Source of the DNA: Paecilomyces variotii
Lineage: Eukaryota
Strand: one strand, 5' to 3'
DNA: 64,000 nt
Assembly: GCA_004022145.1 (NCBI GenBank)
Contig: RCNU01000001.1
The stretch's first letter is position 1. Each line of letters opens with the position of its first letter. Both the position numbers and the translations under genes were made by a program. Of this stretch, positions 1-64,000 are shown piece by piece. The notes beneath the pieces were generated by a model. That model saw only the letters and a list, made by a program, of their open reading frames with translations, made no database searches and was not told the DNA's origin.

Positions 1-27
1 TCTCGCTAACATATCTACCTCGAATAG

Positions 28-315
28 CTCCTGCAGTGTCTGCTCCTGCTCCCGTTAATGCGGTGAACATCCAAGCCTCAGAACCAGCCAGCAAGCCCAA
101 GGTAAGCCAGTTCAGTTACCGGAACTCTCTATTCTCGAATTTCATACTAATGTATTTCTTCTGTGCTTTAGCCCTGCTGTGTCTGCAAGGAAGAGAAGTC
201 TTCCCGAGACGACTGCATGCTGTTCTCGAAATCCGACGATCCGGCCAACAACGACTGCAAGCCCCTGGTTGAGCAGTACAAGAGCTGTATGGCTGGTTAT
301 GGATTTAAGATCTAA
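28..315 (+). CDS. COX17: Cytochrome c oxidase copper chaperone Cox17 (5' end lies outside the window; exons 28-101 and 172-315)
   Basis: Removing intron 102-171 (GTAAGC...ACTAAT...TAG) gives KPKPCCVCKEEKSSRDDCMLFSKSDDPANNDCKPLVEQYKSCMAGYGFKI*, with the KPCCxC copper site and twin CX9C of Cox17. An upstream intron ends at 27 (GCTAAC...TAG). Confidence 0.95.
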
Positions 316-847
316 GATCTGATATTTAAGATTGGTTTTCACACTGGGCGTTGGACTTCGTCTTGCATTGGGAGGGGGGGAGCAATTGGCATTAAATAAA
401 TATGTACACTACACTACTCGCACCGCGCCATTATGCCTTTCGACATGCTGGCTGGATTGGTCATATCCTTTATTTAGACTATTGATGACGGGCTGCATGT
501 TGAGTGTGGTCATGTCGCATGTATAATGAAACTCATCTCTTAAATATTTGGTCTTTTTTATTTTTATTCTGTTTTTGATTGTTGCTGATAGGTCTATATG
601 ATGGCAAGATATTCGTGATCACTGCAGCGATGTAGAAATACTGGATAGGATCATGACATCAGACGGAATGAGTAGGACAATGAAGTATTGATTACATGGA
701 TGGAATAAAATGGTAATAATAAAATGTGTTCAAGCTGAAATACAGGGAAAAAAGGGTATCTGTACAAGAAGTGAAAGAGTTTTGAGTTGTGAGGACGCCC
801 GAAAAAAAAGGAAAGTTAAGGCTTCCACAAAGAGAACTTAACGGCGT

Positions 848-2738
848 CTATTGTCTCTTCTTCTTGATCTCTTCGTCCGATGCTTTTGGGCTTAGTTTCG
901 AGCTCTGTGCAATCAGTTTCCACGTGCACCAGAGGTAGGCAATACCGAAACCACTGGCACCGATCAAAACATTCAGCACCACCCACAAGTCAGGCTTTTC
1001 GGGCGGAGGTGTGACAAAGGCTTCAAGGATATGCCAAGCAATCATGGCAGAGTAGAAGGAGAAGTGTAGGAGTTTTGTGATGATATGGAGGTTGGCACGG
1101 GGCGTTGCAGCGTTGGTTTGAGGGTGGTTGCGGAAGATATCTAGCGAAGTGGGTGGCAGACCCAGCAGATATGCCCAGAGGAGAGTGATGACAAAGTACG
1201 GGATGCGCAATTGTTCCCGCTTAAGTAGAGGGAACATAGTCCACGCCCCAAGACAGTTCGCCCAGCCAACCCAGGCCCGAGTCTCCTTGCTGAGACCACC
1301 TTCACCTCCAAGCAACAAGGTCATCGGGAGAAGCGGTAGCAGCACGCTCTTCTCGTGCACTTGGAAGGAGAATAGGAAGAAACCCCACGCACAGCTGGAA
1401 AGCGCTGGAAGGAGAAGCGAGGGTCGAGGATGGCGCAGAATAATAACACAAGGGATGAAGATGGAGGCTGACGTGGCACCGAGAGAGACCTTCTGGAGGA
1501 CTGTGGTAGGGAAGCGGTTGAGTTTGTAAAAGGTGTGGACTGCACACCAGGCGTTGGCGACTTTGTCTTCAAAGAGACCTCGAGCGAAGGGAAAGATGCG
1601 ATGAACTGCTTGAGCAAGCTGGAAAAGCGGAGGATAGATCCACGAATCCTCGTCCAGTGACTGCAAAAACGAGGGCACAGGTGCGGCAATTGGGATTCCA
1701 CGATGCTTATCATAAAGGGCACCAGCGATTAGCGGCGCGAATATGATGAGAAAAGTAGCCAGAGTGACCACCGCAATAGAGATGAGCCGCACGATCCTGA
1801 TCCGGGGGAATATGCAGGATCCCAACAAAAAGCAAAACATGATTGGCGCATAGTAGAGTGCCATCTGTTTAAAAGTAAGTGCGCCTACAAAGAAAATGCA
1901 TGCCCACAGAGAGCGTCCGGCAAGGATACTTGACAGACTGGCAACCACCAGTCCCAACATGACGGTGTTATATTGGAAATGACCGTGGTCAATCAGAATG
2001 GTAGACGGTTGCATCAAAACGGCCACGAGCGCAGTCGACGCTGACCATGCGTGCACTCCCTGCATGCGGCTGTAGCGACGAAGGAAGATGACAACGGCCG
2101 GGATGTAGACGAGATATTCGGAGACAACCACCGTAGCACGCATATAGACCTTCAACGATGGGTCCTCGAAGCCGCGGGACTTGTCGAGTGCAAACCATGC
2201 TGGATCGAAGAGGGAGCCACTTAAAGGTCAGTGAATCTTGTTGAGCCAGCTGAGGTAGATGAGGACATACACTTTACCCAGTAGCCAGCTGTGATACGCA
2301 GTCAATGGAGGATAATCCAAGCCCCAGTACTGGAGGTCATATAGGTACCACATCGATGTCGGAAGATGAATCGTCAATTCCATCCAGTGCCGCTGCGCCT
2401 CGAAATCACCGTACATCGGAGGTGCTTGGAATCCTAAAGGACATATAATTAGCTTGAGACTCTCCTCGTGCCGCATCTGATTGTTGCAACTGACCAGAAT
2501 ATCCCCACAAGCTCACTGCCCACCGGAACAAACCCACAGTCATGAGGATCAAAGGCAGAATGAGCCATTGTGAAACTCCTGCACGAGCACCCCATAGAAA
2601 GGAAACCAGCGGAAAGGCGGGGGATGGATGGCTGCTGCTCGGGTCCTGGACGAGGTCATTGTTCGAGGTGGGTGATGTAGTGAACACATTTCTCTTCTTC
2701 CGTGGCCGGTGGGACGAAGGCGTAGAAGGATTCGCCAT
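848..2738 (-). CDS. ALG6: Dolichyl-PP-Man9GlcNAc2 alpha-1,3-glucosyltransferase (exons 2738-2495, 2433-2271, 2219-848)
   Basis: Motifs PPMYGDFEAQRHWME, YWGLDYPPLTAYHSW, IDHGHFQYN, RIFPFARGLFEDKVAN, FQVHEKS. Many hydrophobic segments, C-terminal KKxx ER-retrieval signal (KKKRQ). Both introns splice in frame. Confidence 0.96.
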
Positions 2739-3072
2739 TGTGAGATGTGAGCTAGATGATGTATCAATTCGTTTCCATGGATTGTTCTGCTAGGTATTTG
2801 CCCATAGATAGACAACCCCGGAAGACGCCGTGGGCAGCAAAAGAGCGGGTATTGATTATCGTGTACAGAGCTAACGGCTAACAGCTTAACAGCCAACAGC
2901 TAACAAGTGAGGGTGAAAAGGTACCCGCGAGTACGCGCAGATCGCGATGTGTCGCCGCGGCAGTCGAGGTACCCACAAGTCACTCCAATCTGCCACTGTT
3001 AAGCCAATGATGCCTGATTTTCCTGGAATCCACCCGTACTAACGCTCGATGCAGTCTAGACTGGGCAGGCGG

Positions 3073-3083
3073 TGAGAAAATTT
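3073..3083 (+). promoter_or_regulatory. RRPE-like element upstream of nucleolin
   Basis: TGAGAAAATTT resembles the ribosome-biogenesis motif TGAAAAWTTT and lies just before the pyrimidine-rich tract upstream of a ribosome-biogenesis gene; imperfect match. Confidence 0.35.
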
Positions 3084-3234
3084 CCTGTAGCTCCAGCCGC
3101 TAGACTTTTTTTTTTTCTTATCAGAGCTCTCCTCCCAGATTTTTTTCTCTTTTCCTCTCTACCTTTTTCAACCCCCATCAACACTTTGATTACAGATCCT
3201 ATTCTTGAAGAATCACCTTCAAGAATCCCCTGTC

Positions 3235-3583
3235 GAATCACTGACTACTAGTCTTTGATTCTTTTGTAACTGACACAGCAGCGTGGGCGTACTTTGCAGT
3301 ACTCTGCAACTTGACATCTGTGGGCTGATAACACTGTGGGCTGTGGGATACTGCACTTCTATTCTGTGGGACGCTTTCTCGTGGGCTTCATAAATAGTGG
3401 GTTGCATACCTGTCCGTCTCTGTGGGCTTGAACATTGTCCGTTGTGGGTTTACTTGTGGGTATTTGCACTTGCAGTCTCTAGAAGTTCTACTTCCTGTGA
3501 GACCTGTTGTTGGCTGTGATCAGATCACTACTAGTGATTCTTTTCGAGGGCTTTGTTAGTTTCTTCAAATCGGGTGTTGTGGG
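3235..3583 (+). repeat. Array of 11 co-oriented GTGGG motifs bracketed by direct/inverted repeats in the presumed nucleolin 5' leader
   Basis: GTGGG at 3283, 3320, 3336, 3343, 3366, 3381, 3397, 3422, 3444, 3456, 3579. Flanks ACTACTAGT(CTT)TGATTCTTTT (3244-3265) and ACTACTAGTGATTCTTTT (3527-3544). Confidence 0.85.
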
Positions 3584-3730
3584 AAAGTAGGCTCTGCCGC
3601 ACATCGAGAAGTTCACACTTCTCGTTCCAGACCATCTGTTAAATCTCTCGTCACACGCGGGATATCGGTATGTCTATTCGAGTTTCCTTCACCAATCTCA
3701 ATGCTAACTTCGAGTGTGTATAGAATCAAA

Positions 3731-5392
3731 ATGTCGAAGACCAAGGCTACCAAGGTCGCCAAGGGCGCTGACAAGACCGAGAAGACTTTGACCAAGGTCA
3801 AGGACGCCGGTGTCACCAAGGCGTCGCAGACTCCCAAGGCCAAGGGCAAGGAGATCGCTCGCCAGCTCGCTGCCAAGGAGGAGAAGGCTTCCAAGAAGAA
3901 CAAGAAGAAGGCTCCCACCCCTAGCAGCTCCGACTCGGAGTCTGACAGCGATGAGGAGATGAAGAACGCCAGCTCCTCCAGCAGCGAGAGCGAGAGCGAG
4001 AGCGAAGACGAGAAGCCTGCCAAGAAGGAGACCAAGAAGGCTGCCAAGCCAGCGGCTAAGCCTGCTGAGTCTTCCTCTGAATCCGAGTCTGAGGAGTCCT
4101 CCGAAGAGGAGGCCCCCAAGAAGACCGAGACCAAGAAGAAGGCTGAGCCAAAGAAGGCTGAACCCAAGAAGGAGAGCAGTGACAGCGACGACTCTGAGTC
4201 TGAGTCTGAGTCGGAGTCCGAGGCTGAGTCTGACTCTGAGTCCTCTGAGAGTGAGGACGAGGCTCCTGCTAAGGCCAAGAAGGCCGAGCCTGCCAAGAAG
4301 GCCAACGGCGCGAAGAAGGTATGTTACGACGCTTGATCATGCCATATTACATTGGCTAACTATCCCAGGATGACTCTTCCTCTGAGAGTGAGGAGTCTGA
4401 TTCTTCCGACAAGTCCGGCTCTGGTTCCGATTCCGAGTCTGACTCTGACTCTGACTCTGATTCCGAGGAGACTGAAGAGTCTGCCAAGGAGTCGCCCAAG
4501 GAGTCGCCCAAGAAGCGCAAGGCGGACGAGCAGGAGGCTCCTGCTGCAAAGAAGTCGAAGACCCAGGAGATCCCCGGCGCGAGTGCCAACCTCTTTGTCG
4601 GAAACCTGTCCTGGAACGTCGACGAGGAGTGGCTCCGCCAGGAGTTTGACGGATTTGGCGAGCTTTCTGGTGTCCGTATTGTGACTGAGCGTGACACTGG
4701 TCGTTCCCGAGGGTGAGTTTCTCTTGCTGTTATATACTGTTAGCAGATTCCGGGCTAAGCTAACTTGCTGCAGTTTCGGATACGTTGAGTTCGTCAACGT
4801 GGCCGACGCCGTCAAGGCCTACGAGGCCAAGAAGGGTGCTGAGGTCGATGGCCGCAAGATCAACCTCGACTACGCCAATGCTCGCCCTGCCAACAACGAG
4901 GGTGGCCAGAGAGACCGCGCCCAGGCTCGTGCCCGTTCTTTCGGTGACCAGACCAGCCCCGAGAGTGACACTCTCTTCATCGGCAACCTCCCCTTCAGCG
5001 CCAGCGAAGACGCCATCAACCAGACCTTCGCCGAGCAGGGAAGCATCCTTGGCATCCGTCTGCCCACCGACCCTGAGTCGGGCCGTCCCAAGGGCTTCGG
5101 TTACATCCAGTTCTCGTCCGTTGACGAGGCCCGCGCTGCGCTCAACAACCTGCAGGGCGCTGAGCTCGAAGGCCGCAGCATGCGTCTGGACTTCAGCACT
5201 CCTCGCCAGAACAACGGAGACTCTGGCCGTGGTGGTGGCCGTGGCGGTTTCGGCGGTCGTGGCGGTCGCGGTGGCCGCGGTGGCCGTGGAGGCCGTGGTG
5301 GCTTTGGTGGTGGCCGGGGCCCCGGTACCGGTGCCAACAGCACCAACCGTGGCGGTGTTGGTGAGTTCCAGGGCAAGAAGACCACCTTCTAG
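3731..5392 (+). CDS. NSR1: Nucleolin-like protein Nsr1/Gar2 (exons 3731-4318, 4369-4712, 4774-5392; 5'UTR intron 3668-3723)
   Basis: Alternating Lys-rich and Ser/Glu/Asp-rich N-terminus, two RRMs (LFVGNLSW...RGFGYVEF; LFIGNLPF...KGFGYIQF), C-terminal RGG domain ending GKKTTF. Confidence 0.95.
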
Positions 5393-6365
5393 AGGGCTGC
5401 ATTCTGTATAAACGGCTAAGGTAGGTATTTATTCCCCGGGCGTCCGTTATGCTGGGTTTCCTGTTCTATCTCGCTGAGGTTGTTCTCATTCTGGGTCGGG
5501 TATCTGGAACCCCTCAAAAGTCTCTGTATTTCTGTCTCCGTGTACGATCGTAATTTCTCTCAATATGAATGTGAAGACTATCCATGGTTCATCTCTTGCC
5601 TTTCCGTCTGGATCATCCTGTGTAGCGTGGTTTAGTTGTACTAGAACATATTCGTAGGGTACATTATTGTGTAGGAACCGGAGGGGAACTTTGATGATCC
5701 GCACGGACCCCTCTCCGCTCGTGAGCACGTACCATACTTAGGTCAGATAACAGTAGTAACTACTGTAGTAGTATCTATGTTACTACTGGAGTTGATTCAG
5801 TTGTTAGTTTACAGAACCAGTAAGACTGGATCAGGTCAGTCCATTATCCAGCGGACAATGATCTATGGATCGCCCACTCGAGTATATAGTACGAAGTGAC
5901 TGCTCAACCCCGCCCAGTTAGTGATGTGTTGACCAACTCAGCTGCCGCGTTTAGCCTCAGTCAGGCAGTCACGGGTTCGTCGGCAAGGCATCACTCATCA
6001 CTTCTTTGTATCTATGATCTCTCTCTCTCTCTCTCTCCCTCTTTCTGTTCACTTCCCCAGGGGAGATGCACGTCTCCCGCTGCGTCCAACAACGCCGTCT
6101 TCGTATCTCAACTGCTTCCCCCTGATCCATTTGCCCCTCCTCGAAGATAAGATCGTACTCTTGAGTATCAGATCGCTGCTGGTTCCCACCCGGCCCCACC
6201 AAACCCCAACGACCGTTCGTAAACTACTTCCCCCCCCTTGACCGCCAGCTCGTGCCGGATCGTGGTGATCGAGTGTCGTCCGACTACGGAGCACATGCGT
6301 TGAGACCCTCCTGGCTGTTCATCCTTTATAACGGGGGGCCTCTCCATCGCCTGTCTGCGCCAGAG

Positions 6366-7995
6366 ATGCAACCAAATCACTATCCTCTCCTGGGTCACGT
6401 CCGCGAGGGCACGCCCGACTCCAGACCCGCGATGCAGATGACGCGAGACGCCCATCAGCCATCTCGAGAACCAGCCATGCGGTCACGTAACCAGGCCACC
6501 AGATCAGAAGGTGTGTATTCAGCCTCTCCGTGTCCAAAACCAGCACTCCTTGCCCCGTTGAGACTGCTTTTCCTTCTGGATCCTTGATGTGTACTCATTG
6601 TAACCGATGCCTCGCGCTCTTGTACATACTATATCCCGTTATACATTAACAACAATCCCTGAACGGCGTTCCTCGCACGCCTGCAACAACCCCTGCTCTC
6701 ACTCAGTAACCATGTACTCACTGCGCCATTATCTAGACTCCTGGATCGAGGTCTCATCCCAGCCATCGTCCTCATCTCTCTCTTCGGCTGCCACCAACGA
6801 CGATATCGTCACCACCGGTCTGCGCGTCGAGGGTCCACAGCCCAACCCGCACAACCACCGTAGTCGACGCCGGCGTCTCGAACAGCTCGCTGCCGCCACT
6901 GCGCCGCCTCTCCACTATTCCAGAGAGCCCAGTGGTGCCAGCAGCAGCCAGGATGAATATGAAGAGAGCTCGAGTGAGTCGGACCGGGTTATGACCAGTT
7001 CCAACGAGGACATCACCGCACAGCCTCGCGAACCGTTGTTCCTGCGAGCTGGTCCGACTGCTTCAGATGCAGCCCCGTCCAGTGATGAAGACGACGATGA
7101 TGATAATTCCACTGCCCTGGGAATGCGAGTCAGCTCGTCGCCGTTCGTGCCCCAGCCCAATGCGTTCACCCACCCTCCCGTTTCCCAGACGTCTTCCAGG
7201 ACCAGGCCAGCGGATGTGCCTCTCCCCAGTCCAACCGTAATCTCCAGCTCGAGCAGGCGCACCGCAACGAGGCACAATTCGTACTCCAGCACGCGTACAG
7301 CACGGAGACAGCAGCATCAGCACAGCCCTTACAACATGATTTCACCTTCGTACCAGGCCGACCACGACGCTGCGTTGCGTGCCAGTCTATCCACTCTGCT
7401 GTCTTATGCCACAGCAGCGCGGGGTCTGCCAAAGAATGACACTCAACCGCACGAGCGTAGTCCCGCCGCAGCCCAGCCCTCTACCTTCCGTCTAGTCCCG
7501 GAGTCGGTGGCAATGGGCGAGGATAGCAGTGCGGAAGAACCGCGTGCTTCTGGTCCATCTACAGAAGATCAGACTGCTGGGCCCAGTCGTCTGGAGAAGA
7601 GCCCTGGATCCGCTCCGGGGGGATCATCGAATGCCTCTTCTTCAGCCCCGAAGCAAAAGCGGAGAACGAGCTCCAAGGATCGTTCATCTGCCCACGCTTC
7701 CCCATCAAAGAAGTCTCGCCGCGCTAATCTCACGGATTCGGTTTCCAATGTCAGCCCTACTCTCGTGACTTGGGTCATCAGTGCAGGAGTCGTCGTTCTT
7801 TTCTCCGCCATCAGTTTCTCCGCCGGTTATGCTCTTGGCCGTGAGGTCGGCCGGACTGAGGGGTCTTGGATGGGCGACGGCGGCGCGGGCGCCTTGTCAG
7901 GCTCTGGAGCGTCTAACTGTGGCAGAGAGGCCGTCAAAGGTGGGCTGAAGCGGCTCAGATGGAGCGCGGCAGCAGGACCCGGTATCAGCGCGTAG
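6366..7995 (+). CDS. Uncharacterised Ser-rich protein with a C-terminal membrane anchor (possible exon 6366-6510, main exon 6707-7995; alternative start ATG 6712)
   Basis: Long ORF of disordered composition, N-terminal DSWIEV, C-terminal hydrophobic helix VTWVISAGVVVLFSAISFSAGYALG. Putative intron 6511-6706 (GTGTGT...ATTAAC...CAG) joins in frame; the first exon is less certain. Confidence 0.8.
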
Positions 7996-8656
7996 GACTT
8001 TTCTCTGTTCAAGTTGCCCGGCTAAAGGTGTTTATGGCTCTCACATCAACGGATTGATGGAAGGAGGTGACGAATATTACGACGACGATGCTGACGATTT
8101 TGGTATGGTTGGAGAGGAGGCAAAGGAAAAAGGACCTGAATACCCTTCACTATGGTTCATGAATCTCAATTGGCGCGCGGTTCTCTTTTTGGTTCTTTTC
8201 TTTTTCTTTTTTTAATCCGTGATTGCCGTTCTCTGGAGCTACTGTAATCCTTGGGCTCCGGAGTCCTGTCTGTTTTATAAGAGTTGTTCTCTGACTCGTG
8301 CACAACAGTCATCGATGACTTAAGACCATTTGAGGTGGTTTGGCGGCGGGACACTCTGGTACACCCGAGTCGATCATGGCAGGTAATCGTGCTGTTTCTT
8401 CAGTTTGGGTGCGTGATTTGCGGCATTTAGTTGGGGCGTCGATTTCCTTGCAAAATCAGGTTATACCCTTCATATCCTCTCATTTGTCCCGACAGTGAAT
8501 GTTTTGATCTAGGCAGTTAGCAATCTACTGCAGCTAATCCTATCCTCTTTTGAGGAAGCCTTATAGAGAATCAATTTCCTTTTTTCCCTTCATGAATACT
8601 TTCACTTCCAATTAATTACCTTATGTGTAGCCGCCATCCACGAAAGCGCCTCGATT

Positions 8657-9883
8657 CTATCTATATCTACCAAGGAGCTCCCAATCAGACTCGTTTAGAA
8701 CAGACGACCAAGCAAACCACATCGCCTCCACATTCCGACGACGTCCCACTAAACCCAGAGCATTCAGCCTAGCCGAGTCCCAAAAGACCACACCAAAGCG
8801 TCGGTAGTACGAGGAGTCTACACCTCTCAACGGGCTGTTTGGACTACGTCCACAATCAGATATACAATCATAACCGCGAGGATAGAGAAGCCAGATTGCA
8901 TTTTTCCCAAAACTTGTCCATCGCTGTTCTTTCACCGGTCTGAATTTGGGACAGCAATAGCTCAGGTTATCTGGAAGAGAAACAGAAGAAGAAGAGGAGG
9001 AGGAGGAAAGCATCCACGACTCGATCTTATCTCTCCCACCAGCCTCTGTTGCCAACCACGATATAGAAGTCCGTAATTGCTCCACCAGAATCATATCATT
9101 GATTACTTCACTCTTCCAGAACTTCAGAATATTATTAGCCCCCGGCGAGACCCAACACGCTCCAACGCCCATCTCGGAGAAAAAGCCAGGAACACTACCG
9201 ATCGCATCGCGAAGTTCAAAAAATAGAACAACCCGCAACACCGCATAAAGTATGCGCTGTTCTTCAAACCATGTCGGAGCTCCAAGATCGTATGGCTTAA
9301 ATGGTTTTCCAACCGGGCGTTTCGAGCGATCAAGCCCGATTTCATCACAATGATATCTTTTACCCCTTGGTAAATGCTCTAGCGTAGTGAGATCCATGCA
9401 ATTCTTGATCATCGCGTGGAAGAAAGCATGTGTGATTCGGCGGATCTTCGTACTGAACTCGAGAAGTCGATAGAGAATAACATATGGTATGTATCTCGGT
9501 AGAGGTCTCATGCAGCCGAAGGGGTATTTCGGCTTGTAGTCCGGATTGTGTATTAGAGAGCGAATAAGTTCAGTGTAGGATCTAGTTAGTGGGTTTTGAT
9601 GATGATGATGATGATCATCATCTTCTGAAGAATGATAGGTATGTTTCCGCCACCAGATGAGGGTTAATGTCCTGATTATGGTCCTGACGGGTTGATAGAG
9701 ACCTTTCTCTCGTGTTGGGTTCGATATTATGTTCTCGACGATTTCGGAGAATGAATTGTCTTCTTGGAGGAAGGTTGCTATGGTGGGTGATGCTATGGAG
9801 AGTGTGTGTAGTGTAGGTAGATCGGGGAGATGGGAGAGGAGATAGCGGAGCGCGAACCAGGGGAGACGGTTGAAAGGGTCCAT
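8657..9883 (-). CDS. Hypothetical 408-aa protein with F-box-like N-terminus
   Basis: Intronless ORF starting MDPFNRLPWFALRYLLSHLPDLPTL, resembling the LP-x-E/F-L...I-x-x-x-L pattern of fungal F-box-like starts; no other recognisable domain. Confidence 0.7.
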   Translation of the reverse strand: MDPFNRLPWFALRYLLSHLPDLPTLHTLSIASPTIATFLQEDNSFSEIVENIISNPTREKGLYQPVRTIIRTLTLIWWRKHTYHSSEDDDHHHHHQNPLTRSYTELIRSLIHNPDYKPKYPFGCMRPLPRYIPYVILYRLLEFSTKIRRITHAFFHAMIKNCMDLTTLEHLPRGKRYHCDEIGLDRSKRPVGKPFKPYDLGAPTWFEEQRILYAVLRVVLFFELRDAIGSVPGFFSEMGVGACWVSPGANNILKFWKSEVINDMILVEQLRTSISWLATEAGGRDKIESWMLSSSSSSSSVSLPDNLSYCCPKFRPVKEQRWTSFGKNAIWLLYPRGYDCISDCGRSPNSPLRGVDSSYYRRFGVVFWDSARLNALGLVGRRRNVEAMWFAWSSVLNESDWELLGRYR

Positions 9884-10041
9884 GATGTTGTTACTCTGAA
9901 ATTGAAGAAGAAGGGTTATTGGATGGATTTTATTTCAGTGGTCTTTTGCGCGAGGAGAAGAGTGTTTGTTGTTGTTGTAGGGAGGTGTTATTCACTTCTG
10001 GGAAAGGTGCCTGGTCTAAGTTCAGTTGACCGACATGATGC

Positions 10042-10048
10042 TGAGTCA
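10042..10048 (+). promoter_or_regulatory. Gcn4/CpcA cross-pathway control element
   Basis: Perfect TGAGTCA (= TGACTCA on the other strand) about 290 bp upstream of an arginine biosynthesis gene; a second copy at 10426-10432 inside intron 1. Confidence 0.65.
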
Positions 10049-10331
10049 TGGTCAGCGGCGAGTCAGATGGAGAAAGTGAAATAATTGAGCATGGTATACT
10101 TTCATCGTACTATAGCAAGCTTTTTGCAGAAAACGGCCTTGTCTTGTATGTGTATAGAGTACCTAGTAGTTATCAAGTGAGTCGTAGAGTGTCTGGAGAG
10201 AGTAGCCCTAATGTGGACTAGTGCCATCACTATCATCCGCTATCTTTTTGTCACCGATCTCGCTCCCCGCAGAAAAGTGTCATACATAGGAGTATCTCGC
10301 TACCTCACCATCCACCAGCCCTACCGACATC

Positions 10332-11876
10332 ATGAGCGGACAGAAAGCGGTCGCGGAGAATATGCTTTGGGGGGGTCGATTCACTCGTCAGTCATGGTCA
10401 CTCAATTGCTGTTTCCCCGACCGTGTGAGTCACTGAAGCTAACCCGACAAATCTAGAGGGACTCGACCCTCTCATGGTCCAGTACAACCAGTCTCTGCCC
10501 TACGACCGGATCCTTTGGAGCCAGGATATTGCTGGATCGATCGCTTTCGCCAGAGCGAACAGCAAGACCGGCATCCTCACCCAGCACGAATTCGCCGAGA
10601 TTGAGCGCGGCTTCAAGCAGATCGCAGAGGAATGGCGGACAAATACCTTCGTCGTCAAGGAGAATGACGAGGATATCCACACCGCGAACGAGCGGAGGCT
10701 GAGCGAGATCATCGGGAAGGAAATTGGAGGAAAGCTGCACACGGGACGGTCCAGGAACGAACAGATTGCGACAGACATGAGACTCTGGCTCCGTGATGAG
10801 CTCCGCAAGCTGGACGGCTACCTGTCTGACCTGATCAAGGTCGCCATTGCCCGTGCAGAGAAGGAAATCGACTACATCATGCCTGGTTACACTCACCTGC
10901 AGAAAGCTCAGCCTGTTCGATGGAGCCACTGGCTGCTGTCCCACGCCACTGCATTCGCATCCGAACTGCAGCGTCTCCGTGAGGTCACCAAGCGTGTTAA
11001 CCGCAGCCCTCTGGGCACGGGTGCCTTGGCTGGAAACCCTTTCCACATTGACCGTGAGGCGATGGCCAAGGAATTGGGCTTCGAGGGCTTGCTGTACAAC
11101 TCGATGAACGCCGTTGGGGACCGTGACTTTGCCATGGAGACGATGCAGTGGGGTAGTTCGTTCATGCTGAAGATCTCTCGCTGGGCGGAGGATCTTATCA
11201 TCTACAGTAGTCTCGAGTTCGGTTTCGTCCGTCTGGCAGATGCGTACTCGACGGGCTCGTCCTTGATGCCTCAGAAGAAGAACGCAGGTGAGTCATCTTT
11301 TTTGGGGAGCCTTTTCTTTTCTTTTTTAAATTTATTTCATCAAACTGAAAGCTAACTCCGTGCATAGACAGTCTCGAACTTTTGCGAGGCAAGGCTGGCC
11401 GTGCCTTTGGCCACATGGCCGGTCTCATGATGACCATCAAGGGTCTGCCCACCACATACAACAAGGATCTCCAGGAGAGCGTGGAGCCTCTTCTCGACCA
11501 CATCAAGACTGTCGCCGATAGCATCCAGATCGCTACCGGTGTCCTATCCACTCTGACCACGATCCCAGAGAAGATGATCGCTGCTCTGGCACCTGAAATG
11601 CTCGCCACCGAGTTTGCTGACTACCTCGTCCGAAAGGGCGTGCCTTTCCGCGAGGGTCACCACATCTCCGGCCGTGTGGTCGCGCTGGCCGAGAAAAACA
11701 ATGTCCCCATGGACACTCTGACCTTGGAGCAGTTGAAGGGGATCGATGCTCGGTTTGACGAGGACGTCATGGCCTGTCTTGACTATGACCGTGCTGTTGA
11801 GCTGAAGGATGCCATTGGTGGCTGCAGCAAGCGTGCTGTGAGGGAGCAGATTGATGTGCTCAAGGGACTCCTCTAA
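10332..11876 (+). CDS. ARG4: Argininosuccinate lyase (exons 10332-10386, 10457-11287, 11368-11876)
   Basis: [36 protein letters not shown] and the signature [17 protein letters not shown] formed across intron 2. Confidence 0.97.
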
Positions 11877-12393
11877 GTTCATTATTTGATGCATGAAGAA
11901 TTTATATGTGTGACGCAGGTATCTTCGTACCAGGTGCTCTTCCGAAAAAGCATAGATGGATTATGTATATGTGAAGAGAAAATAAAATTAAACAGAGTTC
12001 GGGACATCAGCTGCATTCGGACTAGATTTATACTCACCAGAACAGTGTATGTAGTTCTTATTAGTATACTATACGTAATAGGCATATATCTCCTTGTTGA
12101 AGTAGTCACGGTCTCAGGCACCTGACTTCTTCAATAACATCGAACTGTGCACTACAAATACATCGCTCTCGAGGGAGAGGGCCCGCAGTCCTTAACCACT
12201 AGTCCACTGACTCGTTATCATGTCATTTTCACATATTGATAGATATACTGCATGCATTCTCTGGAGCAGCGCAGGTTGTTGATGTATATGTAAAGCCTCT
12301 GCTGGTAGGATGGTAACGTAACATTCGTATATATATGTCCCAGCTTTAGCCATCTTCTCTTCTCCTACACAAGCAATAATTACATAGAAACCA

Positions 12394-14554
12394 TTACTTC
12401 CCACCATCCAAATAATACGTAATCGGATACTTCAAAAACCGACACTGCTCCAAATCCTGAAACCCCGCCTGCCGACTCGGATAATCCATCAGTCGTATCG
12501 GTCCCTCACTCCCTTCAACTGGATTCCATGGTCCCGTCTCCCTCACAGCATCCAAGGTATTCACATACCCTCGTACCTTGAGATAATCCTCCTTCGGATT
12601 CGGTTGGCCTGACTTGACGAATTCCGCAAAGTAGCCTGATGTCAACTGCATCGAGGACAGATCATCTGCGTCTCGAAGAGTGGTCAACGTGCCAAATACC
12701 CATGGGAGGTCGGACCCGTGCAGACGGAAATAAGGCAGGTTCGGATCTCCGTATGGGTATTCTGGTGTAGATGGGGGTCCGCCGAGGTTATTGGGGTCGT
12801 AGCCACCAAATGTACGTTCCATTTGATAGTAATATGTAGAGGAGGATGGGAAGACGCCGGATTTCATGCCCGCGTAGACGGTGGCTTGGTCGATGCAGCG
12901 GAATTGGTTATCTGTTGCGATGCGTTGGGAGACGTTGAAGGAGTCGAGGGTGATGTTGCCGGTGTCGTAGTAGGGGAAGAGGCCAGAGTCAATGATGCTT
13001 TGGGCATAGGAGGTGCTGATGCTTAGAGAGGTGGCGATGCCTTCTACTTCAGAGCTGATGGGTGTTTGGGGGTATGTTGAAAAGGATGCGCCGTCGTTGG
13101 CGCAGTTGCCGAATATAACGGGGACATGGGCGGTGCTACCGTTCCTGTTGACGAGGTCGAGTTCTTCTGTATTCACATAATGGCCGTCCTGGACAACGTA
13201 TCTCGCGACGGTGGAGAGTCCGACAAGGGATAGGGCTGGAACTTGTTTCAGACATTCGATCTGTGCTGTGAGATCGGTCTGGTTGCACCCAGCACCTGAG
13301 AAGATCTGTTCTCCAGCGGCAGTGTAGGATTCTGCTATTGTCAAGTAGGAGCTATATGTTGTCGCGTAGTCTCCTGTCAAACCGAGATCAACACCGCCGC
13401 CAAGGTTGGACATGGCAATGGCTCCCTGGAACTTTCCCAGGGCTGGGGGGGATCCAAGCAGGACGCGAACTGAGCCTGCTCCTGCAGATTCGCCGATAAT
13501 GGTAATCTGATTGGGATCTCCACCGAATTGGGCAATATTATGGATAGTCCACTATAGATATACTTTGTTAGCTGTTGTTCCGATAGCATAAAAGAAATTT
13601 AATACGGCTTGCCTGCAATGCCGTAATTTGATCAGCGATTCCATAATTCCCCTTGATTCCCGCCCCCGGAATAGCAAGGAATCCCAACGTGGATAAACGA
13701 TAGTTGATCGTAACAACAACAATATCCTCGCGAGAGGCCAAATTGCCTCCGTCCGTTTCGGGATCTGCCCCTGAACCACTTGTGAAACCACCTCCATGGA
13801 TCCAGAACAGGACGGGCTTCAGCGTTTCCTTCGAGTTGGCTCTAGGGATGTAAGGCGTCATGATGTTCAGGAAGAGACAGTCTTCGCTTCCGCTGCCCAC
13901 TTGTGCGCATTGCGATCCGTAGGATGTGGTCTGGATGGTCTGAGATTTCTTTGAATAGAGCTTTGGATAAGTGAACCTCTCAGGTGGATCGGCGTATGGG
14001 ATGCCTAGGAAGCGAAATGACTTCTGGTTGCGATATCCAATGTATGTGTTTCCGCTTGAAGTGATCTGGATTTCATTTGATGTCGTAGCACCTCCTGTGG
14101 TACTATTTTCGTTGCTTGACTGTGTACATAGTACAGGCAGCTCGGCAGCATCTGGGGAGGATTCAGAGAACGTCAAATGAGAAACGCCTTCTTCCACTGA
14201 GACAGCACCCTCTTTAATCCAATACCTCTGGCTAGGAACACTCCTTCCAGAATACTCTAGATAGGATAAAGTATTGACAAAGTCATCCTGATGCTCCTGT
14301 AGAGTGCTTCGAGATAACAGCGACTCGCCAACAGCCGCACATCCATCCGTCGCTTGCTCTTTGCTCATAGGATCAAGCAGGATTGCCCCAACATGATTAA
14401 CATCATCAGAAGCATTCAGGTTATTCTGATACAGAAGAGTGAGTGATGTCTTGGCATTGGTAGCTAGCGTACTTGTATTCCCACGAGAGCCATTGGGGTA
14501 TCCGACGGCAGCACCCAAGAGGCATGCAAGAATACCGAGCTTTGACAACATCAT
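12394..14554 (-). CDS. Secreted type-B carboxylesterase/lipase (exons 14554-13613, 13551-12394)
   Basis: Signal peptide, FLGIPYA, SEDCLFLNI, WIHGGGF oxyanion motif, NYRL, FGGDP, catalytic GESAG, HGSDL. The single intron has a GC donor. Confidence 0.93.
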
Positions 14555-15677
14555 GGCTCCCGCGGATGGTACGAACCGCTAGCCATACAGCGCGCAGTGC
14601 AGATTATTAGATAGGAACTCCATGGTCCACGGCGGGTTTTTATGTGCCTTGAGACAATAACGCGCTACTGTCTCCTATCGTCCGAGTAATGCTGATCATA
14701 TCTTCTTCAAATTAGCCTATATTGAAGGGGTCTCCACTTTTCAGAACAGTAGTACAGGACCACTGGGGTTGTAAAAGAAGTTCAAAAAGATTCGTGGCTA
14801 AATACTGCAGTCGATTAGTTGCTTAATGAATGCGTGCCGTTTTCTTGAATTCTGCAAGGGAGAATGCGGGGGAAGCTCGTGATGCTTGAAAATCCCTCCA
14901 ATGGGATGGCTCATCGTGGGAACAAAATAAATGCACGATATTCTAAGCCTGCATTGGCTATAATAAACCTGGGGTAATAGATCTGGAGAAATAAGTATTA
15001 TCCGAATCTAATCTGCCGTGGAATAACCTTTGACTGTCTCTTGGAAGAAGTGGTGTTCTGAGGCACGAGGACGATTATTTACCTGGATGAGTAAATGTTC
15101 CATTGTACTGGAGCTTCTTAACTCGTACATCCACTTGATTCTTTGCGCGAGATGCTAGACTGCTGTCCTTTGTGACTCTTTGATGAAATGTATTCTTTTG
15201 TTTGATCAAAATCATAGCATCTTTCCTGTCGTGGAATCCACTGTTCCTTTGTATACCTATTCAAGGCAAGTCGCCAAACGGACGTGCGCGCCGCAGATAC
15301 GGAGACTGACCAGCCTTGCGGATACAATTATATCCTTCAGGTAATACCTATAGTTGCTATGATAAACGACACAGAAAATGAATTAGCACGAGCGCAAAAG
15401 TTATTCACCTGCGTCTCTCAATCAACGGCAGTACCATTGAGGGCTTCATTTTGCTATGAAACCCAACAACGCTCGTTCTAGAGGCCCACTTAATGATAAT
15501 ATCCTCCATCGAGCATTATACGATTTCACTTTCTTTGTTTCCAACAGTATCAAACAAAGCGGAGCTATCCCCCGGGACGCAACCCCTGCAGCCTATCAAA
15601 GCCAGCTCACCCAGGGCTCTCTCCCATTCACCCACGCCACATATATAACAAACAAAGGTTCACCACAACAACAGGGA

Positions 15678-15929
15678 GCCTTGATGGCTCAGTGGTTAGA
15701 TCCTCTGCTCTAGCTACTGGTACCACAAAGGCCCCCTGTTCGAATCAGTCGGTTGACGCGAGGTAATTAGAATAGGTTCATCCCTTCCTTCTAATCACCG
15801 AGGACCGTCGTAAAATCCGCAGATTCGCAGAATGCAAAATCCTGCCTGCCAAAAGCATGGTGGGCTTTTCGTAGCATCCTTTACAGCTCTCTGATATAAA
15901 GGAGAGTTGTGAAGGGTGTGAGCTTTTTT
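15678..15929 (+). ncRNA. Putative RNA polymerase III transcript with tRNA-derived head and structured body (unidentified ncRNA or tRNA-SINE)
   Basis: ATATATAA 15641-15648, A box TGGCTCAGTGG 15685-15695, B box GTTCGAATC 15738-15746, several hairpins including an 18-bp stem 15875-15918, T6 at 15924-15929 and T7 at 15941-15947. Acceptor stem does not close, so not an intact tRNA. Confidence 0.7.
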
Positions 15930-15998
15930 GGGTCCGTGACTTTTTTTCTTTCATGTCGTTTTTGGCGTATAATCTTTGTGGTTGCGTTGATAAAAATA

Positions 15999-16174
15999 TG
16001 TCAGCGCATAAAGCGAACGCCAGGTGATCTGTCTTTGAATCGTAGAACCTGCTAGATTACTTGATTACTCTAGATCCTTTGTATACCTTTAGAGATAAAT
16101 ATGGGTTCAACTCTCCTCTAGATCTAAACGTAAACAAGCGATTCTAGTTTTTCAGGTCAGACCTTGCTTCCGTG
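15999..16174 (+). repeat. Degenerate dispersed repeat, copy 1 (copy 2 at 55361-55564)
   Basis: Collinear shared blocks: TGTCAGCGCATAAAGCGAACG-CCAGGTGATCTGTC, AACCTGCTAGATT, TAGAGATAAATATG-GGTTCAAC, TTCAGGTCAGACCTTGCTTCCGTG. Confidence 0.8.
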
Positions 16175-16789
16175 CTAAATGATTAGACATAATACCTACC
16201 TAATATGTGATATTGAGTAAGCCATGCTGTTGTTTGATATATATATAATGACGGCTATGCCAAATCACACATTAGATAAATTGCAAGTATGCATATATAC
16301 CTGATTAGGCCACTAGATAGACACCAAGCGTATCATGCAAGCACCTCACAAGATGAGTGCCAGCGACTTGAAAAGAACGCGAGCAGCCGTAGCCCAAAGT
16401 ACCTTGAGAACTATGATGATGACTAAATTTGTGCTACGCTGAGAGCGACAGCCTGTGGTATTACTAGCTGAACACCTATGTGACACTCATCGGAAAGGAA
16501 CCTTGTGCTAGACCTTCAAAGGGGATCCGACTTAGACCTATAGACTCCTAGCTTTGGCGATATTTTTCGGCTTCCTGTAGCGTCAACAAACATGGAGGAC
16601 TCCAGGAGCGGGAAAGTGAATGTGCTAGGACAGTAGATATACAGTACAAGCAAGGAGAATACCAATCTGTGATGACTACTTTGCACGTAGACGAGGGGCT
16701 TTCAAGTGATGTAACACACAATGAGCTTCAGTGAGATACTACAACCTCAAAGCTCCATGTGAATTGCCTGGTCTATGGAATATAACCAC

Positions 16790-17760
16790 ATCTATGAGTG
16801 TCCTGGCTGGACTTGCTTGGTGCCATGGCCAAACCTGAGAGCAGTAGCGCATATCTCAAGGGTGAAACAAGAGACAGCGCGGAGTCGACGCATTTCACAA
16901 GGCTGAGGGCTTGTACGGAATACTTGAACTGTCTAACTGGCAACTTCTGTCGGATCCAACAAGTTTCAGGGAAGAAGGGAATGGGGCATGCGAGAAGGAA
17001 GACCGCGGGGCTTGACGGACTGCTTCCACATGTCGAAAACAGGATCGATGAATTTGTCAGTCTGCTGGTCGCGTAACTAGGTATTATCATCATTAATTGA
17101 GTGAGTGGTGGGCCTTGCTTTCATGACGACATCCCGGCTGACTGATACTTGCTCAGGGGAACGCGCAGATACCGCCTGAAAAGAACAAATGATGCTAGAT
17201 ATTTTAACGGAGGACACCCGGGCCAACAGATGGCAATGGCTCTTTGCTTTGTTATCATGTGCCTTGCTCAGCAGCTCAGCTTAGCCACAGATCAGTATCC
17301 GGTCTATTGGAAGATGGGACATGCGCCGTCAGTTTCTCACATAAGCGGATCCTGACAGCTGTCAAACCGAGAGGTTGGACCTGGACAGTGACGATCGTTC
17401 TATGTTGACAAGGACAAGATTTGATTTGGTGTCTAGTGGTCAATAGTTTGAGCTCGCGTCTCGGTTATGGCAGGAGTCGATTGGTCCGATAGAACGCATA
17501 GACCAAAAGGTAGTCTTATCTGACTTGAACTCTTTACCACGGCGGGGAAAGCTTGGTCTGGATTGTAAATCATTCAAGTTCGTAGTTAGCCTGGACGGCA
17601 TTAGGTAAGTGCAGACAATGGTGCTGGTTAGACGAGGCTTGTTCAGAATCGGAGAATACTCTGCTGCATGGTCCCCGTTACTTCGTCGATTAGGGGCCGA
17701 TTCGGATGGAACCGCACGATTGGGAACCATCACCATCTTAGTCTGAAGACCAAGCCGAAG
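16790..17760 (+). pseudogene. Possible cytochrome P450 relic
   Basis: Broken peptides in plausible order (GNFCRI; HARRKTAG...LLPHVENRIDEFVSLL; AWSPLLRRLGADSDGTARLG) reminiscent of the N-terminal half of fungal P450s. No heme motif found. Confidence 0.25.
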
Positions 17761-20380
17761 AACCCCGGTCGTCCTTGCGGCTGAAGCCCGAGGAGAAGAA
17801 GACAGGGATCAGAAGCCTTACCAGGTCAGCCCTATCACTGAGACTTGTCATTTTTTTTTTCGACGATGCCATGCTAGGAAGTAGGAACCAAGACGATGAT
17901 GGGCTTGATACTCAAACTGTCCTCGCCTGGCGCAGGTGACACCGTGTGGAATCTGGATAGTTGGCACTGCTTGTCAGGTCAACGGGCATTTCGGATGATA
18001 CTATGAAGCTAAGTAGCTGACAGCAACAGTCACGCGAAGCTTTGTTGGTCCGCATGGAATGGATTATTATCGCGTCCGCGCGTACATTTTCTTCCAAGTG
18101 CCCCGCAGACGGGACAACATCAAGAAAGAAACCCATTATTATTGCTCCAGGATCATCTGTTAGACTAGACCAGCACGGAGATTCGCGGACAGACCTCCAT
18201 CCCTGTTCTCTCCAGCACATCATATTAGGTGATTGAGCAAATGCAGCTAAAACATTCATATTGCATATCTCTGGTTTTCGGACAGTCCGCGCCAAGCATC
18301 GATTCCTGCAGAGCGGCGTAATCCGCGAGAAAGCCCCTAATCGAACGCACAGCCACAGGTCCTATCGACAATCTCCTGCAGATCAATCTGTCAACTTGTC
18401 AACTAAGACGAAGCGTACGGAGTAGTTATCCTGTCTCCACGTCGATCACAATCAAGTTCAAGGTCCTTCTACTCCAGAACCAGCGCAATGGTAATGTCAT
18501 GGCCGTTGCCTCGGCATGTCAAATCTAGGCTAATGAGATTCAATGCTCAGGAAAGGTGACACCATCAATCGCTCTCGTCGACGTGATCCGTCCTTGATTT
18601 GCAAAAGAGATAATATCAGGTCTCCTGCGCGAAATCAAGTTGGCTTGACCGGAATACTCCGTCAGTAAGCACAGTAGCAGTATAGTACATAGCACGAAAA
18701 CATTCTTATTATTCCGGATTAGTTGACACGAAAACGTTCCGTGCTAGATCACGCTAGAAAACAATGTCACATAAGAGCCAAAAGGACACGCGAATCGCAC
18801 GGACTTCGAAGAACCTTCTGTGTGGCTCGTGAACAAAAAAAAAAGGGCGCCAAAATTTTTAGAAGAAAAAACAGTCTGACAAAAAAGCTTCCGAGGGCTG
18901 GCTGAATGCCCTACTACTCTAAAGCCTCGGCTCCAATCCGCACGGACACTCTGCTGAACCGAACCCTAATATTATTATTGTGAGTCGGTTATTTCCGTGG
19001 GAATGACTTCTATGGTACTCTATAATTTAATCCCTGCAAGAAAGAGCCAGGCCAAAACTAAATCCGAATAGGATCAATGTCGCGAAGCCGAAGCGGTCTA
19101 TCGTGGTATAGTTCGTTCGTTCGTACCATAGTAATTACAGTGGAACACCCAACCCATGGTCAGCGAAAAGCATAATGCGAACCAATCTCAAAAGTGGCTG
19201 GTATTGTACCTCGGAAGTTGAGTCGGAACACACAAAATCGAGGCGCAAAACCACGATATGTGGCTTATCTCGGAAAAGCAAAAAAAAAAAAAAAAAAAAA
19301 GATTTTTCCCAATTTCAATATGTATTTTAGTGGTTCTCGTCCCCACATTCCGACATCTTATTTCTCTTTCGACTTTTTTGGGATTGCAGGAACCGGTGGG
19401 CATAGCCACAGCGCCACAGGATCGATCGAAGATGGGGAAGAACTACTAACGAGTTTAGTTCGGCGCTACCACTAGTTCGCACTTCGTTCCATCGCACCCC
19501 AGTCGGCGATCAAGGGTCTAGGATCTAGGTACGGATTCGTATCCGGGTTTTCGGGTCGTGGCTTGATTTGATCAACTTGCTTTCTTTCACCGTTTGGTTA
19601 AATCATGGGGGGCTGGTGAGATTAAGATGGGCCTTACTTGAGGCTATTGAAGGGCAGGTGACACAAGTGAGATACAATCATTTTTTTGTTGGTTTTTTTT
19701 CTCTCGTCTCTTGTGGAATATGTTGTGGACTGGTTGTTTTCGGGGTTTACTATGTGGGGAACGTCATGGAGAGCAGAGTACGTACTCCGGGTGCGGAACT
19801 CAGTGTAGATAGATAGTACTAGTAGTAAAAAAGACTAAGAGGAGAATAATGCACAACACAGAAGGATTTTCTCTCAAGAATGTCTTGATTCTTTTGCATT
19901 TTTTTGCAAATTCTCTATCTATCTAATTTCCTTCTTGATCATTCTGATCATTCCGTCACAATTTGGTATACATGATATGTATGAAAGAGTAGAAATCCCA
20001 TGTCCACAAGAAAAAAAGAGATTCGCTGAAGAGCGGCGATAGACAAGTGAAACACCAAGAAGAAAATATAAACTCCAGAACTATCCATGTCGTGTAAAAT
20101 ATAGTCGCGGGTCGCCCGTATGTAAGAAACCAACTCCGTGCTCGCTAAATCGCTTCGTGAAATGAAATGTGATGACACTCAAGATAAGAGACATAATGGA
20201 AATATAATATGGCGGGATTTGTGCGTCTCGCCGGTCGCAGATAGTAAGGAGATGTCCGACGCGGTATGTATGGGCGAACATTGTACGGGAAGTCGAGGTA
20301 ATGATATGTCCGAAATGGTGGTGAGAATTAGGTTGATTAAGAATGAGAAATGAACGATTGATAAAAAGGTTCGATTCGAT

Positions 20381-20790
20381 TTAAAGATTGTTGAGATATT
20401 GACTTCTCAGGTCGTTTGTACTCCGCGTATCGCGTTTGAGGATTCGTCGGAAGCGAGACATCAGGCGCGTCTTTTTCGAGTCGTGGTAAGAGCTGCTGAA
20501 GGAGGTGTTGGTTGGGCTGGGAGGCTCTGCAGTTGCATAGGCACCGGCCCAGTGACCGAGGCCATTTTCACCCGAGTACCACTCTGGAGGATAAACCGGA
20601 GACTGCTGGAGAGCTGACACATGGGGATACAATGTCCCCAGAGGATTGAGGAGCTCTTGAGATGGAGGCGGGCGATTGATATAGGGAGTTCGATCGCTCT
20701 ACAATGGATGTTAGTAAAAGAGTTTTTTGCATTCCTATGAGGCTGTCAGGAGGAACTTACATAGAGCTCGTAGTTGGTCTTGTAAGCCAT
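20381..20790 (-). CDS. Small orphan protein, 115 aa (exons 20790-20761, 20698-20381)
   Basis: MAYKTNYELY joined by a textbook intron (GTAAGT...TACTAAC...TAG, 20760-20699) in frame to SDRTPYINRPPP...RSQYLNNL*; ATG in CACCATGG context. Confidence 0.75.
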
Positions 20791-21728
20791 GGTGGTGTAC
20801 GGATGATGGGATGGATGGTTGGTATGTGTGCGAAGGGATGAGACAGTGACTTCGCAGGAGTCAAAGTATATCGAGTGCGACGAAAGGTTTTTGAGTTCTG
20901 CTGGGGTGCAGGTACCGATGTATATGGAGTCAAGGAGTGTGAGACTCTGGAGGAGCTGTGAGATGATGTCTTGGTGGGAGCAAGGGAGAAGATATGGCTG
21001 CATGAAGGTGTTTATTTAAGCTACCAGCACGACGGCTGACTGCGATGAAGGGCGAGCTGACATTTCCGCATTCGGAAATGCGATAACCTCGATCCCCTCC
21101 GTCTGTGTATCCCCCAATATCAGTGCTCGCAAGATTTGGAATTTGGCCCCGCTGCAGGATCTGGTTAAGTCGATCTGATAGTTTGGGCGCCAACTAGTGG
21201 AAAGCAGATTTCAGGTGCATTAGCGTGTCTTTAGTGTCGCAAGTGAACCATCAGCCTTCCAGGGTCGCGCTGGGCTGGAGACCTCATCCCCAAAGCACGG
21301 GCGATCTCCACCGCATCTTGCTCAGAACATCCTTGATGATCTCCCCATAGCGCAAATCCTGACGTTACCGTGTTCTCATGATCGATGCAAGGGCTGATGG
21401 CCTTCCCTCGTTTCAGGACATGCATGCTCCCGAGATACACACGTTGCCGACATCCGGGGGGGGGGCGGGAGCCGATTCCAACTGATTCATGCTGGGTAAC
21501 TATTGATGTTCGGACTGCGACAACCTAAAAAAAGGCGGTATATTATAATAATAGTCGTTGTGTTGTGTTTCCTTCTGATATTATTATGTATTACTATTGT
21601 TTTGAGGCTATCCATTCCATGGATCGCACGAACACATAGTCTAATTTCTTAGACTTTTCTTTTGGGTGAAAGGCCGGAGCATCCGTGGAAGCGTATCTAA
21701 CCCTAGAGTATCCGACCGAGGTTCGCTA

Positions 21729-21846
21729 GTGGCCTCAGGCCGTGGAGATCAAGCCCCCCGAGAATGCACTGCCACTTACTAGCCACGACCATCAATCAGC
21801 CACGTAATGTGGCTCATCATTCTCCTGTGGCTAGAGACATGTGGCT
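21729..21846. promoter_or_regulatory. Cluster of GTGGC(T)/(A)GCCAC motifs, CrzA/Crz1 CDRE-like
   Basis: GTGGC at 21729, 21809, 21827, 21841 and GCCAC at 21771, 21782, 21799, between two divergent genes. Confidence 0.5.
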
Positions 21847-22254
21847 TGCTCCCATCCCCTGTACCCGTTCGTGAATTCTCGATAGCAGGTCAATAGCCTC
21901 AAATTCCCGGCACCGTTCCGTGCGCTTAGCTCCACCATAAGCGCTCTTCTCGTAGCAATGACAGCACGTACTAGGCTATGGCTTGTTCCAAACATTCCGT
22001 TTCAGACCCTGATCGGCTCTTCTGCTACCAAGCCCCGCGAAAGTCTAGTTCACACCGACTTCATCCCTAGGCACTGTGGTACGACCGATGGGCGGGGCAC
22101 GAGCTGGTATAAGGATGTGCCATATCCCAGCCTCAGGGCCACAGGTTTCAAGTTCTGATACTCAACAGAAAAGCTCAATTGTCTATGGATTAATGGGTGG
22201 CCTGTGAGAGAGACCTTCGCATTCTTCCCGTCTACTTCTTTCTTCCGTTATCAT

Positions 22255-23185
22255 ATGTCGAATCCGCATCCGGACTCACCAGGTCGTCCCGGGCTACGGA
22301 AGAGATTACTCAACAGAATCTCCACGGCCAAAGATGGAAGACCCTTTTCCCTGCGCAGAGCCTTTCGCTCATCTCTATCGAGGTATGAATATCCTTGGCC
22401 CCGTCCAGTTCTCTAAATGTTCCCTCGTCTGAGATTCATGGTGCCTCTTAGCCCCGATGTTACTAGAGACTGAAGCCAACTTCGACAGACGGGATGTACG
22501 CCAAACCCCAACCTTGTGTGCCGACAGCCACGTCCAGAACGTCCAGAACGTTCAAAATGTCCAGCAAGATCAGGACATGCAGCATCGGACAGGATTAAAT
22601 GCCATCACCGAGTCCTTGGGTCTCTCGCAACAGTTCTCCGCATCTAAACAGGACCCCGTCGAATGGCACTCCCGCTACCGCAGCTGCGCTCGACATTTCC
22701 TGGACCACGGCCAGCACAGCATGTTTGTGCAGTCGTTAGCAGCCTTTCTCAACATCTATCTGCCCTGCCAGAGACCGACGGACCCCATCTGCGGCTCTTC
22801 TGATCAACATCCCAGTAACTACGGCTCCGATTATGGTTCGACGGCTCCCGGCCGTTCGCCATTCTTTTCCTTGATTCCATACATCCGCCGCCTCATCGTC
22901 ACCGGAACAGACTCCCCGTCAGTGCTATATGAGTTCTTTGGCGGTGACTGGCTCGCGGGGGTCGGACCCATCCATCGCCAGGAACGCATCAACTACCTGT
23001 TCACGGCCAAGAGCAGCGGTTGGGCTGCTACGAAGCGAGAGTACGACATCCTACCCGACCAGCAAGTACCATTCTTACGGCCCATCCGTGATCCCCTGGA
23101 AGAAGAGATAAGCGCTGCTGAGGCCCGATGGAGCGAATGGTTGGCGATGGAAGACTGGATGGTGGGGCCCAGGAGTCCCTTCTGA
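22255..23185 (+). CDS. Conserved fungal hypothetical protein (exons 22255-22382, 22489-23185)
   Basis: Intron GTATGA...CAG joins in frame. C-terminal block RRLIVTG-DSP-VL--FFG-DW--GVG...ERINYLF-AKS...WSEWLAMEDWMVGPRSP is typical of an uncharacterised Pezizomycotina family. Confidence 0.85.
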
Positions 23186-23989
23186 ACCCTTTTCTACTTA
23201 GTAATTGTCGGGGACATTTTTTCAAAAAAACGGGTAAAAAGAGGCAGGCAGGCAACTGCGTCAGTGGAATATTGGGATGGAGTTCTCTGGAGTATGGAGT
23301 TTGTGTGGAGCCGAGGCCAACCCCCTCTGGCGGCGCTTGTCTCTGTTAGCTGTTTCCTCCTTCCCCTCCGGGTGTTAACGTCTTTTAATAATGTCTAACG
23401 TATTGTTATCTCTCTGAATCGATTTTCTTATATCAACGTCTGCTCCCTGGATTTGCGAATTGAATTAACCACTATCCCCAGTTCTTCGCTGTCTCTGCTG
23501 TCTTGCTCTTTCTGCTGTTCGACTTCGTTCCCATGAACAGGCGAGATCCCCCGACACACGGACCTCTTCCCCTGCGAACGCCATCATAGCTTGAACGCTT
23601 TAACGCGGCAGCGAATGAGAAGACGTTTTTCCTTGTTGTTGAACGGGTAGTAGTTCACAGTTGCTAGACTAACCACTAGGTATTTGTCACTGATGGGGAC
23701 GCTTGGCAGATCGGCAATAGCTTCGGTTAGGGCCCACTCGGCAGTGCCCGGACTGAGTTTATTCTCTGAACTGTCTGGGGTGAGAGCAAAGAAGGGGAGC
23801 ACTGGGATGCGAAGAGTGATGCGAGTGATGAGATACAGCTGGCTGCGATGATCCTCGTCTGGACTCTGAAGGGATGTATCACCGCCCAATTAAGGTGATC
23901 AGCATTGGCTGGATGGAACTTGGCTCTGCTGGCTGACATTGGGCACTAGAGTATTATCATACCAGTTGCCAACTTGTGCCTGATCTACG

Positions 23990-24200
23990 ACACATAAATC
24001 CTCTACGCATCGTCTACCAGCCTGCTGTCCATTGTCGGTTAATAAGTCTTGAGACATCTACCGCATGCGACGAACATGGCGACTTTCAAAGGAACGCTAT
24101 CTTCGCTTATCTAATATTGGCATGAATGCCGCATGGGCGCAGGTTTCCCAGAGATCCCACCTGGTTCGAGGAGTGCTGGAGGTTTTGGTAAGGCTTGGCG
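23990..24200 (+). pseudogene. Possible degraded paralogue of the 8657-9883 gene
   Basis: Fragments PLRIVYQPAVHCRLISL and MPHGRRFPRDPTWFEECWR parallel PLPRYIPYVILYRLLEF and RPVGKPFKPYDLGAPTWFEEQR in the same order, interrupted by stops/frameshifts. Confidence 0.3.
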
Positions 24201-24874
24201 CAACGTGCTAGGTACAGGGTTTGACTCTGATATGACTTTTACCTGAGGGTAAGTGTATATCTTCCGTACGAGCAATCTCGATACTAACTAACGTAACTCG
24301 AGAACGTTTGACCTACGGACATATCTTTGAAGCCGTTGAGAAGATCATGCAGCCATTGTCTTTAGAACAAGACAGCTCACTTTGCCATCGTGCAAGCCGT
24401 CGTCGACTCCTAATGCACGGAATTCCACGCGGTCTTCTAATCTTCTAACGCAGCAGATCTAGTATGCATCACATGACCCACTCCGGAACAGGAAGGTCGT
24501 CAACGGCGTCCCGTGCGCTGTGCACGGCCACAGCGACTCGGCCCGTTTCTAACACGATCTTGGTCGGAGTCACCGAAGCGTCTCTCGTTATTATTAGTCG
24601 ACACCAAATCAACAGGGGCCGGCGCACTAACTTTGTTTTTGTTATTTGCGGACGACGAGCTTTCGTCGGATGAGTCATTATCAATGGCAGTCTTATCTAT
24701 AAGTTAAGGGAGCGTGAGACTCATTCTGGAACATCGTCCAAGCTGCCAATCTTCAGCTCAGCTACCAGGGTCCGTTTCGTTTCCTCTCACGAAAAGCCAA
24801 TCTAGCGGTGCAAGGTACAAGCCGCAGGCACGGGAACGGTATTAATAGGGAGCCACTACTGTTGGGAGCTACTT

Positions 24875-26044
24875 ATGCAAGTCATGGCCACCCGAGGAAT
24901 TTGGAATCATCCTGATCCACAAACCACGATCCTACCGCTCCTGCGCACTCATCTTCCTTACAGCCTGGCCGTGCTCAGGAGGATTCAACATAATTTTGCC
25001 TACCCGTCCTCGACGGCGCATGTCATCGCAACCTTTCCGCCCCAGTCACCAACAGTGTCGGGCCTCTCTCCCTCATCGCCATGGATAGTATTGATCGTCG
25101 ATTTATTCCGCGGCCGGGAGACCCAGGCATACATCTACTCGAGCCTGGAGAAGGATGGAGCTACCCGGCCTCAAGCCTCGGAGAATTTCGTGTCTAAGCT
25201 CACGGCTCCTCCAGAAAGGCTAGCTGAAGCGCAGGGCCGACTTCTTGCGCTACTGAGGTACGTCAAGACAAATCTGCTTCCGGAGTATTTGGCATCGGAA
25301 GCATCCACTATAGATCCGCTTTCTTCCTCCAATGCCAGTACGACAACAACCCCACTGGCCAAGGTTCCCGCTCCGCCGCCTACAGCGTTCCTCTTCGGGG
25401 CCATGCATACGGGCCTCCTAGCTCTGCTCACGGCATCTGGGGATTATTTAGATCCAAACACCATCCCTGGTGTTCGGATTATCCGTCGAGATGATCCACC
25501 CTATATCAAGTATCTCTTCCCGCCAGAAACAGGCAGGTCCTCTTTGGATCAATCCGGAGAGCCAACGACCAATGCTCTTCCCCAGGGATACCGGTTCACA
25601 GATCGAAAGGGGCGCTATGGTGTCCTCCCGCACCAGTTTGATCTGGTCAGTAGCCGAACGCACATCCCTCGATCAAGGGCATCTCTGGCCAAGATGGCGG
25701 GTGTAGCTATTTATTATGATGGTAATACTACAGATTCGACAGAGGAAGACGAAGACGAGGAGATGCCTATCGCCTGGGAGTTTCTCGGATTCGATGGAAG
25801 CCTCGCCACGTTGCATGTCGAGCCTGAACATCGAGGTCGTGGATTAGCCGTGCAGATCTCCAAGGAAATCATGCGCTCCAGGTTGCTGGAAGGCGCGATC
25901 TTTCGGCAGCAAGGGGACAAGGAGGAAGCGTGGGGACATGCGGATGTTGCTGCTAACAATCTTGCTAGTAGAGCTGTGATGGAGAAGGTTGGCGGCAAGG
26001 AAGCCTGGGCTGATACCTGGACAGTCATAGAGCTCACTGATTAG
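24875..26044 (+). CDS. GNAT-family acetyltransferase (FR47-like C-terminal domain)
   Basis: Acetyl-CoA motif A LHVEPEHRGRGLA and motif B ADVAANNLASRAVMEKVG in a 389-aa intronless ORF. Confidence 0.88.
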   Translation: MQVMATRGIWNHPDPQTTILPLLRTHLPYSLAVLRRIQHNFAYPSSTAHVIATFPPQSPTVSGLSPSSPWIVLIVDLFRGRETQAYIYSSLEKDGATRPQASENFVSKLTAPPERLAEAQGRLLALLRYVKTNLLPEYLASEASTIDPLSSSNASTTTTPLAKVPAPPPTAFLFGAMHTGLLALLTASGDYLDPNTIPGVRIIRRDDPPYIKYLFPPETGRSSLDQSGEPTTNALPQGYRFTDRKGRYGVLPHQFDLVSSRTHIPRSRASLAKMAGVAIYYDGNTTDSTEEDEDEEMPIAWEFLGFDGSLATLHVEPEHRGRGLAVQISKEIMRSRLLEGAIFRQQGDKEEAWGHADVAANNLASRAVMEKVGGKEAWADTWTVIELTD

Positions 26045-26110
26045 TACGTACTATTGAGCAAGTGGACTGCATATAGAACATGCCAAGTTTCTACTATTTA
26101 TTGTAGAATC

Positions 26111-26200
26111 GCTATCTCTCTGTATCTGAGCTAACCTTTTCCCGAAAACTGCTATGTGTCTATTGTGATATGGCGCGCATCCCTGAAAAGACTTGTTTCT
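26111..26200 (+). repeat. Degenerate direct repeat, left copy (right copy 27617-27690)
   Basis: GTATCTGAGCTAACCTTTTCCCGAAAACTGCTATGTG...CCCTGAAAAGACTTGTTTCT versus GTATCTGAGCTAACCTTGTCCCAAAACTACCATGTG...CCCCGAAAGATATGTTTCT. Confidence 0.85.
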
Positions 26201-26433
26201 TGAGATTTACTTGCTGCATGCGATGTTTTTGTTTTTGTTTTTTAGACTAGACCTCGAGCTTATTTTGGTCTCTAACTAAGACAGAGGGGCATTCTGATCA
26301 CTGGCTAGCTACGAAGCATGTTATGTGTGGACTAAAAAGCGGAATGCGCTGGAGTCGTCTCTAGCACTCAGAAATTGTGACTTCGAGAACAGCAAGAATC
26401 AGCTAATTAGATACAGATTATTGAAAGATATGC

Positions 26434-27473
26434 CTAAGCAGGAACAAGGTTCATGAATCTGAGACTTCTGGTAGCATGGTCACGCAATCGCTCAACATCC
26501 AGGTAAAGGATATCATTCCGGTTGCGACCGGCTAACAGTGCGTCACCAAAAAGATCACCTCGTCGGATCTCTAGTCGTTGGAGATTCGTAGTGGTAGGGC
26601 GTGGGAAGACAGTCTGTATATATAAATACCATGCGATAAGTAAGTAGAACATCGATGAAAAAGCCTCGAATATACGTATCTCGATTTGTTTCAAGATAGG
26701 GATGTCGTTTCGATCTCTCATGAAGAGCTCGACAGTCCCTGAGACGCGACTTCCTCGCAACTTTGCCCATTTGACGATGATGACAATCTTGATAGAGCCA
26801 TTGCCTCCCACCAACAACAGGTTCATGTCGTCGTAAATTCGTCCCTTCGAATCACTCCAGCCACACTCTACGACAAGAGTTGGGAGGATGTGATCGTTGA
26901 CTTGGAAGAAAAGGTCCGGCTCTTTCCTGGAGCCACTGTAGGGGCCGGTCGTGAAATGAAGGGCTAGGTATACATATGTAAGAATAGAATTACTGTTCAA
27001 ACAGTGAACGATAAGGATAACCCACTTGTGCCAACTCCCGGGTGTAAAAGCAACTCTTCTTCTCGCGTGATGTCACCGTTCAACAGCCACTCGACCAGTT
27101 GCTTTGTGAGCCAGCCTTGGACGCAGTCATGGATCCATGTGAACACCACTCTTATTCGTAATGTGTGGGTTATAGTATTGTAGCTTTTTCTGTGGTAGGA
27201 TAAGTAAGACTTTCAAGGGTGATTAGATATTACAGAAGAAGGTCTTTAAAGAATTTACCGAGACGGGATACTCTCATCGATAAGCTGTAAAACGGCCTCT
27301 CCCCAAGAGGAAGGCACGTCGATGAACACAAACTCGTGATACTCCTTGACTTGATGCAGTGCGGAGAGAATGTAATCTTTGAAATCACTCTGGTTATCGA
27401 ACTGATTTGTAGAAGTTACCGTGATGGAGGAGCCAGGCTCATAAGTAGGGGTGGAAAGGGGAATGTCTGACAT
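26434..27473 (-). CDS. Uma2/PD-(D/E)XK restriction-endonuclease-fold-like protein (exons 27473-27259, 27189-27026, 26963-26434 with a questionable third intron 26679-26614)
   Basis: Spliced product has IHD...W followed by KEPDLFF...LPTLVVECGWSDS...DMNLLL, the PD...P-x-LVVE-x-G-x-S pattern of fungal Uma2-like proteins. Confidence 0.75.
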
Positions 27474-27616
27474 GGTGAGGGGGAGAAGTGAAGGAGGGGA
27501 CAAAAAAAAAGAGAGAGTGAAAGCGATATAGGAAGGAAAAATTGTTACGGAACTGCCTGGAGTTGTGAATTAAGCATACCGACTAATAGTTACTACCGCC
27601 TATGTCGTAAGTATCT

Positions 27617-27690
27617 GCTATCTACTAGGTATCTGAGCTAACCTTGTCCCAAAACTACCATGTGCTCGCGTCCCCGAAAGATATGTTTCT
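27617..27690 (+). repeat. Degenerate direct repeat, right copy (left copy 26111-26200)
   Basis: Shares an identical 17-nt core GTATCTGAGCTAACCTT and collinear similarity either side. Confidence 0.85.
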
Positions 27691-27707
27691 CAGTCCAAGA
27701 AGAAACG

Positions 27708-29136
27708 TCAACACCAACCGCCCTGCGAGGTCCATTCAGATTCAGACTTCGTCCGGAACATATCCAACACGAGGTCACTCGCAAAATAATTCGTCGGATT
27801 GTTCAACAGTCCCCTGAAGTCAGGACAATGGCGGAGCTCCTCAGCATGATCAACTGCTGCCTGAAGAGCGAGTTGCTTCATCTTGTCTTTCAAAGACTTG
27901 GGAGGGACCCCAAAGGTCGTGTCAAAGTAAATGATATCAACGGCATTGGAGAACGACTTGCTGTTCCATTTGTTTCCACAGACATTCTCGAACTTGTCCG
28001 CGCAGATCTTGGTGAGGCCGCGGATCTGGTACAGCTGCGCAGCGCGATAGACGTGGGCGTGAGCCCCGAAGATATCCTCGGGACAACGCGAATTCGAGAA
28101 GCCGTACTCGTCTGGATAATATAAAAGAGACAAGTCAGTTTCTATTACATTTTTCCAACAAGACTCCTCCCTTCGAGGTTCTTACCTTCGGCGTCCTTAT
28201 GTTCGAGATCATAGTCGACATGAGTATCGTAGTCTCCGGTGTAAATGTACTGAATGACTCTACGGAGAGTCCGTCCGTCAATGTCCGTTTGGACCCAATC
28301 TTTACCATTGACATCCTTGCCACCCCATAAGTCGGCAATGGCGCTGGTCCTCATGTTGATAAAGAGCCAGTGGGCATCGACCGGCGGGTATCCGTCAACC
28401 GAATAGAGCCTGACGTCGGAAGTCTTTTCATCTCCCCAGAGGCTGTATTTTGTTAGCAGCCAAAACATATCATTATCAGAAGCTCTGAAATGGCAATCAG
28501 ATGATACTCACTCTTTAAATTTGGCCCAGAAGTTCTGAGTATCAGACATATCCCAGTCTTCCTCATCAACTTCGGGGTTGCTATTGATTTTCATCAGTAC
28601 CACTAAGCAGATTCCAAAAGAAGTGCCACGCTTATACTTACCGGTCTGGTGCCGTGCAAGAGGTTTCAGGCTCTGGCGTCTCGGACCCGCAGGCACCACT
28701 GCTGATATGTAAGATAAAGAATTTTAACGTATCCTTGGCAGGATATAGCATTACCTGACAGACATGGCCTCGACCTTCTCCTCCTTCGGCGCGGAATCCC
28801 AGGAGGGTGTCTGCATAGCCGTACTGGCGGTATCCGCACTGCTGCATGCACAGGTTAGTAGATGCATGTGTACATTTCAAATTGCAGTGTAATATTACCA
28901 TTCCCAAGGATCCCCAGCCCAGTCGGCCGCCTCATGCTTCGTAGTACGCTGAGATGCAGGATTCCTACTCATAATTATATCATATATCAGCTCATGTCTT
29001 CGGTATGTACTAGGTCATGTCATGTCAGATCTTACCAGCTGTCATCCATGTACTCTTCATCGATCCTAGGGCTCCACCCATAGATGGACGCAGGAGCAGT
29101 GCTGCGAGCACTGGAAAAAATTGTTCCGCGAGCCAT
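27708..29136 (-). CDS. BTB/POZ domain protein 1 (seven exons; start codon tentative)
   Basis: Six GT-AG introns splice in frame. SDVRL...VDAHWLFINMRT...LRRVIQYIYTGDY and HAHVYRAAQLYQIRGL...W...F...V-IIY match the fungal BTB plus helical tail pattern. Confidence 0.8.
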
Positions 29137-29681
29137 ATTGGACTTGGCCAGTGCCCGTGGCCGGTCGTCGAAGAAGGGGGGACAAGGAAGAAGGATGCTA
29201 TAGATCGATGATGTTGCGGAGGGCAGATGAAAAGGGAGAGAAGATGGAGATCGCAAAGGGGAGCGATGCAGAGAAGCTCCTTTATGAACCTCAGGATAGA
29301 AGCGGGGCAATCGTCAGGTGAATAAACATGACAATATTGTGACGGGGACTCCCATCAGATGGTGGATTATGTTGGGAAATCCCGCTTGTCATGGTATACA
29401 TACAGGGATGCTTTGTGTATTCACATTTTCATAACTGTGTGTCTGTATGTTTTGCTGCTAGATTAGGTACTCTTCGTAATGGCGCCAGCAATTTGATTAC
29501 TCGTTTCAGTCATATAGGATAAACAGAGTGCAACTTGGGAATTTCTTGTATTTGAACTTGACTATCCTACGGACATTATACGGATGAAGTTTGTAATTCT
29601 GCCTCTCATTCCACAGTGAGAGAGCCAGGCTGCATGCTTGAGCCACCCAGGAAAGATTCCACTCACCAAGGGCGAACCATG

Positions 29682-30541
29682 TCACAATATTCCCACAGAA
29701 TGTTCCCACAGAAATCTCTTCGCCAAATCCTCTGCGAAATCATGACTCCTATCTATGACATGGATGAACTCGGGGCGCTCACGAAGTTCTTCCGCGTGGC
29801 TGATGGCCGTATCAACAATCACAGGACGTAGCGCCATACAGTTGAAGAAACAAGCGTAGTGGAAAACCATCTCTGCACAGCGACAAAAGGATTGAACGTT
29901 CCAGTTGGTAACGATACTCTTCTTGAACTTTTTCACACAGAGATCTTCGAGGCCCTTGACATCGTAATCGATGGCGGTTGAACAGACAATCGCGTGGATG
30001 TTCAGCGAATCGACATCAGGTTCAAATTCTATCAAACAAGAGAAATAGATGGAATCAGTCTCTAGAATCATCGTATTTAGCGAGGGGAGTTGCGATACCT
30101 TCCTGGACATTCGCTGTTCTTACATCGAAGCTGTAGTCTCCAGTATAGATATACTGCAGCATCAACTTCAAACCGCCGATGCGAGGTTCACGTTCCATGT
30201 AGATGTCGTATTTTCCACCTTGATCCTTCTCGACTTCACGGAAGTAGGGGCTGCGAGCCTTAAGGATCAGACGATGAGCGGGAAAAGGGACCTTCTTGCG
30301 ACCCAGGTAAAGTGTTATATCCGAGTCTTCAGAAGAGCCGTAATAGCTGTGAAATACATATCAGACAGCTTTCCAGGGCCATGTTTTCAAGCGTGTATTA
30401 TGAGATAAGATAGAAAGGGAACCATGATAAGACTCACCCTTTGAAGACACTCCAACAGTCTTCCTTTTGTTGTCCGTTCTCGTCAGCCATTGTAGCAACA
30501 CTTTCAGTTTCTGTGCTCAGACGGCGCTTTTTAGCTAACAT
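29682..30541 (-). CDS. BTB/POZ domain protein 2 (three exons)
   Basis: MLAKKRRL...CWSVFKG|YYGSSEDSDITLYLG...FPAHRLILKARSPYF...MLQYIYTGDY|...IHAIVCSTAIDYDVKGLEDLC. Confidence 0.85.
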
Positions 30542-32234
30542 GCTCGTAGCTGGGTAGATGGATTGAACTGAGAGGATGAGGTTGAGATAGCAGAGTGGCC
30601 TGAAGGTAGAGAAGAAGTCGAAACTCGACGTTGTGTGGTAAAACTATAACACTAGGCAACATCACTTGCGGTTGCCTATGTTCCAACCTCACCTCAGCCG
30701 ATCACTTCTTGTAGAAACACCGATATGATGTCGATGATTGAATGTTGCTGCAATAGGCATATTAGGGAACTTCAGGTTTAGTAATAGTGATAGTAGGGTT
30801 GATATTCAAGGGATATTTCATGTGGGAGAGTGGATTGGCTCTATGTACTTTTTGCATACAAAGGCCATCCAAGAAGTATTTTCCATTGTGGAACTACATA
30901 GTATCGAATAGCCAGAGCTTGTGGAGAATAAAATCACGAATCTCAGACGACCGGCGAGGGAATCGAACTAGATAAGAGCATGGAAGAAATCGGAAATGTA
31001 AGGATAAGTCAAGAACGGAAATTGCAGAATCTCTTGTTTCCGTTCCTTACTTCCTTTCTTTTCTGCTATAGTAAATGATGGATTTGTATTCAGAGCATAT
31101 ATGATTGATAGTTAAATGAGATCCCAGCGTCGATCAATCCCCGGAAATGGTAGCGTTGTTGGACTTTTGAGTCGTTTGAAATGCCAGGGTTTATCAGATC
31201 ATATTATGTTGACCTATTATTGAATAATATTTTTGAGATGGTCTCAGCTGCGCGCAACATGAAACCCAATCCGCAAGACGGCTCACTTAATCTATTGGAA
31301 GCTAGTTTATGTTCTGTCGAGCTCAGAGTTCTGGGCGCTTATCGTACACGAATCACCTAGAGGAGTTGTAGCGACCTTGGCGATCGGCATTGAGTGCGAG
31401 GCAGAGAACTGCGATAGCGCTGGATATTATTTTAGCTATATTTACCCAACAGTCTTGATTATTCAGTTGGGCCCAGTAACTACCATGACGCTTCCCAGTG
31501 TTTCAAACGCCCATGCCAGCTCCGGTTATGAGCGTGAAACAAGGCTACTGTAAGATGACAGACGGTCGGCGCTTTCGTTACTTAGAGTGGTATCCTGTAG
31601 ATCGTAGCTCAGTAGCATTTGAGTCTGCATCACATCTAGTTCTTTCTTCGGCGCTTAATCCGCTCAACATGACTGGAGGTCAACTGCTTGGCAGCTAGGG
31701 ATCTCAACTCGTCAAACAAATCAGCAACCGAGATCGCCACGTCTGGCCGTGGGGGCTGCTATTATCAACCAATAATTGCCTACAACTAACACAACTTGCG
31801 AACCTGGCGCTACAATCCCACCAATTATATAAACAGTTGCTTTTGATAACTAGTGCCAAACATGGTTCGTGCAGCTCGATGGACAGAGCAACGTTGTCCC
31901 GGAACTAATATCTAGTTGATGTATGTACTTAGTTAACTATACACAAACCCCGATTGGGGTTACTTGCCTAATGCATCAATATCCATGTCATGAATATAAT
32001 TAGGTATGGACCAGCAGATCCCTATCCAGCTCGCATGCTCTTATTTGTTCGATCTATGCAGCCACTGCTCCTGGCGCGTAGTCGCGACATCGAGGCCCAG
32101 CTATGTAAAACTGCCTGCCCCTAATAGCAAGTATTTCTCCTCATGAAGGACGAGCAGACGCGGTATTTGTCTTTCCTGTCCACATTCACTATAACAGAAG
32201 TATATATTGTTACCGAGTCTGAGTTTATCTGAAC

Positions 32235-34031
32235 ATGCAGAAGGGAAACACCCCCGATGAGAAACGGCACATATTTCGCCTGGCGATAACAACTGCTAAG
32301 GATGACTACGATCGCCCGGCGACTACGTTTAATACCGTCTCGTGGAGCGAGCATCTCTTGTTCGGCCTCCACCTCATCCCCTTGACCCTAAGCATCCTGC
32401 TAATAATTAGCGATATCCGCAACTGGCACATGCCTGGTTACTTGTGCACACTGGTTGATCGATATCGTACCTCTGTTCAAACAGTGGTCCAGGTCATCGC
32501 TGCTATGCTGGCAGCCATCGAGATTTTCGTCCTCTGTCGCCTGATCAACCTGGCGACTAGAATTTGGTTCACGAAAGCCCCCATTTCACTCGATATGCTG
32601 GGCTTCTGGTCGGCGCTCTCCACTCCCACATACAACTGGAGCCTGCCTGCCTGGATGGTTATCATCACGATTCTATTCAGTAATGTGTCTGCAGTGTTTT
32701 CTGCCCTGTGGGCTGGTGCTCTGACCCCAGTAGACACAACCAGCGTCCAAAACGCTACTACTCTTGTTCCAGGCTGGTCCAACTTATCATATATCCGAGA
32801 ATATCCATCGGAGATCGATCAGACCGGCTTGACGATCCGTGATACGAAGGGCTACTTCACCTACTCGGTTGGCGTGGGCATGCTGACGTCTCTACTGTCC
32901 TCAGCCAACTCGGCATCTCCAGTTGATGGCGGTATTCGTGACCATGGCAAGCTGGATAACACACGCTATAACTATCACGGTCGATCTTACGGGGCGGGTG
33001 CAAGCGTTGGTCTCCTCGATGCCTCTGTTCTCGACATCCCCCGTGCCACCAACTATAGCTATGATGAAGTTGGTCTCGACGCCTCTGTCACCTGCATCTA
33101 TAATGACAGCTCGCAATTTGTAATTGACAGTGACCTCCCTGAGACAAATCTTTATGCCGCGGAGGGACCCCTCCCCGACAGCAAATCTTCCTCTGGGGAA
33201 TACTCCGTGTACGTAGGCCGAGGCAGCAGCTCGATCGTTGCCATCGGTGTTGCAGCAGTTCCCACCGCGTTCACAGCAATGCGGTACATGGCTATAGCAG
33301 CGGGAAAGTATTATGCATTCCTGAATGCGACCCAGTGCGCTGTCACCTTCACCCCGGCGCGGTTCAATGTCTCCATCGACATCGACGGCCGCAACATCAC
33401 CGTCAGCAAAGTACCTACAGCTTCCCCGCCTCCCAGCATCGACCCTCACCACAACATGACTCACGTTGTTATGCGCCAGCTGGAGCTCATCTCGAATGAC
33501 CTGACAGGATACTACCGCTCGATCCTCGGCGACACCTTGAACGCCAGTATCAGCGACTATCGGACCTCCGTCATGAACGCTGAGGGGAATACGACTCAAA
33601 CCCTGTCAGAGACACAAGTAGTCCTGAAGGGACTGGAAAACGCCGTTACCTCCCTAGTTGACGACATTCTCGTGGCCTATGCATCGGCCCAGTTGATGGT
33701 GGGAGGTTTCAAGGTCTCCGCGCCCGCACGGGTGTATGTCTCGGCCGTCCGCATCGGGTCACGGGGGTATATTGTTGCCAGTGCGATTATCACGGGTATA
33801 ATTACAATGCTAGTGATTGTGGAAGCCAGCCGCATGCGAGGATGGAGAGCGCTACCAGAATTTGATTACCTGGACAATCGAATGCTAGTTGTGAGTGCGT
33901 CAAGGGGTGGTAAGGGGATCGCCAACTATGCAGAGAAAGTGCAATTCAAAAGTCGGGGTGAAATTCCTGTGGTATGGAGAGGGGATAGTGGTTCCGGGGA
34001 TAGTGGAGAGATTGCCCTTGGGCCATTTTAG
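32235..34031 (+). CDS. Uncharacterised membrane glycoprotein (three N-terminal TM helices, large lumenal domain, C-terminal TM)
   Basis: 598-aa intronless ORF, hydrophobic segments at both ends, many N-x-S/T sequons in the middle. Confidence 0.8.
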   Translation: MQKGNTPDEKRHIFRLAITTAKDDYDRPATTFNTVSWSEHLLFGLHLIPLTLSILLIISDIRNWHMPGYLCTLVDRYRTSVQTVVQVIAAMLAAIEIFVLCRLINLATRIWFTKAPISLDMLGFWSALSTPTYNWSLPAWMVIITILFSNVSAVFSALWAGALTPVDTTSVQNATTLVPGWSNLSYIREYPSEIDQTGLTIRDTKGYFTYSVGVGMLTSLLSSANSASPVDGGIRDHGKLDNTRYNYHGRSYGAGASVGLLDASVLDIPRATNYSYDEVGLDASVTCIYNDSSQFVIDSDLPETNLYAAEGPLPDSKSSSGEYSVYVGRGSSSIVAIGVAAVPTAFTAMRYMAIAAGKYYAFLNATQCAVTFTPARFNVSIDIDGRNITVSKVPTASPPPSIDPHHNMTHVVMRQLELISNDLTGYYRSILGDTLNASISDYRTSVMNAEGNTTQTLSETQVVLKGLENAVTSLVDDILVAYASAQLMVGGFKVSAPARVYVSAVRIGSRGYIVASAIITGIITMLVIVEASRMRGWRALPEFDYLDNRMLVVSASRGGKGIANYAEKVQFKSRGEIPVVWRGDSGSGDSGEIALGPF

Positions 34032-34695
34032 TAGCTGCGTGTTTGATTGGAAAATACTTGAATGGATGCTGAGAAAGGAGTTATTGGGTACGGTTCTCAT
34101 GACCCACAGAAGGTTTTGAGCTGTTATGGTCACTATTCAAGGCGTGCAGGGATAAAATGTGTTCTTTTCAGTGTATATATTTAGAGCAGACGATATTTGC
34201 AATACAATAGTACGACTCTTCGATTACAGAAGGAAAGAAGCTTCACACATATATATCGCGGAAGCCGGAGGGTCTATAAAAAGTCATGGCACACAACTTA
34301 TCATGGGGTTTCCATATATGTTCCATTGTCACTGCGGTTACGATACGGCCGAATCCACCACTCATAAATGGTGTATAGCGCAATCTGATAAGGGCCCCGA
34401 AAAATAGAGGCTCTTATTGTGCTGTCTTCCGCGAGCTTCGACTTTCTTCAATGCGAAGTTTCCCGAGATAGTCAATGAAGCTCAGGAATCGAGTTGGCAG
34501 AGGTTTTTGGGGGTTGTATTAATCGTATAATACTTTCATAAGTAGAGAAGGATATAGTATTTGCGGTTCGCATTCTAAGCGTGTTGTCAAATCGATGCTT
34601 CGTTGCTACATACATGTAGAACAGTGCCTCCCCGACCAGTGTCCCTGCCACGTAAGATGTGCTCTTCTTTCTCCCGTCATTGCAAATATCCCTAG

Positions 34696-35576
34696 CTACA
34701 ATGTAGGTTTAGATCCGCTTGACGTACGCTGCTTCAAAAGTAGTTTCTGCGCAAACAAAATGAAGAAAGCAGTAACACTGAGGTTATTGAAGCCACGTCC
34801 TGTTGCCAGCGTATTCACAAATGCCTCATCTTTAAGTAGCTCATCAGCGTGATCTATGGCGGTATCCATCACAAAGCTGATCTCGTCCTTATCTGTCGGT
34901 TCCAGATCACAAAAGACAGATTGGCAAAAAGAGCCACAATTCCAATCTTTTGCGCACTTATCATAACAGAGGGCTTGTAAGTCGCTAAGCTTGTAGTTGC
35001 GAGCAAGACTATACACCCTTGCATGTCTGGTGAGTTTTCCTTCGGATTTCTGCCAACCTAGAAGAAAGCCACGTTAATAACGCAAATATTGAGGGACCAG
35101 AAATTGATAGTTTATGTTTGTCTTACCTTGGAAGAGTGTAGAAGTGTCAACAGAATAATCCCCAGTGTAAATATATTCTAGCATCCTGAGGACAGCGCGG
35201 TCATCTCCGGAGATAGATATTGAACTTTTGCCCGATGCGGCTGGTACCTGAATCTCTGCGAGACTGGGGCAACGTATTTTAAACACGAGTGAATGACCAT
35301 AGAACTCGACAGAACCCCGCACGCAGATTTTCACATCGGAGTGATCTGGGGAGTTGAAAAGTCTGATGCTCTTAATAGGAAGTGCTCCAGAGGGGACGGC
35401 AAAGTTTCATACCTTTTGAACGGTTCCCAAAGGTCACTTCTCTTTTCTAACTCACCCCCGGAAGTCTGTTTGTCCCTTGAGGGGGCGTCTTGGTTGGCTC
35501 CTGGAGACACCTCCTCCTTGACAGAAGTCTCAGGATCGAGACGACGTTTTTTGCTTGTAGATGGTTCTGCAGCCAT
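34696..35576 (-). CDS. BTB/POZ domain protein 3 (three exons)
   Basis: MAAEPSTSKKRRL...LWEPFKR|...HSDVKICV...FYGHSLVFKIRCPSL...RMLEYIYTGDY|...HARVYSLARNYKLSDLQALC. Confidence 0.82.
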
Positions 35577-37624
35577 GATGCCTCGTGTGTGAGTTGCTTG
35601 TAGAGGTAGAGGTAGTTGAAGTCGGAGAGTCAGTGAGGGATTTTCTTTATGGAGGAAGAAAGAGGGCGCCTTGAGTAATAACACATCTCAGTATTCACTG
35701 AGGGGGTTACCAGGTGACTAGGTCGGAGAACTCTGCCTTTTTTTGAGGCCACACCTAACATGCTGCGCAGCTAGTCAGTATGCCCTTCTGTTTTTGCTGA
35801 GAATTGAGATATGACTGAAGTCCTGAAATCAAGGAAACGGTTTCGAATCGTCATGTGCGACAGAGCACAAGGGGCGGTGTCATTGAAAGCACCTATTCGT
35901 CAATCCATTTCAGACATGATATCGAAACCATCCTATCATCCTATAAACCTATCCCAATCACCGCTGATATTGCTTTTCAACCATTATTTTGATTATGATT
36001 TTCTAAAATATTAAATTAGGAAATGCCTCAGATCCTGCAGATGTGACGTACGAGCAGATACACCTCAGCCAGACGATGGCCCCATTCCTCGTCGAGACAT
36101 CCACGGCTTTCATCAACGCATAAACCATCTCCAACATGAGCTCATACAAATCCAACTCCTTCTCTTTCTTCACAGGCACTCCTCCTAGAACCACCTGCAC
36201 TTCATCATCCGCCTCGTCTCTGTCTATATCTACCTGCATACTGACATTCCCAATCCAGGAAGCGAGAGGACCTTCTATATTGGACGATCCACAAGACTAC
36301 CATCCAATGGAATACCCGTTGCCATACGACTGATAAGCCGTCAGTCATTAACCTCCGCGTCATGGAGATGGCACTTGGAGAGGAAAATGTAAACATGTCT
36401 GACTATCCGTAAGAGTAAGTGCTGTAGGCCTTCGAAGCAAAGTTCCAGCCAATTCCTCCAGTATTCGAGTTGGATGTCGGGAGATCCTTGAGGGAGGCAA
36501 CGAATACGTTAAGACACTCTCCTCCTCCGTCCTGAGGGAACAAATGGCGCGAATACAAGTTGAAAAGCAACTTCTCAGCGCTACGATGCTCTACCAGACC
36601 AGAAGAACTTCTATCAACACTCATTCTTATTATCTATCTCCTATCTAATCCATTAACCCAAATCAGGCAACCACACAAACTACCCGACCTATGCTATCTA
36701 TCCAACCTCTCACTCCCAGAAACGACCTTCATCCCCAACTCCACATTGATACCAACAACCTTACTAATGATTATCATGTCATTCAATCCACAACAGGCTT
36801 CACCGCTAACTTACATACAAGCGCTTAACCCTGATCGACAACCTTGTACGCGCAGACAGCTGTCGTTTTGAAAGAACTATTATGTACGGAGTACTCAGCA
36901 GTGACGATCGTCTATAACTATAACGTAACGTCTTTCCTGGACCATACTTAAGTCAACCCGGGTCCTCTAGCGCATGACGGGGTCTTATTCGGATACGCAT
37001 GGGCCCCTCAGAGCCGAGCAGGACGCGCAGCGAAAGTTTATGTATCTGGACGGGAGAATGTTTTGAAAAGGGGTTCCCAGAGCTCTCATGTAAGCAAGGG
37101 TGTATATATGCTATATCTACGTGGTATGTAATCGATAAATATATATATTTGGAAATGTGATGTTTCTTTGAGTGTGTTCAAGAGCAATGACATGCATGTA
37201 TGCACTGGAATCACGTTTTAGAGAGAATTGTGGTCTGTCTACAAGGTTAACTTAGTTGAACTAACAGAATTAGGGCTCTGCTATCCGCATCCGGTAATGA
37301 GATGTCACGTGTCATGGACTTTATTTTATTCTTGAATGTCTATGTGTGTATCTTGTTTGTGTAACTATAGGGGAAGAGAGAGAACTGATCCTGAATCTGA
37401 CTTGCAGTCATAAGATGAGACTGCGGTGTTGACTAAGAGACAGTGTCAAGTGAATGGGAATCGAAGAAAAGAGTCGAGCATTCATTGCTGGGGTATATTA
37501 TGTACAAAAATTTTATATACAGAGAATTTTATACCGGCCATGTACGGCCCGTTCCCGTCATCAATATACATACCTTATATCATAGACGGGCGTGATGAAG
37601 ATAAATAACAACAACAATGATAAT

Positions 37625-39708
37625 TTACTGTTCCACTCGCCAGGAGTATCTCCGGAAGATGCGGAAGGTGGGTGTTCGACTGGCATAGCGACTCTTCCGA
37701 CCAAGTCGTCCCAGAGAGAGAGTTTCGAGGGTCTCGGGGTCTCCGCCCCATAATTTCCGAATTCCATCTCCTCTTTGGACAGATGGAATCCAGATATGAG
37801 TGACTGCTGCGCCTACGACCATGGCGGCGCTGAAGACGATGAGAATCCAGCCGTATCGTTTCGTTTGCGCGACGCCAGGCGCAGTACCAAAGTCGTAATA
37901 AGTAGAGAAGATTTGGACCAGGATGGATCCCAACTTTCCAGCTCCAGCGCTGATGCCATGGCAGGTGCCACGGTAGCGGGTGGGGAATACTTCAGCAGGA
38001 ATCATGTATGTTGTGGAATTGGGGCCTGTCGGGTCCAGTCAGTATGAGATGCCATTGACACTGCTAACGGAGTTAGACGAGAACATACCCAGATTGAATA
38101 GGATCTGTCCGATGATATACAGTATTACTGCCGGTGGGCCCTCTGTCTGCACGGTGATGAACATGACACCCATCGCAATGAAGAGAGCAGCAAGGGCGAG
38201 GAAACTGTATTTCTGGAGCCCCTGTCTATCGACTTTATGGGCAACGAGAATCAGCAGGAGACCGCCAAAGACACTGCCCGCGTTCAGAATAACCATCCCA
38301 TGGAGGGAAGTGTCCAGAAACATATCATAGATGTTCGCATTGGGGCTGTCGTCGATCATCCACGGTGGTGCGGCGCCGTGGATATTGAGATCACCCCAGG
38401 TTTTGGCAAGGAACCGTGGGCTGGACAAACTGATTCCGTAAAACCCAAAGTCCAGAAGGAGCCACGCCAGAGAGGTACCAGCCAAGGTACGCCAATTGCC
38501 TTCTGTCCAAAAGTATTGTATGATGTCCGCTTTGGCAAGTCGCCAGTGATGGTTTAACGTAGCGGGATGAATAGTGTTATCCGTCCGGATGGTTGATGCC
38601 TCCTCATCCTGAGATACTGGAGACATTCCCGGGACTGGAGACATGCCCGGGAAAGTAGGGCTCGGCAACGGGAAGTTGCTGAAACTGGAGGTCTCGATGC
38701 TGGGGCTCAGCGGCTGCTCCCCGAACAAGGTGGTGGCGTCAAACTCCGCCTGGACAGGGTCATCCTCGATTTCAAGGATAAAACGAGGGCTCTCAGGAAT
38801 TGCGAAGCGAAAGAGCAAAGCAACAACGCCGGGAACGACGCCAACCCCGATCACCCATCTCCACATGATATCGACGGAGCGTCCCAGGTCTGCGTCGTGC
38901 TGCCTTTTGGTGGCGGCCACCACGATCAGCGATACGATGTTGCCTGCAATCTGCCCCAGGGGCTGCATAAAGAACACTGATGCCAGCATGCGAGCCCGGT
39001 GCTTAGTGGGGGCGAATCTTGTGCGATGTCAGCGGGCAAGGCCAAACAAGAAAGGGAGTGAATCAGGGTCACCGTACTCGGAAGTTATAACGGCACTGAG
39101 GGGATAGTCCGCGCCCACCCCGATTCCAACAATGATCCTCCACCAGATCAGCCAGGCGAAAATGTTCATGCTATCGTTAACGCCTGTCGACGACATGGCG
39201 ACTCCCAAGGTGGCGGCGATCAGCAGGGTCAGCTCGACACCATACATCCTCTTGCGACCGTTCTTATCGGCCAGGAAACCAAACAGTACTTGGCCAAGGA
39301 GCGTACCGGCCAAGGTGGCAATGTTAATGAAGGTGATCTCACGGGAGGTGGTGTCGTTTCTCCAGTAAGTGTAAGCAATCATGGGGAGGGCAATGTTGCT
39401 TGCGAACAGCTGGTCAAGATATGAGTCTCTTCTCGTTCGACGTGGGAAGAGGAGCTGTCTTACCGTGTAGCCATCGAGGAAGAAGCCGACTCCGGCCACC
39501 AACACCACGATCCATTGATATGGTTGTCGGTCGATAGTCTCATAGATCTGTCGCGCGCGGATAAGCCGATCCTACATGACATGACAGTGGTCCCGTCAGC
39601 ATTCCCATCACTGCTTCTTTCATCATTTGACAGAGACTTGCGTACCCGTTCATGGTCGAAATCACGGGCTCGATCCGTCTTGTATAATCGGCTCCCAAGT
39701 CTCCCCAT
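37625..39708 (-). CDS. PHO84: MFS inorganic phosphate:H+ symporter, PHO84 family (multi-exon)
   Basis: AGVGFFLDGY, FGFLADKNGRKRMYGVEL, GIGVGADYPLSAVITSE, WLLLDFGFYG, PAEVFPTRYRGTCHGISAGAGKLG. Family certain; orthology to PHO84 itself is not. Confidence 0.9.
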
Positions 39709-40428
39709 CTTTCCCAAGACTTGATAAAAAAATATATAAGAATAAATAAATAGATCGGGAAAAAAAAATAAAAGATTATGTCCAATGACGGTCCGCTGTG
39801 GTCTGGGAGCTCCCCGATCTCAGGAAGGATTCAGATCCGGATCTCCTGCTTAATTTATCGGAGAATAACCATCCGGCGTCGTAGAAATGACCGATTGCAT
39901 TATGGGCGCATAAGGGACCAAAAAGGAAAGAAATAATAAGTCGAGGTTGCGTGTCTGTATAGTGAGATGAAACAGATGGCTGAACTCTGTAGTATAGAGT
40001 AGTATTCTAGACTATCGTATGCTTGTCGAAGGTGAAGCGGCGAAGAGAACGAAGAGAAATAAGCGAGTGAAGAAGGGACTATGGCAACTACTTACGATCT
40101 GGAGTCGTTGCTAAGATCTAGTGTGATCGCGCTGCAGCCACCAGACATCCTGACATTGAGAGCTGTACCTGGCCTGACTTTTTATTCTGTCTGGCCGCCA
40201 TCCAGCACGGGAAGACGGGACTGGTGGACAAGCAACGAGCGATTGGGAGGGGATGTCCATGACACCATCTGCTAGTCCAACGTTGTACCGAATGCAACTT
40301 TCAATTATGATTGTCTCTTATTACTGAACGAGCCAAGGAGAAGCAACGAAGAGATGATTTTGCGGCTAAGAATCACTAGAGGCTGCGGCGGGGTTGGCCT
40401 ATCCAGCCCGGCGCGCCAGTGATTCACC

Positions 40429-40689
40429 CACGTGCCGTGCTTGTTGGAGAAACATCCCCTGCACTGGCCACGATCTGCCCGACTCGCATCTCATCTCATC
40501 TCATCTCGTTTCTTGCCCTTCGTTTCCTTCGTTTCCTTTCTTCCCCCTCTCGGATATGCGACTCGGCAGCCAGTCCAGCAGGCGATGTTTCGTCCCCCAA
40601 GGATGACAAGGATTGCCGCTGCCAAGTGGACCGATCCCCTTGCCCAGGAGAGCATGCAAATACCATGCGTATACCGGCGATACCACGTG
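40429..40689. promoter_or_regulatory. Two CACGTG boxes (Pho4/NUC-1/PalcA-type) upstream of the phosphate transporter
   Basis: CACGTG at 40429-40434 and 40684-40689 (CACGTGGGG), about 0.7 and 1.0 kb upstream of the ATG. Confidence 0.6.
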
Positions 40690-40990
40690 GGGCGCCTCTG
40701 CTACGATCCGTGGAGAGCGTGATGAACTCCTGCAGCAGTCCCTTTCTTTAGCGGCTCGAGCCTTATGGTACGAAAAACGGTTCTACGGATCAACAATATT
40801 AATGATGACACTGGATGAATCGCATTGGCTACACTAGAGGAGGGGGTATTATCTATGGCATGTCTCGATCACAACAGAGCTCCGTGCACGAGGAATCATT
40901 CGTGACGCATGCTTGAACCCTAGCACGAGGATAAAACGCCCAGAACGCCGGAGAATTGCCTTTTACGGTAGCAATCAGAATTACACGCCG

Positions 40991-42194
40991 CTATCGAGGT
41001 CGTTCAGACAGTAGTTGGCAGAACTCCTGCCGGTCTACAGGGCCATTCATTAGTACCGTCTCAGCAGCGACCGTGATGATAATAACGACGCAAAAAAACT
41101 TGCCTTGATCGTCGAGAAATCGAATATGCAGCACTTTCATCTCCGACAGGATATCGAAGTTTGGATGGAGATGCAACGCCACTGGTCGTCCCGGCTTCTT
41201 GCCCGGGTCAACCGACTCGATACAGTTCACTGGCCACCGTCTGTCAGTCTGGCTGCAGAACCCGGGCCCAGATTCATCACGCCCTGGACGCACCTGGTAT
41301 GGAAACGTAGCGCTTCCGATCTTTGCGTTGCGAATTGGCAAAGAACAGAATCACCTGTCGGTCATTGGCGCCGCGCAGGATGCGTAGATTCTGACTGATA
41401 CATTCTTCCCCGCGGCCCTTGGATTTGGCTTCCGCAATACCCGCGATGAAGACCAGCTCGGACGCGAGTAAAATCTCCTGGAACCGGACACAGTCTGTAA
41501 AAAGACGGGTATCAGCATAGGACCACTGCAGAGGTCGACTCGGGCTTCCCACCGTCCCAGGTGTCGAACGTGTAAGACAGCTGTGTCGTGAAGATCGTCG
41601 CGTTGCTCTGGACCGTCTGCTCCTCGAGGAACGAGACTCGATACGTCTTTTCCTCGGCCAGCTTGGGCTGTTCCAGGTGTGGCATGGGCAATTTCGTATT
41701 TTGGACTGCAGGCATCCGAATGTGAGCCAGACCAGACTTCCACTCCCACATTGTCTGAGAAGTACTCACAGGTATGAGTAAAGGCACTCTGCTGGCCAGT
41801 GGCCCCTCCCAACTCCAGAAACCTCAGGGTGCCCCGGAGGCTCTTGCAGATGTCGATATAGGCATACCGTAGCTTGAACAATCGGCCTCCGCGCAAAAAC
41901 GACCTGTTCACGAACGCAACCAGTCAGATCCTGATCCACACTCACAGCATGACCGGGTCCAACATACACCGTGACGCCGGGGTTGAGCTCTAAACGTATC
42001 ACTTCATCTGAGGCAGACTGCACCGATATTCGAGGACCCCCGGGGAGCGGCGATGTGGCGGGACTGGGTGTCGGCAGGTATCGTGTCAAGGAGAGAATGC
42101 TGGTCGACTGAGATTCGATGGACGAAGCGATGCTGTCCCTTCGTTGAGCAGGAAGAGGCCAATCTGGGGAATCATAGCGATGTTCTTCGTCCAT
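40991..42194 (-). CDS. Conserved-looking hypothetical protein (about six exons, last intron GC-AG)
   Basis: ORF fragments join in frame through canonical introns: ...PGVTV|SFLRGGRLFKLRY...FTHT|...LPMPHLEQP...TFDTWD|DCVRFQEILL...YVSIP|VNCI...FLDDQ|DRQEF. No domain recognised. Confidence 0.78.
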
Positions 42195-44827
42195 CGCAGC
42201 CCCTCACCATTGTTATGGCCGCGGTCACACAGAGACGAAGGGTCGTCGTGGTGGTGCAGGAAATTATTTCCGCGACCTTGAAGATCTCCAGCGAAGACCG
42301 TCCACAAGAAGAGAACAATGATGATAACAACAGTGGCCTTCCATACCGAGGCAGTTCACTATTATTATCTAGGACTTCTGGATGCTGTAGGCGGTGATGC
42401 ACCCATGGAATTGACCCGAAGCTCTCAGGGTAGCTTCGCATATTCACCATTGTGGCTTGCCGACTACTGAAGCAATTAGCTTCCGCATGGCAAGCACCGA
42501 TGACAACGTGCGCAAACGGATGGCTAACAGGCGCGCTCGACAAGCGCGACCCCCACTGGCCCTAGGCCGACTGACCCGAAGCCACCCCATGTTACTATCG
42601 ACCTCCGGATGTCAATCAAAATTGGACTCTTGATATCTCGACCACGTTTTTGGCTGCGGCACTGTGCACGCGCTATGCATTTTCACGCCCGTGCTTGTTG
42701 CTGCTAGCTGCTAGCAGACAACCATTGTCAATCCTATCGCACCTAGGGCTGAGCTGCGCCCCGAACAGAGAACTTCCTGTGGGCCGGAGACTCATCTCAA
42801 AGTGACATGCTTCGAGCTGCTGACAGGTTCTGACGCGAGGACGGCTCATGACTGACTCGAGCTGGCAACCGTCAATAAGCGTTTCACTCTCTCTCTTCGG
42901 TAGACGTGCCGATATGTTCTGGCCGGACCGGAGAGAGTTTGATTGAGGTTATTGACTCAAACCCCGAACTCTCTTGGTCTTTCCCTACTGAAAGAGAGTT
43001 TGATCGTTGCCTCTAAACAATTTCTAGGAACGCAAAAATAAGACCTGATCCAGATAATTCAAGATCATGGTCCTAGCTCCATTGATTCAGATCGCGATTC
43101 ATTGATTGTATGTACATACATACTACGCACGAACCACATCGCGACCCTTACAGAGGGAGCTAACTGCTTAACCAGGTTAAGTGACCACAACAATAACTAC
43201 TATATATAGGAAACTTGAAGCGACAAACTATGGGACCCTCCCTGGCACGCGTTCCAAAACGGCGGGAATCGCAAGCACATTTCTCTCTCGAGAATAATAC
43301 CAAGAGTGGATAAATTCGCCATGCGGTATGGTATGTACTAGTATCCCCAGTTAGCTAGCCTCACCAAGCGGATCCGGAACCCAGCTTCATCCATCCCATC
43401 TGTCTGGATCCACGAATGACAGATGACATAATCTCGTCGCGATACTCCCCCAAACCGTGCATAAGTCAACATCAAACACACGAGACACGGAACGTGCTTC
43501 CATCTTATTCCGCACGTGGCAGTCTACAATATCCTCGCTTGGGCGGCTTAGTGAACGACGAATTGCGTATTCCTTGAAACCGAATGAATCTCTCACTGGT
43601 TCCTATCCCGCGTGGCTGGCTCCTGCCTAGCCCTCTCATCGTAAAAAGGACGCATTATAGCCAAGTGCCAAGAAGAAGAAAGAAGACGAACATATGGTCT
43701 AGATCGATCTTCTCGCCGAAAAAAAAATGAAATTAAATCCATCGTATGCTCTTCGTACACGGCACTCCCGGCGGGCGGGATAGTCAGGGACGGGGGTGTT
43801 ATTACGGTGCAAAGAAAAGGGAACCGATTAATTAATTACTCGATAACCGAGTCAGGACCGATACGCATGCATGCATCTCCTAGGTAGTCGTATTATTAAT
43901 GATAATTAGCCAATGGATAGTTACGTAGTCTGTACCTGAACATGCAAACCTTCTCAGAAGCCTGCAAGGGGCCAGTGATCGGGCCTCATGCATGTGCGGA
44001 CATTTTTCTGCATTCGGCACTTTTTTGAAGAAAAGAAAGGGCTATTGATATGAACAGTGAGTGAATAGCTGATTATTAAAAAAAAAAATAATAATAATAA
44101 CGCACCAGTGTGGCGATGCCCGAATTTAGAATTTATCTATTCGTAGAAAAGACATCTTACTTCTCCAGAGTTTATTTATGTATATATGCATGTATGTACC
44201 TGCGAACCCCATGCGGGAATCATATGCAAACTTTAATTTCAAATACCCTTCTGTATAGAGTAACTATTTGATACAATTAAAAGCGCCGCTGAGACTAATT
44301 GAATTATGGGGACAGGGAATATTAGAAAGAAAAAAAGGTATAAAGTACCTCAAAAGAGGTATGTGCTTGAGAAAATATTTATATCCAGAAACAGAATAGC
44401 ACGAACCCAATCCATCAAATCGGCCAAAGTCAAGTTGTCAAACAGTCCCATATCTACGGTGAGTTGCAACTTTCCATGATTCATCCCAACATCATCGCAA
44501 GTCGAAGGAGTAGAAGACAGAGAAAGTAAGTAAGTGGGGGGCGGAATATTTTATAAAAGCTCGCGCAGCCAGGAATAAAATAGATAAGTATGGAGGTATA
44601 AGAACACACATGAGATATGCCAATGCAGTAGGAGGGGGGGAGACAGAAATTTCGGTGCAATCAATGCGCTTGCAGTCGTAGGCGACATGACGAGAAACAT
44701 AATGGGTATAGATTAAAAAGGGGCTAGGTGCTCAAACCCAAACAAAGTGCTGGCCGGCATTACTAGAGCTCATGAAACGCTGGGCGCGTGCTGGCCCTGT
44801 AATCAAGAAAAAAAAAAAGGAGTGCTA

Positions 44828-47086
44828 CTACCGCACATACCTCAAGCGTCTCGTGGCTTCTGCTGCCACCAAAGCGCTCAGGGCCCCGATGAAAAGACAT
44901 ATACCGATGCCATTGGGAGTGTCCGAGTTGAGGTTCATCCATTTAGTGTCCCGAGCCTCCTGGGGCGCTCTCTGAGCTTCCTTGGCGGCATTATCGATGA
45001 TGTTGGGATCGGCCACGCCAGGCTCGAAAATGCTGAAGACGATCCAACTGATAAAGGTACCGACAAATTGCGGCATAGTAGTGTAGACGTTCAGGACACC
45101 CAGATAGATACCAGCCAATTCGCCCGTGGACGCAACTTCGGAGCCGGTCCCTTCATCGTCGCTGTCGCTGTCTGTATCTGCTTCGCGGTGGTTGAGACGG
45201 AGAACGTCCATTTCCACGTCACGGTCCGGGTTCATTCGTCGATAAGTCGCGGAGGTGATCATCGTGGTACTGGGCGGTGCGCTGTAGGATGGACCCATTG
45301 CGAGGCGATTGATCTCGACGCCCATGAAAGCGAACGGTGCCCACCCGCTGACGGCCCATGGGATGCCACACACGGCGACCAAGAAAGTAGCAACCTTGAC
45401 AGAACGCGCCAGGGGGGCGAAAATCATGGTGGCCGCGAAGATGAGATGCGATATCAGCCATGCTTTCTGTAGATCCGGCTGCACTTTCGTGATCTTGCGA
45501 AGAAACGCGGCTATTCCAGGATGAGGCCGCGGCGTAAAGTCCGATTTCTTGTTATCTGGAGCTCGAACCAAGAAGGGAAGTACCACTGAGCTGACACAAG
45601 TGATGGCAGAGAATATCACCAGAGAGAGAGATCCGAGACGGCCGACATCACCCAGAGTATCCTTTGATTCAGCTGCTGCCTTGGGCGCTTCGTATCGGAA
45701 GTATGTCTCTCCTACCCACGTCGTACTGTAGAATAGGAATGGAAACCACCCTGTGAATGTCAGCTAACTGGCCACTTCCACGAGTACCGTCGTCATACCG
45801 ATCCATGCCCAGAATTGAGCCCAGCAGATGGCCTGGATCCGAGGAGGCAGATCGAGAGCCGTCCTGAAAAGTTGCGACAGGACCTGGATGGCACCTGACT
45901 TGCCACCGGAACCCCTAAATGATTCAATTTAGCAGGGACATATGAGAAAGAGGAAACATAAGCTACTGACCTAGCAGAGACCAAGACTCTCTCGCGGACC
46001 GAGTAAGAGGTGACAGCGACAGAAAAGATCACTGATAACCCGGCAATTACAGTCATTTGCTTAAACTGCGTATTGCCGAAAGTGGTTCCGAAGATGCTGA
46101 CGATGTCGATGGAACCGATTGTATATCCGATCAGCTGGCCAACGGCAGCCATTCTGCTGGCTATACTTGTCTCAGCGGAGGTTTATCTTGATCTGTTAAG
46201 ACACAACTTACCCCACGCGGATCCAGTCTGCTGTTGCGGGATTGGTAGTGTGTCGACAATTAAGCTTCGACAGCATGCTTGGACTGCCATTCGTGTGTAA
46301 GAGTTTGTATCTCTTAGGACGAGAAATGAAGACTTACCAACATTGATCGTGAAGTCGACTGCGTAGATGCTCAGAACCGCAACCGCAACTGTAAAGGTCT
46401 TTTTCTGTTGTCGCAACCGTTCCATTAGAATATACTTCCCAGCCAATATATTGATTTCCAAGATCGAATAGAAGACAAAACAAAAAGCTCGATAGAACCA
46501 CGATTGTGGCGGGAATCTGCAACCATACCCTCTCTTCGTCTGCCACGAACGCACCGACGATTTCCGACGTCCAGCCCAGTACCAATAAGCACGCGGCCAC
46601 CACCAGTGAACCACCGACCATGAACGGCCTACGTCTTCCCCATTTTGAGCGCGAGCGGTCGGCGATAACACCCACAACGGGCTGCATAATCAGGCCGGAC
46701 AACGGACCGGCGATCCATACGAGAGATGTTCGTGATTTCGTCAAACCAAGCTGAAGAAGGTAAGGCGTACAGTCTGCAGACAGTTGCCGGAGGAATACGT
46801 CAGGATCCGGTTCAGTGTTAGGTATGGAAGCTGCAAAACATACAGGTCATTTCAACGCCCCACGTAAATCTGCCCAGGACCATGCGTTAGCGCGAGTTGG
46901 TCGCATTAATCTTAGATCCTCAATCGAGAAATTGAAGCAAAGAAGACAAAGCCATCGTGGACTAGACGGTTAGACGGGGAATACGCACTGCAATCCAAGC
47001 AGACTGAAGGTCAACAGCGCCATGCGCGTCGCCTCCGTGCGACCCTTGATCGACGGAGTACCGACCCATGATGCGGCTTGCGGCAT
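44828..47086 (-). CDS. SUT1: Sucrose/general alpha-glucoside:H+ symporter (SUT1/SLC45-like, multi-exon)
   Basis: GLQFTWGVEMTYCTPYLLQLGL, VWIAGPLSGLIMQPVVG-IADRSRSKWGRRRPF, QACCRSLIVD, WIGWFPFLFY, AGIYLGVLNVYTTMPQF. Confidence 0.9.
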
Positions 47087-49057
47087 GATAGCGATGTAGG
47101 CGACAGCATGCGGTCTGCTGCCCCTTCCAAAGCTCAATCGGCTTCAATGCTACCTCCTGATTGTTTTCCTTGTTGCGACAATCGTCGCGCGGGCTGCCCC
47201 CTCCGTCTTCCCTCTATATCTGCACCGGGCTAGTGTCGCAACGAGGGGTTGTCCGAGTCGTTGCGACTCCCCGCTCCGGCGCAAAGTATCGTCAATTTAT
47301 TGTAAATGGGCGTGTGATTGCTTCTAACTGCGATCGCAGAGAATGTGTGAACCGTGGTCGTCGATGCCTTAAGACTCCGGGGAAACCGGGGTCAGAGTAG
47401 TCGATTCGCTACGTCAGAAAACGGTCTAAAAGCCGTGCGCGTCCAGTCCCGATTCAAGCAAGAACAATGCGATCGATCGACGGATTAGTGAAGCTCTCCA
47501 GTTGTCTGAAGATACGATAGTCTGGTGTTCTGTAATTCGCCAGGCAGAGAGAGAAAATCGCAACGCGAAAGCGAAGAAGAGAAAAGAGAAATCCCAGCAG
47601 CCTGGGAAAGGAGAGGATCCAGACCGGGTTGAGGAAATTACCAGGACGCTTTTCCGCGTTCTTGGCCATCAGCGCAGAAAGAAATCAAGCGAACGAGCCT
47701 CGTCCAGGCACGTCGGCGGGCCGCGTTGGGGTCCTTTTTTCGTCCAGACCCGCGCGGGAGGGACGTCGATCTGGCTTGCTGGCTCAACGGCTGTTCACAA
47801 TAATAATAGGAAGCGTATTCCACGGCAATGAGGAGATAGTACCATATGAGCGTACGAGCGACATCTGCTTCAACAGGAGAAGGAACACACAATCAGTCTG
47901 CTCTCGAACTTCTGAAGCACGTAGGTAGAGTAGAATACTACTACTATCGCCGGTCTCGACCTGCTCCATCCGATTCCAGGGCGGGAGAGCAGAGGCCAAG
48001 CGGGCGCGCTTACGACGACTGTCAGTCTTGGCCGTCACAGATGGAATAATAATAATAACAATTATACACACATGATTCATTATAATTAATTATTGATTCA
48101 TTCATTCATTCAATCCATGAAATTATTGATGCATGCACATTCAGTTATTCTCTTTCTCAATGGAAGATGGAAGTAACTAGACGCATGCATACCGATCGGT
48201 GACACAGGCCGTTTTCAACCATCGCCAAACATGGGGAAATCGGCTTTTATTTAGCACAACTAAGAAGAATGTACCGTCCACTAAACACGTGGCTTGTCCC
48301 TGTCGTTCCGGAACACAAGCCTCAACCACCATTATTACTGCTCATTATTTATCCTCGCTACTTACAGTAATATTAATTACTCCGTAGAGAATCAGATGTA
48401 AAAAACACCACTAATAGTCCTCTTATCTTTGGAGTGACAATTCAATCACATCCCCCAACGCTATGTTCGAAGCGGACAACCCGAGAGACAGACAAAACGT
48501 GGCGCAGGAGACAGTCGGCATTCTCTCCTTGGCCCGAGCTTCATGGTCTCCGCGGCATTTATCAACGGGATTGTCTCGACTCTCAAGAGATAAGCTGGAC
48601 CGTTTAACTCTGTTCTCCCTGACGTCTTATTCCAACAAATTAGATTAACAGATGCCGCTATAGAGTACAACAGAGTGGAGAGAGGACATGCATGCAGAGT
48701 CAATAATGGGACGACAGAGGGAAGAAAAAGAACAAGAACATTAGGTATTCCAGCTAGGAGGCCTCCTTGATTTAACTCGGTATAATTAATGATGCTAACT
48801 TCAATCTAAAGAAATCACCGAGATCATGTCATCCCTGCTGGGAAACGAAAACCCCTGGCCTTGGATCATAACCGTTTCCCGTTGGTGCAGCGCTTGGCCG
48901 TCGTTTGTGTATCGTAATGTATAAATAGAACCGTCCGTCATGTAAATCATGGACTCCCGCCTAGACCCACTCAATAAGACTTTTCCCTCCATCATCCCTT
49001 CTCGACATAACCTGTCTCTATCGTGCGTCACTATACAGCATGGTGGACTGTCGAATC

Positions 49058-51290
<2,233 letters not shown>

Positions 51291-53560
51291 GGTGGAATTG
51301 AATGTGAACAACGTCGAGACCCGGATGGAGAGGATGAATCAAGGGCAGGACGAAGGCGAGGAGAGTTGGTGGGAAGGTCGAGAAGAAATGAGTTCATTCA
51401 GCAGTCCCGGCGGAACAGGTACTTTTTAATGGGGGACCCGTCTAGCTAGATGGTGGGCGTGAGCCATGGTGGGGCAACGCCTGGCTGTTCTCTTCTTCTT
51501 CCACTACGTCGATGCTACCGCTGCCGTGCGAGGAGTCAGCTTGGCCCCTCGGGAGTTGCCTTCGCTGTCCATCATCTACTTCTTTTATCCAGCTGAACAC
51601 CCTCATTCGGGCTTTTTTACTTTTTACCCAGCTGGCCTGTTCTGCTGCCAGCCGTTTGCTCCCAGGAAGCCTTGCCCTTCTCTGCATGCAGACTGCACGC
51701 CAGCAGTCCATCATTAATATTGTCAGCGCCACCCGGCGGCAGAGCAAGACGGAGATATGATCTCGAAGCAACTGCTGCTTATAAAATTCGGCCTGCCTGC
51801 TGACTATTGATTCCTGACACTGCAGCGTCTACTTCTTACCCCTCCGGCCTGCACTCCTCCGCTCACTCCACCGTTCCCTCTCCGTGCCTCCCGCCTCCCC
51901 TGGGAGATCTTTCTGCAGCTAAATCATGCTCGCGAGGAGCAGCGTATATGGTCCGCGACTCCCGAGCTGAATTGTCTTTCCATAATGATCTCGTCCAGAG
52001 TCTCCTTTTCTGGAACTCTGGCCGTTAATGTTTTTCTTCTGTTGTGCTCCGCAGGTCGTGGGTCGTCCCGATGACTGATTTTGCCGGGGTGGAGCTTTTC
52101 TTTTTTCCTTCTCGGTGACGGCCAGTTTCACTTTAACCAGTTGCCCTTAAAGATTTGACGAGTGGCCATTATTGTTGTCGACGGCACATGTTCAGGAAAA
52201 ACAGCGGCTTCTTATCTAACCCTTCGTAGACCGTTGAACAGCCATGGCTTGTTGATCCCCCAAATTAGCGCTCAATATATAGATCGTAGCGGGAACTGGA
52301 ACGCCATGAGGTACTGAGTAACGGAGAGTACATTAGATAGAATAATAGTTACAGCTATAGTATTGAGAAGGCACGCCCATGTACCGGCTGCTGCAGGGGA
52401 ACTATACCATCGAAGGACCTGTCGACGACTAAGCTCCTGAAGGCTGGCTGAAGCTTTCTTAATCACTCCTATTCTCGGCCCTCTGAGAGCGATCTACATC
52501 TACAAGCAGTCGAGGGGGGCGGCCCTAGAGCAAAGTATGCTGGAGACCCCGTCACGTCATGGCAGAGACAAAACGCCTTCCGCGGAACCTTCTCCGCAAT
52601 CTAATCACTCCATGCGCCGCCCAGCTTGTCTGTCCCTTATTTAGCCGCGGCCGTGTGCCCCAGCCTTCGAGAAAGATGATCTGCAGTGACTGTGCCGGCT
52701 GTTCACGATTGAAAACGAGCTCGTTCAATATGAAAATATTCTTTACAACCCGAGTAACGGGGAATGGGGTCAGTCGGCTTCCGCTTGAGATCTCCTCTAG
52801 TCAGTTGCTGATACATAACAGTGGGGCAGTGGAAAGAGCTTGGATGGACTTCCGAAATAGTGCTCCCGGTCAGACCAGCATCTCCGGCGATAAAGAAGAT
52901 CTAGGATATTAAGTAGTCAGTTAATTATTAACTCTTGTAGTAGTGTTTTCTGTCACTCGCAGGATGACACACCCTACATACTGAGATGATCCTCCCGATC
53001 CACTTTCAGCAATGATTCTGATGATTTGACTATATCCATCTGCTTCGTGATGCTGCAAGAGCCCTGTAGCGACGGATCTGACTGATGGAAAGCTGTCGTC
53101 ATGATTGAGAAGAGCGCATGTTTTGTCATCTGCGGAGATCGGACGCTCTAGGCCAAGGGCGGACTTAACAACCGGAAGAAAGCACATCGGCCTCTGAGTC
53201 GGCCTCGGACGACTGTGGTCCGGCACAGAGACCGAAACAGCAGCGGATTGTGGCTGCCATCCCGATCCCGCTGCTTCTGTTTTTCCGGCCCCGGGGTCGG
53301 CCCCTCTGAATGAGGTATAGCGTGCAGAGTCACGGGCTCTCGCTTAGCCCTGGCATCGGCGGGCTCGCTAAGCCCCCGTTTGGGGCTAGGGCGAGCCGCA
53401 CCAAACACACTTGCAAATTGAAGATTGTGCGGCCGCTCGACTCATCTCCAAACCGAAGCGACGACATCCACGACAAACCCGACGTACGACAACCGACTTC
53501 GCGGGTCATTTCTCTCGACTTCCTTGCTTTGCCCGCTGTTGCTCAGAGAAATCCGTCACA

Positions 53561-54354
53561 ATGCCTTCGGAACAAGGTCACAGACGTGAGTTCTCCCGCG
53601 TTGCCTTCGATATGCCATTGTCCTTTCGATGCTGCTCGTCCGTGCCGTGAGATGGGCCGGTTGCGATTAGATATTGATGAATCTGTGCACTAACATTCTT
53701 TTTTTCACTCGTTATAGTCTACGTTAAGTAAGCGCTCACTTTCCTATCAATATTGCGATGGACATGGGACGGATTCGTGGAGATGGAATGAAAGCGTCGA
53801 TCCGGGCAAGATCTCTCAATCATACGAACAAAGGATTAATACGTATCTTTTCGACAGGGGCCGCCACCTGAGCTTCCAGCGTGGAAAGCGCAACCTTAAC
53901 CCGAACACCAGGTTAGATAACATACCTTGCGGAGAATGATATGGAAACAAGTTCTGACATGTTATCACAGTCTGATCAAGATTGAGGGTGTTGACGACTC
54001 CAAGGCCGCCAGGTGAGCAGTCACGCAGTCCACGGAATGGGGAGGAACGGGAGTAGCTAAACGGTTTTTGTGCACAGCTTCTACCTGGGCAAGAAGGTCG
54101 CCTTCGTCTACCGGGCAAAGCGAGAGATCCAGGGCTCCAAGATCCGGGTGATCTGGGGCAAGGTTACCCGCCCTCACGGTATGTGGGAGAATGGAAGCAG
54201 TCGAATATGCAGACTGCAGTATAATATATCGTCAGTTCATGACTGACATGTTGCAGGCAACTCCGGTGTCGTCCGTGCTCAGTTCCGACACAACCTCCCG
54301 CCGAAGACCTTCGGTGCCACCGTCCGCGTCATGCTGTACCCCTCCAACATCTAA
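53561..54354 (+). CDS. RPL33: 60S ribosomal protein eL33 (L35Ae), six exons including a 10-nt microexon
   Basis: [57 protein letters not shown]...[44 protein letters not shown]. Confidence 0.97.
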
Positions 54355-55360
54355 GGGACATAATAGTTTCGATGTGTGGTCGTGAGTAGAGCCGATGGAG
54401 TTACGGGTCGAGGATATCTTCGGAACCAGTGGGTGAAAAGGGATGCGATGATGGAGGTGATGGCGGTTGCGGGATGGCTGGGAGCGAATCCCGACAAACA
54501 AAAACGCTTTTTCTTTCCTACCGCAGGGTTACTCGGATCTGCTGTCGGGGAGTTCGAAGAGGGTGTTCTATTTTCCACCTCGACGAGCATGATATGTCTT
54601 GTCTAGCAGCATCACTTTCTCCCAAAGTGTATCTGATGGTCTACGTGCCAAAATCCATACAACTTCAAAGACAAGAAATATCCTTCATCATATCACCTCA
54701 GAAAAAAAAGTCCAGTTTTAATATCAACCTTTATACCCGGGTCTTTGCACGCGTCCAACCTCGATTCTTTGCAGCAATAATTCTAGATACTACAAGGCCC
54801 CATGCGATGTCCTATCAATATGACGTGCTCACAGAGACAAACACCCCAATCTTTCCGCACCAGTCGCCCGCGAATGATCTCTACAAAGCAATTACACATG
54901 CCATTTCCGATTCAGCGACGCCCCAAGCTCGACCTTGATATGGACATTTTATCCCCACATAAGTCAACAAGTAGTTTATTCCATCCTGCCCTGTCTCTCG
55001 AGTGTCTCCATTCCAATTATGTAAAGTCTAACAGTCGCGTCTTAGATCTTTGATAGCGCTAAGCTTATCAGTCCTATATCCCCACATGCCCGTCAGGCAG
55101 TAATACGTATATATAAGTTACGTAGGATAGACAGTATTATTACTATGTAGTATCCTTCCCACCCCGTAATCATTAATTCCCCTTCCCGCCTTGTTTTGCG
55201 TGAGACTTCGAGAGTGTAAGACAGAGTGTATCTTCAGATTCATTCCTCTCTTCATTCTCTTTCCCATATCCCCCTTATATATACATGTAATGAGCTTTCA
55301 TATTCATGTACGGATGTCATATCAGTATTAGCCATAGCCATTCTTTTTCTTTTTTCTTTC

Positions 55361-55564
55361 TGTCGGCACACAAAGCGTACGTCCAGGTGATCTGTCAATC
55401 ATCTGTTTGCAGCAGGTTCTTCGATGTCCTAATTATATAGGATAAAACCTACTAGATTTGGATTCTCGTAGAGATAAATATGTGGTTCAACCCCCCCTCT
55501 TTAAGAACTAGAAGCAAGCAAGCAAGATATTCACAAGTGATTCAAATCAGACTATGCTTTCATG
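55361..55564 (+). repeat. Degenerate dispersed repeat, copy 2 (copy 1 at 15999-16174)
   Basis: TGTCGGCACACAAAGCGTACGTCCAGGTGATCTGTC, AACCTACTAGATT, TAGAGATAAATATGTGGTTCAAC, TTCAAATCAGACTATGCTTTCATG in the same order as copy 1. Confidence 0.8.
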
Positions 55565-55764
55565 TCTGCCGCGTTCCAGAAAGATGGTCTCAGGCTTTCT
55601 CTTCTTCCCTGTTTGGTTTTTTCTTGTAATTGTGAAGTTTCAAAGTAACACTATGTCAATATATATATGCACAGAACAAAACAACAAAGTTATAATAGAC
55701 TACTGACAACAATTTTAGAGTCGCTGATACAATTAAGCGCAGGTAACTGTCTCCACTGATCTGA

Positions 55765-55797
55765 GGGGGGGGGGGGGGGGGGTAGCGGGGGCGGGGG
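55765..55797 (+). repeat. Poly-G tract (G18 plus two G5 runs)
   Basis: Read directly from the sequence; intergenic. Confidence 0.9.
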
Positions 55798-58746
55798 CAA
55801 TACTATCACCGGGTATTACCATCTTCAAAATAAAGTGGTTGGGAGGCTTAGTTAGCTACCTTGTGTACGGAGTACCTAGGTAGGCATGGTAGTTTTGTAC
55901 GTAGGTGCAGGGTAAGGCTGCATGGCTGGGGGATAATCAAGAATTGATCTTGTTTCTTGCTGCCCTATCGAGATTCGAGATTAATGCTAGATCAGCTCGT
56001 TTCCAAATCAATTGACTGATTGGATGATCGGGTTGTTCCATCGATGACAGACGCGGGATAGTATATCATGTTGTGGGCTCTCTCGCTGGAAAATGATACG
56101 TTCATCGATGTTATACTGGATATTTGTGAAGCTCTTGTAAGTCCTGGGTTGTTCGCAGGCCGTCATAAGTATGTCCTTTCAATATTTGCAGTAATGGTCG
56201 GTCTCCCCGATTGGCTTTTTACCAAGTTCGAACGAAGACTTATCAGAGAATTTGCATAATCATTCAGGCTGAGTGGGTTAGTGACACCTGTCACAAGGTA
56301 GTAGTTACTGCTAGAAAGCGTCTACGCCCACGTGTTGCTGGGCCAAAAAGTCTAGAATCGACTGTAGTTCCTCGCGGGTCGGAGCTCGAGACGCCCGCTA
56401 TGGCTTCGCACCGGAGGCTTCAATGCCCGAGATCTAGTAAGCAAAGAATCATACGCAGTATATGCTGGACATTAGATAGAGTCTGCAAGATTATGAGAGC
56501 TTCGTTGTCACTCAATGCATCCCATAGGGTGGGTTTCTAACCAGAGGACGTCGCGAAGATATGCTCCGTATTGCATTACTCGTGTAAAGTAGGCTGTTCC
56601 CCATAATTCTACTGGAGTACGGAGTAGTGCTGTCGGGATTCTCCACTTTTGACTTTTGGATGACTCAGACCAGGAAGAACTTTAGATAAAAAGTAGTTCT
56701 CGCACGAGGCTCCTGTTTCTTTTCTCTTCCAGTGGCCGTGTGCCTGGACGACGGACCAATTGGAACACGACGGGTACGCTGAGAGACGAGAAAACAACGC
56801 CGCGCGACTTTCAAGCATGATTCTGACCTGGATTTGGTCTTGTCACCAGGTTGTGTGAGAACCGCACCGTATCCATGCCGGTTTGTCCTCTTGACTGGCT
56901 GTCTTGATTTTCGAAGCGGCCGTGCTCGAATCGTGGAGGTGTGGCAGAAATGGCAGTCTCTGGAGCTCGGAATGGGATAATGCTTACCAAAGGGGATTGA
57001 TTGCGTGCTGGACGAGGCAGGTTTTACCAGAATCGATCATCCTGCTGCATCTGCCGTATCAGCAGCAGTGAAAGATCGAGCGTTGCGACGCGGAGATCAT
57101 GATATAATGGTGGAGAGGCTAGGATCGTCTCAGCTTTCCCAGGTCAAGCTGTGGAGGACACCAGCTAACTGCCACGCCCGTTCAGGACAGTATCCTTGTC
57201 AACTGGGGAGATCGACGCGGAGTTGTGGACATGGAGGATCTCCCCAAAAAAGTGATTGAATACGATTTCTGGACAGATCACTGCCGACTGCAACTGCAAG
57301 ACAGTCCCTGGCAGATAGATAGCCAGCAGCGCCGCATGGGTCTTTTCCGGCGGTGTCTGCGCGGAATCAGATTGAACCGGTGGACGATGCGTTGCCGGGG
57401 CGTGGGCCAAGATCGCAGAGAAGGGTTTAAAAAAAAAACACGTCTGGGGCTTGAGAAGAGGCTGGGAGGGAAAACTCCAAAACAAGACATTGTGAGTGGC
57501 TGAAGTTAACTATTCTTAGCGCTCTCTTCGTCGCAACCGGAAAGGCCAAAGCCGGTTCGGCTTACAGGGCTGGGTGGATAGTTTAGCCTCCCGTTTCTTG
57601 GTGTTGAGTCTTGACAGTCGAGGCATATTATTCTTCCTCCCAGGCCATGGGTAATTGATATGATACTCTAGAGTAGAATATAGGGTGTTGCATCGCGATG
57701 ATAGGCATGTTGTATGCAGAAAAACAAAAAGAATAACTGCGACGGTTGGGGTAGAATTGCTCCCTCGGATCCAACCTGACAGCTGTACTCTAATCGGAAA
57801 CTTGTCTCTGGTTCGACCAGCTTCGATTCCAGAGTGGCTCGTCGTTATCCGCTCCGTGATAGGACATCCTTATTTATTATTTATCGATCCCAAGCACATC
57901 GCCGTGTCTCACTCGTCCCTCTATCCGCTGCCCCTCTCCTGCCATTGCGCGTCGTCTGTCGTAACGCTGGAAGTCGGAGGCGTCGCCAGCCATAAATTAT
58001 TATTAGGTCTCCTCGTCGCCCCCTCCAATTCAATTCTTACCCTGCACTGTATAATAAGGAAAAAAAGAAGAAATTTTTCAAACCATAAAAAGCAAGAAAT
58101 CTGCCAGGCAGAACACACACACACACAGACAGAGCAGCCTCTAGCGCTGACCGACTGATCTCACCTATCCACACCGTGCGCATTTCCTCATGTGCCAATG
58201 CTGCTCCGTCGTTAATTAAATCATTACTAGACCGACGCTGCTGCTAAAAACTTGTGCTAAATCGACTCTACGTCTTGTTTCAAGGTCGATCGGCTGCGGA
58301 CGGCCAACTTCACTCCCGGGCGCTTTCGTTTCCTGAGACACTTGCCAAGTTCCAACGCCGCATCAGAACGCTTGAGCTCACGTTCCTGGCTGAAACTGCC
58401 GGAGGATCAGAAAAACCGGTATCGGGAATAAAACAAAAATTCGACCGTTGCGTGCATTGTTGCTCCCTCGAGCCCTTCATCTCCCCAAAGCATCATCGTT
58501 CGCAGCGCTACGATCACATTCCGCTTCCGACTCTGCTCAAGCTACACTAAACTCGCCGTTCGTTTCCACCGCCCAGCTGGTCCACTCCAGATTAACGCGG
58601 ATTGCTCGAACTAAACTACGCGATAAGTTCACGTTTGCGATATCAGAAACCTTGGCAGCGCTCCACTACGGCCGGCGTAGCTCCTAGCTGATCGCAACAA
58701 AGCGCAATCACTTATCACACGCTAGCTCAAAGCGACTCTCTTAAAG

Positions 58747-60118
58747 ATGGCAGCCGCCCGACCAGAAGCTGGGAAGCGAGGTCGAGTCCTCAGCTTCCAT
58801 AGCAACAAATCTGAAAAAACACACCGATCCAGCGGTTCAGGCCACAAGATCTCCCTGTCCGAATCGCACGACGAGAAGGCCTCTCGACTTTTGCATACAA
58901 AGGCCGATCCCACCCTTGCCATGCAAGAAGCTCAGCCAGGTGTGTTTGAGTGCTCTCGTTCAGGACCTTCCGTTTTGCTACTAGGGATATACTAACTCCC
59001 TCTTCTCCCACAGCAATGGTGGCTGCTCTCGAGAAATCAAACCTGGCGTCCCTACGAGAGGTGCCGCACAAAGACCAGTATGGAAACATAATTAGTGAGT
59101 GGATTTTACCCGTGTCTCGGTCCCGTGGTTGCGGTTCTGTATGTATACTGACCACCTACAGCGGAACCCGATATCTCGAATCCCACCCGCTATCGATTCG
59201 AGCGCCCTCTCGATACGATCCGCTCTTTCGAGGCTGCAGTCGAAGGAAGCTGGAATAGTCGGCGGATGTCCACCGCGTCAAATGCACGGACCGGTATGTG
59301 GTCGTTGAACATCGTGCGGAGGAACGGTTTAGCTGACAACCCAAACAGAGGAACCGTCACCAGGCGGTGTCAGCAGACGGGGAAGCTATTTCGGTACGAA
59401 GCAATTAGACCCATTATTTTTATTATCTGCAGCGCCCCGTTAACACATACATATTCTAGGACCCACTGGCGGCAATGGCTCGAACAGATACAGTGAAGGC
59501 GGCAACTACTGGAGCCGCGCGAGCATGTCGCGGCCGGATAGCGTTGTCGACAATTATGGCGGAGCAGGCCCCAATCAGCCTTACAGCCCCCATTATCCTT
59601 ATAGTAACCACTACGGCGGCAGACCGCGTCAGAGATACTCCGAGCGAATGTATTCCGACTACGGAAATGGCGCTCCCAATGTCTATGCGCAGCAAGGATA
59701 TCAGAGGTCGTACGACAACGTCACTGCAGGATCAGGTTCGAACTCTGCAAGCGATCAGTGGGGGAATTCCACTGACCCTAGTTCAGTGAATAGCTCCATG
59801 GATCGTTTGCAGCAGGCCCAGCAGACGAAGCCTGCCCCTGACAACTACGGTCTCAATGGGTCCGGCCCGGGGCCACAGAATTTTCGGATGTCCTTGAAGG
59901 AGAATCAGTCTGGACCAGTTCCACCTCCACACGGCGTTCCGTCAGGGTCTGGGGACCAGAAAGCTGCTACTGGGGCAGTGTCGACTGACCCGAACAACGG
60001 AGGTCCCGTCGGCGGCACCCCGGTGACTAGGGCTGCCAGCAAGCTACTGCGAAAGAACACTGACGCGAGCGACACGAAGCGGAAGAGCTGGTTCAAGAAA
60101 CGATTTAGCAAGTCATGA
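58747..60118 (+). CDS. DUF2406-like protein (five exons)
   Basis: KADPTLAMQEAQP, HKDQYGNII, EPDISNPTRYRFERPLDTIRSFEAAV, low-complexity G/P/Q tail ending KRKSWFKKRFSKS. Confidence 0.88.
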
Positions 60119-63073
60119 TTTCGATTTTGACTAGTGATCTATCGATACCCTTTTATTCGAGGCTTGGGTTTTGTTTTTCAGTTTTTGTCCGCGTGGAGTT
60201 CACAGGTCATTGCGTATCGGTTTCTCGACCGGGGTTTATTTCTTATCGTCGCTCCTTATCGTTTTCCCGCGCTCGACACGATAGATGAGATCACGACATT
60301 ATTTCTGGTGATGGGCGGGACACGATCAGTTTTTATTATCTACTGTCTTTTGCATGACTAATTATGCGCACGCCGGTCGACAGTCTTACGGCGGTATGAT
60401 GGAACGGGTGCAAACCAGGATTCTCTAGATAACCTTGAGAGGAGAATCATGCAACCAGTACTTTTTGCTTCTAATGTCTCTATATTGCCCCTATACCAAG
60501 GCATCCAGTCTGAGAAATTAATGCAGCATAATCCCAACATTCTTGAGTCGCCCAAACTGGAACATTCATTTTGATCCGCGTCGTCGAATCATTTAACTCA
60601 TGATTTCGACAATGCTCTAACCTTGACTATCCCATATGCGGTGTAATTATTTATACAATCTAAAAAGCAACCCCACTAATGCAATTCGACCAAAAGAGAA
60701 ATTACGATCTCCTATCCGCAGGAATTGTACATCGCGCAGATCGTAGTTTAATTCGACTCGACTTATCTCCCTCCTTACGATCCCACCTGCCTAAAGTCCC
60801 TTTATTTAGGGGTCTATCTGATATTAATTATTTATTTTTGCTTGTTAGATGGCGCGAGTGAACTAAGTGGGGGCTGGTCCGCTATGGGTCCCCGCAATAA
60901 GTATACTAATGTCAATTTCTAATCAAATTGCGGGAAGCGAGGTAGATCGGATTTATTGATTATATTGGCTTCATGCTTGTGAGTTGGAGTTAGTGGTAGA
61001 TCTGTGGTATCTATGTATGACGGAGATGGTGGGAATTTTCTTTAGAAGGAACGTTATGCTTTCTTTTTGTGTGATTTGGAGAATATACTGCGATTTTATA
61101 TATACAATGGCTTCTTTTTATCGACGTTAGGTAACTATACAGATAATCCGATGTAATGTAGAAAGGAAACTCTGTCGGTGCTTTACACACTGTGCTACAC
61201 GTGGAGATGTATTATGCCTCAATGGGTATGCAGTTTTATCGACGCAGAAAGAACGCGCGCCTAGAATTCTTTACTTATGTGTAAGTAGGAGATGATTGTA
61301 TGGGGGTAACACTTCCCCCCTAGATCCAGTATCGGGAAATCAACTAGGTATTCTGCTACATGGTTCCTGGAAATATAACTGTTTTGCTTTCTATGTCGTT
61401 TAGAAATCGACATGTTTCTTCATAAAAAGGGCCCCAATGCAGTAAAGAATGAGAAATAACCTCACATAGATATATCATCAACGATGAAAGAACGTAGATC
61501 AACCAGGCGATATCACCCCCCTGGCACTACTCTACAGAGCGCAGAACTAAATAACTTTCGATACGACGCATGTTAACGACTCCTCGCGGATGATTATCAA
61601 CTTAGTCTCGGAGATTTAATAACGCCAAGGGAGCTTGATTTCTCTCGTTCTTTAGTTAGCTGTTTCCAGTTTCAATATTGGGCATCAAATGACATGGGGA
61701 TGATCGGCCGAGTACTATTAACTAATAAGTTGGCGTCTTGGAAGGAATCTTAAAGGGACTTACTTATTAGATACCCCGTGTCCCGATTATCGAAGATGAT
61801 TATTAACATCAACTCGACCCAAGACATTCTGAAACATCGAGGACTTCCCAATGCAGATTTTAGGAGAAATGACTTAGGCATCTATTTCAGACAAGGATGA
61901 AAAGATAGCGATGAATTACAGATCACATGGAGGTCTATAGACAATGACTAGAGTCTAGGCCCTTCACAATGCTCCGAAAAGCAAAAGGCAGAGACCAAGT
62001 TTCGATCTTGATAATCTTGCATGAACGCCCACGCCCTACGTGCGCGCGTCGTAAAAAGCTCCGGGACTTATTCTAAAATAGTTTCTTTTTTAGAGGATCG
62101 TTCTGTGGGGTGCAGCGTCTAACCCTGCACGAGTTACAGGATAGCCCAAGTCCATGGAAATGCTTCACTGGTTTGGCCCCCTTTTTATCTCCGGAAGAAT
62201 TGTCTCTCTCCCAAACAGCAAGAATAATAAGGGGGTCAAGCAGAAACCTTTTAGTTTGCGTCAAATTGTGCTTCTATCTTGTTCCTTTCTAAGATATACA
62301 TACTACATAGTCATACGGAGTATCCTCGGACGTGATCCGCGCCGGGCCGTTCTAAAACGAGCCGAACCGTGCGGTTGGTGCCCAATATTAGCAGATCAAC
62401 CTGTATCAACCCCTTCCATACCCAATCTCTTACCCAGATAGGGTACCTTTTACGTATACCTAGGTAGCTTATTTCTCGTTTTTATTCCCGCATGAGGATC
62501 CACAAGGATACCATCTCCGCGTCCGTAGGACTGCTGTGGAACTGTAGACCTCTTTTTTGGAGTTTCCGGGAGCCTCCTACTTGTGCCTGAGCAGCGGGAT
62601 CCTGGCACCGAGGACATGGTCCCCGGTAAGGATTTTCGTCGCGCTAGTTTTTCTCTTCTGTTCGTGCGTGGCTGAGTACGAAGGGAGGGGGATCATCATG
62701 ATCCGGGCTCCGGACCGGTGGTCTCTTGATGGATCCGTGTGTATATATTCTAGAAGCTGGCCCCGAAAAGAGAACGGATAACGGTTCTAGGATTATACTG
62801 GCTGAATTGTTATTACTGTTATTGATCTACTATGGTTACTCCAGTGGTCTGGTCGGCGATGTCGCCGTGGAGGTAAGGCTTGTATCTTCATCTTCTATCT
62901 GATTGTCTCCTGAAGAAGGGAGGACACTCTCTTGATGCGAACTGCGACTTACAGTTACTGAAAGCAGCACGGTTTGAAGCACATGCTCAACATGTGAACG
63001 AAGCAGCACGCTGGGCGTGAAGTACAAACTTCCAGCAACTGAAAACCGTCTTTACGACATACCATTTCCGCCT

Positions 63074-63667
63074 ATGGCAATCTCCCCATCAGACTTGGAA
63101 AAGGCCATCATGTCTGAAGTGAGTAGGCCACCTTCATTATCGCCTGACTTACTACCCCTTCTGTTGCTTCCATCTCATTGTCCTCGATAATCAGAGTCAA
63201 CGTTGCTAACCCCCGCATAGAGGTTCGGAATTCAATTCGAAACCGCCGAAACCTACCTTGTAGGGACGAAATCGCAGCATATCCGCGTATCCTTCGATGA
63301 GCTCATGAGCTTCTTCGGAGGTGTCGTCGCGCTCCTCGACTACGGAGTGACATGGCGCGTCATCAAGGGCGTCCTCCAGAGATGGCGTCGACCCGGATGG
63401 AACGAGCTGGAGGGATCTGATCCCGTTTGGGTCGACAATTCAGGACCGCTCTACTACGAGATACGCCATGGTCCTGATTCTATCAAGGTCTCCCCGTCCG
63501 ACCTGGAGAGCTCTCGGTTCGGCATGGTAATCAAGAGACAATGGGATGATGGAATGAATGCAATGGGCAATTTATGGATGACTAAGATTGTCATCCAGGC
63601 ACTGTTGTCTGGACTGTGCAGAAAGACATTGGGATATCTTCGCTTGAAGAGTATTGGAGGGTTGTGA
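63074..63667 (+). CDS. Small orphan protein (exons 63074-63118, 63221-63667; a further intron is possible)
   Basis: MAISPSDLEKAIMSE joined by intron GTGAGT...GCTAAC...TAG (63119-63220) in frame to RFGIQFETAETYLVG... and the 120-aa ORF. Confidence 0.6.
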
Positions 63668-64000
63668 GGACACGATTTGATCTATAGTTATCATGTTGGA
63701 TGATTGGCGTTGGGAAATAGCATGGCTGGCTGGCTGGTTGATTCTGGGTGCGGTCCATTCCAGTTTCCATACTCTTATTGTCTATCCTTGACGGGCATTT
63801 TCCTCCCGCCATTGAAGGTCCCACAACAGATTCGAAGATACGAATTCTGAATACGGAGTATTCACAGCTGTATCGGAGAAAGCTTCCGGGTAGTTGGTCC
63901 ACTTTGCGTGATCTTCGACGATGCCGCCCCTATTATTATATTAGTGTTATTATTTACTAGAGTCTAAGTGTAGTGTATACATATATTTCAGACTAGACCC

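What the first reader, a model, noticed from the sequence alone, without database searches (positions are those of the whole stretch)
15641..15947. Complete-looking Pol III transcription unit for a ~250-nt structured RNA that is not a tRNA
Seen: TATA-like ATATATAA about 30 nt upstream of a tRNA-style start (G15678), consensus A box (15685) and B box (15738), but D stem imperfect and no acceptor stem partner. Downstream is a chain of hairpins: GGTAATTAGAA/TTCTAATCACC (15762-15799), GCAG/CTGC (15827-15845), CTGCCAAAAGC/GCTTTTCGTAG (15846-15874) and an uninterrupted 18-bp stem with several G-U pairs (15875-15918); the 3' TGAGC can pair with GCTCA near the 5' end; T6 and T7 follow. Intact promoter boxes with a lost cloverleaf and G-U-rich stems suggest selection at the RNA level. 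Established: tRNA-derived internal promoters drive SINEs and some fungal ncRNAs, and Neurospora microRNA-like RNA precursors are Pol III transcripts. Inference: a novel or poorly known fungal ncRNA, a milRNA precursor, or a tRNA-SINE. I saw no SRP helix-8, RNase P/MRP or U6 signature.
Basis: partly seen in the sequence, partly recalled or inferred. Interest (0 to 1): 0.82.

Follow-up and report, generated by a model that had tools for sequence, protein, structure and literature searches.

The report
tRNA-derived Pol III small RNA gene
A Paecilomyces mould carries what looks like a working gene for a roughly 255-base, tightly folded small RNA built on the fossil of a tRNA gene; it matches no catalogued RNA family, but it resembles tRNA-derived, SINE-like units already described in related moulds.

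Summary
No tRNA is predicted and no Rfam family matches.

The + strand folds far better than shuffles (z -5.2). The 3' hairpin has 19 pairs, 5 of them G.U, and is strongly strand-specific (z -8.4 against -2.7). The tRNA-like head has refolded into a long hairpin.

Protein identity places the window in Paecilomyces. In an isolate assembly, 15400-15831 lies in one contig only. At least two further contigs lie on the last ~94 nt (two hairpins plus T-run), and their likeness ends at the T-run. No target-site duplication was found.

In relatives the RNA body differs about 2-3% and the flanks about 6% or more. The listed changes fall in a loop or keep pairing. One contig from an RNA library lies on 15680-15850; this is a hint, not proof of transcription.

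Best reading (0.5): a lineage-restricted Pol III gene for a tRNA-derived structured RNA. Main rival: a low-copy SINE-like relic of the AfuSINE2 kind. No fungal genomes could be searched, so wider conservation, the other copies and the function stay open.

The parts
15641..15648 (+). TATA-like box ATATATAA, about 25-32 nt before the predicted start
   Evidence: Sequence. The role is inferred from the TATA dependence of fission-yeast Pol III genes (recalled).
15671..15680 (+). Predicted transcription start zone. A15673, preceded by C, lies 12 nt before the A box.
   Evidence: Inferred from the distance to the TATA box and the A box. The one contig from an RNA library that was laid begins at 15680 (record 17).
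15685..15695 (+). A box TGGCTCAGTGG
   Evidence: Exact match to TRGCNNAGTGG. 3 matches in the window against 0.94 expected.
15738..15746 (+). B box GTTCGAATC, beginning 53 nt after the start of the A box
   Evidence: 3 matches against 2.41 expected. The A+B pair has an expectation of 0.0028 per window.
15670..15740 (+). Domain 1: the former tRNA body refolded into a long imperfect hairpin. Its 12-bp upper helix is 15689-15700/15709-15720, and its lower stem reaches into the B box.
   Evidence: -38.5 kcal/mol, z -5.6. The minus strand gives -37.0, z -5.2, so this domain has no strand bias. pair I2.
15741..15827 (+). Domain 2: long irregular hairpin whose top is 15762-15799. A15765.C15796 is a mismatch here and a G-C pair in the relatives.
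   Evidence: -23.3, z -2.4; minus strand -28.8. pair I4. table 3 (15765 A>G in X7, X15, X17).
15844..15865 (+). Domain 3: short G+C-rich hairpin of 8 pairs, followed by TTTT
   Evidence: -12.5 against -8.4 on the minus strand.
15874..15919 (+). Domain 4: 19-bp uninterrupted hairpin with an 8-nt loop and 5 G.U pairs, ending 4 nt before the T6 run
   Evidence: -30.0 kcal/mol, z -8.4, 0 of 200 shuffles as good; minus strand -13.0, z -2.7. Pair list..
15836..15929 (+). 3' module (domains 3 and 4 plus the T-run), shared with at least two other contigs of the same isolate assembly. The likeness ends at the T-run.
   Evidence: X1 depth is 139 up to 15831 and 339-517 in 15832-15939. Record 2 covers 15836-15906. 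Table 4 shows deletions at 15907 and 15912 in 2 contigs. Table 7 shows loose ends behind 15929 and 15930.
15924..15929 (+). T6, the predicted Pol III terminator
   Evidence: Sequence. The other copies stay alike up to here and no further.
15941..15947 (+). T7, a possible back-up terminator. GTGAGCTTTTTT and GTGACTTTTTTT form an 18-nt-spaced direct repeat.
   Evidence: family D1.

Best explanation
This is a gene, restricted as far as seen to Paecilomyces and close relatives, for a small RNA of about 255 nt (about 15673-15927, + strand) made by RNA polymerase III.

Inferred mechanism:
- TFIIIC binds the internal A and B boxes, which survive from an ancestral tRNA gene.
- TFIIIB is placed over the TATA-like box.
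- Transcription starts about 12 nt before the A box and stops in the T6 run, with T7 as a back-up.

The tRNA body no longer forms a cloverleaf. It has been remodelled into a long hairpin, as in rodent BC1 RNA (recalled). Three more hairpins follow. The last is a 19-bp G.U-rich stem directly in front of the U tail, the usual landing site of the La protein.

The last 94 nt (two hairpins plus terminator) are a module that also occurs at two or more other loci, so the unit is a composite: a unique tRNA-derived promoter head plus a shared 3' module.

Shown here: the motifs, the fold, the strand bias, the copy pattern, and lower divergence than the flanks. Inferred: Pol III transcription, the RNA ends, La binding and any function. 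My guess for function is a stable structured RNA or a precursor of hairpin-derived small RNAs, as for Neurospora Pol III milRNAs, which have a T-run right behind the small RNA (PMC3547838, passages read).
For: 1. All four promoter and terminator signals are in the correct order and spacing. The chance expectation is 2.4e-6 per window.

2. There is no tRNA and no Rfam family. One search gave 0 matches at gathering score in 64 kb. Searches gave only generic hairpin hits at 11-18 bits against thresholds of 36-93.

3. The + strand folds at -96.3 kcal/mol, z -5.17. The minus strand gives -83.2, z -3.17. Domain 4 gives z -8.4 against -2.7. All 5 non-Watson-Crick pairs of domain 4 are G.U on the + strand, with none A.C. 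Under strand-blind transitions that is 1 in 32 (my arithmetic).

4. Relatives:
- Organism B has no listed difference in 15651-19719's RNA part, that is 15651-15719 (record 20).
- It has 4 differences in 15690-15845 (record 21).
- It has 10 substitutions plus 5 gaps in 15428-15608 (record 18), and at least 10 in 15937-15996 (record 23).
- My approximate tally is 6 of 252 in the RNA against 22 of 350 in the flanks, Fisher p 0.03. With gaps it is 7 of 252 against 32 of 350, p 0.0014.

5. The six listed substitutions inside the RNA fit the fold:
- 15773, 15776 and 15779 lie in the apical region of the domain-2 hairpin (15776 sits in a 3-bp apical mini-stem in the MFE).
- 15882 switches U.G and C-G.
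- 15765 switches A.C and G-C.
- 15720 touches a terminal U.G pair.

6. Other copies of the 3' module lack 15881 and 15912, which pair with each other, so the stem is kept (table 4).

7. A 171-nt contig from a metatranscriptome (X17) lies on 15680-15850 with 5 differences (record 17).

8. Neither 15400-15831 (X1) nor the window holds a second copy, and there are no flanking direct repeats of 8 nt or more. It therefore does not behave as a dispersed repeat.
Against: Transcription is not shown. The tool states that a contig in an RNA library does not prove RNA. In the second RNA run (X15) contigs cover the whole 800 nt at similar depth, 25 on the RNA against 15-17 on the flanks, as DNA carry-over would.

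Conservation is seen only among very close relatives, and my counts come from tables that omit 44 + 16 rows.

Domains 1 and 2 fold as well or better on the minus strand, so they could be DNA palindromes.

This genome carries an A.C mismatch in domain 2.

The shared 3' module, with likeness ending exactly at the transcript end, is also what 5'-truncated retrocopies or SINE relatives would show.

A dispersed repeat lies only 65 nt downstream.

No orthologue outside the species complex could be sought, because no fungal genomes are held.
Confidence: 0.5

Rival explanations
1. A low-copy SINE-like retroposon or its relic, of the kind called AfuSINE2 in Aspergillus fumigatus. It would have a tRNA-derived head with Pol III boxes, an unrelated body, and a 3' part shared with other family members. 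It may be transcribed but has no host function.
For: PMC5063351 (abstract and sections 14, 16, 20 read) describes eight tRNA-related elements of 140-493 bp. They have A/B boxes and no cloverleaf fold, are single or low copy (3 of 5 tested gave one Southern band), and 5 of 8 are transcribed.

Here the last ~94 nt recur in at least two other contigs, and the likeness stops at the T-run, that is, at the RNA's 3' end. That fits RNA-mediated copying or a shared tail.

A dispersed repeat lies next door at 15994-16200.
Against: 15400-15831, head included, lies in one contig only at 80% likeness or more in the isolate assembly.

There are no flanking direct repeats of 8 nt or more.

The unit ends in a T-run terminator, not in an A-rich, microsatellite or LINE-like tail.

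The A box is exact, whereas the AfuSINE2 boxes are described as degenerate.

Divergence is lower than in the flanks and substitutions fit the structure.

The other copies keep the stem through a paired deletion.
Confidence: 0.27
2. A leader-type Pol III gene, as in yeast RPR1 and SNR52 (recalled). The tRNA-like 5' part would be only a promoter-bearing leader that is cut off. The product would be the downstream RNA, perhaps just the 94-nt two-hairpin module, made from several loci. It might be processed further into small RNAs.
For: Only the 3' module is shared between loci, and it is the part with the strongest strand-specific structure.

Neurospora milR-1 to milR-4 all have a T-run immediately behind the small RNA, and milR-4 is cut from a tRNA-containing Pol III transcript (PMC3547838, passages).

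Domains 1 and 4 give weak generic pre-miRNA-like hits only.
Against: The head has no acceptor stem (2 of 7 pairs by my reading), so RNase P or RNase Z recognition is unlikely.

The head and domain 2 are as well kept in relatives as the module.

The one contig from an RNA library spans the head and domain 2 (15680-15850).

No small-RNA data could be consulted.
Confidence: 0.13
3. A decayed tRNA pseudogene that happens to be followed by hairpins and T-runs. It would be neither transcribed nor selected.
For: The cloverleaf is lost. By my reading the arms keep 3 of 4 pairs (D arm), 3 of 5 (anticodon arm), 3 of 5 (T arm) and 2 of 7 (acceptor stem). Transcription is unproven.
Against: The boxes are intact while the rest of the tRNA has decayed.

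The fold has z -5.2, and the 19-bp stem has only wobble departures.

Divergence is lower than in the flanks.

The joint signal expectation is 2.4e-6 per window, though over some 250,000 scanned windows that is still about 0.6.
Confidence: 0.07
4. A known essential Pol III RNA (SRP RNA, RNase P or MRP RNA, U6) too diverged for Rfam.
For: The size and the TATA + A/B-box architecture resemble yeast SCR1 and RPR1 (recalled).
Against: No such family appears even at E<=10 with lax filters on 291 and 801 nt. By eye I see no GNAR-capped helix-8 motif and no CR-I or CR-V (motifs recalled). Part of the RNA is multi-copy.
Confidence: 0.03

Closest known systems
AfuSINE2 tRNA-related SINE-like elements of Aspergillus fumigatus (PMC5063351)
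   Same: Same fungal order. 5' part with A and B boxes that cannot fold as a cloverleaf, a tRNA-unrelated extension, 140-493 bp, single or few copies, several transcribed.
   Different: Here the A box is exact, a clean T6/T7 terminator closes the unit, no target-site duplication was found, and the structure is strong and strand-specific. Sequence likeness to the published elements was not computed, because paper sequences may not be typed into tools. By eye only, domain 3 resembles a stretch of AfuSINE3-1a; this is untested.
BC1 and 4.5SI RNAs of rodents (recalled; 4.5SI with A/B boxes and a TATA-like box at -31/-24 is in the abstract of PMC10137851, seen in the listing)
   Same: tRNA-derived, single-locus Pol III genes with internal A/B boxes helped by an upstream TATA-like box. 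In BC1 the tRNA part is refolded into a hairpin.
   Different: Animal lineage, shorter, and with known RNP partners. No homology is claimed.
Neurospora crassa Pol III milRNA loci, especially milR-4 (PMC3547838)
   Same: Fungal Pol III transcripts in which a hairpin arm lies immediately before a T-run. milR-4 has a tRNA moiety upstream.
   Different: milR-4 uses true tRNAs cut by RNase Z, and milR-1 has no A/B boxes. Here the tRNA part is not a substrate-like cloverleaf. No small-RNA evidence is available.
Leader-promoter genes RPR1 and SNR52 of Saccharomyces cerevisiae (recalled)
   Same: A and B boxes lie in a tRNA-like 5' segment in front of a non-tRNA RNA.
   Different: Their products are RNase P RNA and a C/D snoRNA. 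Neither is matched here, and cleavage of a leader is untested.

Membership tests
tRNA gene | Cloverleaf with acceptor, D, anticodon and T arms | tested here: not met
   ARAGORN finds 0 genes in the window. Rfam tRNA gives no match at E<=10. The acceptor has 2 of 7 pairs by my reading.
Type-2 Pol III gene | Internal A box and B box at tRNA-like spacing | tested here: met
   TGGCTCAGTGG at 15685 and GTTCGAATC at 15738, starts 53 nt apart. The chance expectation for the pair is 0.0028 per window.
Type-2 Pol III gene | Run of T's as terminator downstream | tested here: met
   T6 at 15924-15929 and T7 at 15941-15947.
Type-2 Pol III gene | Occupancy by Pol III/TFIIIC and a discrete transcript | not testable with these tools
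   Only one 171-nt contig of an RNA library lies on 15680-15850. The tool warns that this does not show transcription.
SINE | Many dispersed copies of the whole element | tested here: not met
   In the isolate assembly X1, 15400-15831 lies in one contig only at 80% likeness or more. Only 15832-15939 carries further contigs. The window holds a single copy.
SINE | Target-site duplications flanking the element | tested here: not met
   No flanking direct repeat of 8 nt or more with seed 6. Shorter ones cannot be told from chance.
SINE | 3' tail that is A-rich, a simple repeat, or shared with a partner LINE | tested here: inconclusive
   The unit ends in T6, with no A-rich or repeat tail. Whether the shared 94-nt module matches a LINE 3' end could not be tested, because no genome is held.
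Rfam families (SRP, RNase P/MRP, U6, snoRNAs, Afu_ families, all 4227) | Covariance-model score at or above the gathering score | tested here: not met
   0 matches in 64 kb. The best weak hits are mir-186 at 17.7 bits against 70, and mir-1287 at 14.7 bits against 93.3.
Fungal milRNA precursor | Hairpin with a T-run right behind the small-RNA arm | tested here: met
   The 19-bp stem ends at 15919 and T6 starts at 15924. The feature is as described in PMC3547838.
Fungal milRNA precursor | Argonaute-bound small RNAs of defined size from the hairpin; Dicer or RNase Z dependence | not testable with these tools
   No small-RNA data within reach.
AfuSINE2-type element | tRNA-related 5' end with A/B boxes, no cloverleaf, unrelated extension, low copy | tested here: met
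   Searches set against the description in PMC5063351. This is a likeness of kind; sequence homology was not tested.

The most novel reading that the evidence does not exclude
The 94-nt two-hairpin module with its U tail is the working part of a small, Paecilomyces-specific family of Pol III RNAs made from several loci. At this locus a fossil tRNA has been recruited and refolded to serve as its promoter. The 19-bp G.U-rich hairpin would be either a Dicer/Argonaute substrate (a fungal counterpart of Pol III-driven viral and Neurospora miRNA-like RNAs) or a La-bound regulatory RNA. That would make it a new class of fungal Pol III regulatory RNA rather than a transposon relic.
Probability: 0.2. 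Interest if true: 0.7.

Novelty: new member of a known kind. Interest (0 to 1): 0.45.

Why it matters
Very few Pol III transcripts beyond tRNA, 5S, U6, SRP and RNase P RNAs are known in filamentous fungi, and how new small-RNA genes arise there is poorly documented.

This locus would be a clean case of a tRNA gene turned into the promoter and first hairpin of a new structured RNA, joined to a hairpin module that recurs in the genome.

It also offers a compact native Pol III promoter and terminator for Paecilomyces, useful for guide-RNA expression.

If it proves to be only a SINE-like relic, it still shows that the 'single-copy SINEs' reported in Aspergillus may be better read as young RNA genes or composites.

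Tried and rejected
1. The window's own genome is not held, so copy number, the other copies of the 3' module, synteny and covariation could not be examined directly.

2. Public collections:
- A 22-nt stretch from the top of the long hairpin, unchanged in all laid copies, found 0 loci in metagenome contigs, 0 in prokaryote genome contigs and 0 in viral contigs. None of these collections is built for fungi, so this says nothing about distribution.
- An A-box-to-B-box pattern found 1 locus, L001. It is an AT-rich contig that shares only the 21 nt around the A box and has no tRNA call. It is unrelated.

3. Sequencing runs:
- Of 24 listed runs I laid 4.
- In X17 nothing lies on the flanks or on 15859-15939. 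In X15 contigs cover everything.

4. Earlier findings of this scan: nothing near the place, by sequence or by words. The eight notes listed concern other organisms and did not bear on this.

5. Coding reading: the three small ORFs over or beside the unit have no Pfam match at E<=1.

6. Literature:
- Five word searches found no description of this RNA.
- The 22-mer occurs in no held paper.

7. By eye, domain 3 resembles a stretch of AfuSINE3-1a in Table 1 of that paper (about 27 of 38 columns, with 4 gaps). By rough scoring this is not significant. I could not align it with a tool because sequences from papers may not be typed.

Full report
WHAT IS THERE

- ATATATAA at 15641-15648.
- An exact A box, TGGCTCAGTGG, at 15685-15695.
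- A B box, GTTCGAATC, at 15738-15746, starting 53 nt after the A box.
- A chain of hairpins.
- T6 at 15924-15929 and T7 at 15941-15947.

The long stem has 19 pairs (15874-15919), not 18. It holds 14 Watson-Crick pairs, 5 G.U pairs and no mismatch. The proposed long-range TGAGC/GCTCA helix and the 4-bp GCAG/CTGC helix exist as letters but are too short to mean anything, and the minimum-energy fold does not use them.

The A-box strand pairs with the former anticodon and variable region in a 12-bp helix, and a lower stem reaches into the B box (pair I2).

IS IT MORE THAN CHANCE?

The A box alone is expected 0.94 times per window and is found 3 times. The B box is expected 2.41 times and is found 3 times. 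Under a first-order Markov model of the window:
- An A+B pair at tRNA-like spacing is expected 0.0028 times per window.
- A TATA-like box, A box, B box and T6 together are expected 2.4e-6 times per window.
- Over a scan of some 250,000 windows that still amounts to about 0.6, so the motifs alone would not be enough.

The structure adds to the case:
- 15676-15928 folds at -96.3 kcal/mol against -70.0 +/- 5.1 for 200 shuffles. None does as well (z -5.17).
- The reverse complement reaches -83.2 (z -3.17).

Taken apart:
- Domain 1 (15670-15741) folds equally well on both strands: -38.5 and -37.0.
- Domain 2 (15741-15827) folds slightly better on the minus strand.
- Domain 3 favours the + strand: -12.5 against -8.4.
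- Domain 4, the 19-bp stem, is strongly + specific: -30.0, z -8.4, against -13.0, z -2.7.

All five departures from Watson-Crick pairing in domain 4 are G.U on the + strand and none is A.C. If they were strand-blind transitions, that would happen once in 32 times (my arithmetic).

WHAT IT IS NOT

- It is not a tRNA. ARAGORN finds no tRNA in the window.
- It matches no Rfam family. None of 4227 families reaches its gathering score in the 64 kb.
- With lax filters and E<=10 on 801 and on 291 nt, only generic hairpin hits appear: mir-186 at 17.7 bits against a threshold of 70, mir-1287 at 14.7 against 93.3, and a few others at 11-13 bits. No tRNA, SRP, RNase P/MRP, U6, snoRNA or Afu_ family appears.
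- Read as a tRNA by hand, the head keeps 3 of 4 D-stem pairs, 3 of 5 anticodon-stem pairs, a perfect T loop with 3 of 5 T-stem pairs, and 2 of 7 acceptor pairs. It is a fossil in which the promoter boxes survive.
- The small ORFs over the region have no Pfam match.

WHERE IT COMES FROM

The neighbours are ordinary chromosomal genes:
- Argininosuccinate lyase at 10429-11876 (my reading of the translations; not run against Pfam).
- A type-B carboxylesterase at 12394-14578.
- Further away, an ALG6/8 glycosyltransferase, an RRM protein and an MFS transporter.

The carboxylesterase piece is 98% identical to a Paecilomyces variotii protein, 92% to P. lecythidis and 81% to Rasamsonia. The window is therefore from Paecilomyces (Eurotiales). 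No whole genome is held for it.

COPIES AND RELATIVES

The only route to other genomes was the index of sequencing runs. One search listed 24 runs:
- 20 hold part of the stretch, from 12 studies.
- 6 hold half or more of the sampled words; all are 'organism A'.
- 6 are on record as RNA; all are food-fermentation metatranscriptomes with shares 0.18-0.36.

I laid 4 of the 24 on 15400-16200 at 80% likeness or more.

In the isolate assembly X1, one 43-kb contig carries the whole stretch without a difference. It may be the window's own source.
- From 15400 to 15831 and from 15940 to 15993 nothing else lies on it.
- On 15832-15939 the summed depth rises from 139 to 339-517. A 74-nt contig lies on 15836-15906, and two contigs carry deletions at 15907-8 and 15912. 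So at least two further loci share the last ~94 nt.
- Loose ends behind 15929 and 15930 in two other runs (X7, X15) show that the likeness stops at the T-run. There the other copy carries a different short spacer and then a T10 run.
- The other copies lack 15881 and 15912, which pair with each other in the stem, and carry C at 15882 opposite G15911. The hairpin is kept.
- From 15994 onward a different, much more abundant dispersed repeat begins: depth up to 3478, and alternative letters in 12-14 contigs. It is separated from the RNA by 54 nt that lie in one contig only.

Organism B (X7) and the two RNA-library runs carry orthologous contigs.
- In X7 the differences listed for record 20 (15592-15719) all lie before 15651.
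- Record 21 (15690-15845) has 4 differences.
- Record 18 (15428-15608) has 10 differences plus 5 gaps.
- Record 23 (15816-16029) has 13 plus 4 gaps, of which 10 are listed at 15937-15996.
- My approximate tally is 6 of 252 in the RNA against 22 of 350 in the flanks (Fisher p 0.03). With gaps it is 7 of 252 against 32 of 350 (p 0.0014).
- The tables leave out 44 and 16 rows, so these are estimates.

The six substitutions listed inside the RNA fit the fold:
- Three (15773, 15776, 15779) fall in the apical region of the domain-2 hairpin (15776 sits in a 3-bp apical mini-stem in the MFE).
- 15882 switches U.G and C-G.
- 15765 is G in all three relatives and pairs with C15796. The window's A leaves an A.C mismatch.
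- 15720 touches a terminal U.G pair.

IS IT EXPRESSED?

This is not shown. X17, a metatranscriptome, gives one contig of 171 nt that lies on 15680-15850 with 5 differences. X15, another metatranscriptome, gives contigs over the whole 800 nt at similar depth, 25 on the RNA against 15-17 beside it, as DNA carry-over would. The tool itself warns that a contig in an RNA library does not prove transcription. I count this as a hint only.

HOW IT MOST LIKELY WORKS

The best-supported reading is a type-2 Pol III gene.
- TFIIIC binds the A and B boxes.
- TFIIIB sits over the TATA-like box. The TATA requirement is known from fission yeast (recalled).
- Transcription starts about 12 nt before the A box. 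A15673, preceded by C, is the best candidate, within 15671-15680.
- Termination falls in T6, with T7 as a back-up.

The product would be about 255 nt, with four hairpin domains and a U tail directly behind a 19-bp stem, the usual La site. All of this is inference from the anatomy.

The unit is a composite of a unique tRNA-derived head and a 3' module shared with other loci. What it does is open. The two options I rank highest are:
- A stable structured RNA in the manner of BC1 (recalled).
- A precursor of hairpin-derived small RNAs. In Neurospora the confirmed milRNA loci all have a T-run immediately behind the small RNA and depend on Pol III, and milR-4 is cut from a tRNA-containing transcript (PMC3547838, abstract and passages).

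COMPARISON WITH WHAT IS KNOWN

The closest description in print that I found is the AfuSINE2 set of Aspergillus fumigatus (PMC5063351; abstract and sections 14, 16, 20 read). It comprises eight tRNA-related elements of 140-493 bp with A/B boxes, no cloverleaf, an unrelated extension, single or low copy number, and five of eight transcribed. That is the same kind of object.

As a SINE in the strict sense, the present unit fails two defining tests:
- It has no dispersed full-length copies.
- It has no target-site duplication of 8 nt or more.

It also ends in a terminator rather than in an A-rich or repeat tail. On the other hand, a 3' part shared between loci, with likeness ending at the transcript's end, is what retrocopies or SINE relatives would show. 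I therefore keep the SINE-like relic as the main rival (0.27).

Other readings are less likely:
- A leader-type gene as in RPR1/SNR52: 0.13.
- A dead tRNA with chance hairpins: 0.07.
- A diverged essential RNA: 0.03.

Five literature searches found no paper on this RNA.

VERDICT

It is most likely a young, lineage-restricted Pol III RNA gene built on a tRNA fossil, which makes it a new member of a known kind. The evidence for selection is modest and comes from close relatives only. Expression and function are unproven. The decisive comparisons need fungal genome assemblies that were out of reach here. Interest 0.45.

Noticed in passing
window 15994-16200 (and beyond): A dispersed repeat starts about 65 nt after the T6 run. 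In the isolate assembly X1 the summed depth rises from 139 to as much as 3478, and 12-14 contigs carry alternative letters at 16140 and 16150. Loose ends with differing flanks pile up before 15999. Several contigs skip 38-58 nt between 16029 and 16092. It is probably a MITE-like or transposon-end family with internal length variants. No terminal inverted repeat was found in 15940-16800.
   Followed up: partly
window 15860-15869, 15918-15929, 15936-15947: Three similar units of the form GTG-R-(G)-C followed by T4, T6 and T7 follow one another (families D1 and D2), as if a terminator-like unit had been duplicated. The T4 inside the RNA could be a weak early stop.
   Followed up: no
window 15765: This genome has A where organism B (one of two contigs) and both RNA-library relatives have G. 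The A leaves an A.C mismatch in the domain-2 hairpin. Together with T at 15882 (C in the relatives), the window's own changes are C-to-T or G-to-A transitions.
   Followed up: partly
run X7 on window 15428-15845: Organism B yields two different contigs over the same stretches: records 18 and 19 with 10 and 22 differences, and records 21 and 22. This suggests two haplotypes, two strains or a duplicated region in that sample.
   Followed up: no
L001 236-286 (minus strand): A metagenome contig from an AT-rich eukaryote carries a tRNA-like A box and B box with no tRNA call, next to (AT)n and (ATG)n microsatellites. It looks like an unrelated tRNA-derived SINE.
   Followed up: partly
window 10429-11876 (+) and 12394-14578 (-): An argininosuccinate lyase gene with one intron near 11350 (my reading of the translations, not confirmed by Pfam), and a 698-aa-type carboxylesterase gene split by an intron near 13560. 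Ordinary housekeeping surroundings.
   Followed up: partly
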